IMG/VR virus record: IMGVR_UViG_3300045988_088058
Coordinates: 1-56,846 of that record
DNA from: a virus
Direction: 5' to 3' (one strand)
Length of the DNA: 56,846 bases
In this document: one piece after another, positions 1 to 56,846 of the stretch
Position numbering within the stretch: the stretch's first letter is position 1
How the letters are laid out: every line of letters begins with the position of its first letter
The notes under the pieces: model-generated
What the model was told of the DNA's origin: nothing
Database searches by the model: none
What the model saw: only the letters and a program-made list of their open reading frames with translations
Program-made: the position numbers and the translations under genes

Positions 1-28
1 AAAAAAAAATAATCAGGAATTTTCCTGA
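1..28 (-). terminator. Rho-independent terminator after the yhhQ-like gene (hairpin 13-28, U-tract from nt 1-12)
   Basis: TCAGGA-attt-TCCTGA stem directly after stop codon at 29-31; minus strand reads hairpin then TTATTTTTTTTT. Confidence 0.75.
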
Positions 29-55
29 CTACTTTTTCAAAAGTCTCGAAGCAAT
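1..55. repeat. 55-nt copy of 56792-56846 (circular closure overlap)
   Basis: Exact identity read directly: A9-TAATCAGGAATTTTCCTGACTACTTTTTCAAAAGTCTCGAAGCAAT at both ends. Confidence 0.95.
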
Positions 56-562
56 TGATTGCAAAATGAACTGAACAAAAACTTGGCCTAAAACAGCTGA
101 AGGAATGTCTATATATGCAACTGTTCCAATTCCAAGAGGACTCAATCCTAACGCAATCCAAATAGTTGCATCTATAATAGAACCTATATTGCTTGATAAA
201 GCATTTGCAATCTTCGAGTCGTATTTATTAGACAATCTATTAAATATGAAGACGCTTGCCTTTTGGCCTATCCAAAATGCAACTCCAGAAGCCACGACAA
301 GCGATTGTGGCAGGCTTTGCATTAAGCAAATCAACGAAGTAAGGAATAACCCTACCCATATCAAAGAACCTGTAAATTTTGGCTTCTCGTACTTGCTTAT
401 TAAGTTTATAAGCAGGAAAGTGAATCCCATAAACCAACTGCTAGGAGGAATTAAAATTCCTTTCACATTTAAAGGCTCGAAGTAGATTGTCACAAGATTT
501 GCAATAACGACTAGAGCTATATATGCCACTGAATAAATTTTAGATTTCAATTTCTTCACCAT
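29..562 (-). CDS. yhhQ: YhhQ/VUT-family queuosine-precursor (preQ0/preQ1) transporter homologue
   Basis: 177-aa polytopic membrane ORF. AFWIGQKASVFIFNRL and SNIGSIIDATIW mirror E. coli YhhQ AYALGQILDVHVFNRL and GNVSDTLAFF as I recall them. Confidence 0.65.
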   Translation of the reverse strand: MVKKLKSKIYSVAYIALVVIANLVTIYFEPLNVKGILIPPSSWFMGFTFLLINLISKYEKPKFTGSLIWVGLFLTSLICLMQSLPQSLVVASGVAFWIGQKASVFIFNRLSNKYDSKIANALSSNIGSIIDATIWIALGLSPLGIGTVAYIDIPSAVLGQVFVQFILQSIASRLLKK

Positions 563-2879
563 ACCATCTTTCTACTATACTAGGGTCACATTTCATTGGG
601 AGACTAATAATGTCCTTGGCTGCTTCAATCATAACTTCCGTCAAACGCTCTGCTCCCCGCTTCGCATTCTTAATAGGAACTTCACCTAATAACTCGTCAT
701 GTACTGGAATCATTAAGTGAAACCCTAATTCTTTGAGTTCTGGATCATTGTGTACCTTAATCATTGCATACTTAGTCATGTCAGCAGCAGTTCCTTGAAT
801 GACGGAGTTCAAACATTGACGCTGAGCATCTGCTATTTTTCCTCCATTGTCGCGAATAAGAATGCCTTCAGCTTTCGCCTCGTCCTTAATTTCCTGCTTC
901 TTCTTAAATCCCCAAGCTCTATCAAGCTGGGCCCAATATTTTTCAATAATATATTCAGGAACAGTATCATCCATCTGCTGGTCATTGTCAAAGTTAAATG
1001 GGTCAAAGTCTTCGTTCTTGCTAGCGTCAATATACTCGAACTCATATTCAGGCAAGCTCATGTCAGGAAGTCGTCTTCTTCGACCTGTCGCCGTTTGAAC
1101 ATATCCCACGTCTTGCGCCTGTTGCTGAACGAATATGATATAGTCAGCTACCTTAGGAAACTCACTAAAGAAATCTTCGATGACCTTATTCGCTTCCTTG
1201 ACAGAAACATTCATTTGCTCTGCAATTGAATTGGCTCCACGACCATACATAAGACCTAAAAGAACGGACTTGACTGAATTTCTTCGAAGCTTCCCTTGCT
1301 TGTTAGTTGTTCCGTCAGGATAGAATTCAAGACACTCTTCATAAGGAACTCCGTAAAGTTTCGAACCAATAACGGAGTAAAGGTCTAGGTTTTCTTCATA
1401 AGCATGACGCATACTCTCATCACCACTCAATTCGGCAAGTGAACGAGGTTCCTGTTGAGAGTAGTCACTACCAATGATATAGTGTCCAGGACTTGCGGCA
1501 AATATTTGTCGAACCACTGCTCCTTCACCTCGTGACGGAATATTCTGCAAGTTAGGACCTTCACTTGACATACGTCCAGTCTTGGCTCCATACTGCTTGA
1601 ATGTAGTGTGAATTCGATTATCAGGTTTTGCAAGGTGCCGGTCGAGAGTTGTATAGGTCGAAACTAATTTTGCATATTTTCTATATTTCAAGAGAGCTTT
1701 TGAAATGTCATTGTCGAAGTGCTCAATTATGCTTTCACCTGTTCCTCTAGGTTTATCCTTTTCAGGACTCTTCAATCCCATGATGTCATAAAATAGGATT
1801 GCTAATTGAGTAGGACTGGAAATACTTACCGTCACTCGACCTCTTGCGTCCATTTCGAGTTTTTGATAGTTTTGGAAATTAGTTTGTCGAAGTTCTTCGA
1901 TTTCAGGTTGCCACTCGCTGACAAGCTGTTGAAATTCCGTCTCAGCTTCGTTCATCTTAGTAGTAAACTGTTCCCTAATTTCATTCAACTTATTCTGGTC
2001 TAAATCAACTCCGTAGATTTCCATGTCGAAAAGAACTTTAATCAACGGCATTTCAATATTATGCAGAACCCAAGAAACTTTTTCTAAGTTATATTCTGAG
2101 CATTGTTCAGTTCCTGGAGTCAAGTATTGTTTTTGAAACTCATAAAGTTCGAAAGTTTGCAAAGGGTCATAGGCCGCATACATATATGCAACATCCGGAG
2201 GAATTAAACTAAAAGGAATGCCTTTGAACAAGTCATTGAATTTAGCAACCTCTGCGTTTTCTTCATTTCGAACATATTTAGAATGAAGACTTTTCAAGCT
2301 GTGAGACTCGTTTTCATTTAAAAGCATTGAGGCTAAATAAGTATCCCATTCAGGCTCACTCATCTTGACGCCAAGTCGCCAATAAATCGATTTCATATCA
2401 AATTTCGAGTTGTGGTAGATAATAGGAATTCCTGAATCTACAATTCGTTGAAGCATTTTCTTCATAAACTCAGGAGAAATTTGATTCTTAATTCGCATCT
2501 TCGTCATATTGCTAACATGATTGACAGGTGCATAAATTCCTTTTTGACTAGGCGAATAAAGGCATACTCCAGCAATCTCGTCGTGAATAGTATCAAGGCC
2601 GTCAGTTTCCACGTCAATAGAACCTATTCCATCTTCAATCATGTTTTGAACATACTGCTCAAACTGAGCTTCATCAGTAACTAGTCCCAGCCTATGAAGA
2701 ACATGTCCAAGAATACGGTTCGAAAGAGTACGAGCTCTAGCAACTGCGTCCTTTAGAGCATTACCTGAAATATAAGTCACTTCAACTGCAGGCTTCCTAT
2801 TTTTTCTTTGTGCAAGTAATTGAGCATCGTTTTTCTTACTTGAACGAGGCTTTGCACCAAAAAGTCCTTTTTGAGACAT
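540..2879 (-). CDS. polA: Family-A DNA polymerase (Pol I-like) with 3'-5' exonuclease domain
   Basis: 779 aa; ExoI SIDVETDGL; motif A DYSQQEPR; motif B KSVLLGLMYG; motif C PVHDE; SD AAAGGAA upstream. Confidence 0.93.
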   Translation of the reverse strand: MSQKGLFGAKPRSSKKNDAQLLAQRKNRKPAVEVTYISGNALKDAVARARTLSNRILGHVLHRLGLVTDEAQFEQYVQNMIEDGIGSIDVETDGLDTIHDEIAGVCLYSPSQKGIYAPVNHVSNMTKMRIKNQISPEFMKKMLQRIVDSGIPIIYHNSKFDMKSIYWRLGVKMSEPEWDTYLASMLLNENESHSLKSLHSKYVRNEENAEVAKFNDLFKGIPFSLIPPDVAYMYAAYDPLQTFELYEFQKQYLTPGTEQCSEYNLEKVSWVLHNIEMPLIKVLFDMEIYGVDLDQNKLNEIREQFTTKMNEAETEFQQLVSEWQPEIEELRQTNFQNYQKLEMDARGRVTVSISSPTQLAILFYDIMGLKSPEKDKPRGTGESIIEHFDNDISKALLKYRKYAKLVSTYTTLDRHLAKPDNRIHTTFKQYGAKTGRMSSEGPNLQNIPSRGEGAVVRQIFAASPGHYIIGSDYSQQEPRSLAELSGDESMRHAYEENLDLYSVIGSKLYGVPYEECLEFYPDGTTNKQGKLRRNSVKSVLLGLMYGRGANSIAEQMNVSVKEANKVIEDFFSEFPKVADYIIFVQQQAQDVGYVQTATGRRRRLPDMSLPEYEFEYIDASKNEDFDPFNFDNDQQMDDTVPEYIIEKYWAQLDRAWGFKKKQEIKDEAKAEGILIRDNGGKIADAQRQCLNSVIQGTAADMTKYAMIKVHNDPELKELGFHLMIPVHDELLGEVPIKNAKRGAERLTEVMIEAAKDIISLPMKCDPSIVERWYGEEIEI

Positions 2880-2930
2880 CTAAATTCCTTTCTTTCAAAT
2901 AGCTAATAAAAGAGGGCTTGCGCCCTCATG

Positions 2931-3659
2931 TTAGAATCCTCGACCTCGTGTAGGAGGAGTTCTTCGACTAACTGAAGGAGTTCTTTCAGCTGTTCGACCT
3001 TTTGAAGAATCTCGACCTGAACCACGTCTAGGAGCAGGAGCCGAACCTCTACGAGAATTAGAACGGCTTGAAGACTGCTCCTCCTGAAGAGTGAATCTCC
3101 CGTCAATTACATCGAACATTTGATCTTCGTCTAATTCTAAAATTAGAGTTCCAAGAAGTTCGCTCTTTTCAGGGAAATCATCGAGGGTAGCATTATCCTC
3201 TGGTCGCTCCGGAAGGAATTCGTAGGTAGTTCTTTGGTCACCTTTAGCCCCTGAACGAATGATTTCGAAAGGCTGAGTTACAAGGCTTCCATACTTATTG
3301 ATAAATGTAACAATTTTTTGAACATATGAACGACCGCGGTCCCATGTTTCAACTTTTCCGCTGTCATGGTTATACAGCTGAAGAAATAGTTTTTCAATAC
3401 GAGGGAACCCATTTTGGCACATTGGGCAACGATCGGGATTAACTGTCTCACCATCTTCTCCAATAGCGTTGCAATTAACATATCGTCGACGGCCATCAAT
3501 TTCTGCTTCATGCACCACAAAGTAGTCAACGTCTTCGCCCTCTGGGTCATCATATAAAAGAGTGACGATTGCGCTGTCACCGTGGTCAGCTAGTGTGAAA
3601 AATTCATTATTAGTTCCTGAACTAAATGAACCTGATTTTTGAATGGATACTCTTGCCAT
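2931..3659 (-). CDS. ssDNA-binding protein, T4 gp32-like layout with Zn motif
   Basis: 242 aa. H...C...CPMC spacing and flanking beta-strand pattern resemble the gp32 Zn site; basic RG-rich tail; sits beside polA. Confidence 0.5.
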   Translation of the reverse strand: MARVSIQKSGSFSSGTNNEFFTLADHGDSAIVTLLYDDPEGEDVDYFVVHEAEIDGRRRYVNCNAIGEDGETVNPDRCPMCQNGFPRIEKLFLQLYNHDSGKVETWDRGRSYVQKIVTFINKYGSLVTQPFEIIRSGAKGDQRTTYEFLPERPEDNATLDDFPEKSELLGTLILELDEDQMFDVIDGRFTLQEEQSSSRSNSRRGSAPAPRRGSGRDSSKGRTAERTPSVSRRTPPTRGRGF

Positions 3660-3736
3660 ATCAATTCTCCTTTTAAGTTTTTAATGATTGAAAGATTTTT
3701 GAAGTTTTTAAGGTTTCAAGGTTTGTTCTTTCATAT

Positions 3737-3768
3737 ATAATATACACGAAATTCGTGCAAATTGTAAA
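3737..3768 (-). promoter_or_regulatory. Class-2 (middle-type) promoter motif TTTACA-N14-CGTGTATATT upstream of SSB gene
   Basis: One of five copies of TTWACA-N14-YGTGTA followed by an A/T hexamer; intergenic, correct orientation. Confidence 0.55.
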
Positions 3769-3772
3769 CCGA

Positions 3773-4387
3773 TTATATAAAATCTTTTAATTTATTTTTT
3801 AGCTTTTTCTTAGACTGGCTAATAGCTGCTCGGCTTACTCCAATTTCACGCGCAATTTCTGCGTCGCTGACGAGCGGTCCGTTTTGAAGTACGGACGAGA
3901 TATAAGCATATTCTGTACTAGATAACGTCATGAAATCGAGACTTGCTTCGATTTCAATTTTCCCATAATCTTCGCAGTACCCTACTGTTGACAGGATGCT
4001 GAAATCGTCATTTTCATCGCGAGAGGACTCGTTATCGAAAATGACTTCCAAATACCAGTTTCTGTTCAACGAAGGAGCATTTAGATACCTATACTCTAAT
4101 AGCACTCTATTTCGAAAAATCCTTGTAAGGTAGGTTGAGAACTTAGCGCCCTGCTCCGACTGGAACGTTGCAAGACACTTAGAGATAGTTTCGAATGCTA
4201 TGCTTTCTATATCATGTCGCGAAAGGCATTTAAACTTGCGCGCATAAGTATAGAGCATTCCGAAGTAACGCTGGTAGGTAGACGCAATTGACATGTCAGG
4301 GTCGATTTTATAGTTTTCGACACATTTGTCATCATTCCAGCATTCTCCGCCAACATAGCTGGAGACTAGTCCGTTGATTCTTTTCAT
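3773..4387 (-). CDS. Sigma-70-family (ECF-like) sigma factor homologue
   Basis: 204 aa; region-2-like FSTYLTRIFRNRVLLEYR; region-4 HTH SDAEIAREIGVSRAAISQSKKKL. Confidence 0.65.
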   Translation of the reverse strand: MKRINGLVSSYVGGECWNDDKCVENYKIDPDMSIASTYQRYFGMLYTYARKFKCLSRHDIESIAFETISKCLATFQSEQGAKFSTYLTRIFRNRVLLEYRYLNAPSLNRNWYLEVIFDNESSRDENDDFSILSTVGYCEDYGKIEIEASLDFMTLSSTEYAYISSVLQNGPLVSDAEIAREIGVSRAAISQSKKKLKNKLKDFI

Positions 4388-4419
4388 TTAATATGACCTC
4401 TTTTTAATTATGTAAGTTG

Positions 4420-4448
4420 ATTATACGATAATAAGTGAATTATTACAA
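4420..4448 (-). promoter_or_regulatory. Sigma-A type promoter for the sigma-like gene (TTGTAA-17-TATAAT)
   Basis: Shares the TTATCGTATAAT -10 block with the six-copy early cassette; -35 overlaps primase stop. Confidence 0.5.
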
Positions 4449-5459
4449 GACTAAATTGTTAAAATCTATCAAATCCGGTCTGTCGTTGATGTCCCACTTA
4501 TTTTCGTAGAATTCATCAGGGTAGTTTAAGAATCGAACAACCTTACTTCGTTTTAACTGCTTGTAAAGTTTTTCCTGCGCTGTCTGTCCAGCGTTATCAG
4601 GGTCGAGAGCTAGAACGATATTTCTATAAGGAAGTCTTTTAAGCAAGTTGATTTGATTTCCTCCTCCTACTCCCATAAGAGCGACTGCAGGAATTTTCAT
4701 CGACCATAACGTCAAGCAGTTGATAACGGACTCTGTAACGAAAACTTGGTTGACAGGTTTTTCAAAATAGTCTCGAAATGCTACGAGTTCATATTGTCCG
4801 TAAAGAAAATCTGTTTTAGGATCGTCTTCGCCATACTGGTGAAATTTTGAACGAACACTCCGACGATTGAAAAATACGGTTTCGCCATTTAGGTTTCTTA
4901 CAGGAAACGTGATGCAGTCGTGAAGTTTGTCGTACCCTACATCAAACATTTCAATGAGCTCGTCAGTCAGTTTCCGCTCATACATATAAGGATGAATGAA
5001 CCTGTATTTATCAAGTTCTTCTTCAGGAATAATTGAATGCTGAATTTTTTTACTAGCTCCATTTCTACGAAAGGCTTCAGGACTAACTCCGCTCCTAACT
5101 ACTTCGCTAGATGTTCCAAAGTTCCTTTTCAGCCACTGGTTTCCATAAAAGCCTCCGTCCTTTCTGCCTAATACATTAGAAATGAACTCAGTTAGGCCTG
5201 AAGTATATCCGCAAGTGAAACAGTGAACCGTTCCAGCTTCAGTGACTTTACTTCCCGAATAGGAAGGATTTCTACTCATTCCGCAAGAAGGATGTTTTTC
5301 AACCCCGCCGGCATGAAATGGGCATGAAAATTGATAGTTGCTTCCAAGTGACTTAGTTCTTCTAAAAATGAATACTCCTTCATCTTCTAGCTGTCGAGAA
5401 AGTTTTTCGATTATTAGTTCAGGAGTGGCTTCAATTTGAAGACCATTTACCTTCATCAA
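4443..5459 (-). CDS. dnaG: DNA primase (CHC2 zinc finger + TOPRIM)
   Basis: 338 aa; CPFH...C and HCFTCG zinc ribbon; TOPRIM VFVTESVINCL and ALDPDNAG. Confidence 0.85.
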   Translation of the reverse strand: MMKVNGLQIEATPELIIEKLSRQLEDEGVFIFRRTKSLGSNYQFSCPFHAGGVEKHPSCGMSRNPSYSGSKVTEAGTVHCFTCGYTSGLTEFISNVLGRKDGGFYGNQWLKRNFGTSSEVVRSGVSPEAFRRNGASKKIQHSIIPEEELDKYRFIHPYMYERKLTDELIEMFDVGYDKLHDCITFPVRNLNGETVFFNRRSVRSKFHQYGEDDPKTDFLYGQYELVAFRDYFEKPVNQVFVTESVINCLTLWSMKIPAVALMGVGGGNQINLLKRLPYRNIVLALDPDNAGQTAQEKLYKQLKRSKVVRFLNYPDEFYENKWDINDRPDLIDFNNLVL

Positions 5460-6787
5460 AATGCTTCAACTCCTTCCCGGGTTACTTTATTTCTAAGATT
5501 TGAAGTTGACCTAGATGCTTTTGCTTTCAGTGCAGAGCTTTGACCTGACTCACTTTCGCCCTCTTCTTTGAATCCAATAAGGGTATAAGTCCCAGTTTCA
5601 ACGTCCCACATGTATTCGATAATTTTTCGGTCTTCACCATATCGATTTTTAACTACTGACAATTCAAGTATGCCTGATTTCTCGTCACGCTTCATAGCGA
5701 TAACTCTACTAGCATTTTGACCTACTCCGTCACTTTCTGCTATATGTTCCAGTTCCATGCTTTCAGCGCCTTCAGTTTTAGCCGAACGTCCTGCTTGGAC
5801 ATTAAGCACAATAGGAATTCCATATTTAGCAGAAATCTTATATAGGTCCATGGTGATGTTGGCGTACTGAATACGCTTCTGCTCTCTGCTTGGGTACGAT
5901 TCACTCATAAGGGAAAGCTGGTCAATTCCTACCACGGATGGTTTATATTTAGATATCATGCTATCTAAAATTGCAGGAGTAAGATTCTTTCCGCCAATCA
6001 TGAAAGGCGTGACTACCACAAGGGAATTTTCAGCCTCAGTCATTGCTTGAATATGGTCCTCATATTTTTCGAACTGGTGTTCGTTCCATATTCCCTTGGT
6101 AATTGAATTGATGCTAACATTAGAAAGGATAGTATCAATACGAGCACCAACTTGCATTTCACTCATTTCTCCACTATATAGAAGAACATCATGTCCGTTC
6201 TTCCAAGCAGTTGCAAGCATTTTATCAATAGTCCAAGATTTCCCTTGTCCAGGTCGAGCCATTATGACAACCAAGTCCTCACCTGGAAGAAGACCACCTA
6301 ATACGTCATCCAGTAGTTCGAAACCTGTAGATATTCCAAGTCGTTCACCTTCGTGGTTTCTAATACTGTTTGCCCAGTCAAGTCGAAGATTTGCATTTCT
6401 TGCAATGTCGAGCCCGCCTATAAACTTAGAACGATTAAACAGCTCTTCAAGTTTAGGGATTATATTAGCAATTGCGACATTGCTATCCACTTGAATATCT
6501 TCAGCCGCTTCAGTTAAAATGGGCACCAGGGAATTATAAAGATGCTCCTCTTTTAGCTTGTCAATAAGATACTCATCAGTTTCGCCGATTTCAAAAAATT
6601 CAAATCCAGGAAAATGGTCTAAAATGGTTTCATCGTCCGGAACTCTTCCATAATTCGAAAAGTGACTTTGAATAAATATAAACTCGTCTAAATAATCAGT
6701 GAAGTAGTCTTGGTCAATTCCATTATTCTCTAAAATAGCTAGGCTCTTATCAACCAAGACTTTATTTAAGACTTGAAGTTGTATCAC
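5456..6787 (-). CDS. dnaB: Replicative DNA helicase, DnaB family
   Basis: 443 aa; Walker A ARPGQGKSW, Walker B VVGIDQLS, DnaB-like N-terminal domain; overlaps primase start by 4 nt. Confidence 0.88.
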   Translation of the reverse strand: MIQLQVLNKVLVDKSLAILENNGIDQDYFTDYLDEFIFIQSHFSNYGRVPDDETILDHFPGFEFFEIGETDEYLIDKLKEEHLYNSLVPILTEAAEDIQVDSNVAIANIIPKLEELFNRSKFIGGLDIARNANLRLDWANSIRNHEGERLGISTGFELLDDVLGGLLPGEDLVVIMARPGQGKSWTIDKMLATAWKNGHDVLLYSGEMSEMQVGARIDTILSNVSINSITKGIWNEHQFEKYEDHIQAMTEAENSLVVVTPFMIGGKNLTPAILDSMISKYKPSVVGIDQLSLMSESYPSREQKRIQYANITMDLYKISAKYGIPIVLNVQAGRSAKTEGAESMELEHIAESDGVGQNASRVIAMKRDEKSGILELSVVKNRYGEDRKIIEYMWDVETGTYTLIGFKEEGESESGQSSALKAKASRSTSNLRNKVTREGVEAF

Positions 6788-7065
6788 TCTTCCACCTCTT
6801 TCAATTTTCCTACATGCTGTCCCTTTTCATTATAAAGAGGACTTTCTTTAGCTCCAGGGGCGCTCCCTAGCCAAGCGCCTGAGCTGTCGACAGTTAAGTA
6901 AATAGCAGATTTCTGCTTCTGCTTATAACTTTCGATTATTTCATTTTGCTTTTTCCGTTCGTCATGTCGTCCTACACAATATGCACCTATGCAGCAAATA
7001 CATAGAAAAAGAACGCACCAGAGAAGAACATTCGTAACTCCACTATATCTATGATTCAATTTCAC
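6784..7065 (-). CDS. Small membrane-anchored hypothetical protein
   Basis: 93 aa; one Cys-rich TM helix (VLLWCVLFLCICCIGAYCV); coupled to flanking genes. Confidence 0.5.
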   Translation of the reverse strand: MKLNHRYSGVTNVLLWCVLFLCICCIGAYCVGRHDERKKQNEIIESYKQKQKSAIYLTVDSSGAWLGSAPGAKESPLYNEKGQHVGKLKEVEE

Positions 7066-7693
7066 TTACCTCCAATCCTCTTACATTGCTAGCCTCGAAC
7101 TCTAGGACTACTGAGGTATCGTAGATACGACTATAAAGCCTTTGGCCTAAAAGTTCAATAATTTCTTCATCTGTATAATTAGTCGTGTAGATAGTTGACA
7201 AGTTATTATCAACTCTATAATTGACAAGGTCATATAGATAAGGATATGACGCCTTTGTCAATGAGCCTCCGCCTATTTCGTCAATAACTAAAAGCTCGCA
7301 AGTTTTTAAGCGCTCAAACCGTTCGAGGAATTCTTGCATAGTTTGAAAATAATTGTAGTCGCCAAACTCAGTCAATAGTTGAGCCGACACTACGAACATT
7401 CCTTTTTCGACCATTCTTCCATCAAGAGCAGTTTCTGCTAAATAACGTTGCAATAATCGAACCGCCCAACTAGTTTTTCCATTTCCGACAGTAGTTGAAG
7501 CAATAACAATGCTAAGTCCATTTTCAACTTCTTCAACTATATTTGCTCGAACATCTTCAAGCCATTCCCAGCACTCTCTGTCAGCTTTTCTTTCGACTAA
7601 TATTTGAGGCTCGAAGTATTTTTTAGGTAGCCCACTTTTCTCGAAAAGGTCATTTAACTTTTTCTTCCATATTCTATCAGCTAAATTATTCAA
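7049..7693 (-). CDS. DnaC/IstB-like AAA+ helicase-loader ATPase (TTG start)
   Basis: 214 aa; Walker A GNGKTSWAV, Walker B LLVIDEIGGG; SD AAAGGAG 5 nt before TTG. Confidence 0.7.
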   Translation of the reverse strand: MNNLADRIWKKKLNDLFEKSGLPKKYFEPQILVERKADRECWEWLEDVRANIVEEVENGLSIVIASTTVGNGKTSWAVRLLQRYLAETALDGRMVEKGMFVVSAQLLTEFGDYNYFQTMQEFLERFERLKTCELLVIDEIGGGSLTKASYPYLYDLVNYRVDNNLSTIYTTNYTDEEIIELLGQRLYSRIYDTSVVLEFEASNVRGLEVSEIES

Positions 7694-7790
7694 CTTTTCT
7701 CCTTTAATTTATTTTTCTGATAATTATTTACTAAATTTATAGTTCAGTAGTGTGATGCATATATACCGGCCCGAAAGATTCAAGAATAAA

Positions 7791-7822
7791 TTATTTTACA
7801 CGAGTTGAACTGATTTTGTTAA
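7791..7822 (-). promoter_or_regulatory. Class-2 promoter motif TTAACA-N14-CGTGTAAAAT upstream of the DnaC-like gene
   Basis: Same bipartite motif and spacing as the four other copies. Confidence 0.5.
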
Positions 7823-7856
7823 GCAACTTTTTAAAAATCTAAAAATAGTCTATAAA

Positions 7857-8336
7857 TTAGTAGAATCCCTCGAATTTTGAGCCTATTTTTCCTTCAAGTT
7901 CATCTAAAATCCAGGCTCTTTTAAAGGTCGAAACTGTAATAACTTTCTCAGTCAAGTTCAATCTTCTTCGAACCTTTTCATACTTGACAAAACTTTCAGC
8001 AAGAAATCGACATAATTCAATATTCGAGTCAAGGTTCAAGTATTGCTGAACCTTCTTCATAGTGGTCGAAAAGTTGAACCAGTTATAATCAATGCACTTA
8101 ATTTCGAAAATAAATTCATATTGAACTATAAAGAATGACGATACTTGTTTCATGTTCGGCTCAAAGAGTTTTCCATTAAGCGCTTCAACTATTTGAAAAT
8201 AGTCTTGCTCGATTTTAGATAGACCTGTTGACACATCCTTCCTAAATAGTGAAGAACGAGTTTTAGGTCTTTCTTTAAATGTCAACTGAATTTCATTTCT
8301 AGCACTTGACGAGCTTCCTATTCTTTGCCTTGCCAC
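7857..8336 (-). CDS. Hypothetical protein (GTG start)
   Basis: 159 aa; strong SD AAGGAGG 6 nt before GTG; no recognisable motif. Confidence 0.6.
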   Translation of the reverse strand: MARQRIGSSSSARNEIQLTFKERPKTRSSLFRKDVSTGLSKIEQDYFQIVEALNGKLFEPNMKQVSSFFIVQYEFIFEIKCIDYNWFNFSTTMKKVQQYLNLDSNIELCRFLAESFVKYEKVRRRLNLTEKVITVSTFKRAWILDELEGKIGSKFEGFY

Positions 8337-8359
8337 TTATTGCCTCCTTATCGTATAAT
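8330..8359 (+). promoter_or_regulatory. Orphan plus-strand promoter TTGCCA-18-TATAAT, antisense to the surrounding operon
   Basis: Carries the exact early-cassette -10 block TTATCGTATAAT, on the opposite strand to all neighbouring genes. Confidence 0.4.
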
Positions 8360-8378
8360 ATTAAGCCTCTAAAATTAA

Positions 8379-8447
8379 CGCAGACAGTGGTTGCCTGCGA
8401 GGGTGGTATAAAGAGACGCCTTTGGTCGTAGAACCGGCGCAGCTCCT
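8379..8447. ncRNA. GC-rich structured intergenic element (two hairpins); strand and function unresolved
   Basis: GCAGAC-agtggtt-GCCTGC hairpin plus long imperfect hairpin AAGAG-ACGCC-ttt-GGT-cgtaga-ACC-GGCGC-ag-CTCCT; GC far above local background. Confidence 0.35.
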
Positions 8448-8456
8448 AAAAGATCG

Positions 8457-8876
8457 CTAAATTTTAGCCTTTCCAAAACGAATTCCTTCTGACACAGAAA
8501 CGATGACAGCAGGAAGAATCGTTTCCTGGTCAATTTCACCGTGATAAATCATGTCTTCGAGCAGTTTCGTGTTGATAACAGGCTTGTATTCGATAAGGCC
8601 GGAAAGTTTTTCGCACATTTCTTCAGTTTCAGCTTCGTCAACTAATTTTTCGATAATTTCTTTCAGCAGCTCTTCGTTCATAGTCGAGCGCTCAGTTTGA
8701 TAGAATGTAGCAGAAAAGTGCTTACCTTGAGCAGACTCGATGTCGTTTTCCTTCATGTACTCCTTTAGAGCGTCGCGCAAGGTTTTAACCTGCTTTTCCA
8801 TGTCGCCTTTAGTAGCGTTCAATTCACCTGCTTCCTCAATTGCTTCAAGGAACTGTTTCTCATCTTTAAATTTCAT
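8457..8876 (-). CDS. Hypothetical acidic coiled-coil protein
   Basis: 139 aa; ATG abuts upstream stop; faintly Gp157-like, not assignable. Confidence 0.55.
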   Translation of the reverse strand: MKFKDEKQFLEAIEEAGELNATKGDMEKQVKTLRDALKEYMKENDIESAQGKHFSATFYQTERSTMNEELLKEIIEKLVDEAETEEMCEKLSGLIEYKPVINTKLLEDMIYHGEIDQETILPAVIVSVSEGIRFGKAKI

Positions 8877-9217
8877 TAGTTCTCCAATCCATGTTCTGCT
8901 TTAAATGCTCTTGCATCTTCTCTAATTGACTCTCGGTCAGTTTTCCCTACAAGAGTTCGAGTGTAGAATGCTAAGTCACCTCGCATTAAGTTATCCCTAA
9001 AGCGTCTCAACTTATTAACTCCTTCGTCATCCCAGTAACGTGACCCGCGATTGTCAAGGTCTGTTCTAGGATTTGGAAGAACGAACGGAAAATGAATGTT
9101 ATTTTCCTCAGCATATTCTTTTGCTTCGTACCATACATTAATCGTAGAGAGAGACCGGTTCAACATTTGACAGACCTCTCCTACTTTATACCAATTTTTA
9201 TCTTCTGCGAATTTCAT
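8876..9217 (-). CDS. MerR/excisionase-type HTH DNA-binding protein
   Basis: 113 aa; N-terminal YKVGEVCQMLNRSLSTINVW helix-turn-helix. Confidence 0.5.
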   Translation of the reverse strand: MKFAEDKNWYKVGEVCQMLNRSLSTINVWYEAKEYAEENNIHFPFVLPNPRTDLDNRGSRYWDDEGVNKLRRFRDNLMRGDLAFYTRTLVGKTDRESIREDARAFKAEHGLEN

Positions 9218-9428
9218 CTAAATACCTTTCAATTATTTTGCATTGCTCCTTGTTGAGCAGTTTGTCAAGTTTTAAAATTCTAGTTGCCAGATTTTCTGGA
9301 ATTTGAAGAAGCTCTGCCAGCTCTTTAGGTGACATATTCAGCTCTTGAGCCAGCTCTAGTGCAGTTTTCCTTCCGTTCCTGTCAGGCTTCCTTTTAGTGT
9401 CTTTCCTTAATATGGAGATAGTTTTCAT
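9198..9428 (-). CDS. Small HTH DNA-binding protein
   Basis: Start moved to ATG (MKTISILRK), because track start 9461 is TTG inside the SNF2 gene; HTH LAQELNMSPKELAELLQI. Confidence 0.5.
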   Translation of the reverse strand: MKTISILRKDTKRKPDRNGRKTALELAQELNMSPKELAELLQIPENLATRILKLDKLLNKEQCKIIERYLDEIRRR

Positions 9429-9429
9429 T

Positions 9430-11121
9430 CTATTTAAGCAGAATATCGAAAAGGTTACCAATCTTAGACTTCATTGGCTTACCGTCTACGATATAATCTG
9501 CAAGCTCTCCTTTCGATTCAATTAGGTCTTCTATACGCTCGTCGACTGTCCCTTTTGCAACTAGGGTATAAATTGTGACAGTATTCTTTGCGCCAATTCT
9601 ATGACACCTGTCCTCCGCCTGGTCCTTTTCAGCTCTAGTCCAAGGACTGTCTAGGAAAATAACGGTATCAGCTTTCGTCAAAGTGAACCCTGTCCCTAGC
9701 GCTCCAATAGTTCCAAGAATGACTGAAGGTTTTTCGTAGTTCATAAAATCTTCGATTTCTTTGAATTTGTCTTCCGTTGCTCCTGTCACTAAATTACATT
9801 TGACTTTTTTCGAAAGAAATTGGGTAAGCGGTTCGATAACCTTTTCCCAGTTGCTGAAAATTACGCAGGACTTTTCCTGCTGTATGCATTCTTCTACAAG
9901 TTCAATGCACCTTTCAAACTTGCTAGATTTTACATCTTGCGTGGTAAGAATTGAAGGATTTCCAGTAGCTTGTCTCAATCGAATTGTCTCGGACAAAGGG
10001 TTTGGCATGAGCTTTACCTTATCAATTTCTTCGACAAGTTTAGTCAAAACTTCCTTATAGATTTTTGACTGTTTCGAGTTCATGTCGACATATTCAGTGA
10101 CTCGAATCTTTTCAGGCAAGTCTAGAACTTCTTCCTTTGTTCTTCGAAGCATGTATTCATTCACAAGGTCGCGAAGTTCATTCAGGTTTCTATACCCTGT
10201 TATCTGGTTGAACTGGTCGACGATACAGTACCGCTCTTTGAACTGAGTCAAGGTATGATGTTCCGCTCCTAGCCATTTCATGACATTGAATACATCTATA
10301 GGATTATTCATTAAAGGAGTTCCTGTAAGGCCCATCTTGTAGTAACTCTGGAGCTTTTGAATTGAAGCCCCTTGCTTACTTGAAGGATTCTTACACTTGT
10401 GAATCTCGTCAATGATAACCATTCCAATTTCTCCGCTCTTTGTTAGTTCATTCAAGTATTTAATGAAGACAGCATCGCGAAGAGTCTCAACGTTGGTTAT
10501 AAGGAAAAATTCATCGTGGTCTGTAAGAAGGTCATCAGCTCGTTTAGAAACTCCGTCAATCACTAATTTTCCATCTTTGGTGACGCGACTTCCTAAAATA
10601 TGAGCAGATTCATTTGAGTGAACGCCTACTTCTTTTGCCCAATTCCATTTTAGACCGGATATGCAGCATACTATCAAACAGTGCTTGAAACTAGACTTTC
10701 TGCTAACAGCAATATCAATTGCCTGTTTAGTTTTTCCTAATCCTTGCTCGTCGCCTAAAAGGAAACACGGATGGTCTTTTGCATATTCGAAACATTCAAC
10801 CTGATGAGCGAAAGGAACAGTTTTGAATGAAAACTGGTCATTGCTCGAAGACGCGATTTCATTGCGCGAGTTGATATAGTTTTGAATGTCCTTGTCAAGC
10901 TCTCCGAATATATGAAGCTCCCATTCATCTAAGGCGTCTAAAACATTGTTGAAATAACGATAAGGAATTTCGAAATTATTAGAAGCCGTCTCAACAACTT
11001 TGGGCAAGCTAGATATCTTATCTGCCATTCTTATTGCATCTTCGTCAGTGCTTGCCCAAGTTTCAATGAAGATAGTTCGACCACGTCTTTCTTTTGAGCG
11101 TGCTATAACTATTTCAATCAT
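9430..11121 (-). CDS. SNF2-family DNA-dependent ATPase/helicase
   Basis: 563 aa; motif I DEQGLGKT, motif II DEIH, motif III LTGTP, motif VI QAEDRCHRIG. Confidence 0.88.
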   Translation of the reverse strand: MIEIVIARSKERRGRTIFIETWASTDEDAIRMADKISSLPKVVETASNNFEIPYRYFNNVLDALDEWELHIFGELDKDIQNYINSRNEIASSSNDQFSFKTVPFAHQVECFEYAKDHPCFLLGDEQGLGKTKQAIDIAVSRKSSFKHCLIVCCISGLKWNWAKEVGVHSNESAHILGSRVTKDGKLVIDGVSKRADDLLTDHDEFFLITNVETLRDAVFIKYLNELTKSGEIGMVIIDEIHKCKNPSSKQGASIQKLQSYYKMGLTGTPLMNNPIDVFNVMKWLGAEHHTLTQFKERYCIVDQFNQITGYRNLNELRDLVNEYMLRRTKEEVLDLPEKIRVTEYVDMNSKQSKIYKEVLTKLVEEIDKVKLMPNPLSETIRLRQATGNPSILTTQDVKSSKFERCIELVEECIQQEKSCVIFSNWEKVIEPLTQFLSKKVKCNLVTGATEDKFKEIEDFMNYEKPSVILGTIGALGTGFTLTKADTVIFLDSPWTRAEKDQAEDRCHRIGAKNTVTIYTLVAKGTVDERIEDLIESKGELADYIVDGKPMKSKIGNLFDILLK

Positions 11122-11789
11122 AGTGAGGAAAGGTGAGAAGCTTCAATAAGCTCCATTGCGGTGTCGAGGTCAGACTCTGTGACAATTTTGAAAATTCCGT
11201 CAATTGCCCATTCGTACGATGCAGGAGCGATTGATGCAAGAAGTTTTTTCTGATCTTCTGTCAACCCTTTTGCACGAATTCCGATTGAAACACCTTTTCG
11301 AGTTTCTTCGATAGTAACGAAGTTCTTCTTAGTTCGGTAGGCGATGTAAGACTGAGTCACGATTCGATTGCTTGCAGGAAATGCTTCAGCAATTCGATTT
11401 TCAAGAGTTTTAGTGATAGCCATAACGCTCTCTTTTTTAGGAGCAGGTTTTCGAACAGTTGACTTTTCACTAATAGAGCCGACTTCTTCCGGCTGTTCTT
11501 TAACTTCAGGAATTTCTTCTTTAATAGCTTCCTTCTTAGTCTTAGGTACTACTCTACCTTTTCGAGCAGGTCGAGCAACTGCAGGAGCAGGTTTCTTTTC
11601 CTCACCCTCTGCTGTGTACCAACGTTCGATAGTTGAAGCGGATAAAGTAGTAACTGCGTCATCTACTAAAGATTTTAGCTCGGCTTTCTTCTCGTCCGCT
11701 TTAATTGAAACGACTTCGAATTGAGTAGAAGTTTTCTTACTTAAAATGATGCTTCCTTCTGTAAGCTCGCTGAATTTAATTTTTGACAT
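11118..11789 (-). CDS. Hypothetical protein with central basic PA/K-rich linker
   Basis: Start moved to MSKIKF with SD GAGGAGG; the longer track ORF runs through the promoter. Confidence 0.6.
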   Translation of the reverse strand: MSKIKFSELTEGSIILSKKTSTQFEVVSIKADEKKAELKSLVDDAVTTLSASTIERWYTAEGEEKKPAPAVARPARKGRVVPKTKKEAIKEEIPEVKEQPEEVGSISEKSTVRKPAPKKESVMAITKTLENRIAEAFPASNRIVTQSYIAYRTKKNFVTIEETRKGVSIGIRAKGLTEDQKKLLASIAPASYEWAIDGIFKIVTESDLDTAMELIEASHLSSL

Positions 11790-11831
11790 AATGTCCTCCT
11801 CGCCTTTCGGCTTTTTTATTTTTATAATTGT

Positions 11832-11887
11832 ATTATACAATAATGAATGAATAAAGTCAAGCACTTTTTGTAAAAAAGTTGAACTTT
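11832..11887 (-). promoter_or_regulatory. Early promoter cassette copy (TTGACT-17-TATAAT) with upstream palindromic box
   Basis: -10 at 11832-11837, -35 at 11855-11860, box AAAAGTTGAACTTT at 11874-11887; one of six copies. Confidence 0.75.
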
Positions 11888-11923
11888 AAAAAAAATAAAA
11901 ACACCCTACAGATTTGCAGGGTG
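11884..11923 (-). terminator. Rho-independent terminator ending the late/lysis transcript
   Basis: Minus strand CACCCTGCAAATCTGTAGGGTG followed by TTTTTATTTTTTTT. Confidence 0.8.
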
Positions 11924-12053
11924 GAAAGGGTCATATCAACCAACGTGTTGACAGTTTTATTATAAGAAAATGTTTTTAATAAGTAAATAGAGTAATATAT
12001 GACACAAAATCCCGCAAGGTTTGAACCATACGGGATTGAGAGATACATTTTAG

Positions 12054-12076
12054 AAAAGAGACTCCTCCTCTCTTTT
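12054..12076 (-). terminator. Weak AT-rich hairpin at the stop of ORF 12076..12441
   Basis: AAAAGAGA-ggaggag-TCTCTTTT; the U-tract is part of the stem. Confidence 0.3.
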
Positions 12077-12441
12077 TATAGATGCCAGTCCTCTGGCGAT
12101 ACAAGGTAGGTCGTATGGCCTACAAGGTCAATCTTAGTTCCAGGAGCAGGCATACCTACTGCGTTCACTAAAACATTTCCGCTTTCCAAAATAATGTAAT
12201 CAAGTTTTGCATTAGGCAAAATTTGACCATTTCGTAGAACTGCGCAAGAGATAAGCACGTTGTGCATAGGTCGAAAACCTTCTACGATTTTACGTCCGAT
12301 AGCATAGGTACCATTCTTATACGCTGTTCCTTGAGTGTTCAAGAATGCGTAGCACTCACCCTCTTCATTTCGTTGAAGGTAAATCTTTTCGCCGTTCAAT
12401 AGTTTGAAGTTTCCTTCAGCGTTTTCACTTACTTTCGACAT
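12076..12441 (-). CDS. Hypothetical protein downstream of the lysin
   Basis: 121 aa; overlaps lysin stop by 17 nt; last gene of the late unit. Confidence 0.55.
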
Positions 12442-13339
12442 TTGACTCTCCTTGTCTAGTTGTGATAAGTCCGTCAGGTTCTACCCTGAATGCTTCTTTG
12501 TCGGCCATACGTCCGTCTTCTAATAGCATGTAGTAACCGCCATTATATGGAACGAATGTACTTGACTTCATGTCCCCGTTGGTAGCATCACAATAATACC
12601 AGTTATCGTAATACTTGATCCAGCCGGTTTGCATTGAACCGTCGCGGTTGAAGTAGTACCATACTCCAGCGATGCGCTTCCATGACGTAGCCATGTAGCC
12701 ATCTTTATCAAACCAATACCATTTACCATCGGTATGTTTGAGCCATTTTTCGGAGTACATATAGCCTGACTCGTCAAAGTAGAACCACGATTTATTGTCT
12801 TCGATATATTCGAACTGACCTTTTGGATAAGTTCCATTAGGGCGAACGTACCAAAAACCAGTGTCGTCCTTTTGCCAACCACGTTTAGGTTCAGCGGCTT
12901 GCTTGCCTGCATTAGTTAAACGATAAACGTAGAAATAAGGACGACCAGCAGCGAGCCAGCGTTCATCGTGGTCATTTACGGAGATCCCGTCATACGCCCA
13001 ATTACAGTGAATGATATTATCACTGTCAATGAACATACCTGTATGACCACCTGCACCAGATGAATACCCTTTACGGCCCCAGATGAAGATATCTCCACGT
13101 TGGGCGTCCCAAGGTTGGTTCTCACTAATTAGTTCATAACCGTTCTTTTCGAGCCAACCATGCTCGTATTCGGTATTGACTGCCCATCCTGCTGAGACGG
13201 CACCGCCGCTTAGCAAAGCATAGTAGATAGCACTTGAACAGTCATAAGAGTCTGGACCGTTTCGGTAGTCCATGCTATAAGATACTTGCCCCTTGCGGGC
13301 TTGCATCCAAGCAATACCTTCATCAATATTTACTCCCAT
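12425..13339 (-). CDS. pal: Endolysin: N-acetylmuramoyl-L-alanine amidase (Amidase_5-like) plus choline-binding repeats, Pal-like
   Basis: 304 aa; N-terminus close to my memory of Dp-1 Pal; C-terminal GW/YF repeats ([43 protein letters not shown]). Confidence 0.9.
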
Positions 13340-13569
13340 TAGGCCTCCTGATCGTTTTCAGCTGCGGCTTCCTGTTCCTTTTGGTAGTTCTTGCTAGAAA
13401 CACCAAGGACAGTACCTGCGAAGGTAGCCACAAGAGCAATCGTTCCAGTGATAGCGTCTGTATCAAATTTATACAGAATACCCAAACCAGTAATCAGTGC
13501 AATCGCTGCTGGGACTACTACGGTTACGGTGCGTTTCGCTACGTCGTATTGTTCGTTAGATAGCTTCAT
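13339..13569 (-). CDS. Holin
   Basis: 76 aa; two hydrophobic helices and a charged C-tail; immediately upstream of the lysin (ATG/stop overlap). Confidence 0.7.
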
Positions 13570-13990
13570 TTATATCCTCATCCTCTCTAATTGGTAACTC
13601 CTTGTATTTATCAAACAAGGCTTCGACTTCACCATTACCTCCGAGATTTTTATAACTTTCGAACAAAATAGACAATTCTCTAAAGTGGTCTAAAGTTGTA
13701 TATCCTCGCATGACCTCGCGTTTTAGGTCGTGATAAAGACGGTAACGTTGAATCTTCCTAGTTCCGTCTTGTATGACGTCATTTTGGTGATTGATTGCTA
13801 CTGTCGTTTGGTCGATCCCGTCGACTTGTTGTTTTAGAGTGCTAAGGGTACTAGAGATATCCTCTAATACCTCTTTAGCTTTATTCGATTTCCATTCGAA
13901 TAACTTGTTCAACAGGACAGTAAGCACTCCGCTACACGCTGTGATAATTGTCGTTAGGACGGCCGTGTCTTTTAGCCACATTGGTATCAT
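13556..13990 (-). CDS. Membrane-anchored coiled-coil protein of the lysis cassette (second holin-like)
   Basis: 144 aa; single N-terminal TM (AVLTTIITACSGVLTVLL) then helical region. Confidence 0.4.
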   Translation of the reverse strand: MIPMWLKDTAVLTTIITACSGVLTVLLNKLFEWKSNKAKEVLEDISSTLSTLKQQVDGIDQTTVAINHQNDVIQDGTRKIQRYRLYHDLKREVMRGYTTLDHFRELSILFESYKNLGGNGEVEALFDKYKELPIREDEDINEAI

Positions 13991-14001
13991 CCTAACCCTC
14001 C

Positions 14002-14271
14002 TTATCCAGCGGCTCCAGCTTCTTCAGTCTTAGACTGTTCAGCTAAAATTTCATCTTCGATTGCGTACCGAGCTTCACGCAATTTTTGTTCGTCGCCTCG
14101 AAGTTCTCCGCGGTTAGCAGCGTATAGATCTGCGTCGTGCATTGTCTCGGATACTTGCGAAACGGCGTTGGCGTCAATATTGATAATTGTAGTTTTAACA
14201 ATTTTCTTTTCACCGCCTTGGGCTACGGAAAACTCAGCTACAATTTGTCGCGTCTTTGTAAGTTCTAACAT
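14002..14271 (-). CDS. Hypothetical small acidic protein
   Basis: 89 aa; lies between the fibre and lysis genes. Confidence 0.5.
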   Translation of the reverse strand: MLELTKTRQIVAEFSVAQGGEKKIVKTTIINIDANAVSQVSETMHDADLYAANRGELRGDEQKLREARYAIEDEILAEQSKTEEAGAAG

Positions 14272-14321
14272 CTTTAGTCACCTCCTTTCTATGAATTATT
14301 ATAACATGATTTCATTCTAAT

Positions 14322-16379
14322 TTAAATACGAAAACTGATATTATCTAAATTTAACCATTTATTATCTACCTGAGATTTTACCACTAATCGCCCATCGGGA
14401 TATACTCCTAAAATAGCATTTCCGTAGTCGTTATTCAGCGCTTGTAGATACATTGAACTTCGAGGTCTAAATCCTTCGGGAAGCATTGCGATAGTAGTCT
14501 CGGAACTGGTTGAACCTTTCCATACATTACCTTTTAGATAAACGATTCCATCAATGGACTTGGTGTAAAAGGCGTCCCCATAGTTTGTATAGTGGTTCCA
14601 GCCGTTTTGAAGAACTAATTTTTGCCAGCTATACTGTTCCATGTCCTGTTTAAATAAGAACTCCTTCCAGTTACCCGGTCTCCATCTACCGCCGTCATTT
14701 GCCGTGCGTAGAAACATTCTCCCGGACATTGCAGCGAAGAACTGAACCATTTTCCAGCTATCTAACCAGAAATTTTGAAATAGTCCCCACTCACCTCGCG
14801 TTCCTGTAGGATTGTCTTCGTATTTGTTACTTCGCCATGCAAACTCTGTAGCACGTTTGTTCCATACGTCGTTATGCTGACCAGCGTTCAATGCTCCATC
14901 TGGATTAGTGAGACGATGCTGCTGGATCTGTTGTCCGCGAGCGTAGATATCACCTCCGGCGTAGATGTTACCCCTTGCGTCAATAGAGCCGGGTGTTCCT
15001 TGTTCTACAATCTTACCAACTCCTAGCCGTCCGTCCTTGTCATAGTGTAGGACTACTGATTCAGTTGCTACCGTAGCACTAAATTCAGTTGACGTGAACC
15101 TGTCTTGGATTTTAGCTTTAACTATATAAGACTTATCTGGTCCGTAAGTACCAGCTAAATTAGCCGAGGAGTTAGTCAGCAGGGATATAGTAGTGAACGT
15201 CCCAGACGCTGAACCTCTATCTTCTACAAAGTTAGTAGAGTTCAGGGGTGCCACGGAGAAGGTAATTTGCATGATATTTTTCTGCGTACCTCCTACCGTT
15301 ATAGGTGCGACCTTAGCATTTCGAAGAGCTTGAATAATGGCAGGATTTTGACGAGTACGTTGAACGGAAAAATTGATAGACGGACCATAGTATTCAATGA
15401 CATTGATTTGAACATTTTGGACGTTCGATTGTTTTCCTCGCGTATCCGTTACCCAAGCTCTTACGGTAGCTGAACCATTAAAGTTCATCATCCCTAACTT
15501 ACCGCCGTTTTCATTGACCGCTAAGTTCTTACCAACGAGTTCGGCGTGAAATGCTTGGATAGTGGAGCCGTAGGCGCCGGAAGCATTGTTGAAGTTGACT
15601 TGAATGTTCGACATAATTTGAAGGAAGTTGTTACCTGTCAAAATTTGTCGAACCGCTGAACTAGTTTCTACTAAAGAAACTCCGGAAAAAGTAGGTCTTA
15701 CTGAATCAGGAATATTGAACTTCCATCCATTAGAATAGAAGTCACTGCCAATTTGCGTCGTACCGTTATAGGTTCGAATACAGATGTCCATAACTCCGGA
15801 ACTGGATTTAGGTAAGTATCTTGCTAAGTCCAGTGAAGGAGTGAAGGAAACGCTAGTAGTATGGTTCTTACCTAAATCAATCCAATCACTACCGAAAACT
15901 CGGTACCAAACTTGATGCGTAAATGAGTTCACTTTTCGATTGAAAATAATCGTATGTAAAGATCCTAGATCGCGATTTCCTTCAAAACTTGAAATCTGTG
16001 TAGACCTTGGAATAGCGTCCAAGGTGTAATTAGTAGAGATAGTGATATTTCCGTGAACGCCGTTATTCGGGTCAAAGGAAGCCCAAACAGACATCGTCTT
16101 AGTCCCGTCACTATTGTGAGGAACGGTCACTTCTCCACTTGCAAGCGTTACCTCTTCGCCGGACGTATCGTAGTCAGGGTGACTGCTATGAACACTTGAA
16201 CCATTTAACCATACGGAAAGGTTACTGATATTTCCGTAAGTCCATGTTCGATAAGCTCCGTCGCGGTCAATAGTAGCACGCCACCTAACCTTTGAAGAGT
16301 TATTAGTGACGTCCTGACTAATTTGGTCGACGTAAAGATTTAAGTGAAGAGGTCCATATGAGTTGATAAATTTTGTCAT
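14322..16379 (-). CDS. Tail fibre / receptor-binding protein (DUF859-like N-terminus)
   Basis: 685 aa; N-terminal pattern typical of siphovirus DUF859; last large tail gene. Confidence 0.55.
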   Translation of the reverse strand: MTKFINSYGPLHLNLYVDQISQDVTNNSSKVRWRATIDRDGAYRTWTYGNISNLSVWLNGSSVHSSHPDYDTSGEEVTLASGEVTVPHNSDGTKTMSVWASFDPNNGVHGNITISTNYTLDAIPRSTQISSFEGNRDLGSLHTIIFNRKVNSFTHQVWYRVFGSDWIDLGKNHTTSVSFTPSLDLARYLPKSSSGVMDICIRTYNGTTQIGSDFYSNGWKFNIPDSVRPTFSGVSLVETSSAVRQILTGNNFLQIMSNIQVNFNNASGAYGSTIQAFHAELVGKNLAVNENGGKLGMMNFNGSATVRAWVTDTRGKQSNVQNVQINVIEYYGPSINFSVQRTRQNPAIIQALRNAKVAPITVGGTQKNIMQITFSVAPLNSTNFVEDRGSASGTFTTISLLTNSSANLAGTYGPDKSYIVKAKIQDRFTSTEFSATVATESVVLHYDKDGRLGVGKIVEQGTPGSIDARGNIYAGGDIYARGQQIQQHRLTNPDGALNAGQHNDVWNKRATEFAWRSNKYEDNPTGTRGEWGLFQNFWLDSWKMVQFFAAMSGRMFLRTANDGGRWRPGNWKEFLFKQDMEQYSWQKLVLQNGWNHYTNYGDAFYTKSIDGIVYLKGNVWKGSTSSETTIAMLPEGFRPRSSMYLQALNNDYGNAILGVYPDGRLVVKSQVDNKWLNLDNISFRI

Positions 16380-16389
16380 TTCCTTCTCC

Positions 16390-19300
16390 TTATCCTACAT
16401 ACCGGATCACGTTCATGTCCGGATTAAAAGAGTATTGTTCGGTTCTAAAACGGCCGACTTGAATGGATTGGGTAAAGATCCCGTTATCGATGTGAATAAC
16501 CCCTTGGGTAAGGTACATGACTTCCTTACCTGCAGAGAACATAGATATTCGATCACTTGATACCTTAATGGTAGAGCTACCGTCGTTTTTACCGATAATC
16601 AATCCTTCATTAGAAGAGCTCATATAACTGTCGACGAACTTTTTCAGTTCTCGTAACCCGCCAAGTTCTTGGATAGTAGCTTCAATTCGACTTGCGGCTA
16701 AGATTAGGTCGGCTTCGGATTTTTTAATAGCTTCTTCATTAGCTTTCATTCGACCTTCATAAGCCTTTTCTAAGTTACTTAGCTGTTCCATGGTTGCCTT
16801 AGCTTTCAGTTCTGCGTCATGTAACTGAGTTTTTTCAGTTAAGGCTAGCAACTGTTGATCCGTTAGCTTTTGGTTAGCTTTCTCGTCTAACTGAGATTGA
16901 ATATCTTCTACGGCTAAAGACCAGTCCGTTGGTACGTTACCGAGTTCTAATTTCATGCCGCAGATTTCGATATTACCTGGACCGTTTTGACCGAACTGAA
17001 TACCGTTGTTTTCCGTGTCCGCGGTAAATGATAGACTGTATTTGACCCAATTCTTGTTACGGATAGTCTTAAAGAGTACCCTGTTAGTGTCGTTCACTGT
17101 CCAAGCTCTCATTAGTAAGTTCACGGTATCCTTTTCACTTGTAGAGCTTACACGAGCCCAGCAGGATACGGTATAACGTTGACCTATAATAAGTTTAACG
17201 TTTTGACCTAAATCCTTGTTACCGCCATTCGTGTTGTTCTTAACTCTAATACCTTTTAGGATCCCAGGTACTGGATAATTGTCCAAGGTTAAAACTTCCG
17301 CGGTTCCGTTACCTCCAGACCGGATGCTCCAAGTAGGACTGACTCCGTCCTTGATAGGTAGTGTAGCAGTATTTCGAAGTAAGTTTTGTGAACCGACTTG
17401 AACATTAGCAAGACGGTCAAACCATTTATACTTAGTTCGGTCGGTACTGTCAGCTTGTGTATAATCGGAGTAATAACCCATATATTGTTGATTACGGTCT
17501 TCTAAACTGAACTCACGTGACCCGTCTGCGCTCGATGCGTAAGCTATATGGAAATAATTCGTCTTACCGTCTGCACCTGGCTTCCCTGGTATCCCTTGCG
17601 CTCCGTCATTACCCTTCCACTTCGTCCAGCGATAAGCTGCAGGGTCTTTTGAATGTTCTGGATTAAAATCCTGATACTGCCCAATGTAAGCTCGCCCTTG
17701 ATCCGTGTGACTAAATCCTTCACCATTAGGACTATCCGAGAACGCGATATGGGTATATTGCGAACGCCCATCACGTCCAGTAGGTCCAGGAATACCTTGT
17801 AACCCTTGCGGACCTTGTAACCCTTGTAGACCTCTTGGACCCGTTTCGCCGATTTTAGATACGGAATAACCAGTCTCGTTCGTGTTGTCTGTGTACGTCC
17901 AAACAGTCTTTGTCCAAAGGAAAAAGCCGGGTTGAACGTTTGGAATGTTCGAAGTCCAGTTCGTTGTAGGTGGAACAGTCCCAGAGGTAGAACCTGCATA
18001 GGTAATCGTCGTAGACTTGATCCCAACTCCATCCTTACCCGCTATACCATCACGTCCATTATTTCCGTCGCGTGGAATATAGGTCTTTTGGTAGCCAGTT
18101 TCATTAGTGTTGTCCGTGTAGGTCCAAATGGTTCGAGTCCATAGGTACTGACCTTTTATAAGCGCAGGAACTTGACTTGTCCAAGATCCAGGTTGAACAG
18201 TATCATTCATACTAATACCGTACATCACTGAAGTATTTTTTAGTCCTAGTCCGTTCTTACCTGGAACTCCATCACGTCCTGGATCTCCTTTAGCTCCGTC
18301 CTGTCCATTACGAGATACTGAATATCCCGTTTCGGTAGTTTTGTCCGTATAGCGCCAGGTTGTCTTCGTCCAAAGATAATGTCCTTGAGGGACAGTAGGG
18401 ACTTGAGTTGACCAACCTCCAGCAGGCGCAATAGTCGCGGAGTTCGAACTTGCGTACATAATTTCAGTAGCAGCTATACCGACTCCGTCTTTACCTGCGA
18501 TACCGTCTTTACCAGTGTTCCCATCTTGTCCAATATAGGCAACTGAATATCCAGTTTCATGCGCTCCGTCAGTATATCGCCAAAAGGTTTTCGTCCACAA
18601 GAAGCGTCCTTTGATTAGTTCAGGAACTTGTTCACTCCAACCACTTTCAGGCTCCTGCGTACCGGAGACGGACACGGCATAGGTAATCGAAGTATCTGCT
18701 ATACCTACTCCGTTCTTCCCTGCAACTCCGTCCACGCCGTCGCGTCCTGGAGTTCCTTGTTCTCCCTGAGGACCTTCCGGTCCTTGTAACTTAACCCAAG
18801 TGAAGTCGTCTGGGACAAGTTCATTAGGGTGTTTGGTTGTCGAAATAACCCCGATATACTTCCCGGATTCGGCGTTGAAGTTAGTTCCTAAGATATCGTC
18901 TGCGTACCTAATAACGACATGGGACTCCGTTTCAAGCTCTCCAGCTAATACACCCTCGCCGTCTTCGTTCAGTAAGTCCATCAAGTCCCGTCTTGGATCT
19001 TGGAACGTCAAAACAGACTGAGATAGGTCGTCATAGTCGATTTTTCGAGAAGAAATCTTGCGCCATTCGATAACACTATAATGGTCATCGACAATCAATT
19101 GAGTGTGATGTAGGTCGGGGATCTTTTTATACAAGACCGCTGAAGCCTCATACCCAATCAAAGGGCGACAGTAAATATCCAAGTAAGCCCTAGCAGCACT
19201 CATTAGATTTTCCTTAATCTTAAAACGTTCATCGCTTTTAGACTTTGCAATGTAGCGAGGACGCATTTGACGTGCAGTAAACCACGAGACGTCAATAAGG

Positions 19301-20055
19301 TAGTCACTTCCGTTATTGATAGAGGCAAAGGTCAAAGGTTCCTGACTTCCTTCCTCCTTTTTACCTGTGAGCTTGTAAGCGGTACAAAGGTTACGGGAGT
19401 CCTCTTGTCTCGTCACGTATTTCAAATTCTCCTCAACGACCAACGGAAAATCGACTTTTGACTCCGTGTAGGGTTGTAGAAATACGACTGTTCGAACTAT
19501 TCGAACTTCTTGCTCTAATAGCTCTTCATAGCCGAACGTGATCTCTAAATTGTATTGCTTTGCTAAATAGCGTAGGTGCCATAGCATGGAGTTTTCTTTA
19601 GCCGTAATGCTTCGAACTCTTTTATTAGCTCCGTCTGGTGGACATACTACTTGAACCCATTTACCTGCGTCCTTGATAATGTCCTGCGCTACGGCGCCGA
19701 CGGTAGTAGCTACATGCTTCAAAGGCTTAGGTAATCCTTCAGCGAGTTCATACCATAGAGCGTAGCAAGTGAACTTGGTTAGTCCTTTGGTATCTTCCAC
19801 GTCCTGCGCGTACTTAATACGGAACCAACGTCCTCCAAAACTAATAATATTTTCGACTTTTAAATGCTGGTAGATGGAAGATGTTTCAATACTTTCAAAA
19901 GAAAATACTTCCTTACCTCGCGCACGGGTTACGATTTCATCTTCGTACATCTTACTGAAGATTTCAACGCTGGCGCCAAGTAGATTGTAGTTTTGATCAT
20001 AAACATAAACAATATCGTCCGGGATAGGACTCATTATTAAGCCGTTATCTAACAT
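16390..20055 (-). CDS. Tail-associated baseplate/host-specificity protein (Tal-like) with collagen-like and tandem repeat modules
   Basis: 1221 aa; follows Dit; four ~80-aa repeats, each opened by G-X-Y triplets; GLQGLQGPQGLQGIPGPTG run. Confidence 0.75.
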   Translation of the reverse strand: MLDNGLIMSPIPDDIVYVYDQNYNLLGASVEIFSKMYEDEIVTRARGKEVFSFESIETSSIYQHLKVENIISFGGRWFRIKYAQDVEDTKGLTKFTCYALWYELAEGLPKPLKHVATTVGAVAQDIIKDAGKWVQVVCPPDGANKRVRSITAKENSMLWHLRYLAKQYNLEITFGYEELLEQEVRIVRTVVFLQPYTESKVDFPLVVEENLKYVTRQEDSRNLCTAYKLTGKKEEGSQEPLTFASINNGSDYLIDVSWFTARQMRPRYIAKSKSDERFKIKENLMSAARAYLDIYCRPLIGYEASAVLYKKIPDLHHTQLIVDDHYSVIEWRKISSRKIDYDDLSQSVLTFQDPRRDLMDLLNEDGEGVLAGELETESHVVIRYADDILGTNFNAESGKYIGVISTTKHPNELVPDDFTWVKLQGPEGPQGEQGTPGRDGVDGVAGKNGVGIADTSITYAVSVSGTQEPESGWSEQVPELIKGRFLWTKTFWRYTDGAHETGYSVAYIGQDGNTGKDGIAGKDGVGIAATEIMYASSNSATIAPAGGWSTQVPTVPQGHYLWTKTTWRYTDKTTETGYSVSRNGQDGAKGDPGRDGVPGKNGLGLKNTSVMYGISMNDTVQPGSWTSQVPALIKGQYLWTRTIWTYTDNTNETGYQKTYIPRDGNNGRDGIAGKDGVGIKSTTITYAGSTSGTVPPTTNWTSNIPNVQPGFFLWTKTVWTYTDNTNETGYSVSKIGETGPRGLQGLQGPQGLQGIPGPTGRDGRSQYTHIAFSDSPNGEGFSHTDQGRAYIGQYQDFNPEHSKDPAAYRWTKWKGNDGAQGIPGKPGADGKTNYFHIAYASSADGSREFSLEDRNQQYMGYYSDYTQADSTDRTKYKWFDRLANVQVGSQNLLRNTATLPIKDGVSPTWSIRSGGNGTAEVLTLDNYPVPGILKGIRVKNNTNGGNKDLGQNVKLIIGQRYTVSCWARVSSTSEKDTVNLLMRAWTVNDTNRVLFKTIRNKNWVKYSLSFTADTENNGIQFGQNGPGNIEICGMKLELGNVPTDWSLAVEDIQSQLDEKANQKLTDQQLLALTEKTQLHDAELKAKATMEQLSNLEKAYEGRMKANEEAIKKSEADLILAASRIEATIQELGGLRELKKFVDSYMSSSNEGLIIGKNDGSSTIKVSSDRISMFSAGKEVMYLTQGVIHIDNGIFTQSIQVGRFRTEQYSFNPDMNVIRYVG
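17400..18790 (-). repeat. In-frame tandem repeat region of the Tal gene
   Basis: Repeated ...GKDGVGI..T.I.YA.S.S......W...VP.....LWTKT.W.YTD...ETGYSV..., then two YxHIA...Y.G.Y.D...Y.W modules. Confidence 0.8.
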
Positions 20056-20067
20056 GAAATCTCCTTT

Positions 20068-20907
20068 CTAATAGTAAGACGGATTGAGGAACATCTCTAC
20101 CGTTACCGGCAAAGTCGTCGTCCATGCTGCCGTATCGTTTGCGCGATACTGAATTTTAATTGTAGCTTCACCAGTAGGTACTTTGAAAAAAGCTCCTCGT
20201 TTGATATACCTAAAGATATTTGTAGCTTGCTGACTCGCGCTGATTTTAATTAGTTCAAAAGTTCCTAAGTTCAACATGACAATTGAGCCGGCTTCCATTA
20301 GTACCGAGTTAGTCCCGAACTCTACAAACTGTCCTGAACTTTTTTCCTCGATACGGAAGTATCCGTTCAATTGATTTGCTGCTCGTAGCTCTAATCGAAC
20401 TTGACGAGTGGGACGTCCAGGGTTAGGAAGTTTATCTCCTCCATCAGCTGCTTTAAAAGTGTAAGGTTTTCGAATGACTGAATTAGTGTACTCGTAACCA
20501 TCTTTGAACTGAATCGAAATTTTGACAATCAAAGTCGCCTCACCTAAAACAGGAACTTCTGTCAGGGAACCATGTTCGTGTTCTCCTAAAAATTTACCGA
20601 ATCGATAAAAGTTAGGATCCTCTTTAGTGGACAACTTCCAAAATGATTTCGATCTAATGAACTGTTTAAACTCGCGATATTTTGCGTTTACTTGTTTTTC
20701 CGATACGCCTTTGAACATTACAGTGACGCTCCCTGTTAGGCCGGATAGAGCAGTAGACGGAGAATCTAATACTCCGTCTATCCCCTCTGGGTTTTTGAAC
20801 CCTGAATCCTTAAATCCTGCCAAGGTAAGTCCTGTATAGTCCAGCACGGTCGCTCCTTTAGTAGATAAGTCAATGCCATCTGCTAATAGCGTCTGTCTGT
20901 TAGCCAT
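20068..20907 (-). CDS. Distal tail protein (Dit)
   Basis: 279 aa; canonical position between tape measure and Tal. Confidence 0.6.
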   Translation of the reverse strand: MANRQTLLADGIDLSTKGATVLDYTGLTLAGFKDSGFKNPEGIDGVLDSPSTALSGLTGSVTVMFKGVSEKQVNAKYREFKQFIRSKSFWKLSTKEDPNFYRFGKFLGEHEHGSLTEVPVLGEATLIVKISIQFKDGYEYTNSVIRKPYTFKAADGGDKLPNPGRPTRQVRLELRAANQLNGYFRIEEKSSGQFVEFGTNSVLMEAGSIVMLNLGTFELIKISASQQATNIFRYIKRGAFFKVPTGEATIKIQYRANDTAAWTTTLPVTVEMFLNPSYY

Positions 20908-20917
20908 ACTAGCCTCC

Positions 20918-23900
20918 TTATGGTGTTACAATGTTACCAAACCCTGATAGAGTTTCTTTACTTTTATTATACAGTCCTCTTGAGAGTTTGTCAACGTCAT
21001 CATTGTTTCGAACTACGATTGTTCCAATAGTGATTGAGGTGTGATCCTTACCTCCTGAAGCTCCGCTTCCTTGAGGTTTGTCTGGATCCTTGTCCTTGTT
21101 ACCGTATAGGTCTACCTCTGGCGTTCTAATAGCGTCTAATACCTTACCGAATCCAGGTTTTGGAAGTTCGTCCGGCATTTCATCTACAATTTGTTCGAAA
21201 ACGTCTTTGACCTTTTGAACCACTCCATTTTCCTGGATGTTCATCTTCACATTGCTTAGAGCGTCCGTAACGGTTGAAGCCATTTCAATAGCTTTGTCAC
21301 GTGTCGTTCTAATCATGTTACCGATACCATTTACGAAACCTTGTCCAGTATATACCCCCATTTTTTCCATCACACGAGATGGTGAGTGGATACCTAGGAA
21401 GCCTTTGACAGCGTTCAATGCACTTTTAGCCATGTTAGCCGCAGCGTTTACGGCCGAGCTTACCATCGAACCGATACCGTTGATGAATCCTCGAACCAAG
21501 TTGACCCCGGCGCTTACCATTTGTCCAGCGAATCCAGTGATACGCGAGATCATGGAGCTACCCATTGAACCAATCTTACCTACTACGGAACCGATCATAG
21601 AACCGATACCACTAATAAGGTTTCGAATTAAGTTCGCTCCACCTGATAGCATTTGACCTAAGAAGCTAGCGATCTTACTTACCACTTGACCCATCATAGA
21701 GGCGATTGTGGAGACGAGTGACCCTAGTAGGGAGGCGATACCTTGGATCAGTGCTTGTAGCAACTGAACCCCTGCTTGAAGAAGTTTAGGAACATAGTCT
21801 ACAATGGCTTTGAGTAACGCCATCATAATTTGAATCGCTCCAGCAATAAGTTGAGGAATCACTTGAATAAGTCCTTGAATCAATGCTAGTAGCAACTTAA
21901 CTCCAGCCTCTAATAATTGAGGAAGGTTTGATAAGATTGAAGTTAGTAGCGTCGTAATAATTTCAATCGCTGTTACAATGAGTTGAGGAATCATTTGAAT
22001 CAATCCTTGAATTAGTGCCATTAGGATTTGAACCCCTGCCTCTAATATTGGACCGATATTCTCAATTAGAGCGTTCACTAGACCTATGATGATCTGTAGG
22101 GCTGCTTCTAGAATCATTGGTAAGGCTTGAATAAGTCCTTGAACTAAACCTGTAATGATTTGTAGAGCCGCCTCTATGATAGCAGGTAGAGCCTGCACCA
22201 GACCTTGGATAAGGGCTTGAATAATCTGTATAGCTGCTCCGATGATTGTAGGTAGAGCCTGAATGAGCCCGTTAAATAGCGCCATAATAATCTGTAACGC
22301 GGCCTGAATAATTGTAGGTAGGGCTTGAGCAATACCGTTTATCAAAGCCGTTAAGATTTGAACTCCTGCCTGAATAATAGTAGGTAGGATAGTCGATAGC
22401 GTATTCACTAGCGTTTCAATTACCTGAGAAATAACTGAGACAACTCCTGGAATAGCATTAGCCATACCTTCAATGAGCTTGATTAGTATCTCAGTTCCTT
22501 TTTGAACAAATATAGGTAGGTATTGGTTAATCGCATCCGCTGCACCTTGAATGGTACTTGAAAGATTATCAAATACTTGAGTGATTCCGTCAGCGTTCAA
22601 TTGACCTGTACGAGCCCACGCAGATAGGAAGGAGACTACAAGACTAATGACAAACCCTAGCGGTCCAGTGATACCTAAGAACGCAAGTCCTACCTTAGTT
22701 AGAACAGACACGGCGATTGACATGACTCCTCCGACCTTGCCGAATGCTCCTCCTAACCTCTCTAGGCCATTGCTAATGAAAGAGCCTATCGAAGATCCTG
22801 CTTGTCCGATGTTGATTCCGAATTGTTGTAAGACGTTAGCTATTTTCGAACTAATAGCTGATCCGAACTCTTTAGCCTTATCAGCCGCCTTCTGCATCCA
22901 CTCCCAAAGGACTTTCAGCTTTTCAGCTGTCCATTCAACCGCAATTCCTAGCCCTTTCTTAATCGCCGGAGCTAAAGCATTGATAAAGTTCCGGAACGTC
23001 TCTGACTTAGTATAAGCTATCATAAAGACCGCGACGAGAGCGTAGAATGCGGCTATCACCAGGGCTATTGTTCCCATGGTACCCATAAAGGCAGGACCTA
23101 AGAACTGCATGGCGATTCGAAGTTTAACCATGGTAGTCATCACCGTACCTGCTATTAGCAGTAGCGGACCAAGTGCTGCTACCATTCCAGCGAAGATGAC
23201 TACCATCTTTTGACCTACTGGTGACATATTGAGGAAGGCTTCAATCATTTTAGTGATGCCGCCTACAACCTTAGCCAAGGCTGGTTCTAAAATTTGCTGA
23301 ATGACGATTGCAGCAGATTCGAACGCTCCTCCCATTTGCTCAATCTTACTAGCAAGGTTATCTTGCATAGTCTCTGCCATTTCTTTAGCAGCTCCGTCGG
23401 AGTTGATTAAAGCGTTGGTCATTTTATCTAACTTTTCAGGCCCTGCGTCTAATAGTGCAAGCATACCTGATAGAGAGTTTTGACCGTACAAGGTTACCAG
23501 GTGTCGGTTTTTCTCTTCTTGAGTAAGTCCAGCGGTAGCCGTTTTCAACTGAGCAAGTTGATCTTTAAGTGGAATCATCTTACCGTTCGCGTCGTAGAAT
23601 GATACACCTAATTCATCCATAGATTTAACCATGGCCTTAGTAGGTTTAGCTATACGCGAGAGAGCTCCTCTAAGCGTGGTTCCGGCTTGTGAGCCCTTAA
23701 TACCGGCGTCGGCCATAATACCAATAGATGCAGCCGTTTCTTCTAGGCTCAAGCCCATTGAGTGAGCAACTGGAGCGACATATTTCATCGCCTCTGCCAT
23801 GTCACTTGTCTCAGCGTTAGTGTCTGCAGCTGCTCGAGCGAATACGTCAGCAACGTGTCCAGCTTTTCCTGCTTCTAGTCCGAACGCACGAAGTGAGCTA

Positions 23901-24367
23901 GCCATAGCTTCAGAACTTGCGGCTACATCTCCTCCTGAAACGGCAGCGAGGTCAAGTACCCCTGGCATGGCGTCCATGATTTCATTTACCCCGAAACCTG
24001 CTGAAGCGAGATTTTCCATACCTTGAGCAGCCTCTTTAGCACTGAAGGCCGTTTTCGCTCCAAGGTCAATCGCTTGACGCTTCATTTGATCCAACTCACC
24101 GCCAGTAGCACCTGCGATAGCTTGAACACGAGACATTTGAGCTTGGAACTCATTCCCTACCTTAATGGAAGTTGCAGCTATACCTAAAAGAGGTAACGTT
24201 ACGGCGGTAGATAATACCTTACCCATGCCTGTCAACGCTGAACCAATTTGGAAGGATTTGGACGTCTCAACTGCTAGTCGTTGAGCTTGGTTCTGTGCCA
24301 AGTTCAGTTGATTAGTAAAATTGGAAATGTCTAGCGTCATTTTAGCTGCTATTGATCCAAAATCCAT
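20918..24367 (-). CDS. Tail tape measure protein
   Basis: 1149 aa; TP901-type core (AMKYVAPVAHSMGLSLEETAASIGIMADAGIKGSQAGT); hydrophobic segments; ~22-aa ALIQGLIQALP repeats. Confidence 0.92.
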   Translation of the reverse strand: MDFGSIAAKMTLDISNFTNQLNLAQNQAQRLAVETSKSFQIGSALTGMGKVLSTAVTLPLLGIAATSIKVGNEFQAQMSRVQAIAGATGGELDQMKRQAIDLGAKTAFSAKEAAQGMENLASAGFGVNEIMDAMPGVLDLAAVSGGDVAASSEAMASSLRAFGLEAGKAGHVADVFARAAADTNAETSDMAEAMKYVAPVAHSMGLSLEETAASIGIMADAGIKGSQAGTTLRGALSRIAKPTKAMVKSMDELGVSFYDANGKMIPLKDQLAQLKTATAGLTQEEKNRHLVTLYGQNSLSGMLALLDAGPEKLDKMTNALINSDGAAKEMAETMQDNLASKIEQMGGAFESAAIVIQQILEPALAKVVGGITKMIEAFLNMSPVGQKMVVIFAGMVAALGPLLLIAGTVMTTMVKLRIAMQFLGPAFMGTMGTIALVIAAFYALVAVFMIAYTKSETFRNFINALAPAIKKGLGIAVEWTAEKLKVLWEWMQKAADKAKEFGSAISSKIANVLQQFGINIGQAGSSIGSFISNGLERLGGAFGKVGGVMSIAVSVLTKVGLAFLGITGPLGFVISLVVSFLSAWARTGQLNADGITQVFDNLSSTIQGAADAINQYLPIFVQKGTEILIKLIEGMANAIPGVVSVISQVIETLVNTLSTILPTIIQAGVQILTALINGIAQALPTIIQAALQIIMALFNGLIQALPTIIGAAIQIIQALIQGLVQALPAIIEAALQIITGLVQGLIQALPMILEAALQIIIGLVNALIENIGPILEAGVQILMALIQGLIQMIPQLIVTAIEIITTLLTSILSNLPQLLEAGVKLLLALIQGLIQVIPQLIAGAIQIMMALLKAIVDYVPKLLQAGVQLLQALIQGIASLLGSLVSTIASMMGQVVSKIASFLGQMLSGGANLIRNLISGIGSMIGSVVGKIGSMGSSMISRITGFAGQMVSAGVNLVRGFINGIGSMVSSAVNAAANMAKSALNAVKGFLGIHSPSRVMEKMGVYTGQGFVNGIGNMIRTTRDKAIEMASTVTDALSNVKMNIQENGVVQKVKDVFEQIVDEMPDELPKPGFGKVLDAIRTPEVDLYGNKDKDPDKPQGSGASGGKDHTSITIGTIVVRNNDDVDKLSRGLYNKSKETLSGFGNIVTP
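21740..22440 (-). repeat. About ten tandem ~22-aa (66-nt) repeats inside the tape measure gene
   Basis: ALINGIAQALPTIIQAALQIIM / ALFNGLIQALPTIIGAAIQIIQ / ALIQGLVQALPAIIEAALQIIT and so on. Confidence 0.8.
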
Positions 24368-24411
24368 ATATCTTCCTTTCTATTCAATAAAAATAGGAGC
24401 GACTAAATAAG

Positions 24412-24606
24412 TCACTCCATTAGCATTTGCAAACCTGGATTCTTTTTCTCGTCTCCAGGGTACCTAGGAGTCTTATCGTCCGCGATGTAACGAATGTAAG
24501 CGACTGCCGCAGTATCGAAGCAATAGCGTCCAATTTCTGTGGTCAGTCCTACGACATCACTAGGTCTAATATGAAATTCAGTAGCGACTGCTATGACATT
24601 AGACAT
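24412..24606 (-). CDS. Second tail assembly chaperone ORF (+1 frame relative to the upstream chaperone)
   Basis: 64 aa; ATG lies 5 nt before the upstream stop (ATGTCTAA). Confidence 0.5.
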   Translation of the reverse strand: MSNVIAVATEFHIRPSDVVGLTTEIGRYCFDTAAVAYIRYIADDKTPRYPGDEKKNPGLQMLME

Positions 24607-25057
24607 TTCCTTCGTTTGAACGAAAGGACTCCGCCGAAGCTACCTCACCGTACATGGCGCTGAAGATCGTCATCAACTGATCATCTGTCATATACTCCCC
24701 GATTTCTGCGTAAGTAGGTTGAACCAACGCAGCTTCCGCAAAGACACGCAATAACTCGGCCATGTCCTGCAAGCCTGAATCACTTTTGTTCAGTTTTTCC
24801 AAGGCTTTACGTTTTTGGTCATCCGTAATCGCGTTCATTGAAAGGTCGTCTTTAACGACTTCTTGAGTTTCCCCAAAAAGTTCAGTGACCTTACCTAAAA
24901 GGGTATTAGGAATACGACCGTTCGCGATCAAGTTCATTACCCCAGCCGAGCGAATTTGAACATAAATTGGCTCGGCGCCTTTTCCAAAACCTGGAAGAGG
25001 GATAACTTGAAATGATTTTTGACGAAATTGTTCAGCGGTGATAATGTTGTTATTCAT
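24599..25057 (-). CDS. Tail assembly chaperone
   Basis: 152 aa; acidic; between major tail and tape measure genes. Confidence 0.65.
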   Translation of the reverse strand: MNNNIITAEQFRQKSFQVIPLPGFGKGAEPIYVQIRSAGVMNLIANGRIPNTLLGKVTELFGETQEVVKDDLSMNAITDDQKRKALEKLNKSDSGLQDMAELLRVFAEAALVQPTYAEIGEYMTDDQLMTIFSAMYGEVASAESFRSNEGNV

Positions 25058-25075
25058 AGCAGTACCTTTCTAAAT

Positions 25076-25858
25076 TTATGCGTATTGTGCGACAAGTGTA
25101 ATATCGCGGTCAGGCATAACACTTGTATCGAAGTTCCACATAGTGGTTTCACCTAGGACTTTCCAGCCTTTGAAGACCTTACCGTCTGTGCGTGTAGGAT
25201 CTGCTGGTTTAGGTGTTACCTTTTTACCGACTTCTACTTTGACAGAGTTAGCCGTTCCGTTACCGCCAGCTAAATCATACTTCACATTGCGAAGGATAGC
25301 AGGGAGTGTAGGAACGTAGTCCATTGACTTAACAGGAAGTCCAGCTTTGGTAGCCTCGCGGGCTTTGATTTTGAACTCAGGTGCATAGAACTCTTTACCA
25401 ATGTTGAGTCCTGGAGCGCTACCAGTACAGTTGTTCAAAGTGATTTTGACGTAGTTGACGATTGAGTCCCCTACATAGTTAGGCACATAAATATTCATCC
25501 TAAATGGCTTCATATTTGTTGCGCCTTGTGCAAGCATCGGTGAGTCATATCCGGCGATAGCTTCGTTCACTTTGCGAACAGTACCCCCTTCAATGAGCGC
25601 CATAATTTCAGGGTCAAACGTGTTGTCCTTGAATGTTAGGTCGTAACCATACAAAAGGTCTGGAGTACGCACGATCGCAAGAATACGAGTATCATTGCGC
25701 TTGATGTCTTCCGTACCTTCCGAGGTTACTGACTCAAGTTCCGCAGTTTCAGCGGTGTCGACTGTAAACTTAGATCCACCAACTTTTGGTAGTTGAGTGA
25801 GTGGGTCAAGTTCTTCGATTTCGACAAACTTAATTCCGTAAAGAATATCCTTACTCAT
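25076..25858 (-). CDS. Major tail (tube) protein with C-terminal Listeria-Bacteroides repeat domain
   Basis: 260 aa; position; C-terminus VKYDLAGGNGT...GKVFKGWKV...WNFDT...DITLVAQY fits the Flg_new repeat pattern. Confidence 0.7.
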   Translation of the reverse strand: MSKDILYGIKFVEIEELDPLTQLPKVGGSKFTVDTAETAELESVTSEGTEDIKRNDTRILAIVRTPDLLYGYDLTFKDNTFDPEIMALIEGGTVRKVNEAIAGYDSPMLAQGATNMKPFRMNIYVPNYVGDSIVNYVKITLNNCTGSAPGLNIGKEFYAPEFKIKAREATKAGLPVKSMDYVPTLPAILRNVKYDLAGGNGTANSVKVEVGKKVTPKPADPTRTDGKVFKGWKVLGETTMWNFDTSVMPDRDITLVAQYA

Positions 25859-26245
25859 TTATAGATTTCCTCCTTGTGGTATTCTATATTCGATTTCTAG
25901 TCTATAACGAGATAACATCGTGTCGAAGTAGTCCCCTGTCTCGGAGTAGGTTACCTCGTAACCCATGTCCTTGATCAGTTGTCGAACTCTTTGACCGTAG
26001 TCATCTATCCCTATAATTGAATTAGAGTGGACGTAGATTTGAACCTTCCAGTATGCAAAACTTCCTAGGCGATTTGTAGCACTAGGCATTCGATGACTGA
26101 ACCTAAGTACGATATAATCATCCGGACGGTCTAATTCATCCTCCGTTTCGCCGAACTGAAGTCCGGGAAGCATTGGCGTAGGAGACAGTTGGTAAGTTGG
26201 TAGTATCTCCTTTAGTCTGTCCATCATTGAAGTACGTTTTGTCAT
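25859..26245 (-). CDS. Tail completion / tail terminator protein
   Basis: 128 aa; synteny directly before the tube gene. Confidence 0.5.
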   Translation of the reverse strand: MTKRTSMMDRLKEILPTYQLSPTPMLPGLQFGETEDELDRPDDYIVLRFSHRMPSATNRLGSFAYWKVQIYVHSNSIIGIDDYGQRVRQLIKDMGYEVTYSETGDYFDTMLSRYRLEIEYRIPQGGNL

Positions 26246-26254
26246 TCCATCCTC

Positions 26255-26602
26255 CTAGCTTACTAATCGTCTTAGAGCCCTAAACAATTCTTCCACATTG
26301 TCCTCTATAGACTGTTCTAGTATCTTATACTTGCGCCCGTGCGCTAGTTCCAACCAAAAGCCGTAGCTCATATGGTGTGATACTGCGATCATAATTTGAT
26401 CCTTACTGACCCATGCGGCTTCCCCTTTCAGTTTTTGCCGGGCGTTACCAGTACGGTCCGTCCAAATCGCGTTAGACTTAGCGTAAGCCTCCATTTTAGT
26501 AGAAGCTATCTCACAGATTAGTAAAACGGATACAAGGAACTTGCTTCGGTATTGCTCACAGGACTGAACGAACTCACTAGGATCCCATACAAGATCAGCC
26601 AT
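26255..26602 (-). CDS. HK97 gp10-like neck protein
   Basis: 115 aa; WTDRTGNARQ...YGFWLELAHG pattern. Confidence 0.5.
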   Translation of the reverse strand: MADLVWDPSEFVQSCEQYRSKFLVSVLLICEIASTKMEAYAKSNAIWTDRTGNARQKLKGEAAWVSKDQIMIAVSHHMSYGFWLELAHGRKYKILEQSIEDNVEELFRALRRLVS

Positions 26603-26994
26603 TAGTCCTTTACCTCCAATTTCAGTTCAACTACGATATTTTGCTCTAAAATATTATGGACTTCAACTACTCGATACCGTCTACCTGATTGAATAATCGT
26701 AACGGTATCACTAGGAACAATGTTCGAACCTCCGTCATTATACATGATGAAGATTCTAATCCCATTTTGAGCAAAAATTCTACCAGCGTCCGTAGCATTG
26801 GACAGTAGGTCAGGTCCGGTTGAATTGTCGAATAGACAAGTGGCGTTTTCTAATACGATTTCCTTTGATTTGTCTCGTTTCTTACCACCGTAACCGTCAC
26901 TGACCCAGCTATCCCTTGTTACTTTTATCTTAGTAGGTGCAGTCTCAATAGCTCGACGAACTTGTTCTTCGACATAATTGTAGTCATAAGTCAT
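26602..26994 (-). CDS. Head closure protein
   Basis: 130 aa; synteny; ATG/stop coupling. Confidence 0.45.
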   Translation of the reverse strand: MTYDYNYVEEQVRRAIETAPTKIKVTRDSWVSDGYGGKKRDKSKEIVLENATCLFDNSTGPDLLSNATDAGRIFAQNGIRIFIMYNDGGSNIVPSDTVTIIQSGRRYRVVEVHNILEQNIVVELKLEVKD

Positions 26995-27308
26995 GTTCCG
27001 TCCGCCCTTTTCATTAAAATAGTAGACCCTGTACTAGCTGAAAGGTCTTGCTCTTGTTGCTCTGCTTTATACTCATCATAGAAGAACCGAGCCATGTTCT
27101 TCCAGTATTCGGCGTCACCTTTCAAAGTAATAGGTCCAAGAGTCACAGCGTCATTGCGCGTTTTAAGAAGACATAATTTATAGCTTACATACGCAACTGA
27201 CTTGTGACGATCTAAAAGAGCGGAGATGTACGTTTCCGGATATGGATTAGGGGATTGAGTGTTCCCTATATTCTCCATAACCAAGTCAATATCCGCTTTT
27301 TCTGCCAT
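26991..27308 (-). CDS. Head-tail connector (gp6-like) protein
   Basis: 105 aa; synteny after the capsid gene. Confidence 0.45.
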   Translation of the reverse strand: MAEKADIDLVMENIGNTQSPNPYPETYISALLDRHKSVAYVSYKLCLLKTRNDAVTLGPITLKGDAEYWKNMARFFYDEYKAEQQEQDLSASTGSTILMKRADGT

Positions 27309-27309
27309 G

Positions 27310-27639
27310 TTACTCTCCTAGTTCGTAGTCAATAAGTGCGTCGATATATTCACTCTTGCGAGTAAGTCCAGTTAGGTCAATACCGTTAGCCTGCGCCAGT
27401 TCAGCGAGTTGAGGGACAGTCATTGCGGCATACTCTTGTCGCATTTTTTCAACTTCGTCCTCGTCATCTAAAACTGAACTATCTTTAGTGACGTCCGTAC
27501 CTTCGGCTTCCTTCAGTTCAAAAGCCAAACCACTTTCGACAAGGGAAGCAGCAAGCGCATCAGGGCAGTGAAATACTGAACCCGTATGCGCTACACTTCC
27601 GGAGACAATCAACGTACTCAGTGCTTTTAGTGTAGCCAT
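27310..27639 (-). CDS. Small acidic protein with C-terminal HeH/Rho-N-like motif
   Basis: 109 aa; MTVPQLAELAQANGIDLTGLTRKSEYIDALI. Confidence 0.45.
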   Translation of the reverse strand: MATLKALSTLIVSGSVAHTGSVFHCPDALAASLVESGLAFELKEAEGTDVTKDSSVLDDEDEVEKMRQEYAAMTVPQLAELAQANGIDLTGLTRKSEYIDALIDYELGE

Positions 27640-27655
27640 AAATTACCTCCTAAAA

Positions 27656-28741
27656 TTAGCCTTCGTTGGTTTTGATAACTCCAACATAGTCGATTCCTTC
27701 GAATGATGGAATCATTACCGCAGAAACAACGGTCACCACGTTCACTGGATGTTTTTCCATGTAAGTAGTGACGGTAGGTCCACCTGAAAGAACTTGAACC
27801 TGCGCATCTGTTCCACCTGATGCCAAGTCGAACGCTTCAGGAGTAGTTCCGTACCAAGTGTGACCAACTGGGTCTGGTGGAAGTAGGACAACGATGTTAT
27901 CGTCAATCAAGTTGAACTGACGAATGTTACCTGAGTCAGGAAGTTTGTCAGCGTCAGCGAATTGAGCAATTTTCTTAGAGTACACAGCAATTTGAAGTTG
28001 AGTCTTCTCAGCAATGAATTTTTCAGCGTCAGCTGCTAATAGCATGAAGTTTTCCCATGACCCTTGAACACCAATTGCAAGAGCTTTCTTAATAGAGTCA
28101 CTCTTCGTCATGTTGTTGTAAGTGTTACGGTTCATAATCATACGAGTAGGTCGAACCCCTGTACGATTTTCCATGTCGTCCATAGCCGCCAAAATGTCCG
28201 CGATAGGGTCTGAGGTAGTACGGTCAGTCCATTTCTTCGCTGCGGTGTATTGTTGTTTAGCATCCATATTATAATCATATGTATATTGAGCTTCACTGTT
28301 GGTAGATTTAACTGTGAATTTACCGTACTGAAGCAACTGCATCCGCATGTATTCAGCTTGCGCTTCTACACCGTCGACAAGGTTTTTAGTGTCATTGTAT
28401 AGCTGAGTGATGATTGGTTGAGCCATTCCTTGGCTTTGAGCCAATAACAATTGAAGTTGCTGGCGGTCTTTTTCACCCAAGCGCATTGATTCACGGAAGA
28501 ACGCCATTTCAGTAGCTTGTTTGCTAAATCCAGCACGTTCACGGATGCTAGCCTTAGCATCGTAGTTCGATGGTTGAATCGTTACTGGAAGGTTATTAGC
28601 ACCTTTTAGCCAAGAGATGTCCGTCCCTGCTTGTTGCGCATTAGGGAAAAGTGAAGGACCAAGGTATGGAAGAGCGTTCGAAGGTAGCGCTTGGATGTAA
28701 GCAGCGACCTCACTAGCATTTAGGTAATCATAAATATTCAT
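27656..28741 (-). CDS. Major capsid protein (gpE-like family)
   Basis: 361 aa; position after scaffold/decoration genes; N-terminal pattern like capsid-E family members of Firmicutes phages. Confidence 0.75.
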   Translation of the reverse strand: MNIYDYLNASEVAAYIQALPSNALPYLGPSLFPNAQQAGTDISWLKGANNLPVTIQPSNYDAKASIRERAGFSKQATEMAFFRESMRLGEKDRQQLQLLLAQSQGMAQPIITQLYNDTKNLVDGVEAQAEYMRMQLLQYGKFTVKSTNSEAQYTYDYNMDAKQQYTAAKKWTDRTTSDPIADILAAMDDMENRTGVRPTRMIMNRNTYNNMTKSDSIKKALAIGVQGSWENFMLLAADAEKFIAEKTQLQIAVYSKKIAQFADADKLPDSGNIRQFNLIDDNIVVLLPPDPVGHTWYGTTPEAFDLASGGTDAQVQVLSGGPTVTTYMEKHPVNVVTVVSAVMIPSFEGIDYVGVIKTNEG

Positions 28742-28754
28742 CTAATACTTCCTC

Positions 28755-29132
28755 CTATTTTACTACCAAAATCATTGGGTTTTTATTTTCAGGGACTGCG
28801 CCTGCAACCTTTTGAAGTGCTGCATATTTAACAAATCCATGAACAAGAACAGTGACAGTGACTTTATCTTCACCGTCGTAAACACGTTGATCCGCAAAGA
28901 TAACTCCATCAAATTGTTCACCAGTTTGAACCACTTCAAGTCCAGTCTTGCGACCGTCGAGTGTAGTTGCGTTCTTCACGCAGGTTCCGGCTAAAATATA
29001 CTTCTTACCGCCTACGTCAGTAGCAGCAGTAGCAGGGATTTGAGCACTTAGGGCGACATAATGGTCTGGGATTGCGACAACGCTTCGAGTAGTTTGATTG
29101 AAATCAGTTTTCTTAACTCGTACATTAGGCAT
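28755..29132 (-). CDS. Putative head decoration / capsid accessory protein
   Basis: 125 aa; between scaffold and capsid genes, as with gpD-type partners of gpE-like capsids. Confidence 0.35.
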   Translation of the reverse strand: MPNVRVKKTDFNQTTRSVVAIPDHYVALSAQIPATAATDVGGKKYILAGTCVKNATTLDGRKTGLEVVQTGEQFDGVIFADQRVYDGEDKVTVTVLVHGFVKYAALQKVAGAVPENKNPMILVVK

Positions 29133-29147
29133 AGCCTTTTCCTCCTA

Positions 29148-29834
29148 TTATTTAAAGAATGTTGCTTGTTGCTGACCAGTAGCACTTTGTGATTGAGCTA
29201 ATGATTCAGCGAGTTGCTTACCAAAGGCACCTACTTCACGTGGTTCCGGAACTCCTGCGCCTACGCGACCTGAGTTACCGGGGTTACCTGTTCCGGAAGC
29301 TCCTTTGTGAGAAGATTCAGGTTTAGGGTTGTCCTCGTCTTTAGGATTTTCTTTGAATAAGTATTTACGAGACTCACGCAAAGACTTCAACTGATCTTCT
29401 AAACCTTTGACGTTACCTTTGTCGTCGACCGTGATATCGTCTAGGTTCATAAATCCAAGAATGTCCGCTGCGGGAGCAATGGAATCAGTAATCAAAGGAT
29501 GTAGAGCTGAGATAACTGAAGCACTTTTAGCTATTTGAGTTTGGTTGTCTAATTGACTTTGTAGGTTTTGAATTGTAGCCTGCGCATCACTACCATCTTC
29601 GACCTGCTTGGACAATGTAGCCACTTCCTTCTTATAGCCTTCAATCGAATTGTTCGCTTGATCGCGTTGTTGAACAACTTCATCGAATCGTGCGTGAGGT
29701 ACATAGTGCTGACCGTCACCGTCGATGAAAACTTTCGCGTCCAATTCTTTAGACTTAGCCTTCACATGCTCTGTGACATTTTTGATTGTTGGTTCATCTA
29801 GACCTTTTAAAAGATCTTCTAATTGATAAGCCAT
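29148..29834 (-). CDS. Capsid scaffolding protein (GP20-like)
   Basis: 228 aa; HYVPHARFDEVVQQRD motif; coiled coil; G/P-rich tail. Confidence 0.65.
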   Translation of the reverse strand: MAYQLEDLLKGLDEPTIKNVTEHVKAKSKELDAKVFIDGDGQHYVPHARFDEVVQQRDQANNSIEGYKKEVATLSKQVEDGSDAQATIQNLQSQLDNQTQIAKSASVISALHPLITDSIAPAADILGFMNLDDITVDDKGNVKGLEDQLKSLRESRKYLFKENPKDEDNPKPESSHKGASGTGNPGNSGRVGAGVPEPREVGAFGKQLAESLAQSQSATGQQQATFFK

Positions 29835-29946
29835 TTGATATCCTCCTTGAGTTTACGCCCTCCGGCTGAATCTTCTGTTTCGATTTAATTGGAACAGTGA
29901 AACCAATTTCGAGTCATTAAGGCGACAAGGTTCCTTTTCAACTTAT

Positions 29947-29955
29947 ATTATAACA
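29947..29955 (-). promoter_or_regulatory. Extended -10 element TGTTATAAT ahead of the scaffold-capsid genes
   Basis: Perfect TGnTATAAT in the 200-bp gap, downstream of a terminator; weak -35. Confidence 0.45.
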
Positions 29956-30013
29956 CAATTCGATATCTTTTTACTACTTTTCGAAGGAGTTGAGCCTTAG
30001 ACAAATTATAGAC

Positions 30014-30036
30014 AAAAAGACTCGGTTATCACCGAG
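30014..30036 (-). terminator. Rho-independent terminator after the MuF-like gene
   Basis: Minus strand CTCGGT-gata-ACCGAG then TCTTTTTG. Confidence 0.6.
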
Positions 30037-30037
30037 C

Positions 30038-31033
30038 CTAGTAGCTTTTAACAAAGTCGAGATCGCTATATTTTTCGACTTTTCCTGAGGTTAAATCGTC
30101 GTACCAAGCGTCTAATACATCATTAGTTTCACCGTCTACCCAACCTCTCAACTCGTCCGCGATTTCTTCTAATGAGTTTTCGTACCATATAGTTTGATAG
30201 CACATTCCATTAGGATGGTCGAAAGGACATTCTTCAATAGGAAATACTTCGCCATCTAAATCTCGACAAGCCTGACAAGTTCGACCTGGTGCGTGTACTG
30301 AGTGCCATTGAACTTTTCGAGCATAAGGGTTGACTTTTCCCCATTGTCGAACTCCAGCAGTAGCTGAGTGGCTAATAGTAGTTCGAGCAAGTCGAAGAGC
30401 ATTGTATTCGAGGTTTTCATATTTTCGAGCAGTTGTTCGACCTAGTTTCTCAGCAATTTGTTCGAAGTCCCACTCTTTTCGAGCTTTCGGGTCAATGTAC
30501 TGTTCTAATAGCTTCGCCATGTCGACTGCAGACATTCCACTTGCCAGACCTTGAGTAACTATTTGTTGAACGTCATTTCCTGCGCGTGCTGCATTAGACC
30601 ATACCCGTTTAGATAAGTTCTTTCCGTCTTTGTAGATTCCACCTTTAGTAACAGCCTCAGCGGCTTTACGGGAAAAGACTAATGACGCTGAACGAACTTC
30701 TTTTCCAAAGTCTTTAGCAGTAGCATTTCCATCTCCGCCTAAAATATCTAATAGGTGTAGAACTTGTCCATCTACAGCATTCTCAGCAGCCTTTTGGGAG
30801 TATTCGTGCATAACGTGAACTAGAACCCTATGAAGGTCGTAAGCGTAGTCTTTATAGATCCGTTTAGGTAAGTATCCATTTCGAGACTTTTTGAGTTTTT
30901 CTATTAAGTCTACGCCAGCATCATTGAACGCTTTTAAAACGGCCTTCTCTTGTTCAAGTGTCAATTTAATGTTGGTCTCATGTATAGCTTTTTCCCAACT
31001 ACTGAGATACCCATTCTTTTTCTTTTTGCTCAA
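30038..31033 (-). CDS. Head morphogenesis protein (SPP1 gp7 / Mu F family), TTG start
   Basis: 331 aa; C-terminal CQACRDLDG...HPNGMCY signature; SD AAGGAG before TTG. Confidence 0.72.
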   Translation of the reverse strand: MSKKKKNGYLSSWEKAIHETNIKLTLEQEKAVLKAFNDAGVDLIEKLKKSRNGYLPKRIYKDYAYDLHRVLVHVMHEYSQKAAENAVDGQVLHLLDILGGDGNATAKDFGKEVRSASLVFSRKAAEAVTKGGIYKDGKNLSKRVWSNAARAGNDVQQIVTQGLASGMSAVDMAKLLEQYIDPKARKEWDFEQIAEKLGRTTARKYENLEYNALRLARTTISHSATAGVRQWGKVNPYARKVQWHSVHAPGRTCQACRDLDGEVFPIEECPFDHPNGMCYQTIWYENSLEEIADELRGWVDGETNDVLDAWYDDLTSGKVEKYSDLDFVKSY

Positions 31034-31436
31034 TGTTCAGCTCCTTTTTCAATTTAGCAGTAAGGCCTGAAATTTTATGCCCAGCGTTCTCGTCCTTTAT
31101 TCGATAATCGTGGTAAAGGTTTTGGTTCATTGCTGCTCCCTTACCTAATTCCTTCTTCATCTTCGAACGACACTCATTTCTAAATCGAATAAGTTTTTCG
31201 ATTTCTTTATCGCCGACATAGGTAGTGAACCTATAATGGCACTTAGGACATTCGAAGAATCTCCACTCTACGCCTTTTTCGATATGTTTCGAAATAATTT
31301 GCTTAGAAGATAGTTCGAACTTATGCTCACAGTGGTCACAGTTTACGTCAAAGACTGTTTTAGACTCCACCTTTGGCTTGTTGCTCTTGTTGTTCTGGCG
31401 TACTTGGTTCTTCAATTGTTTCTTCTTGTTCTTCAT
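30999..31436 (-). CDS. Basic zinc-ribbon protein overlapping both neighbours
   Basis: 145 aa; CDHC...CPKC; SD AGAGGAA; overlaps portal 3' end by 77 nt and MuF 5' end by 35 nt. Confidence 0.5.
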   Translation of the reverse strand: MKNKKKQLKNQVRQNNKSNKPKVESKTVFDVNCDHCEHKFELSSKQIISKHIEKGVEWRFFECPKCHYRFTTYVGDKEIEKLIRFRNECRSKMKKELGKGAAMNQNLYHDYRIKDENAGHKISGLTAKLKKELNIEQKEKEWVSQ

Positions 31437-33102
31437 CTTTAGGTTCCTCTTGTCCGTTTAATTCTTCTGCTAATACAGGTAGCGCCCCTGCGGAAATTTC
31501 ATCAAGTTGCGCAAGTTCCTGCAATACACGTTCCCACTCTTTGTCCGCTTTTTCTTTCTTACTGAACTCTTCAATGTAAGATTGGTGACTTCGTACATTA
31601 GTTTGAACTTCAGTGAGAGCAGTTTGTTTGGCTGCTTGTTCGTCACTCGGTAATGGGTAATGGTGGTCAATAGTCAATGTCGTAAGGGTTTGATAGCTTG
31701 ATTGTATGTCTTGTGGTAATAGACCTAGATCTACTCCTACCTTACCTAGTATTTCTTCTAATAGGTTAATGAGCCATTGAATAGCGTCATCCCATTCTGC
31801 CCACTTGTCATCACACTTACTCATTAGGTCATAGAATAAGTATTGCATAGCAATTCCAGACGGCGCATCTTGTACCTTTTCAGGTAGTGGCTGGTCCATG
31901 AGTTCATACATGGCTTTTTTTGCTCCATCTAAATAGTATTGGGCAGTAGGTAGGAAGTTGAAGTTTCCTGAAATAGTAGTAACTTGAGCCTGCTTTCCTC
32001 CAGTACCGCCAATTGAAGAAGTAGGGTCACTCTTAATGTCGACAAGAGCGTTAGGTGCAATCTTCATTCCTTGAATTGATTTAGAAGATCCGTCAATAAT
32101 GACAGGTTGTTCGAACATCTTAAATCGAAGTGAATCGCGCATGTCACTAATAGTTCGGTTCGTATTGTCCGCGATAGTGATTAAGTCTTTGACGTCACTT
32201 GTACCATATACGTCATTAGTCAATGGTTCATTGAGGATGACCTTACAAGGGATTTGACTCAATCCAGTAGGTGCTGAATCTTGGACTTTTAATGGAACCT
32301 CAACCTTATTACCTAAATTGTCTTCGATTTCAATTAGTTTAGCGTCTTTTTCTTTGATTGTAGTTTGCCCATCTTCCGTCATGTAAATTTGGTTCGAAGT
32401 TCCGTCGGTCAAAGTGTAGGTGAGCCAGCATTGCTCTTCAACATCTTCCAGCGCAGTGGTGATACCTGAGTTCGAACTTCCCGATTTCATCTCGTAACGG
32501 TAGTGATGCCATAATTGTTTTTCAGTGGACATCCCTTTCGTACGTTCGTCTTGATACACAATGTCGACGGACAGTAGGCGAGAAGGATCTTTAGGATCTA
32601 CAATGTAAGAAAATTGCGGCATTGAATAGAACTGAACATCAATCGGTTCGCCAGGGTTTGCTATAACGGATAATAGCACTCGCTTGCCGACTGTTGCATC
32701 TACCAATGCTCGTTTACACTTACTCCAAAACTTTGAGTGTCCTAAAATATGGTCGAACAAAATACGCTTATTCTCCGCCTTATCATCTTCCTTATCCACA
32801 ATGGGGTTGAAGATTAGTTCAGGCTCCGTTCCCATCATAAATCGCGCTTGCTTTTTAATAAGGGATCGAATATAATTTCGAATTTCGCGGGTAGGTGTAT
32901 AGTCCAATGAGTCTTCTTTGATCTTCCATGTTTGACCATAGTCCGCATTCAGCTCCGTGACATCGTATCCGTCGAAGTATTGATAATACTTTTCGACCTC
33001 CTGTAGTTCCTTTTTGAACTTCTGATTTTGCGCCAACGGACTGTCGAATGCCTGACTGACAAGTTCGTCGGTGTGGGAAATAGCTTTTGATTTTTTAGCC
33101 AT
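31360..33102 (-). CDS. Portal protein (SPP1 gp6-like)
   Basis: 580 aa; directly after terL; acidic C-tail. Confidence 0.85.
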   Translation of the reverse strand: MAKKSKAISHTDELVSQAFDSPLAQNQKFKKELQEVEKYYQYFDGYDVTELNADYGQTWKIKEDSLDYTPTREIRNYIRSLIKKQARFMMGTEPELIFNPIVDKEDDKAENKRILFDHILGHSKFWSKCKRALVDATVGKRVLLSVIANPGEPIDVQFYSMPQFSYIVDPKDPSRLLSVDIVYQDERTKGMSTEKQLWHHYRYEMKSGSSNSGITTALEDVEEQCWLTYTLTDGTSNQIYMTEDGQTTIKEKDAKLIEIEDNLGNKVEVPLKVQDSAPTGLSQIPCKVILNEPLTNDVYGTSDVKDLITIADNTNRTISDMRDSLRFKMFEQPVIIDGSSKSIQGMKIAPNALVDIKSDPTSSIGGTGGKQAQVTTISGNFNFLPTAQYYLDGAKKAMYELMDQPLPEKVQDAPSGIAMQYLFYDLMSKCDDKWAEWDDAIQWLINLLEEILGKVGVDLGLLPQDIQSSYQTLTTLTIDHHYPLPSDEQAAKQTALTEVQTNVRSHQSYIEEFSKKEKADKEWERVLQELAQLDEISAGALPVLAEELNGQEEPKDEEQEETIEEPSTPEQQEQQAKGGV

Positions 33103-33159
33103 GTAGTTTACCTCCTATAATGTATTATACACTATTTTGACTAATATTGTTTACCTTAA

Positions 33160-34548
33160 TTATCGCGCACCTTTACCTGATAACACTTGTATTTCGAACC
33201 CAAAGTCGTCATTGATAATGGCGTCAGTCAAACAGGCGTAGCGGTTACGGTCCATGCAGTGGTCATATTCCTTGACAACTCTATCCTCCCCTAGCTGGCT
33301 TGCTTTACTGTCCCAGCTATAGGCGTAATATTCATCAATGTCGTGCGTGTTGCTAGGGTCGAGTGTAAATCTATTTTCAGTTAGTAACTCAGCATGAAAT
33401 GAGATACCTAAATTGACATCATTTCGAGCGGGCAGGATAGGAATATTCTTTCTTACTATATAAGGATGCTTTTGAAGTTCTACAATCATAGCTGAAGCGG
33501 AAGGGTCGAGGATTATATATTCGATTTGTTTCCCCCGTATCATGTCGACTAAGTCATTTGCGTATTCTTTAGTAGTCTTTTGAAGTATTGATCCAAATTG
33601 AACATTCGAATTGACATCAGCCTCAGTAAGTTGTTCCTCAGCCTCACGCCCGGAGTGGTAGTAAGATTCAATTAGATGATAACTTTTTCGACGTTTCGAG
33701 AATCCATAAAGGCCAAAGGTTGTAGCATTGTAGATACCAAAGTCGCCCGCTACAAATAAACGGTCGAATTCTATATTGAGCTTTTTAACGTGCTGCTCTT
33801 CATTGAACATTGAATAAACTAGACCATCTGCTGTTACCCAAAGGCCGAGAATAAATCTTTTCCGGAAAACTCCGGCATACATCTTCTCATAGCGCCTTTT
33901 AATACTATCAGTCAAGCTAGGATTATCATCCATTGTGAAATGTAGGTATAGGATACGCTTTTCGACCTGTTTATCAATCCAGTTCTTTTTGAAGTAGTGA
34001 TTAGGATTTGCAGGGTTACAAGAGAACCACATTTTCGAACCTGTTACGGAACAGCGCCCTGTGGCTTGGTTGACAAAGGATTCAGGCATCAGTGCCACCT
34101 CGTCACAGAAGATACCTGCTAATGTTACCCCCTGGATAAGGTCTTGGCTCGACTCATCTTTTCCTCCAAATATATAGAAGTAGTTGAGAATTTCTTCGCC
34201 ATTTCTAAAGTGTCTAATAATAAGTAGATTTTCATTTCGAACATCTCGAATTTCATACCCGCGACTTGTGAGCATTTGCTTTAGAGGCTGAATAACATTT
34301 CGTCGAGCTGAATGAATTGTCTTACCACAGATGGCAAAGTTTTGCCCATTGAACTCAGTCATCGCCCAAAGGGAAAATGAAAGAGCCATCGATACTGTCT
34401 TTCCTGAACGAATGGACCCGTCGGCTATGACAATATCGAAAGTTCGAAAAGGTGAGCCCTTTGTCCACCATGTTAGGAGTTGAAGTTGCTTCTTACTAAA
34501 AGGAACGAAATTAAACTTTGGCAGTCTATTCCTTAGGCTTATTGTCAT
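33160..34548 (-). CDS. terL: Terminase large subunit
   Basis: 462 aa; Walker A DGSIRSGKT, Walker B IFCDEVA; C-terminal nuclease region. Confidence 0.92.
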   Translation of the reverse strand: MTISLRNRLPKFNFVPFSKKQLQLLTWWTKGSPFRTFDIVIADGSIRSGKTVSMALSFSLWAMTEFNGQNFAICGKTIHSARRNVIQPLKQMLTSRGYEIRDVRNENLLIIRHFRNGEEILNYFYIFGGKDESSQDLIQGVTLAGIFCDEVALMPESFVNQATGRCSVTGSKMWFSCNPANPNHYFKKNWIDKQVEKRILYLHFTMDDNPSLTDSIKRRYEKMYAGVFRKRFILGLWVTADGLVYSMFNEEQHVKKLNIEFDRLFVAGDFGIYNATTFGLYGFSKRRKSYHLIESYYHSGREAEEQLTEADVNSNVQFGSILQKTTKEYANDLVDMIRGKQIEYIILDPSASAMIVELQKHPYIVRKNIPILPARNDVNLGISFHAELLTENRFTLDPSNTHDIDEYYAYSWDSKASQLGEDRVVKEYDHCMDRNRYACLTDAIINDDFGFEIQVLSGKGAR

Positions 34549-35266
34549 TATCAGTCACTCCTTTAATGTAGGAACCTGTCACGTCGCTAAATTCTTGCCA
34601 AACAGCCTGGGCGGCTTTATCTAGTGCTTCTACGAAATTATCCTTAACTTCACCTTCCACTTCCTGGTCGCCCATTTTGGCTCTAAGCAATGTAATTTTC
34701 TCGCGCTCAATTTGTAGTCTATATCGAACTTCCTCAGGTAGCATTCCATTAGCACGTTCTTGACCTTTTTGCGCTCTGTCTATAAGGTTCGAAAGTACAT
34801 CTAAGGCGCCCCATCTAATATTTCCTTCTTTAGTAAATAAATACCGGTCAGGATTATCTAAACACATTTCGACGATGTTCATTAGTTTTTCCCAGGCGGC
34901 GTGATATTTAATATTGACTGATACTTTAAACCCTGCATACATTTGAGTCAAAGTGTCATTAGTGATTAAGGCTTTTTCATTCTCGAACTCTTTTTTAGCC
35001 TTGACCCATTTATCGCGAGCTCTAATTTCACCTACACGTTTTTCCGCCATGCCATAACGGGCAGCAATTTCCTGAACAGTCATGCCCCTAATAAACTCTA
35101 ATTTCATTCTAGCATCACGTTCCTTAATTGTCATCTTAATGCCTTTATAGTCATATTCTATATATTGGTCTTTATTGACACGCGCATTTGCTTTCACGCC
35201 TTTCTTGTCTTTTGACCTAGGTGGCGTCTTCCTTCCTCGAACTTTTGGTCCAGCAGCTTTTGCCAT
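34526..35266 (-). CDS. terS: Terminase small subunit
   Basis: 246 aa; basic N-terminus, HTH MTVQEIAARYGMAEKRVGEI; overlaps terL start. Confidence 0.7.
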   Translation of the reverse strand: MAKAAGPKVRGRKTPPRSKDKKGVKANARVNKDQYIEYDYKGIKMTIKERDARMKLEFIRGMTVQEIAARYGMAEKRVGEIRARDKWVKAKKEFENEKALITNDTLTQMYAGFKVSVNIKYHAAWEKLMNIVEMCLDNPDRYLFTKEGNIRWGALDVLSNLIDRAQKGQERANGMLPEEVRYRLQIEREKITLLRAKMGDQEVEGEVKDNFVEALDKAAQAVWQEFSDVTGSYIKGVTDNDNKPKE

Positions 35267-35298
35267 TTATTGACCCTCCTTTATTTAATTGCGTTTAC

Positions 35299-35327
35299 AT
35301 TGTAACAAATTTGCGCGTGACTTACAA
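35299..35327 (-). promoter_or_regulatory. Candidate late promoter TTGTAA-17-TACAAT (TG-extended) upstream of terS
   Basis: Only promoter-like element between terS and the iteron array. Confidence 0.35.
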
Positions 35328-35410
35328 TTGATTGAATTTATAGTCCTATAATGAAAAATATAGTGATTTTTAAATTTAAAAGGTTCGACTTTATATTCAA
35401 AAATAGGTGC

Positions 35411-35636
35411 TCGATTATTCGAATTTTTCGAATGTTTGAGGTTTTCGAAGTCCCTGAGTTTTTCGAGTATTCTCGACTTTTCGAACCGGTTCGACTTTTC
35501 GAGAAATTGAACTTTTCGACCCCTTTTTATGCTCGACTTTTCGAGTATTCCTGAACTTTTCGAACGTTTTTTTGAGGTCGATTATTCGAGTATTCTCGAC
35601 TTTTCGAATGCTATTTCAGTTAGTCTCGAAAAGTTC
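35411..35636. repeat. Iteron array: 9 direct and 1 inverted TTTTCGA cores (CTCGACTTTTCGA, GAACTTTTCGA, TCGATTATTCGA variants)
   Basis: Cores at 35425, 35442, 35460, 35478, 35496, 35513, 35538, 35557, 35601; inverted copy at 35626; non-coding. Confidence 0.85.
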
Positions 35637-35831
35637 AAACCTACTAATTTCACGGTATTTGAGAGCATTTTTAGATCTTGTTTGTGGAAGTGCTTTTACT
35701 TGTCTTTAACCTGTCTATTTGGTATCTTTCGATAGTTCATTCGAAAGTTTGCTAAATGCTTATCTAATAAGTGTTTTGCGTGTATTATTGTTTATAGAAT
35801 TGTTTATTATTGATAAAGGTCTCGACTTTTA

Positions 35832-35901
35832 TTGGGCGCCTTATTTTTGATTTTACTTACAGACTCAAGAGGTTAGAGGTATTTTGGGCGCCTTTATTTT
35901 T
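35832..35901 (+). repeat. Two copies of TTGGGCGCCTT(T)ATTTTT about 52 bp apart
   Basis: 35832-35848 and 35884-35901; palindromic GGCGCC core in AT-rich DNA. Confidence 0.7.
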
Positions 35902-36013
35902 AGGGCCTTATTAAGTCCTTTTCTAATACTTAATTGGCTATAAATTAGGCTAAAATAGTGGTGAATTGAGGTGTATTTATGTCGCCCGTTTTTAAAGTTT
36001 AAAAATATTTTAA

Positions 36014-36070
36014 AAAAGTTCAACTTTTTTATAAAAAATGCTTGACTTTATTATTTCATTATCGTATAAT
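36014..36070 (+). promoter_or_regulatory. Early promoter cassette copy (box AAAAGTTCAACTTTT; TTGACT-17-TATAAT)
   Basis: Box 36014-36028, -35 36042-36047, -10 36065-36070; conserved leader ATAAAGAAAAACAAATAAAGGAG. Confidence 0.8.
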
Positions 36071-36107
36071 AATAGTATAAAGAAAAACAAATAAAGGAGT
36101 AACGAAT

Positions 36108-36347
36108 ATGAAATTCGAACAACTTAAAAACGCACTTACTAATGAATACCTAATGGTAACAAACAAAGATCAAGCTGAAGTTTTAGGCTCAGGAAACATC
36201 GAAAACATTCTCAACGGTTCAAACTTTTCTCTTGCTTTAGCTCAAGCAACAGTCCTTCAAATGGAAAAACTCAGCGATGAGGAAGCTATTGAATGGGACT
36301 TGGAAGATAAAACTGCTTCTATTTATGTAGTGACTCTAGATATGTAA
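36108..36347 (+). CDS. Early hypothetical protein
   Basis: 79 aa; SD AAAGGAG; first gene after the early promoter. Confidence 0.65.
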   Translation: MKFEQLKNALTNEYLMVTNKDQAEVLGSGNIENILNGSNFSLALAQATVLQMEKLSDEEAIEWDLEDKTASIYVVTLDM

Positions 36348-36358
36348 GGAAGTAACTA

Positions 36359-36676
36359 ATGAAACTTTATCACGCCACTGATTTTGATAATCTTGGTAAA
36401 ATTCTAGCTGAGGGCTTGAAGCCTTCAGCTGGAGTTATTTACCTAGCAGAAAGTTATGAAAAGGCTCTAGCCTTTTTATCGCTTCGAAATATTGATACTA
36501 TTGTAGTGCTCGAACTTGAAATTGATATTGAACAATGTACTGAAAGTTTCGACCATAATGAAAGAATGTTTTGTGACTTATCTCATTTCGACAATTGTCG
36601 CGCTTGGACTTATGACAAGACCATTGAAGTAGACGACATTAACTTTTCGAAAGCTCGAAAATATGATAGAAAGTGA
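36359..36676 (+). CDS. Early hypothetical protein with LYHAT...IYLAES motif
   Basis: 105 aa; N-terminal MKLYHATDFDNLGKILAEGL resembles the first strand of the DarT/Tpt1/DUF3990 fold families. Confidence 0.6.
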   Translation: MKLYHATDFDNLGKILAEGLKPSAGVIYLAESYEKALAFLSLRNIDTIVVLELEIDIEQCTESFDHNERMFCDLSHFDNCRAWTYDKTIEVDDINFSKARKYDRK

Positions 36677-37347
36677 CTAACATGAATAACGAAAAAATTA
36701 TCGAAAAAATTAAAAATCTTATTCAATTAGCAAATGACAACCCGAATGACGAAGAAGGGCAGTTTGCCCTTCTTCTTGCTCAAAGGTTGATGCTAAAGAA
36801 TAATATCGCACTCGCTCAGGTTGAACAATTTGATGAACCTGAAAAGTTCGAAACTTCTTCCACCATTGGAAAAGAAGCAAGTCGAATCCTTTGGTGGGAA
36901 AAGGAACTAGGGTACACGCTCGCAGCTAACTTTAGATGCTTTTGCATCAATCAGCGCGATATGGCTCTGAATAAAAGTCGAATAATTTTCTTTGGTGAAA
37001 AACAAGACGCCGAATTGGTGTCTAAAATATACGAGTCCGCTTTGCTTTATCTTCGTTACAGACTTGACCGACTTCCTTCGCGTGAACCTTCGTACAAGAA
37101 CTCTTATCTTCTAGGATTTTTAGTAGCTTTAGACACGCGCTTCAAAAAGCAAGTAGAAGAATACTCACTTATGGTCTTACCTAGTGAAGAGACTAAGAAT
37201 GCGCTTAGGGATACATTTCAAAATCTAAAGCAAGATAAAGTTGAAGTACCTAAAAACGACTTCAATTTAGAAGCATATACGGAAGGAAAATTTCAGGGCG
37301 AAAATGCAAAAATAATGCCCGATGAAATTTTGGAAGGTGGTAACTAG
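36673..37347 (+). CDS. DUF2786-like early protein
   Basis: 224 aa; KIKNLIQLANDNPNDEEGQFALLLAQRLMLKNNI is the typical DUF2786 N-terminus. Confidence 0.6.
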   Translation: MTNMNNEKIIEKIKNLIQLANDNPNDEEGQFALLLAQRLMLKNNIALAQVEQFDEPEKFETSSTIGKEASRILWWEKELGYTLAANFRCFCINQRDMALNKSRIIFFGEKQDAELVSKIYESALLYLRYRLDRLPSREPSYKNSYLLGFLVALDTRFKKQVEEYSLMVLPSEETKNALRDTFQNLKQDKVEVPKNDFNLEAYTEGKFQGENAKIMPDEILEGGN

Positions 37348-37348
37348 A

Positions 37349-37609
37349 ATGAAATTCGAAGTTTATTCTGCGCGACTATTTGACGAAGAGGCGACATATG
37401 ATAGGTATCGTGAAGCACTAGAGAAAGTTGGAAATGTCGCTTACTTTTGCGAAATTGAATCAGGTAATCTAGTAATTGAACTCGAACTGAACAGCATAGA
37501 CGACCTAATCGCGCTTTCAAATGTAGTTGGAAAAGGACTAAAATTATCGCGACCTTATAGAGAAGATAAGCCTTTTCAATTATGGATTGTTGATGGGTAC
37601 ATGGAATAA
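37349..37609 (+). CDS. Early hypothetical protein
   Basis: Start moved to MKFEVY with SD AAGGTGG; 86 aa. Confidence 0.6.
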   Translation: MKFEVYSARLFDEEATYDRYREALEKVGNVAYFCEIESGNLVIELELNSIDDLIALSNVVGKGLKLSRPYREDKPFQLWIVDGYME

Positions 37610-37618
37610 GGTGAAACT

Positions 37619-37990
37619 ATGGAAAATAAATGGAAAGTTATCCATTTTCAAAACTCATGTATTAAACAAGTAGACGATAAGAAACGAAGGCTCCTTTTTG
37701 AGGTGCCCGGAACTCCTTATCGTCTAAGAGTTTGGGTGAAAATGAGCTTAGTTAAAATTGAAACACGCGCAGGAAATGGCTTCTATAAGGAACTGGTATA
37801 TCAGGACGATTTTGTATTTTATGGTAAAGAGTTGATTGGTGGATATTTAATTGACGCGACCATAACTGGCAAATCTTTAGCGGAATACTGCAAGCACATG
37901 GACCGACATGTTGTTGAAACTATTAAACGACGCGAAACTGCTGAACTTAATAGATTGAAAAAACAAGACCAACAGAAATGGAGATACTAA
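37619..37990 (+). CDS. Early hypothetical protein
   Basis: 123 aa; SD AAGGTGA. Confidence 0.6.
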   Translation: MENKWKVIHFQNSCIKQVDDKKRRLLFEVPGTPYRLRVWVKMSLVKIETRAGNGFYKELVYQDDFVFYGKELIGGYLIDATITGKSLAEYCKHMDRHVVETIKRRETAELNRLKKQDQQKWRY

Positions 37991-38742
37991 TGGCAAAAAA
38001 TAAGAAAAGAAAAAAGGTCAACATGAAAAGGAGAATGCTCATTCCTACTAACCTTTCAACAAAAGTAAATGTCAATAGGATTGAATATCGAAAGGTTCTT
38101 GTTAAGTGGCTTCCTAATACGGACGAAATTCAAGTTTATTTCGACCTTTACCTAAATAAGAAAAGGCTTACAATGTTAGGGACAATTGACCCAGACAAAA
38201 GTTACTTCGAAGGAATTAGAATTGCTTGTAAAAAACCTGAGCCCTGGATGACCGTGAAAGAGCTTCAAATTGCGCGTGCAGACGCTCCAGGTTTTTTTGC
38301 AGTGCTAAAAGCATATTGTCATACGGTCGGGGATGTACTAGATAATGGAGCAGCACCTGATGAAATTGTTCCGGGTATTATGTATAATGAAGGTCAATTA
38401 TTTAAAGACAGTGAAATTGTCAGCCTTTTCAAATACGACGTAGAAGAGCCTTACGAGTTTCCAAAAGACGTTCCAATAACTATTGACAATTTCGAGCAAT
38501 TTATTATGTCTAGTCAACATACTCGAACCATAGTGCTTCAACATGCTAATATAGGCGAGTTTTCAAAATACTGGAAAAAATGGCAAACGGTAATTGAACT
38601 CCTTATCGGCTACGCTAAAGACAATGGATTTAAAGTCGACCAAGAAGTATGGGACTTTTCAAAAGGCTCCAAGGCTGGAAAAATTGCACGTCGAAAAGGA
38701 TATGAAGCTATTCAACATGCCTTTCAAGAAATCAATAAATAA
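37990..38742 (+). CDS. Early hypothetical protein
   Basis: Start moved to MAKNKK (TAATG overlap, SD GGAGA); 250 aa. Confidence 0.6.
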   Translation: MAKNKKRKKVNMKRRMLIPTNLSTKVNVNRIEYRKVLVKWLPNTDEIQVYFDLYLNKKRLTMLGTIDPDKSYFEGIRIACKKPEPWMTVKELQIARADAPGFFAVLKAYCHTVGDVLDNGAAPDEIVPGIMYNEGQLFKDSEIVSLFKYDVEEPYEFPKDVPITIDNFEQFIMSSQHTRTIVLQHANIGEFSKYWKKWQTVIELLIGYAKDNGFKVDQEVWDFSKGSKAGKIARRKGYEAIQHAFQEINK

Positions 38743-38770
38743 CGAAGCTTCGGATCGTTATTTTTTTTTT
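38741..38770 (+). terminator. Rho-independent terminator
   Basis: AACGA...TCGTT hairpin with UUCG-type loop, followed by T10. Confidence 0.75.
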
Positions 38771-38784
38771 CAAAAAAAATTAAA

Positions 38785-38841
38785 AAAAGTTCAACTTTTT
38801 TATAAAAAGTGCTTGACTTTATTCACTCATTATCGTATAAT
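38785..38841 (+). promoter_or_regulatory. Early promoter cassette copy
   Basis: Box 38785-38799, TTGACT 38813-38818, TATAAT 38836-38841. Confidence 0.8.
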
Positions 38842-38879
38842 AAATACATAAAGTAAAACAAATAAAGGAGGAGCTGGAA

Positions 38880-39074
38880 ATGAAAACAGTTCAACAAACA
38901 ATCAAACAATTTGGAGATGAATGGTGGTACGAAATTATCGATACAAATAACGAACTGCTAAACGAAGGACGTATTGAAGACATGGGACCATATATGGACA
39001 AGATGGTTGACCAAGTTAAGTTCATCAACTTCGGAGACATTGAATGTCAAATCATTAAACTTTACCTCGCGTAG
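38880..39074 (+). CDS. Early hypothetical protein
   Basis: 64 aa; SD AAAGGAGG. Confidence 0.6.
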   Translation: MKTVQQTIKQFGDEWWYEIIDTNNELLNEGRIEDMGPYMDKMVDQVKFINFGDIECQIIKLYLA

Positions 39075-39112
39075 ATAGTAGGGCGAACTTTTCGTCCTAC
39101 TATTATAGTAGG
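39075..39112 (+). promoter_or_regulatory. Three-arm alternative RNA hairpin between early genes
   Basis: ATAGTAGG (39075-82), CCTACTAT (39096-103), TAGTAGG (39106-12); the middle arm can pair with either flank. Confidence 0.4.
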
Positions 39113-39137
39113 TTAGATAGATAAAGGAGTAATATCA

Positions 39138-39473
39138 ATGAAAACAATTAAAGACGAAAGACATGTATTCAAACAAGTTAAAACTATTCCAAGCGGGTAT
39201 CGTGTATGGAACATTCCTTCAATTGGCGAAGGTTGTGTTCCTTTATATCTCCCTTTAGATGAAATAACTGTAGACGCTTCAACTTTGTGCTACCTACAAC
39301 TTACTGAACAGGAGGCTAAGGTTTTGCACAGCGCCGCAAGTTACGGAATTCGTACTCTAGCGGACGTTCGTAAGGCGTTAGCAAGTAACCGAAAAGGACC
39401 TACAACGGAACGTCGCAAACGCCTTGCGCAACCAGCTTTGCCAATTTTTGAAAAGTACACAAAGGAGGGCTAA
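39138..39473 (+). CDS. Early hypothetical protein
   Basis: 111 aa; SD AAAGGAG. Confidence 0.6.
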   Translation: MKTIKDERHVFKQVKTIPSGYRVWNIPSIGEGCVPLYLPLDEITVDASTLCYLQLTEQEAKVLHSAASYGIRTLADVRKALASNRKGPTTERRKRLAQPALPIFEKYTKEG

Positions 39474-39474
39474 A

Positions 39475-39561
39475 ATGTTCCTCCTTCGATTTTTAGTTTC
39501 AATACTGTTAAAAGTAGTCAAATGGCTACAAGAACTCACTGACCAAAGTGGACTATATTAA
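39475..39561 (+). CDS. 28-aa hydrophobic peptide (absent from ORF track)
   Basis: MFLLRFLVSILLKVVKWLQELTDQSGLY; strong SD AAGGAGGG; starts 1 nt after the previous stop. Confidence 0.4.
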   Translation: MFLLRFLVSILLKVVKWLQELTDQSGLY

Positions 39562-39622
39562 GGAAAAGAAAAAATGAAAGTATATATCAACAACCATGAC
39601 GATCTTGATTTTCTGCAAAACT

Positions 39623-39648
39623 AAAAGGCCTATAATTTAGGTCTTTTT
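39623..39648 (+). terminator. Rho-independent terminator
   Basis: AAAAGGCCTA-taatt-TAGGTCTTTTT. Confidence 0.7.
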
Positions 39649-39656
39649 ATTTTATA

Positions 39657-39712
39657 AAAAGTTGAACTTTTTATAAAAAATGCTTGACTTTATTCGTTTA
39701 TTATCGTATAAT
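39657..39712 (+). promoter_or_regulatory. Early promoter cassette copy
   Basis: Box AAAAGTTGAACTTTT 39657-39671, TTGACT 39684-39689, TATAAT 39707-39712. Confidence 0.8.
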
Positions 39713-39749
39713 GTAACTATAAAGAAAAACAAATAAAGGAGCAAATAAA

Positions 39750-40097
39750 ATGATTAGATGGACAGGAAAATCAACTTCAGGAACATGGAGAAGAGAAGTA
39801 GAAGCTGAGTCAATGATTGACCTTATGGAGAAGCTAATTGACTTGGACATTATTCCAGCTTATTGGGATTTTGAGGAACGTTTATTCGGTTACTTAGCTG
39901 ACTCAAGTGAAGAGCTAGAAGAGTTCAAAACTAAATACAACGAACTAAAAGAAGAAGAATTGTTCGAGGAAGCCGACGGCTTGTTCAACGAATTCGATTG
40001 GGCTAATGTATTTCGTAACATGGATCCAAAAGATATCCAAACAAGCATTTCACTATGTGATAGCCAAGCGTACTATCAAACATTCGAAATTCTATAA
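39750..40097 (+). CDS. Early acidic hypothetical protein
   Basis: 115 aa; SD AAAGGAG. Confidence 0.6.
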   Translation: MIRWTGKSTSGTWRREVEAESMIDLMEKLIDLDIIPAYWDFEERLFGYLADSSEELEEFKTKYNELKEEELFEEADGLFNEFDWANVFRNMDPKDIQTSISLCDSQAYYQTFEIL

Positions 40098-40112
40098 GAG
40101 GAGGAAATTAAC

Positions 40113-40322
40113 ATGGCTAAACCACAACTACAACCGAAGAATACTCTCATTATGAGATTCCATCAGGCGGACGCAGTCCATCCCGAAAATGGCGAGAAGA
40201 TCAACATCTCGTTTGCAGGTGTTACAACTGTTATTGAATACAAAGGTCGATTAGTTACTTGGGACATTCAGGAAATGTTAAACGAAGCGATTGAGCTAAT
40301 TGAAAAGGAAGAGGAAAACTAG
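40113..40322 (+). CDS. Early hypothetical protein
   Basis: 69 aa; SD GAGGAGG. Confidence 0.6.
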   Translation: MAKPQLQPKNTLIMRFHQADAVHPENGEKINISFAGVTTVIEYKGRLVTWDIQEMLNEAIELIEKEEEN

Positions 40323-40332
40323 GAGATTATCA

Positions 40333-40536
40333 ATGGAAGATAGATACAACATTGAACCGGCGGACATACTGAACTATATTGGTATCACTAATACAAAGGA
40401 TCCAGACTTTTATGATTGCTTATTAGCTCGTCTAGTAAGCTCCTACACTAAAAAGGAACTTGCGTATAAAGGATTATCCTTCGGCGACTTCCTTGCGGAA
40501 CTTCAAAGTCAATCACTTGCTTATCTAGGAAATTAA
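40333..40536 (+). CDS. Early hypothetical protein
   Basis: Start moved to MEDRYN with SD TAGGAG; 67 aa. Confidence 0.55.
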   Translation: MEDRYNIEPADILNYIGITNTKDPDFYDCLLARLVSSYTKKELAYKGLSFGDFLAELQSQSLAYLGN

Positions 40537-40568
40537 AAAAGACCTATTCATTTAGGTCTTTTATTTTT
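40537..40568. terminator. Bidirectional terminator between convergent units
   Basis: AAAAGACCTA-ttcatt-TAGGTCTTTT, flanked by A-run and T-run. Confidence 0.8.
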
Positions 40569-40824
40569 GCGATTGTAGTTTAGTGAGGTAGTTAGCTAAA
40601 TCTAGCGCTTCCTCTTTAGCGTGTTGCAGGAAGTCATCTGCGTTGTTATCCGCTAATGTAGTTCCGTACTTGCTTACACCTACAACACTACGAGATATGA
40701 GCTCTAGTGCGGTATGTAATACAATAGGATCTAATCCTGTCACGTCTATATAATCACGTGTATCCAAGCACTTGTCCGAGGTTACTACACCTCCATCAGG
40801 TGCAATGAAATAAACTTTACTCAT
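40561..40824 (-). CDS. Hypothetical protein; C-terminal helical KYG...HAKEEALDLANYL motif (possible MazG-like NTP-PPase fold)
   Basis: 87 aa; motif-level resemblance only. Confidence 0.5.
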   Translation of the reverse strand: MSKVYFIAPDGGVVTSDKCLDTRDYIDVTGLDPIVLHTALELISRSVVGVSKYGTTLADNNADDFLQHAKEEALDLANYLTKLQSQK

Positions 40825-41164
40825 TTCTATCCTCCATCATTCGTTTAAATTGTTTAATAGGCATTGCTATATATTGCTCTTCTCCGTCACCAAAGTCGAA
40901 AGCGATAGCAGAATAGTCGAGTTTTTGAGCGAACCTTTCTTGTTCATTTTTAATAAACCACTCCTTTTTCAGGCTTATTGACCTTTGAGGTTTCATAACG
41001 GTCTTACACTCTATGAGCATTGAGTCAGTTACGACGTCACCTTTGTAGTAGTCTGTCGCTCCAGAATTTGGTTGTACTTTGCCTCCCATTTGCCTAGCAA
41101 CTGCTTTCTCTTGTTTAGCACTTACTCTGCGCGTGGGAATCGGCTTATTTTCACGCTGTCTCAT
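40817..41164 (-). CDS. PD-(D/E)XK endonuclease (resolvase-like)
   Basis: 115 aa; NSGATDYYKGDVVTDSMLIECKT matches the SG..KGD...E.K nuclease core. Confidence 0.55.
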   Translation of the reverse strand: MRQRENKPIPTRRVSAKQEKAVARQMGGKVQPNSGATDYYKGDVVTDSMLIECKTVMKPQRSISLKKEWFIKNEQERFAQKLDYSAIAFDFGDGEEQYIAMPIKQFKRMMEDRNE

Positions 41165-41352
41165 GGCAGGTAGATAAGCAGAAAGAGATTGACGTAAAAC
41201 GCGAGAGAGCTAACGAGAGCCCCTAAAAACAGGGCGATAGGGCTTCGGTTGTCTTCTCGTTTGCCAATTACCAGATATGTCATTGCAGTAGTTAGGCAAA
41301 AAGCCGAAAGAACGAAGACACTAACTAGGATAATTTTTACTATAAAGTTCAT
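41161..41352 (-). CDS. Small membrane protein
   Basis: Start moved to ATG with SD AAGGAG (track start is TTG); two TM helices. Confidence 0.5.
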   Translation of the reverse strand: MNFIVKIILVSVFVLSAFCLTTAMTYLVIGKREDNRSPIALFLGALVSSLAFYVNLFLLIYLP

Positions 41353-41716
41353 CAAGTTTCTCCTTTATTTCAAGTCCGTGTTTAGACCGAATGATATTAT
41401 TACCGTCTAAAATCTCTTCAAGTGTTTCAACTGCCTTGTCGCGAAGTTGATGCACCCATGTATAGTGATATCCGATTTCAACTGCTGCATTAGTGATAGG
41501 AACGTCATCTAGAACGCATAACTTCAGGACGTTTCGTTGGCTTTCCGGAAAGCATTCTACAAGGTTGTCAATGTAGCCAACAAAGACTTCAAGATTGTCA
41601 AGCTCTTCGCCGTTATCCTTAACAGCAAGCAGGAAATTGATTCGAGCTCTTGCACGTTGATAATCTTCCCGAAGTTCGACAATTCGTTTATTTAACTGTT
41701 TTCGTTGTTCGTTCAT
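41321..41716 (-). CDS. Sigma region-4-like / ArpU-RinA-type transcriptional regulator
   Basis: 131 aa; ESQRNVLKLCVLDDVPITNAAVEIGYHYTWVHQLRDKAVETL resembles a sigma-70 region 4 HTH. Confidence 0.5.
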   Translation of the reverse strand: MNEQRKQLNKRIVELREDYQRARARINFLLAVKDNGEELDNLEVFVGYIDNLVECFPESQRNVLKLCVLDDVPITNAAVEIGYHYTWVHQLRDKAVETLEEILDGNNIIRSKHGLEIKEKLDELYSKNYPS

Positions 41717-41997
41717 GCTATAGGCTCCTCGTATTTAATAGTCTCGCACGTTGCGTTGACATATACAATATTATCTAAGCGCAATAAGATGTCAGTAGCA
41801 ATAACGTCACCATTGATGTCTGAGTTGTAAGGTGTTAGCCTTAGACATTTTTGATTATAAAATTCAGGGTCATCAATGTAACCCTGAATATCTTCGACTG
41901 CGTCGTCGTAATCGTCAATGGTGTCGAATAAAGCTGCTACTTCTAAATGGGCGCCGTTACTATAAATGACTTGAAATAGCGTCTTTATTCGTTCCAT
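41713..41997 (-). CDS. Hypothetical acidic protein
   Basis: 94 aa; coupled starts and stops. Confidence 0.5.
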   Translation of the reverse strand: MERIKTLFQVIYSNGAHLEVAALFDTIDDYDDAVEDIQGYIDDPEFYNQKCLRLTPYNSDINGDVIATDILLRLDNIVYVNATCETIKYEEPIA

Positions 41998-42374
41998 TAT
42001 AATACTCCTACATCCATCAGCTGCTCTGCAAGTTTACTTACTTTTTCGTCAGTTTCAATGAGACCTAAAATGACATCTTTTAAATCTTCAGCCTTTTCCT
42101 TTTTGCAAGCCTCTTCAACGGCTTCACGAAATGCTTCAAATCGAGCGTTTACGATACATAGTTTCTTGCTCAAATCCTCTGCGTGAGAAACGGGAAGAGC
42201 CATAACTGAAGCGACTAAAAGACTGTCACGGTCTTTCTTTTCTACTGCTCGATTGCTAATAGCTGCTGCCGTGTCGCGAATTTCCTTGTAAGTAAACGAA
42301 GCGTCGACATATCCACTTTCATCTGCATTATAGATTCTAGTATTGAATTTTTCGTTTTGACAATTTTCGCACAT
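41997..42374 (-). CDS. Hypothetical protein
   Basis: 125 aa; N-terminal CENC. Confidence 0.5.
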   Translation of the reverse strand: MCENCQNEKFNTRIYNADESGYVDASFTYKEIRDTAAAISNRAVEKKDRDSLLVASVMALPVSHAEDLSKKLCIVNARFEAFREAVEEACKKEKAEDLKDVILGLIETDEKVSKLAEQLMDVGVL

Positions 42375-42392
42375 TTTATTTTGACCTTTCTT

Positions 42393-43628
42393 TTAAGGGC
42401 GAGGGCGACGAGAAGGCGCTGGAGTTTTTCGAGTAGGTTTTGCAACTGCTTTAGGTTTCTGCGTCCGTTTGATGTACTCAGCTTCAGTAATTGGTTCCCA
42501 AGTTTCTTCATCATATTCTTCAGGCAAGCGTTCGCCTTTTGCTAGCTTGTAAACCTTTCCTTCAAGTTCGTAGAAGAAGTCTTCTTCTAATACAGGACAC
42601 ATTGCATCCATGTATTCTTCTTCGTCTACAAGAATGTCGCTGTCGTCGTCAGGCTCGTTTTCTTCCTTCTTGTAGTAAACATCTGCGACTTGACTATAGA
42701 AGTAGTAGACGACACGAACATGTCCAGCAGGTGCTACCACGTTGTCATCGACTTCTTCTACTTTAGGTTCTGGTTCAGGTTCTTCTGCCTTTTCAGCTTT
42801 TTTAGGCATACGAATTTTAGAAGATTTCTTAGGCTGCTCTTCTACCACTTCTTCGTTTGGAGCGGATTTTCGACGTCGAGTGATTCCAGCCTTAGGTTCT
42901 TCATTAGCTTCCTCAACTACCTCTTCCTTAGGCGCAGGCTTCTTACGTGAAGTCTTTTTAGGCTTTTCTTCAACAAATTCTTCATGCCCAACTTCAGGAT
43001 CAGCTTCAGGATCAGTTTCAGTTTGAGCGTATTCGAAATTCTCATTTTCGATGACGTAAGTGGCTGCCATGTCTGCGCGATGAATCAGGAAAGCAAGTGG
43101 ATTAGTCTCAAAGGCTGCTCCGCATCCATTCAAATTTGCATAAGGACTAATATCATAGGCTCCCATATGCCAGAAAATTGCTTGCGCTTCCATTGTAGTA
43201 AGGTGAATGAATCGTTGAAGAAGGAAATTAGATTTCGCTCCGTGCCCCATTGTAAGTTGTTCAGGATCGTATTCATATGCTAAATAGCTTTCCCACTGAC
43301 CGTCAGCGTCCTTACGCCATTTTTCAGTTTCGCGATATTGACCTACTTTGCAAAGGTCGTGGAATAGTGCTACAATTGCAACTGACTCCATCGGATATAG
43401 ATCTTCCCAGCCCTTTCCTACTACGGTATCAAGTTCGAAAAGCATTTGATTGAACACATTTAATGAATGCTCAACAAGTCCGCCTTCGTAGCTTCCGTGG
43501 TATCGAGTGCTTGCAGGGCTCGTGAAGAAGTTAGTTTCATTTTCGAGCCACTCCATAAGGTTGTCAATTCCGTCACGATCAATTGTTTCTGTTACTGCTT
43601 TCTTGAAGCGTTTTTTAAAGTCTGTCAT
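42393..43628 (-). CDS. HD-domain phosphohydrolase with charged low-complexity linker and C-terminal extension
   Basis: 411 aa; HGSYEGGLVEHS and ALFHDLCK metal-binding motifs; duplicated P(K/N)EEVVEE. Confidence 0.65.
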   Translation of the reverse strand: MTDFKKRFKKAVTETIDRDGIDNLMEWLENETNFFTSPASTRYHGSYEGGLVEHSLNVFNQMLFELDTVVGKGWEDLYPMESVAIVALFHDLCKVGQYRETEKWRKDADGQWESYLAYEYDPEQLTMGHGAKSNFLLQRFIHLTTMEAQAIFWHMGAYDISPYANLNGCGAAFETNPLAFLIHRADMAATYVIENENFEYAQTETDPEADPEVGHEEFVEEKPKKTSRKKPAPKEEVVEEANEEPKAGITRRRKSAPNEEVVEEQPKKSSKIRMPKKAEKAEEPEPEPKVEEVDDNVVAPAGHVRVVYYFYSQVADVYYKKEENEPDDDSDILVDEEEYMDAMCPVLEEDFFYELEGKVYKLAKGERLPEEYDEETWEPITEAEYIKRTQKPKAVAKPTRKTPAPSRRPRP

Positions 43629-43768
43629 AGTAGACTCCTTTCATTTTCTATAATATAACTGATTGAAGTATCTGTTCCGTACTTCTTTTTTAAATACTCG
43701 AGAAATTCAATATTCCCGACCATAACTACTCTTACCTTTTGCGGGCTATTTACCGCAACTTTTGTCAT
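43625..43768 (-). CDS. 47-aa ORF translationally coupled to the HD gene (absent from ORF track)
   Basis: MTKVAVNSPQKVRVVMVGNIEFLEYLKKKYGTDTSISYIIENERSLL; SD AAAGGAGG; ATGA overlap. Confidence 0.5.
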   Translation of the reverse strand: MTKVAVNSPQKVRVVMVGNIEFLEYLKKKYGTDTSISYIIENERSLL

Positions 43769-43792
43769 AGGCTGTCCTCCTTTGCTTATACT

Positions 43793-43824
43793 GTACTATA
43801 CACAGATTTCAGCCTATTTGTTAA
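43793..43824 (-). promoter_or_regulatory. Class-2 promoter motif TTAACA-N14-TGTGTATAGT
   Basis: Same spacing as the other copies; -35 overlaps the holA-like stop. Confidence 0.45.
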
Positions 43825-44714
43825 GTAAGTGAAAAAATTTTATACAAAGAAATGTAGACAGCTGAACTCTCTGTGTACCGACCATTCTTAATTCCTTCAA
43901 TTGCTTGGCCTAATATGCTCATGCCTTCGAAAGCCGAGTCTAATTTGTATTGAAAGTTATATACAATCTTATTGATTAAGAACTGCTTAATTCCCAAATT
44001 AGATTCTTTAGGCTCGTCTGCTCCTAATACAAGACAGGCGTTATTGAAGTTTTGATAAAGCAAGGTAAGCAACCCAATAGGACTTTCACCTTTTGCCAAA
44101 AGTTCAGTGACTTTTATAATTGCCTGCTCCGGCCTATATTCAAGTACATCATCGACTAGGCTGAAAATATCAATTTCTGTCTTGTGCTTGACAATAGATT
44201 CAACTACTGATGCGTCGACATTTTTCAATCGCGACAGCTTGTCAAGTTCATTGTCAATTCTAGAATAGTCATTTAGACAGAACTGAATAACCATGTCAAT
44301 CATGTTCCTGTCAACAGTCGAGTATTTAGACACAAAGTGCCTTTTCAACTGCGCGTCAGTCATTTTCTCAAACTCAACACAATTATCAGGAAAGGCTTTT
44401 AGCAACTTGCTTCGCTTGTCAATTTTAGTTACCATCAAAACAAGTGTCCCATATCGAACATCTGGAAGTCGTTTCCATCTCGCCTCATTAGCAAGGAACT
44501 CCTTGTCATCCCTAACAGCAAATATTCTATGATTTGAGACAAGGCCTTTTTGAGTAAGAGTCTTCCATACAGTAGACACCAACTGCTCTCGAACTACGTT
44601 GCCCATTTGATTGAGATATACGTTCATAAGGCCAATTTCTTCGCCATAAAGAATATAAAATGGCTTCAAATTATTAGTTCGAATGTCTTTTTGAAAAGAT
44701 ACTAAATCACTCAA
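43821..44714 (-). CDS. holA: Clamp-loader delta subunit homologue
   Basis: 297 aa; N-terminal FYILYGEE motif; adjacent to the dnaX-like and delta-prime-like genes. Confidence 0.55.
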   Translation of the reverse strand: MSDLVSFQKDIRTNNLKPFYILYGEEIGLMNVYLNQMGNVVREQLVSTVWKTLTQKGLVSNHRIFAVRDDKEFLANEARWKRLPDVRYGTLVLMVTKIDKRSKLLKAFPDNCVEFEKMTDAQLKRHFVSKYSTVDRNMIDMVIQFCLNDYSRIDNELDKLSRLKNVDASVVESIVKHKTEIDIFSLVDDVLEYRPEQAIIKVTELLAKGESPIGLLTLLYQNFNNACLVLGADEPKESNLGIKQFLINKIVYNFQYKLDSAFEGMSILGQAIEGIKNGRYTESSAVYISLYKIFSLT

Positions 44715-45543
44715 CTTTAATCCTCCTGATAAATTCGTTTACGCAGACACGCGCATTTGAACCTTTTTTAGAAACCTTTCGAAGGCACCTGGAAGCCTCT
44801 CTTACTAAAAGGTCGTGAGCTTGTATTTCATCAAAAGTCATTTCTTTGTAGTTCTTTCGAATAACAATTGTCGACCAATTTAGCAGACAATTGAGAAAGA
44901 GTTTTGGTTCAATTTTCCCTTCGTCAGCTTCTTTGAACTTGAGCCAATTAGTGACCTTCAACGAATTGCTGGCACTTGCCTCCCAGATTAAATCATAAAA
45001 TGTCGTCACCTTTTCGAAAATTTCTTCCGCTCCATACACCAGTATGTCTTCTAGCATTTGAAGGTTACTAGCAAGATTGCAATAATCAACAATTGCACGA
45101 CCGTCAAGTCCTGAAGTATCTATCTTCTTATAAGACTTGACAAACAGAATCTTTTCTTCGCTAGTATAGGGCAACATTGTTAGAACCTTTGCTCGACTTG
45201 CAAGCGTAGGCAAGGCATTGTTAATGCTATCAACTGTCATAGCTATATGACAATTTAAAGGCGGTTCTTCAGCTATTTTCAAAAGCGAATTTAATGCAGA
45301 CATTGAAAGGTTATTTCCATCTATCACATAAATTCGTGACTTAAAAATAGACCGAGCGTCTTCAATAATATTTCGAATATCATCTACGCTAGTTCCTACG
45401 ACAATGGAGTCTGCGTCAAATTTAGACGAAATATATCGAACCAGTGTTTTTCGACCCGAGCCTACCTCGCCTTCGACGATTATAAATTTTGGGAGCTGTT
45501 CCCATTTAGAGATAGTAGATTTAACAATCTCTTGTCCAATCAT
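44707..45543 (-). CDS. holB: Clamp-loader delta-prime-like AAA+ subunit
   Basis: 278 aa; GEVGSGRKT P-loop; MSALNSLLKIAEEPP and LASRAKV motifs. Confidence 0.6.
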   Translation of the reverse strand: MIGQEIVKSTISKWEQLPKFIIVEGEVGSGRKTLVRYISSKFDADSIVVGTSVDDIRNIIEDARSIFKSRIYVIDGNNLSMSALNSLLKIAEEPPLNCHIAMTVDSINNALPTLASRAKVLTMLPYTSEEKILFVKSYKKIDTSGLDGRAIVDYCNLASNLQMLEDILVYGAEEIFEKVTTFYDLIWEASASNSLKVTNWLKFKEADEGKIEPKLFLNCLLNWSTIVIRKNYKEMTFDEIQAHDLLVREASRCLRKVSKKGSNARVCVNEFIRRIKVE

Positions 45544-45544
45544 A

Positions 45545-46570
45545 TCACTCCTCCTTACTCATTAAAAGAAGCTTCGTTTCAATTATTGGCTTAGCATTAG
45601 GTTCCCACTTAACAACTCCAGCAAGTTCATTCATTTCTTCAAGCATCCACAATATCGTAGCATATTGAAAGGCTTCACAGAAATATTCTAACTTGCTTTC
45701 AAAATGAGCAGGAAGCTGAGTGATGGAAATATCGCGAACTAGCCAATACTTGCAAACTTCTAAAAGGAAATCCGTGAAGTTTCGAGTAACTAATTTCAGG
45801 TCTTTTCCTGAATAGTGGAAGTCGTTTACAATTTCCAAGCATTTAGATCCGTCATAGTTGGCAATGGCTTCAACAAGTGAAGCGAATGTTTCATAGTCAG
45901 GAACTCCTAGTGCATTAGAAACGGCTTCCATATCTACGTGATGGCTATAATCTAGAACTTTTTCTAGCCTAGTTATGCTGTCACGCATTCCGCCATTTGC
46001 AAGTTTACCAATAAACGAAAGAGCGTCACGCTCATAACTATAATTAGCGCCTTCTTCGTTCTCGCTTTCGATAATAAATTCAAGCTGATTGACGATGTCA
46101 TCATTATCAATTCGAGTGAAGTCAAATCGCTGAACACGACTGAGAATAGTGTCAGGAATTTTTTGTGGGTCAGTAGTACATAGAATGAACACGGTTCCAG
46201 ACGAAGGTTCTTCTAGTGTTTTCAAAAGGGCATTGAATGCTCCAGTTGAAAGCATATGAACCTCGTCGATGATATAAACCTTGAACTCACTATCCATAGC
46301 CTTATATCTAGAATCTTCAATAATGTTTCGAACATTTTCTACTCCGTTATTAGAAGCGGCATCAATTTCAATAGGAGAACCGAGTCCTTTATTCACGTCC
46401 TTTGCAAAAATTCGAGCCGTAGTAGTTTTCCCAGTTCCAGCTCCTCCACAAAATAGATATCCGTGTTTAATTGCACCATTTTGCAACTGATTTAAAAGAA
46501 TTTCTTTGACATATTCTTGTGCTACAACCTCCTCGAATGTTTGAGGACGGTATTTAGAAGCTAAATTCAT
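45545..46570 (-). CDS. dnaX: Clamp-loader ATPase (DnaX gamma/tau-like)
   Basis: 341 aa; KYRPQTFEEVVAQ, GGAGTGKTT, IIDEVHML, SRVQRFDF. Confidence 0.82.
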   Translation of the reverse strand: MNLASKYRPQTFEEVVAQEYVKEILLNQLQNGAIKHGYLFCGGAGTGKTTTARIFAKDVNKGLGSPIEIDAASNNGVENVRNIIEDSRYKAMDSEFKVYIIDEVHMLSTGAFNALLKTLEEPSSGTVFILCTTDPQKIPDTILSRVQRFDFTRIDNDDIVNQLEFIIESENEEGANYSYERDALSFIGKLANGGMRDSITRLEKVLDYSHHVDMEAVSNALGVPDYETFASLVEAIANYDGSKCLEIVNDFHYSGKDLKLVTRNFTDFLLEVCKYWLVRDISITQLPAHFESKLEYFCEAFQYATILWMLEEMNELAGVVKWEPNAKPIIETKLLLMSKEE

Positions 46571-46926
46571 TTTCTTAAAAGCCTTTCTGCAACCCTTACA
46601 GCAAACGGACAGTCGTAAGGAAGCCCCATTCCAGTATTTCCATCAAACTGCTTAAATTCCTTATAGAGAACAGTTTGACGAAACTCTTCAGGGTGTTTAA
46701 CCATTAAGGAGTACAGTTCGTGGCTCCACTTGTCATACTGCCCGTCTGCTATAATTGAGTCATTAAAATAATAATAGATACAACTATGGACAAGAACTTG
46801 ACGCTCTCTGCGGTTCATAAGCTCAACCACTTGTCCATCAATTGGTTTTTTAGGTTTCGGAACGGTTCTTGCCTTCCGCTTGACAACCGGAGGACCAGGT
46901 TTCGAACCAAATAGCGATTTCTGCAC
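46567..46926 (-). CDS. Small protein resembling the Ia (NMN-binding) domain of NAD-dependent DNA ligase
   Basis: 119 aa; HSCIYYYFNDSIIADGQYDKWSHELYSLMVKHPEE aligns with the LigA pattern H..Y.Y...D.P.I.D.EYD.L..EL..L...HPE. Confidence 0.4.
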   Translation of the reverse strand: MQKSLFGSKPGPPVVKRKARTVPKPKKPIDGQVVELMNRRERQVLVHSCIYYYFNDSIIADGQYDKWSHELYSLMVKHPEEFRQTVLYKEFKQFDGNTGMGLPYDCPFAVRVAERLLRK

Positions 46927-48086
46927 TAACTTTCTTCCTGAGTAATGATATTGTGAACCGCAGTCATTATCATATCAAATAAATAGTCATCTTCCTTGAG
47001 GCGTCTAACTAGATTAGCCTTACCTTGGAACTTCAACGGCTCTTCGTCTTCATCTGCCATAATTTCTCCAGTTTCAAGGTCGACTATACTGAACCAAGCT
47101 CCTGCTTTTTGAATAACTCCAAACTCAACTGCAACATCTACAAGGTCATTTTCAATTTGAATCCCTTCGTGATATGAAAGAGTGTAGGAAACCAATTTTC
47201 TATCAGGCTTGAATGCTTTAGTCTTTTCGACGAATGACTCTACAATATTTCCGGCAGGGTTTCGAGCAGTTCGTGTTAAAGATGCTCCGTTTTCGTCAAG
47301 GTAATCGCCTTTTCTAAATTTCAATCGAACTGCACAAGCATGCTTCCACATCTTTCCGCCTGGAGTAGAGTAGGCATTGTACTGACTATTCATATCTTCG
47401 CGGATTTGGTTGATGCCTAAGAAAATAGCATTGTACCTAGTGAGAAGAGGAGTGACTTTTCGACTGAATTCAGTAAGCGGAGCCGATATTCCTGCATAGG
47501 CTTTTTTGGTAAGTTCTTCGTCTATAAGATTTTGGCTTACCATGTAAGGTAACGAGTCAAGGACTACTAGCCCGACTTCACCTGTTTCAAAAATGTCTAG
47601 AACGTATTGAAGTATTTCCTCAGCACTATTCATTTCAGGTCGAACGATCCACATATTATCGACATCAACGCCTATTTTCTTCGCCCACTCAGTGTCTAAT
47701 GTATTTTCAAGGTCGAGGTACACAATTTTGAGAGGCTCCTGTAAGCTATCAAGTTGCATTTCAAGTTCCTTGATAGCAGTCTTGCTAGCTTTAGACGCAC
47801 GCGCATTTTCCAGCTTTTCCTTGAGTTCTTCAGTCTTCTGTTCCCACTCCTGCTCGAATACCATTTGCGCATTCTTGACAATGTCGAGAGCTGAAGTAGT
47901 CTTACCACTTGACTCAGGACCGAAAAATTCAACTACCCTTTTTCGAGGAAGTCCACCATAGGTTTGATAATTCATAGAAGGAGCAGAAAAAGGAATTCTT
48001 GGAAGAGCTTCACGTTCAAGTCCTTGAACTGCTACAAGAGCTTTCGAATCCTTATTCCAATCCTTCATCAACTGTTCTAGTTTCAT
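46926..48086 (-). CDS. recA: RecA-family recombinase
   Basis: 386 aa; FGPESSGKTT Walker A, VVLDSL Walker B; insertion after the P-loop. Confidence 0.8.
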   Translation of the reverse strand: MKLEQLMKDWNKDSKALVAVQGLEREALPRIPFSAPSMNYQTYGGLPRKRVVEFFGPESSGKTTSALDIVKNAQMVFEQEWEQKTEELKEKLENARASKASKTAIKELEMQLDSLQEPLKIVYLDLENTLDTEWAKKIGVDVDNMWIVRPEMNSAEEILQYVLDIFETGEVGLVVLDSLPYMVSQNLIDEELTKKAYAGISAPLTEFSRKVTPLLTRYNAIFLGINQIREDMNSQYNAYSTPGGKMWKHACAVRLKFRKGDYLDENGASLTRTARNPAGNIVESFVEKTKAFKPDRKLVSYTLSYHEGIQIENDLVDVAVEFGVIQKAGAWFSIVDLETGEIMADEDEEPLKFQGKANLVRRLKEDDYLFDMIMTAVHNIITQEES

Positions 48087-48577
48087 TAGAAATCACCTGT
48101 GCTTCCATGTCCTCCTCGAGCCACATTTCCTAAAGATTCTACGAAATTGAACTTGATAGCAGGTTGCTTTTCTTGAATTCTAAATTGGGCAATTCTTTGG
48201 TCGTAGAAGATATCTGCGTCACGAGTAGCATACCAAACTGAGAACCATTCATCAGTGTCGCCTTTGTAACCTTCGTCAATCACTCCACTCGAAACAAATA
48301 CTAGTCCAGTTTTCCTGAAAAGACTTGAACGAGGGTGCAAGATAGCTTCATGTCCTTTAGGTAGCTCTAAAGCAAAGCCGTGTGCAATTTTAATGCTTTC
48401 ACCGGCTGCGACTGAATAAACCTGCCCTTTTTGAAGAACTGTTCGACATTTTGAAACCTGATTGTCGTCAGCGTCGATTCTAGTAATTGCACTGACTCGA
48501 ACATCTACCCAATCACCTGTAAATTTTAATCGGTCAAGTTTCAGGTCAATCATTTTCACGTTTACGTCTTTTGACAT
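48086..48577 (-). CDS. dut: dUTPase
   Basis: 163 aa; GVIDEGYKGD and RGGHGSTG motifs. Confidence 0.85.
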   Translation of the reverse strand: MSKDVNVKMIDLKLDRLKFTGDWVDVRVSAITRIDADDNQVSKCRTVLQKGQVYSVAAGESIKIAHGFALELPKGHEAILHPRSSLFRKTGLVFVSSGVIDEGYKGDTDEWFSVWYATRDADIFYDQRIAQFRIQEKQPAIKFNFVESLGNVARGGHGSTGDF

Positions 48578-49112
48578 TTAATACTCCTTTTGAATTATTA
48601 GATTGAGTTTCTAACTCTGCTAGTTGCCATGTTTGAATACGTTTTAAAGATGCTAATACTTTGTCAGCTTGCTCAAGTTTTAATTGAACTTTTTTGTAAG
48701 CCCGTTTATAAGCATTTTCAATAACTTCTTCATTCATAACAAGTTTTCTAGTTTCAGCTTGCTTATCAGGAATAGTTTTCCCGGCGGCTAAAATATAAAG
48801 ATTATCGTACTTTTCTTTTCGAATTGCAGAACTTGAATCCATTTGAATTCCAACCATTTCTGCTCGGTCTGCTGCAAAATATAGAAGAGTAGGAAGATAG
48901 CCTATATAGTAATTTAAGTCTTCTATAACGACGGGATTCTGACTTACGACAAATTGAATTTCTTCCATTGCCTGGTCAAGTGGACCACAGGCTGCTTGGA
49001 CAATTTCATCTACGACTTTATTGATAATATCACCATAAGAATCCGCTACATTTTGAGCATCACGGATTTCCTCTTCGCGTATATCAATTTGAGGTAATTT
49101 AGGTCTTGCCAT
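48546..49112 (-). CDS. Hypothetical protein
   Basis: Start moved to MARPKL with SD AAGGAGAG; 188 aa. Confidence 0.55.
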   Translation of the reverse strand: MARPKLPQIDIREEEIRDAQNVADSYGDIINKVVDEIVQAACGPLDQAMEEIQFVVSQNPVVIEDLNYYIGYLPTLLYFAADRAEMVGIQMDSSSAIRKEKYDNLYILAAGKTIPDKQAETRKLVMNEEVIENAYKRAYKKVQLKLEQADKVLASLKRIQTWQLAELETQSNNSKGVLNVKRRKREND

Positions 49113-49590
49113 CTTGTCTCTCCTTGTAATGAAGCTCAACTGCATCTAGAACATTTTGGAAAGGAATGGTCAATCTAGTTCGACGCTTCTTGTAAGAAAC
49201 TTCATACCCTGCATCGATGAAGTTCGGGTTGACGCTTCTAACTCCAGACCGTTTAATTTTCTCAAGGCTTGAAATTGGATACCATATAATCTTTTCATGC
49301 TTTTGGAAATACACTAAAATTCCGGCGAGAATAAATTTGCATCCATCTGCGCGTGATAACTGGAACCATTGATTTTCAGTAATATTGTTGAAACTCAAAG
49401 AAGCTTCTTTAGTAGTTTTCAGTTCAATAAACAAGGTTCCAAAGTTAGTTGCGGCTATATAATCGCAGGGATTTGCAACTCCTCGAAATCCATTAGTGGT
49501 ATCATATAGACGGACCGTAAAAGCATCTTTCTCAAAGTTCTTTGCGCCTTCGAAGAAATCCTCTTCAAACATTTTTCCAGTATAGCTCAA
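49099..49590 (-). CDS. recU: RecU-like Holliday junction resolvase
   Basis: 163 aa; G.MFEE..., then DYIAATNFGTLFIELKTTKEASLSFNNITENQ parallels the RecU DY.G...IDFEAKET...F core. Confidence 0.65.
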   Translation of the reverse strand: MSYTGKMFEEDFFEGAKNFEKDAFTVRLYDTTNGFRGVANPCDYIAATNFGTLFIELKTTKEASLSFNNITENQWFQLSRADGCKFILAGILVYFQKHEKIIWYPISSLEKIKRSGVRSVNPNFIDAGYEVSYKKRRTRLTIPFQNVLDAVELHYKERQDGKT

Positions 49591-50363
49591 AGATTTCTAC
49601 CTTCCTTTCTGCAGTATGGGCAATAAGCTGAAGAACAATAGATTTTAGGACTTTCGCCTTTCTCTACATACTCTTCGCAGGTTGTAAGTTTTTCAAGAAC
49701 TTGATTTTTCATTTCATCAGTGATGTGAAAAGTATAGGCTTTCTTTTCGAAGTTATCTCGATTTTCATAGAGAAACATGACATCGTCAACTCCTAGACAC
49801 ATTCCGTAGCAAGTGGCCTGCATTTTATGCTCTTCATATGGCTCAGTATGCTTAGTGAACTTGAACATAGTTTCAGTCTTAATCTCTAAAATATAGAGCT
49901 TGCCTCTGTATCGAATCAGTCCATCACATAGAAATGAGAGTTGAAGAAGCTCGTTCTTACACTTGGTTTCATAGTCGTTTTTCTTGAAGCGCTCGTCGAC
50001 AATAGTTCCCTCAACGGGATTTTTATCTAAAAATTCTGCTACATTTAACCACTCAAAGTCGTTTTCGATTGAGGACATTTTAACGAGATATTCTTGAAGA
50101 ACCTCATGCCTAAAAGTTCCAGCTTCGCCCATTGCTACAAGATTAGAATCGGCGTTGCTTCGAATAGCTTGACCAGTTCTTTCAAAGTACATTTGACGAA
50201 GACATCCTCCTACACCGCTAGGCTTATAATAAGTCGAAGGTTTATACTCAGGTTGCGTCCTTTCAATAACCTGCGTCAGTGAATTGACAAAAGAGGAAGC
50301 AGGACCTTCACTATTTCCTGCTCTGACCATCTTTGCAATTCTAGTTAAATTAGACTTAACCAT
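49587..50363 (-). CDS. Cas4/RecB-like PD-(D/E)XK exonuclease with Fe-S cysteines
   Basis: 258 aa; N-terminal GGCLRQ Cys; D...ILEIKT core; C-terminal CSSAYCPYC. Confidence 0.68.
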   Translation of the reverse strand: MVKSNLTRIAKMVRAGNSEGPASSFVNSLTQVIERTQPEYKPSTYYKPSGVGGCLRQMYFERTGQAIRSNADSNLVAMGEAGTFRHEVLQEYLVKMSSIENDFEWLNVAEFLDKNPVEGTIVDERFKKNDYETKCKNELLQLSFLCDGLIRYRGKLYILEIKTETMFKFTKHTEPYEEHKMQATCYGMCLGVDDVMFLYENRDNFEKKAYTFHITDEMKNQVLEKLTTCEEYVEKGESPKIYCSSAYCPYCRKEGRNL

Positions 50364-51436
50364 TATTCTTCAGGTTCTTGAAGCGCCAAGAAGTAAATGA
50401 CACCGTTCGAGGAAATCTTAATTGCGTTTTCGCTTCCATAAGAGACAGTGAAGTTTTCTTCGGTGACAGTTGATACAATTTCCTTCAAAAGCAAGCTATT
50501 AAGGTGGCAAGTGAATTCCTTTTTCGAAACCTTTTTCCCTGCGGCTGGGTAAACAATGTCTTCATAACTGCTTGTAGAAGTCTTAATTCGAAGTCGATCT
50601 TTTAAGAAAAGAAGTTCGACAGTTCCTTTATCGAAAGCAGAAGTGAACAGCACAAGACGATCTAATACGCTCATGATTTGTGAAGTAGGAACGGCTGCGT
50701 CGTCAATGAACTCGATTTGGTCAAGCTGTGACACGTCTTCATAGTCTTCCATTCCTTCCATCAATTTTCCGTAAATTTCAACTGAAGCGGATGAAATGTA
50801 AACCGTATTGCTATCAATTTGCCAGAAGTACATTTTCTCGTCAGGAACGCCAGCGAGAATTGCCATCAGGTTGTAAGGAATAAGCATCTCTAATTCCTTT
50901 TCTTCGATAGGGTTGATACATACGCGAATAATGTCTGTCGTAATTGCTTTGCTGTCTTTAAGCAAGAATCCTGTATAAATTCCATCCGCCCCTGATTTAG
51001 ATACCGCAGAATCGTTGATATTAGCAATTCCGTAGAATAATGAACTTTTCAAGGTAAGAGCATTTTCTTCTGTCACATCTTCGAGCAAGTGGTCAAATGT
51101 AGGATACTCTTCATCTTCTGTAACGATATCGATATTATATTCACCGTTCCCGATAACCTTCAACGAAGACTCTTCAGGGACTAAGGTAATAGTTGCAGCA
51201 GTGGTCTTTTCTACAAGTTTTCCAAACTGCTCAGCTTTCACAATCACGTCAATTTCAACGTCGCTGTCAATGATACAGCGAAGGAAATTAGATCCATCAT
51301 ATGCGGTGAACATAACACATTCACCGTCACCAAAAATATGCCAATAGTTTGTAATCTCTAGCAACTTGCTAGGTTTCAACTTATTGAGCTGCGAAACAAT
51401 TTTCGAAAGTTCTTCAGTCTTGAACTTAATACTCAT
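50363..51436 (-). CDS. dnaN: Sliding clamp (DnaN beta-like)
   Basis: 357 aa, the right size; no strong motif; context with the clamp loader. Confidence 0.5.
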   Translation of the reverse strand: MSIKFKTEELSKIVSQLNKLKPSKLLEITNYWHIFGDGECVMFTAYDGSNFLRCIIDSDVEIDVIVKAEQFGKLVEKTTAATITLVPEESSLKVIGNGEYNIDIVTEDEEYPTFDHLLEDVTEENALTLKSSLFYGIANINDSAVSKSGADGIYTGFLLKDSKAITTDIIRVCINPIEEKELEMLIPYNLMAILAGVPDEKMYFWQIDSNTVYISSASVEIYGKLMEGMEDYEDVSQLDQIEFIDDAAVPTSQIMSVLDRLVLFTSAFDKGTVELLFLKDRLRIKTSTSSYEDIVYPAAGKKVSKKEFTCHLNSLLLKEIVSTVTEENFTVSYGSENAIKISSNGVIYFLALQEPEE

Positions 51437-51463
51437 AATATGAGCCTCCTTTTCTTGATATAT

Positions 51464-51495
51464 ATAATATACACGAATTACCGTAAATTTGTAAA
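51464..51495 (-). promoter_or_regulatory. Class-2 promoter motif TTTACA-N14-CGTGTATATT upstream of the clamp gene
   Basis: Nearly identical to the copy at 3737-3768. Confidence 0.55.
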
Positions 51496-51502
51496 CCTGT
51501 TT

Positions 51503-51748
51503 CTAAATAATTTTAAATCTTCTAAGCATATTGAGTTTTGCTTCATAAGTTCCGTTCACGGCAGCCTCCTGCATCTTAAGTACAATGAAAGGAGGTTCAT
51601 CTATATTGTTGAAACTATAGAATGTAAATAACTGGATAATAGCTTCATCGACGCCTATTTTCCCTTCTCGAAAATTCAAGGAAAGTTGACGTTTGAACTC
51701 GACTATTTTTTGATATTCTTGATAGGTTTGAACTTTTCTCATAATCAT
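51503..51748 (-). CDS. Hypothetical protein
   Basis: 81 aa; SD AAAGGA. Confidence 0.5.
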   Translation of the reverse strand: MIMRKVQTYQEYQKIVEFKRQLSLNFREGKIGVDEAIIQLFTFYSFNNIDEPPFIVLKMQEAAVNGTYEAKLNMLRRFKII

Positions 51749-51756
51749 GGTCCTTT

Positions 51757-51900
51757 CTATAATACATTGTATCCAATCGCTTTCATATCTTGAGCCTCTT
51801 TCAAAATTGCTTGCTCCAAGTTGTCTTCGTATTCAACGTACTTTATAAGGTAAGCGTTAGCCGCTTCTAAGTAGAACTTGACTCTTTGAACTTTTGTCAT
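51757..51900 (-). CDS. 47-aa ORF directly after an early promoter (absent from ORF track)
   Basis: MTKVQRVKFYLEAANAYLIKYVEYEDNLEQAILKEAQDMKAIGYNVL; conserved cassette leader with SD AAAGGGG. Confidence 0.5.
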   Translation of the reverse strand: MTKVQRVKFYLEAANAYLIKYVEYEDNLEQAILKEAQDMKAIGYNVL

Positions 51901-51937
51901 TTTGTTTACCCCTTTATTTGTTTTTCTTTATAGTTAC

Positions 51938-51994
51938 ATTATACGATAATGAAATAATAAAGTCAAGCATTTTTGTGTAAAAAGTTGAACTTTT
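51938..51994 (-). promoter_or_regulatory. Early promoter cassette copy
   Basis: -10 51938-51943, -35 51961-51966, box 51980-51994. Confidence 0.8.
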
Positions 51995-51996
51995 TT

Positions 51997-52027
51997 ACAA
52001 AAAAAAATAAGAGCGAAAAGCTCTTAT
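51997..52027 (-). terminator. Rho-independent terminator ending the deazaguanine operon
   Basis: ATAAGAGC-ttttc-GCTCTTAT then T8, immediately after the dpdA-like stop. Confidence 0.85.
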
Positions 52028-52963
52028 CTAAAATAGTCGACGTTGACGATTTTTAATTCCTTTGAATTCATAGTTCTCTGCCCAATCCAGCATGTATTGA
52101 ACATTGAACAATGCTCGAAGTTTATAGTCTTCCACTAATTGCTCAAGACTAAAATGCGCTCCAGTTTCTTCGATAATAGATTCGATTTCAACTTGAACTG
52201 GTTTTGGCAGCCTACGAACAGCATCAATTCCTCCGTTCTTCTGTGACAAGTCAACTAGTCCTTTTGAAGTCATAATGTTTCCCATCGCTCCTGTCAACAG
52301 TACAGAAGTCGAGTCGGCGCTATAGAATGGGTGACGCTCTAATTGGCTAGTAACTGTCATCCCGAAAGCGTGAGTCTTAACATCAGGATTAGAACTGTTT
52401 CGAATAACTTGAAATACTCTTTCCATCCACTTGTCTTTGTGCTTCGTAGTCGAGTCATTGGCTGGAGATATTCCGATGTAAGGAATATGCTTGCCGCCTT
52501 CGAACGTAGTTTCAAGCATTAAGTTCAGCCATTTAAAATCTTCTCCCATATGGAAAATAGGCAAGAGCTTATCCTTTTCAATCATTCTCTCGCGCATGTA
52601 TAGATAGTTATCCCAAGAAATTTGTGGCGCCTCTAAAAGCTGTTCACGTGTCTTAGGCTGTCTAAATACACCGGGAATTTTATCGAGTTCGGCGATACAG
52701 TCGAACATTCCTACATTATCATTGACGTATTCAATGTAGGCGTCAATATCAACTTCAGCTCCCTTAGTATGAGCAGAATATGCACTAGAGTCGACGAATA
52801 GTTTAGAAGTGGTTCCAGGATTGTTCTTCTTGTGTTCAATCCACCTCTTGCCAATTCCGTTTCTTTCGTATAGCTGATTAAAAAGTCGATTAGCTCCTCG
52901 CTCTTTTAAATAATCGTCAGTGCTAATAGCATGCCCTCCGGCAAAGTACAAATTGAATCCCAT
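52028..52963 (-). CDS. dpdA: DpdA-like (TGT-superfamily) DNA guanine transglycosylase
   Basis: 311 aa. Last gene of the que island. FVDSSAYS recalls the catalytic-Asp DSGG motif of TGT; HAFG and ADSTS strand ends; no tRNA-TGT Zn CxCxxC motif seen. Confidence 0.6.
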   Translation of the reverse strand: MGFNLYFAGGHAISTDDYLKERGANRLFNQLYERNGIGKRWIEHKKNNPGTTSKLFVDSSAYSAHTKGAEVDIDAYIEYVNDNVGMFDCIAELDKIPGVFRQPKTREQLLEAPQISWDNYLYMRERMIEKDKLLPIFHMGEDFKWLNLMLETTFEGGKHIPYIGISPANDSTTKHKDKWMERVFQVIRNSSNPDVKTHAFGMTVTSQLERHPFYSADSTSVLLTGAMGNIMTSKGLVDLSQKNGGIDAVRRLPKPVQVEIESIIEETGAHFSLEQLVEDYKLRALFNVQYMLDWAENYEFKGIKNRQRRLF

Positions 52964-52965
52964 TT

Positions 52966-53451
52966 CTACGCTCCAATCATTTTCTTAAAAGCGCTGTTCT
53001 TCGCCAATGTAGATATAACGAAGTATGAAATTAAAACGATAATGGCTTCACTGATTCCTACATAAATGACGGATTCCCAAAATGGCAAAGAGTACACAAT
53101 TCGAAGCTCAAGTGCAATAATGTAAGCATTAGCAAGAACCGGACAGACTAGTGAATACAAAGGGCTCGACATTTTAGCGACTTTCACCATGGAAATAATT
53201 CCAAGGAACGTAGCAAGTGAACCAAAGGCGACATCAATTAGTCCGAGAGGTGAAAAGAAATTTGCAATAATGGTTCCCATAACAATTCCAGGAGTCCATC
53301 TATGATTCCACAAAGGCAAAAGAACTAGAACTTCACTAATTCTAAATTGAACTGGGCCGTAGCTGATTGCAGAAAATGCAATCGTCAATGTAACATACAG
53401 GGAAGCAATAAGAGCAGTTCGAACAAGCCATAAGGTTGCGCTTCTATTCAT
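52966..53451 (-). CDS. queT: QueT-family (COG4708) queuosine-precursor transporter S-component
   Basis: 161 aa; five or six TM helices; pattern typical of QueT; embedded in the que operon. Confidence 0.65.
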   Translation of the reverse strand: MNRSATLWLVRTALIASLYVTLTIAFSAISYGPVQFRISEVLVLLPLWNHRWTPGIVMGTIIANFFSPLGLIDVAFGSLATFLGIISMVKVAKMSSPLYSLVCPVLANAYIIALELRIVYSLPFWESVIYVGISEAIIVLISYFVISTLAKNSAFKKMIGA

Positions 53452-53461
53452 TTTCGTCCTC

Positions 53462-54094
53462 CTATTTGATAAGTTGCATCAATTCAGCTCTAGCTGATGC
53501 GTCATCTTGGAAAAGCCCTCGCATAGTTGAAGTCACTGTCGTTGCTCCATGCTTCTTAATACCGCGTCCGCTCATGCAAGTATGCTCAGCCTCTACGATG
53601 ACTGCAACTGCTTGAGGATTTAGAACTTCCTGAATAGCGTCAGCGATTTGTTGAGTCAAGCGCTCTTGTACTTGAAGTCGTTTAGCATATCCTTCAACCA
53701 CTCGACCGAATTTTGAAAGACCTGTAATCTTATCCTTAGGAATGTATGCAATATGCACCTTCCCTACGAATGGAGCTAAATGATGCTCACACAAAGAGTT
53801 GAAAGGAATATTTTTCACAAGAACAAGATCTTCATGGTCAACGTCAAATGTTTTTTCAAGGTGAAGTTTAGGATCTTCGCGATACCCTACGGTATGTTCT
53901 GCTAGTGCCTTTACAAAACGGAACGGAGTATCTTGTAGTCCGTCACGTTCAGAGTCATCGCCTAATAGGCTGAACAGACCTTGAATAGCCGATTCTGCAT
54001 TGTCAAGGGCGACAATTTCATTTGTCTTAAGAGAAGAAAATCCATTTTCTCTTCCTAGTAAGTCGCCGATTTTATCTAATTGTTCAATTTTCAT
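53462..54094 (-). CDS. folE: GTP cyclohydrolase I
   Basis: Start moved to MKIEQL with SD AGGAG (the track ORF extends into queE); SLCEHHLAPF zinc motif. Confidence 0.9.
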   Translation of the reverse strand: MKIEQLDKIGDLLGRENGFSSLKTNEIVALDNAESAIQGLFSLLGDDSERDGLQDTPFRFVKALAEHTVGYREDPKLHLEKTFDVDHEDLVLVKNIPFNSLCEHHLAPFVGKVHIAYIPKDKITGLSKFGRVVEGYAKRLQVQERLTQQIADAIQEVLNPQAVAVIVEAEHTCMSGRGIKKHGATTVTSTMRGLFQDDASARAELMQLIK

Positions 54095-54095
54095 T

Positions 54096-54890
54096 TTATA
54101 CTCCTCTTTTATTATCATATACCAGTGTATGAAGCTGTGGTAAAGGTCGAACATTGTTAAAAGCTGGATCCTGATATACTTTGTCCCATAGCCAACCTAA
54201 TTTTTCAAGTAGTCGGTCACTGATTTTCCCTTCTTCGTAGGCGTTTGCATTCCCGACTGATAAATAATTGACTGGGCGTAGCTTGTCCTTAAAGGTTTCG
54301 AACATATTTCGAGCGTAAGCTAAATCCGTATCGTCGAAGATTACAATCTTAAACGACCAGTCAAGTCCTTCCTCATTTAGGCGATCTACAATTGCTTCAA
54401 GAATTTTCATATTAGTTCGCATTCCACTTGAAGGTGGTTTAGGACTAATAGTGATATCGCTGACTTCTTTGAACCATTCTTGGAATCGAGTCCCTTGAGT
54501 TTCGAGACCGAACTTGAATCCATGCTCTTTTAGAATCGAAATCATCTTAGCCATAGGCTCGTTAAGTAAGGCAGGGTTTCCTCCAGTCAATGTCACGTGG
54601 TTACAAATCTGCTCACCTTTTTCGTTGAAAGCTAGTTTTAAGATTCGACTAGCAGCCTCATCGCCTGTAATGTATTCAGGTTCAGTAGTACCGTTCCAGG
54701 TAAAGGCTGAGTCACACCAGTTACAATGATAATCACATCCACCAGTTCGAATGAAAATGGTCTTTTGACCTATAACCATTCCTTCGCCTTGGATTGTAGG
54801 ACCGAAGATTTCCATAACAGGCATCTTCTCAGGGTCGCGAACGTTGATTCGAATCTTTCCTCTATCAGGTTGATTGTATTTATTAACCAT
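54096..54890 (-). CDS. queE: 7-carboxy-7-deazaguanine synthase (radical SAM)
   Basis: 264 aa; GGCDYHCNWCDS Cx3Cx2C cluster motif. Confidence 0.88.
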   Translation of the reverse strand: MVNKYNQPDRGKIRINVRDPEKMPVMEIFGPTIQGEGMVIGQKTIFIRTGGCDYHCNWCDSAFTWNGTTEPEYITGDEAASRILKLAFNEKGEQICNHVTLTGGNPALLNEPMAKMISILKEHGFKFGLETQGTRFQEWFKEVSDITISPKPPSSGMRTNMKILEAIVDRLNEEGLDWSFKIVIFDDTDLAYARNMFETFKDKLRPVNYLSVGNANAYEEGKISDRLLEKLGWLWDKVYQDPAFNNVRPLPQLHTLVYDNKRGV

Positions 54891-54892
54891 AA

Positions 54893-55399
54893 TTATTCCT
54901 CTAATAATTCAGCGACAGTGACTTCACTGTTTCCTTCAATGAATTTCACATTCTTGAACATTTCAATTTCTCGGTCAGTGAAAATTTCATAATAGGTGCA
55001 TTCTGCACAACCTGTAGGAGTTTCCCACAATTTTATAGAGTCGATACGAGCATGCTTCCACATAAGCTCAGTGAGCACCCATGTAAGAAATCTTGACATA
55101 TTCTCAGCCGTAGTTCTAAATCCAAAGAGAACTCGCTTAGTGTCCACGGCGTTAGCTAAAGCAATAGGCTCATTTCCTTGAAGAAGGACAGCGTGGTCAA
55201 GTCGGTCGATAAATTTACCTGCGATTTTCTTAACGTGATAAAAGTCAACTACCATTCCTTGACTTGAACCATGGTCAAAAGTTTCACCTGCAAGAGAAAT
55301 TTCTACCTTGTAGGTATGCCCGTGCAAATTTGCACACTTTCCAAAATGCCCAACTAATTGATGAGCGGCATCGAATGTCAATGTTTTAGAAACTTTCAT
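54893..55399 (-). CDS. queD: 6-carboxy-5,6,7,8-tetrahydropterin synthase
   Basis: 168 aa; CANLHGH (CxxxHGH) motif. Confidence 0.88.
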   Translation of the reverse strand: MKVSKTLTFDAAHQLVGHFGKCANLHGHTYKVEISLAGETFDHGSSQGMVVDFYHVKKIAGKFIDRLDHAVLLQGNEPIALANAVDTKRVLFGFRTTAENMSRFLTWVLTELMWKHARIDSIKLWETPTGCAECTYYEIFTDREIEMFKNVKFIEGNSEVTVAELLEE

Positions 55400-55400
55400 G

Positions 55401-56087
55401 TCAGTTCTCCTTGTAATGAATAGGATCAGTCATTCCGTTGTCAGCGAATGCTTTCTTACGGTCAATACATGTCGCGCAAGTTCCGCAACTTTCAGCGTCA
55501 CTTTCATAACATGAACGAGTTAGGAAGTAAGGAACATCTAAATCAAGTCCCCATTTAATAACCTGTGACTTCGTCAGCGTCAATAAGTGAGCGACAAGAG
55601 AAACCTTTCCTCCAGTTCCGTACTCAATTGCGTGTGACATTGAATTGTAGAATTCAGGAGTGCAATCAGGGTAAGCGCCTCCGGCGGCATCATCTGCATG
55701 CGCGCCATATACGACATGAGAAGCTCCAACTGAGTAAGCATAGGCAGCAGCCTGTGAAAGCATTAAACCATTTCTAAATGGGACATAAGTGTCAACAACT
55801 TCTTGCTCTTTTAGAATTTCAGCATAAGATTTTCCATGAGACATTTCCCTCTTGCCTTTCAAGAGAGCTGAACTGGAACTTGAATATAGCTTCTTGTCAA
55901 TTTCGAGAACTGTGAATTTAACTCCATAGAACATTGCAACATTAGCAGCATTTTCAAGTTCAGCTTCATGCTTTTGTCCATAATTAAATGCTACTGCGTG
56001 AACATTTTTAGCGCCCCACTTATCAACTTCGATGGCTAAACAAGTAGCAGAATCGACTCCGCCAGATAATAAAACTACTGATTTCAT
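55401..56087 (-). CDS. queC: 7-cyano-7-deazaguanine (preQ0) synthase
   Basis: 228 aa; PP-loop LLSGGVDS; C-terminal zinc cysteines CGTCATCIDR. Confidence 0.92.
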   Translation of the reverse strand: MKSVVLLSGGVDSATCLAIEVDKWGAKNVHAVAFNYGQKHEAELENAANVAMFYGVKFTVLEIDKKLYSSSSSALLKGKREMSHGKSYAEILKEQEVVDTYVPFRNGLMLSQAAAYAYSVGASHVVYGAHADDAAGGAYPDCTPEFYNSMSHAIEYGTGGKVSLVAHLLTLTKSQVIKWGLDLDVPYFLTRSCYESDAESCGTCATCIDRKKAFADNGMTDPIHYKEN

Positions 56088-56096
56088 CTTAGCCTC

Positions 56097-56618
56097 CTAT
56101 CGAATAGCTCGTCCAAGAGTGTGAACACTTCCAAGATAGTTCAATTTGCGTTGAAGGGAAAGCTGTTCAAGTTCAGGAGTTGAAAATTCTGGATTAACTT
56201 TGTTGACGAATGGGTAAATTGAAATTCCTCCACGAGGAGTAAATAGACCCATGACTTCGATGTACTTAGGATTCATCAATTCATACAAGTCATTCAAAAT
56301 AATGTTCATGCAATCTTCATGGAAGTCGCCGTGGTTACGGAAACTAAATAGGTATAGTTTCAACGATTTAGACTCAACCATCCTGTCATTTGGAATGTAG
56401 CTGATGAAAACATTTGCAAAATCAGGCTGTCCTGTTTTAGGACAAAGTGAAGTGAATTCGTATCCGTCAAATGTTACTAGGTAATTATTTTCAGGATGCT
56501 TATTAGGGAAGGTTTCAAGAACTTCAGGATTATAATCATAATCGTATTTGGTATCTTGGTTGCCTAAAAGAGTAACGCCTGTCAATTCAGCGTCTGTTCG
56601 AGTAGTGTTTTGACTCAT
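56097..56618 (-). CDS. queF: NADPH-dependent preQ0 reductase, unimodular type
   Basis: 173 aa; catalytic Cys in [12 protein letters not shown]; QueF motif ESKSLKLY. Confidence 0.9.
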
Positions 56619-56680
56619 GTTCGAGCCTCCTTTATTTTTATTTTTAGCAGGATGTCAGGTTCTACAAAACTGCCTCATAT

Positions 56681-56712
56681 ATATTATACACGAATATGAT
56701 TCATTTTGTTAA
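56681..56712 (-). promoter_or_regulatory. Class-2 promoter motif TTAACA-N14-CGTGTATAAT upstream of queF
   Basis: Same bipartite motif; lies downstream of the early cassette, so the island has tandem promoters. Confidence 0.55.
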
Positions 56713-56751
56713 GCAATAAAAATAATCAACTAACTTTCTGCTTTATAGTTA

Positions 56752-56780
56752 CATTATACGATAATGAAATAATAAAGTCA
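56752..56780 (-). promoter_or_regulatory. Early promoter cassette copy (no palindromic box; abuts the junction terminator)
   Basis: -10 56752-56757, -35 56775-56780, 17-nt spacer. Confidence 0.75.
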
Positions 56781-56791
56781 AGCATTTTTAC

Positions 56792-56846
56792 AAAAAAAAA
56801 TAATCAGGAATTTTCCTGACTACTTTTTCAAAAGTCTCGAAGCAAT
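56792..56846. repeat. 55-nt copy of 1-55 (circular closure overlap)
   Basis: Exact identity with window start. Confidence 0.95.

Follow-up and report, generated by a model that had tools for sequence, protein, structure and literature searches.

On the minus strand of positions 52028-56618, seven closely spaced genes were found in the order queF, queC, queD, queE, folE, queT and a 311-aa ORF, separated, counting from queF, by 9, 1, 2, 1, 10 and 2 nt. These gaps require folE to begin with the ATG at 54094, 6 nt upstream of which lies the ribosome-binding site GAGGAG; the mechanically called folE ORF starts at 54154 and overlaps queE. With this start adopted, the initial annotation of seven co-oriented genes with gaps of 1-10 nt was reproduced for all ORFs. 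The window, i.e., the whole stretch of 56,846 nt that was analysed, is a complete genome collinear with that of Streptococcus phage Dp-1 (HQ268735/NC_015274); across 96% of the length, nt identity is approximately 82%. It is best explained as belonging to a virulent siphophage of the Dp-1 type with oral streptococci as hosts.

Two promoters on the same strand precede queF. Both P1 (56753-56781, TTGACT-17-TATAAT) and P2 (56683-56712, TTAACA-18-TATAAT) scored 11/12, and P2 has its equivalent in the Dp-1 promoter annotated at positions 40-69. P1 belongs to a 47-nt block with three copies in the genome, identical at 51926-51972 and with three mismatches at 39678-39724; unlike Dp-1, the window phage has one extra upstream promoter copy. 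Because the promoter-like matches across the region were in no excess over the shuffled expectation (18 vs. 14.5), support for these promoters comes from their position and their agreement with the annotated Dp-1 sites. The operon is closed by an intrinsic terminator (51996-52029, minus strand) overlapping the dpdA stop codon; its hairpin (52029-52005; -10.9 kcal/mol, z -3.1) has a stem of 10 bp and runs into U9. A terminator is annotated in the same place in Dp-1. Thus, the tandem promoters and the terminator proposed earlier were both recovered. On the circular map, another terminator on this strand (56797-56829; -17.4 kcal/mol, z -7.0), the counterpart of the one annotated at 56442-56472 in Dp-1, divides the operon from the preceding polA/Vut_1 unit. 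Early expression is in keeping with the sigma-70-like promoters and with the operon's site beside the replication module.

The first five genes, all on the minus strand, encode the enzymes leading from GTP to preQ1, and every catalytic motif quoted in the initial annotation was present in the translations. QueF (56097-56618, 173 aa, 94% identical to Dp-1 gp1) is a unimodular NADPH-dependent reductase of preQ0 to preQ1, matching TIGR03139 with 166 bits (cut-off 86.9) as well as PF14489, and has the catalytic Cys in SLCP and the NADPH motif ESKSLKLY. QueC (55401-56087, 228 aa, 91% identical to gp2), the preQ0 synthase, matches TIGR00364 (170 bits, cut-off 150) and PF06508 and carries SGGVDS and CGTCATC. 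QueD (54893-55399, 168 aa, 90% identical to gp3), a 6-carboxytetrahydropterin synthase with CANLHGH (CxxxHGH), matches PF01242 with 104 bits (cut-off 22) and falls slightly under the TIGR03367 cut-off (88.4 vs. 89.25 bits). QueE (54096-54890, 264 aa, 94% identical to gp4) is a radical-SAM 7-carboxy-7-deazaguanine synthase with CDYHCNWC (TIGR03365, 282 bits, cut-off 206), and FolE (53462-54094, 210 aa from the RBS-bearing ATG, 92% identical to gp5) is a GTP cyclohydrolase I with CEHH (TIGR00063, 233 bits, cut-off 182).

The sixth gene, queT (52966-53451, minus strand, 161 aa, 86% identical to Dp-1 gp6), encodes the substrate-binding (S) subunit of an ECF-type queuosine-precursor transporter (PF06177, 127 bits, cut-off 34, E 1.1e-36). 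Among Dp-1-like phages it is limited to QueF-positive loci. An eighth pathway-related gene at 29-562 (minus strand) was missed by the initial annotation. It encodes a 177-aa Vut_1/YhhQ-like membrane protein, 94% identical to Dp-1 gp72 (annotated DUF165), which passes the PF02592 cut-off (28.8 vs. 27.2 bits) and is a probable second transporter of 7-deazaguanine precursors. After closing the linear window into a circle it lies directly upstream of the operon; such adjacency was confirmed in contigs L007 and L008, where queF directly follows polA.

The 311-aa protein (52028-52963, minus strand) had been assigned to the TGT superfamily. Searches of Pfam, NCBIfam and PDB sequences gave no match, whereas phrog_887 (1e-65), homology to phage DpdAs and a structure model upheld the assignment. 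BLASTP aligned it with the validated DpdA of CAjan (30% identity, E 1e-27), deletion of which abolishes DNA modification in that phage (PMC6884629). The proposed structure search of the AF2 model (pLDDT 88) with Foldseek returned only TGT or archaeosine TGT among the best 50 PDB matches (E ~1e-8). Residues D58, D94, H138 and D217 are invariant, and the structural zinc site is absent, the protein having one Cys in all. Phage homology and the modelled fold together identify it as a DpdA1-type DNA guanine transglycosylase. The model predicts the TIM barrel and catalytic-residue spacing of tRNA-guanine transglycosylases and of bacterial DpdA from the Salmonella Montevideo dpd island, whose D95, D130, H181, G206-V209 loop and D256 correspond to D58, D94, H138, S166-N169 and D217. 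Unlike those enzymes, the window DpdA lacks detectable similarity to them in sequence, the zinc site and a DpdB partner, and has SPAND (residues 166-170) in place of the Gly-rich specificity loop.

Compared with Dp-1, the operon showed 87% nt identity at 100% coverage (megablast), and its seven products were 86-98% identical to gp1-gp7, which indicates gene-for-gene orthology. The dpdA gene is the most constrained of the operon (98.4% aa identity to gp7 at only 91% nt identity). Gene content, order, orientation, the site beside the replication module, promoter and terminator placement and the SPAND loop are common to both phages, gp72 included; unlike in Dp-1, a start codon farther downstream is the better choice for FolE of the window. 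This operon type, already established in pneumococcal phage Dp-1, is ordinary in this group and is described here in a new relative.

LC-MS/MS analysis of Dp-1 virion DNA detected 3389 dPreQ1 per 10^6 nt (~1.7% of G), but neither dG+ nor dPreQ0 (<6 per 10^6 nt) (PMC6884629, Hutinet et al. 2019). That assay was limited to the derivatives known earlier, since mdPreQ1 and fdPreQ1 were discovered later. For the window phage, the presence of a canonical unimodular QueF of the NADPH type likewise makes dPreQ1 the expected base. The earlier prediction of DNA hypermodification therefore stands as far as modification is concerned, although the prefix overstates a level of about 2% of G. Phage DNA as the target is borne out by the Dp-1 mass spectrometry (PMC6884629) and not by the original argument from a lytic phage devoid of tRNA genes: indeed, none were found in the window, but this argument is weak, as the alternative target would be host tRNAs.

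Comparison of relatives pointed to an enzyme loop that may choose which modified base enters DNA. The beta6-alpha6 loop is a known 7-substituent specificity element in TGT and bDpdA (PMC10164549). It reads SPAND in all 17 QueF-associated DpdA1 loci as well as in Dp-1 and phiSM, and GG(L/M/T)VG or AATTD in 35 of 35 QueF-less loci as well as in CAjan, 9g and Rosebush. DpdA clades and loop thus co-vary perfectly with the presence of QueF, and the QueF-linked loops have Asn-Asp in place of the blocking Val. The loop is a candidate preQ0-to-preQ1 specificity switch.

The closest systems illustrate this division. Streptococcus phage MS1 (KY629621) and MS1-like metagenomic phages (L012, L028-L052) have syntenic genomes with DpdA in the same place and QueE and FolE 93-94% identical to those of the window. 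Unlike the window phage, they lack QueF, carry a Vut_1/YhhQ transporter in place of QueT and a DUF6884 gene after polA, and their DpdA is only 47% identical, with a GGLVG loop; their predicted product is dPreQ0. The DpdA1 enzymes of Escherichia phages CAjan and 9g (Queuovirinae) have the motifs FxDSxAxSAH, HAFG and YSxDSxS in common with ours, and dpdA is similarly clustered with FolE, QueD, QueE, QueC and a transporter beside the DNA polymerase and clamp genes. These phages, however, lack QueF, have a GG(M/L)VG loop and insert preQ0 at 25-32% of G, which 9g then converts to dG+; compared with them, the target density here, with the level taken from Dp-1, is reduced more than 10-fold. Cellulophaga phage phiSM (DpdA1/QueF/DpdM, mdPreQ1) combines QueF with an identical ISPAND loop and preQ1-based chemistry, its DpdA being 32% identical overall but shorter (240 aa). 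Unlike the window, in which no DpdM-like gene was found, phiSM encodes DpdM, which methylates dPreQ1.

Altogether, we consider it highly probable (roughly 0.85) that the operon is self-contained and replaces a few guanines of the phage's own dsDNA, probably a sequence-defined subset, with dPreQ1 via direct preQ1 insertion, assisted by salvage transporters and likely affording protection from nucleases. As the phage's first early operon, it would yield 7-aminomethyl-7-deazaguanine as the modified base. FolE would convert GTP into H2NTP, QueD H2NTP into CPH4, QueE CPH4 into CDG and QueC CDG into preQ0; QueF would then reduce free preQ0 to free preQ1 with NADPH. After replication, DpdA1 would exchange guanine in duplex DNA for preQ1 by a TGT-type double displacement, with D217 as the nucleophile and D58 as the general acid/base. 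In a host lacking preQ0 synthesis, QueT with the host ECF energising module, together with the 29-562 protein, would top up the pool by precursor salvage. The likely pay-off would be shielding of phage DNA from host nucleases.

The protective role has the strongest competitor, although still an unlikely one: a mark for self/non-self recognition during host DNA degradation, for packaging or for evasion of CRISPR or other defences, rather than mainly against restriction. The sparse modification in Dp-1 agrees with it, as does the protection against Cas9 in vitro by dPreQ0 of iggy (PMC10484667), and Dp-1 is reportedly restricted by S. mitis McrBC, a cost typical of modified genomes (PMC6755750). 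Moreover, Dp-1 still avoids GATC almost wholly (8 sites, O/E 0.07; 89 sites in the window genome), which suggests that modification is no shield against pneumococcal Dpn systems. However, resistance to restriction endonucleases was the phenotype in every function-tested 7-deazaguanine phage (PMC6884629, PMC10484667). The restriction escape ascribed earlier to phages including Dp-1 was demonstrated in CAjan, 9g and iggy; for Dp-1 itself, no restriction test was found in the literature examined. Since only ~1.7% of G is modified, nuclease protection would be confined to particular motifs.

Somewhat less probable still is reduction in situ, in which DpdA inserts preQ0 and QueF reduces DNA-bound dPreQ0 to dPreQ1, as archaeal QueF-L does on tRNA. 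Hutinet et al. left this open for Dp-1 and originally placed phage QueF closer to QueF-L by HHpred (PMC6884629), and every biochemically characterised DpdA1 inserts preQ0 (PMC10516641). The window QueF, however, scores as a free-base enzyme and keeps the catalytic Cys and the NADPH motif that is absent in QueF-L. Phage QueFs substitute for the missing enzyme in E. coli delta-queF, and the VH7D DpdA2 inserts preQ1 (PMC10516641). The preQ1-linked transporter QueT co-occurs solely with QueF, and dPreQ0 was undetected in Dp-1 DNA. We infer direct preQ1 insertion also because DpdA clade and loop track QueF and the loop reads the 7-substituent; as counter-evidence, the phiSM DpdA1, the sole QueF-associated DpdA1 tested to date, was inactive in E. 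coli (PMC10516641).

A role in translation, with preQ1 made or imported by the phage feeding host TGT/QueA or the 311-aa enzyme modifying host tRNA, was how early studies first interpreted the Dp-1 genes (PMC5699537) and persists in GenBank, where gp7 is labelled a queuosine tRNA-ribosyltransferase and 'tRNA modification' is noted, but it is improbable given dPreQ1 in Dp-1 virions, no encoded QueA, QueG or QueH, and a 311-aa protein that lacks a TGT sequence match and the zinc subdomain and falls in the DpdA1 clade with the DNA-acting enzymes of CAjan and 9g. DpdA may have a side effect on tRNA.

The seven closely spaced open reading frames that the initial annotation had placed on the minus strand between 52028 and 56618 were recovered with gaps of 9, 1, 2, 1, 10, and 2 nt, and every catalytic motif cited for them was present in the translations; the observation is confirmed and its interpretation supported. 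In the order of transcription, curated profiles named QueF (56097–56618; TIGR03139, 166.4 bits vs. a cut-off of 86.9), QueC (55401–56087; TIGR00364, 170 vs. 150), QueD (54893–55399; PF01242, 104 vs. 22.4), QueE (54096–54890; TIGR03365, 282 vs. 206), FolE (53462–54094; TIGR00063, 233 vs. 182), and QueT (52966–53451; PF06177, 126.6 vs. 33.7), all on the minus strand, and none of them named the last product, the 311-aa DpdA1 (52028–52963, minus strand). FolE, QueD, QueE, and QueC each combined a score above a family cut-off with the catalytic motif. QueD did so via PF01242 and CxxxHGH, its TIGR03367 score lying slightly below the cut-off (88.4 vs. 89.25). The TIGR03139 match and the SLCP and ESKSLKLY motifs of the translation identified QueF as a unimodular NADPH-dependent preQ0 reductase, not a QueF-L amidinotransferase; the NADPH motif has been defined as E(S/L)K(S/A)hK(L/Y)(Y/F/W) (PMC10516641). 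The dpdA gene shares its operon with the folE, queD, queE, queC, and queF genes, and the operon lies between polA and dnaN.

In a megablast search with the operon region, the only matches were to two Streptococcus phages, Dp-1 at 87% identity and 100% coverage, and MS1 over part of the region. Once reverse-complemented, the window ran collinear with the Dp-1 genome (56,506 bp), which matched 96% of it at approximately 82% identity. None of the four stretches unmatched by Dp-1 exceeded 0.8 kb, which leaves no room for a hidden lysogeny module. This collinearity, together with the 86–98% identity of the seven operon proteins to Dp-1 gp1–gp7, indicates that the window represents a new, virulent siphophage similar to Dp-1 and comprises its complete genome. 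The system has already been characterized in Dp-1 and was re-derived here from raw sequence, and one genome is added to the known group of oral-streptococcal phages with 7-deazaguanine-modified DNA. Phage contigs of 46–56 kb, drawn from IMG/VR metagenomes and from Logan assemblies of publicly deposited sequencing runs, encoded near-identical DpdA proteins. MS1 QueE and FolE were 93–94% identical to their counterparts in the window, whereas MS1 DpdA was only 47% identical. Relative to Dp-1, dpdA showed the strongest constraint in the unit (91% nucleotide and 98.4% amino acid identity, five substitutions). Two related loci, L016 and L018, were 98–100% identical to the window at the amino acid level from QueF through QueE, but this identity fell to 88–90% in FolE and QueT; the operon is thus mosaic, a pattern suggestive of recombination within it. 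The longest folE reading frame began at 54154, with 59 nt lying inside queE, and in the Dp-1 record the annotated overlap is longer still; the ATG at 54094, preceded 6 nt upstream by GAGGAG and agreeing with the MS1 annotation, seems the likelier start, and the short queE–folE gap depends on this choice.

The predicted tandem promoters were found as two near-consensus sigma-70 sites upstream of queF, P1 at 56781–56753 and P2 at 56712–56683, from which host RNA polymerase would transcribe the operon early in infection. The terminator described as strong was also present (52029–51996, a 10-bp hairpin followed by U9; −10.9 kcal/mol, z −3.1), but the hairpin terminating the preceding unit (56829–56797, minus strand; −17.4 kcal/mol, z −7.0) was stronger. 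A search of the whole window revealed neither a preQ1 riboswitch nor any other RNA element at the Rfam gathering thresholds, and, as initially reported, the window encodes no tRNA genes. A 47-nt block containing TTGACT-17-TATAAT occurred three times, at 56741–56787 and 51926–51972 on the minus strand and at 39678–39724 on the plus strand (two copies identical, one with three mismatches; chance expectation zero). The block resembles an early-promoter cassette put to repeated use, with one copy predicted to drive the que operon and another the next operon downstream.

The PF06177 model covered QueT over its full length (positions 1–141 of 141), and the NCBIfam search gave no match for this protein; we infer both its substrate and its reliance on the EcfAA'T module of the host. 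YhhQ proteins are a known family of preQ0 transporters. An eighth 7-deazaguanine-related gene, outside the coordinates of the initial annotation, was noticed at 29–562 (minus strand), encoding a 177-aa Vut_1/YhhQ-like membrane protein 94% identical to Dp-1 gp72 (DUF165). Its match to PF02592 was marginal and divergent, being limited to the C-terminal half of the model (28.8 bits vs. 27.2). As the linear window is offset by approximately 95 nt from the Dp-1 record, the circular map places this gene directly upstream of the que operon, in the order polA, the 29–562 gene, the terminator at 56829–56797, and the que operon. In the related loci L007 and L008 the Vut_1-like gene was absent and queF directly followed polA, a contiguity which confirmed the circular adjacency and showed the gene to be dispensable.

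Assignment of the 311-aa protein to the TGT superfamily, as initially proposed, was upheld by phrog_887, by homology to phage DpdAs, and by the predicted fold, but not by Pfam, NCBIfam, or PDB sequence searches. Neither Pfam nor NCBIfam gave a match, the TGT profile PF01702 included, and no Pfam domain was assigned to any of 120 homologues among the matches listed. No PDB chain was found by phmmer or by a 25-sequence profile; weak matches to AcrIC9 (E 0.04), an endoglucanase, and an RNA polymerase subunit were set aside as chance. Comparison with E. coli TGT by hhalign reached a probability of only 0.25, the sole aligned stretch being LFVDSSAYS against ILTDSGGFQ. Smith–Waterman alignments of DpdA with E. 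coli TGT were unreliable, as was the placement of TGT by MAFFT, in which D217 was paired with ADKPRY instead of the FDCV nucleophile motif, and both were left out of the residue mapping. On the other side, phrog_887 ('queuine tRNA-ribosyltransferase') matched with E 1e-65, and the 185 phage records retrieved by tblastn, a large share of which bear the annotation DpdA or queuine tRNA-ribosyltransferase, included CAjan DpdA and the DpdA1 of Cellulophaga phage phiSM (34% identical). The validated DpdA of phage CAjan was 30% identical over 246 aa (BLASTP, E 1e-27), and CAjan dpdA is genetically required for DNA modification (PMC6884629).

The AF2 model built from 25 homologues (pLDDT 88.4, pTM 0.87) adopted a TGT-type (β/α)8 barrel. 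Every one of the best 50 Foldseek matches in the PDB was a TGT from bacteria, eukaryotes, or archaea (TMq 0.54–0.62, E 1e-8 to 2e-7, probability 1.00), and the matches in the viral library BFVD were phage TGT-like proteins, including nt-1 DpdA2. D58, D94, H138, and D217, assigned as the catalytic aspartates together with the base-binding Asp and His, were invariant in the 25 homologues and stood at the C-terminal ends of β3, β4, β5, and β8 of the model; when the CAjan, 9g, Rosebush, MS1, and phiSM enzymes were aligned as well, D58 and D217 again showed no variation. Their spacing corresponds to D95, D130, H181, and D256 of bDpdA, the bacterial DpdA of the Salmonella dpd island, an equivalence based on spacing and secondary structure rather than on 3D superposition. 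In the crystallized Salmonella enzyme, D95 is the acid/base and D256 the nucleophile (PMC10164549). TGT and bDpdA carry a structural zinc site, whereas the 311-aa protein lacks the CxCxxC...H subdomain, having a single cysteine (C89) and no invariant cysteine in the family alignment. Homology and model together place it in DpdA1, a branch that has diverged within the TGT superfamily, rather than among the TGTs.

The expectation that a DpdA-like enzyme modifies the phage's own DNA was borne out by LC-MS/MS of Dp-1 virions and is already established for this phage group. Dp-1 DNA contained 3389 ± 184 dPreQ1 per 10^6 nt, approximately 1.7% of G, with dPreQ0, dADG, and dG+ each below 6 per 10^6 nt (PMC6884629). 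As the DpdA of Dp-1 is 98.4% identical to it, the enzyme of the window is predicted to exchange guanine for a 7-deazaguanine in duplex DNA, and dPreQ1 is the expected base. The term hypermodification was an overstatement, only about 2% of G being replaced. The practical consequences are modest: the expected dPreQ1 bears on restriction mapping, on certain sequencing chemistries, and on the range of hosts across restriction–modification backgrounds.

The benefit to the phage would be the shielding of its DNA from host nucleases, by analogy with related systems. CAjan, 9g, and iggy DNA have been subjected to restriction tests, and in the literature searched none was found for Dp-1 DNA itself; a main function other than anti-restriction seems unlikely. 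GATC as the modified motif, on the idea of a shield against both DpnI and DpnII, was rejected since Dp-1 avoids this sequence: its eight sites offer 16 G compared with approximately 383 modified G per genome. With dozens of 4-mers present about 380 times each, the target could not be picked out by counting motifs. The eight Dp-1 sites (O/E 0.07) all fell within 39.2–41.2 kb; the window held 89 (O/E 0.62), five of them within the que operon. Dpn-type restriction pressure probably differs between the two phages, and that Dp-1 avoids GATC speaks against protection of this site by dPreQ1. TCGA was over-represented in both genomes (O/E 1.35–1.39).

The flanking genes were scored in 79 IMG/VR loci and in Logan loci encoding relatives (44–99% identity). 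Three types of cassettes recurred in Dp-1-like genomes: QueF, QueCDE, FolE, QueT, and DpdA in Dp-1 and the window; the same set without a transporter in locus L010; and QueCDE, FolE, Vut_1, and DpdA, with QueF absent, in MS1 and approximately 30 loci. In a neighbour-joining tree the DpdA clades tracked the presence of QueF, and a column-by-column comparison showed that positions 166–169 separated the QueF-positive from the QueF-negative sets with zero overlap. S-P-A-N followed by D was present in 17 of 17 non-identical QueF-positive sequences. The 35 QueF-negative, pathway-positive sequences had GGLV (26), GGTV (5), or AATT (4). All these sequences share ancestry and do not count as independent, although SPAND occurs together with QueF in six or more lineages at ≤64% identity. 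Phages with analysed DNA obeyed the same rule. The preQ0-inserting phages showed IGGMVG (CAjan) or LGGLVG (9g and Rosebush), and MS1 DpdA keeps the same GG(L/M)VG loop, in contrast to S166-P167-A168-N169-D170 of the window. ISPAND was common to the window, Dp-1, and phiSM, all of preQ1 chemistry; phiSM, which encodes QueF and DpdM and has mdPreQ1 in its DNA, shares this loop although its DpdA is only 32% identical overall. SPAND-like loops were also found in 10 loci with DpdA only, apparent exceptions to the rule, which carried a Vut_1 transporter downstream in all four checked by Pfam and, in most cases, a CxxCxxCC (YkgJ-type) gene of PF03692 upstream. PF03692 is the family of the dPreQ1 methyltransferase DpdM, and among the loci compared its members stood only beside SPAND-type (or SPAVD) DpdAs.

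In the AF2 model SPAND forms the β6–α6 loop, between the strand 162–166 and the helix 176–188. The Gly-rich loop of TGT and bDpdA (G206-G207-M208-V209 in bDpdA) touches the 7-substituent, and the bulk of its Val side chain keeps out the aminomethyl group of preQ1 (PMC10164549). This loop (GGhsbb/GGLAVGE) is absent from the DpdA of the window, where, on an equivalence drawn from secondary structure and spacing rather than superposition, Asn169 takes the place of the Val, and the next residue, Asp170, could pair with the protonated amine of preQ1. Sequence and model thus point to the binding of free preQ1 by Dp-1-type DpdAs. We give roughly even odds (about 0.5) to the hypothesis that the DpdA1 loop is a code for the inserted base, GG(L/M/T)VG specifying preQ0, SPAND preQ1, and AATTD, found without QueC, CDG or a derivative. 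No mention of the SPAND/QueF signature was found in the literature searched. Across distant phages these five residues track the content of QueF, DpdM, and QueC, and they provide a testable account of the DpdA switch from preQ0 to preQ1, left unsettled by Hutinet et al. 2023 because the one QueF-linked DpdA1 tried in E. coli, that of phiSM, was inactive (PMC10516641). If the code holds, DpdAs of the Dp-1 clade insert free preQ1 directly, five residues could predict the modification chemistry of uncultured phages, and swapping the loops should convert specificity. Insertion of preQ0 followed by its reduction on DNA would fit the preQ0-inserting relatives and yield the same product. The Dp-1 enzyme named 'QueF-L' was, however, concluded to act as a bacterial-type QueF (Hutinet et al. 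2019, PMC6884629), phage QueFs complement an E. coli ΔqueF mutant (Hutinet et al. 2023, PMC10516641), and VH7D DpdA2 inserts preQ1 directly (PMC10516641), and we regard this order of steps as quite unlikely.

The conversion of GTP to preQ1 is an established pathway, and the enzyme identities found here would allow it to run from GTP through H2NTP, CPH4, CDG, and preQ0 via FolE, QueD, QueE, QueC, and QueF, supplemented by the import of precursors through QueT and the Vut_1-like protein. In the direct use of preQ1 that we favour, DpdA1 would then act on replicated DNA, exchanging G at some of its sites; the product is known from Dp-1, and we infer the order of these steps. A main role in tRNA modification, the older reading recorded in the GenBank annotation of Dp-1 (genes serving queuosine in tRNA) and repeated in a review (PMC5699537), is very improbable beside the dPreQ1 content of Dp-1 virions.

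Several loci of the relatives deserve separate mention. A DUF6884 (PF21818) gene lay between polA and queC at 4123–4563 of L012 and in approximately 17 other MS1-like loci; it was confined to QueF-less GGLVG-type phages, at the site occupied in Dp-1 and the window by the Vut_1-like gene. Neither DUF6884 nor DpdM-like genes gave a tblastn match in the window (E > 0.3). A trio of a YkgJ/DpdM-like CxxCxxCC gene (PF03692), a SPAND DpdA, and Vut_1 was present at 8185–10713 of L064, 8140–10648 of L075, and in L058, L024, and L027, with no preQ0 pathway genes within 9 kb; these phages may salvage preQ1 and make mdPreQ1. L081 (9001–13025), like L041, L078, and L082, encoded polA, an AATTD-loop DpdA, a class I SAM methyltransferase, a 196-aa open reading frame, QueD, QueE, and FolE, and no QueC. 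As the pathway would then end at 7-carboxy-7-deazaguanine, the DNA of such phages may contain dCDG or an undescribed derivative. Finally, at 1260–4640 of L010 the DNA polymerase A gene was split into 545- and 237-aa reading frames by a GIY-YIG endonuclease reading frame, probably a homing-endonuclease or intron insertion.
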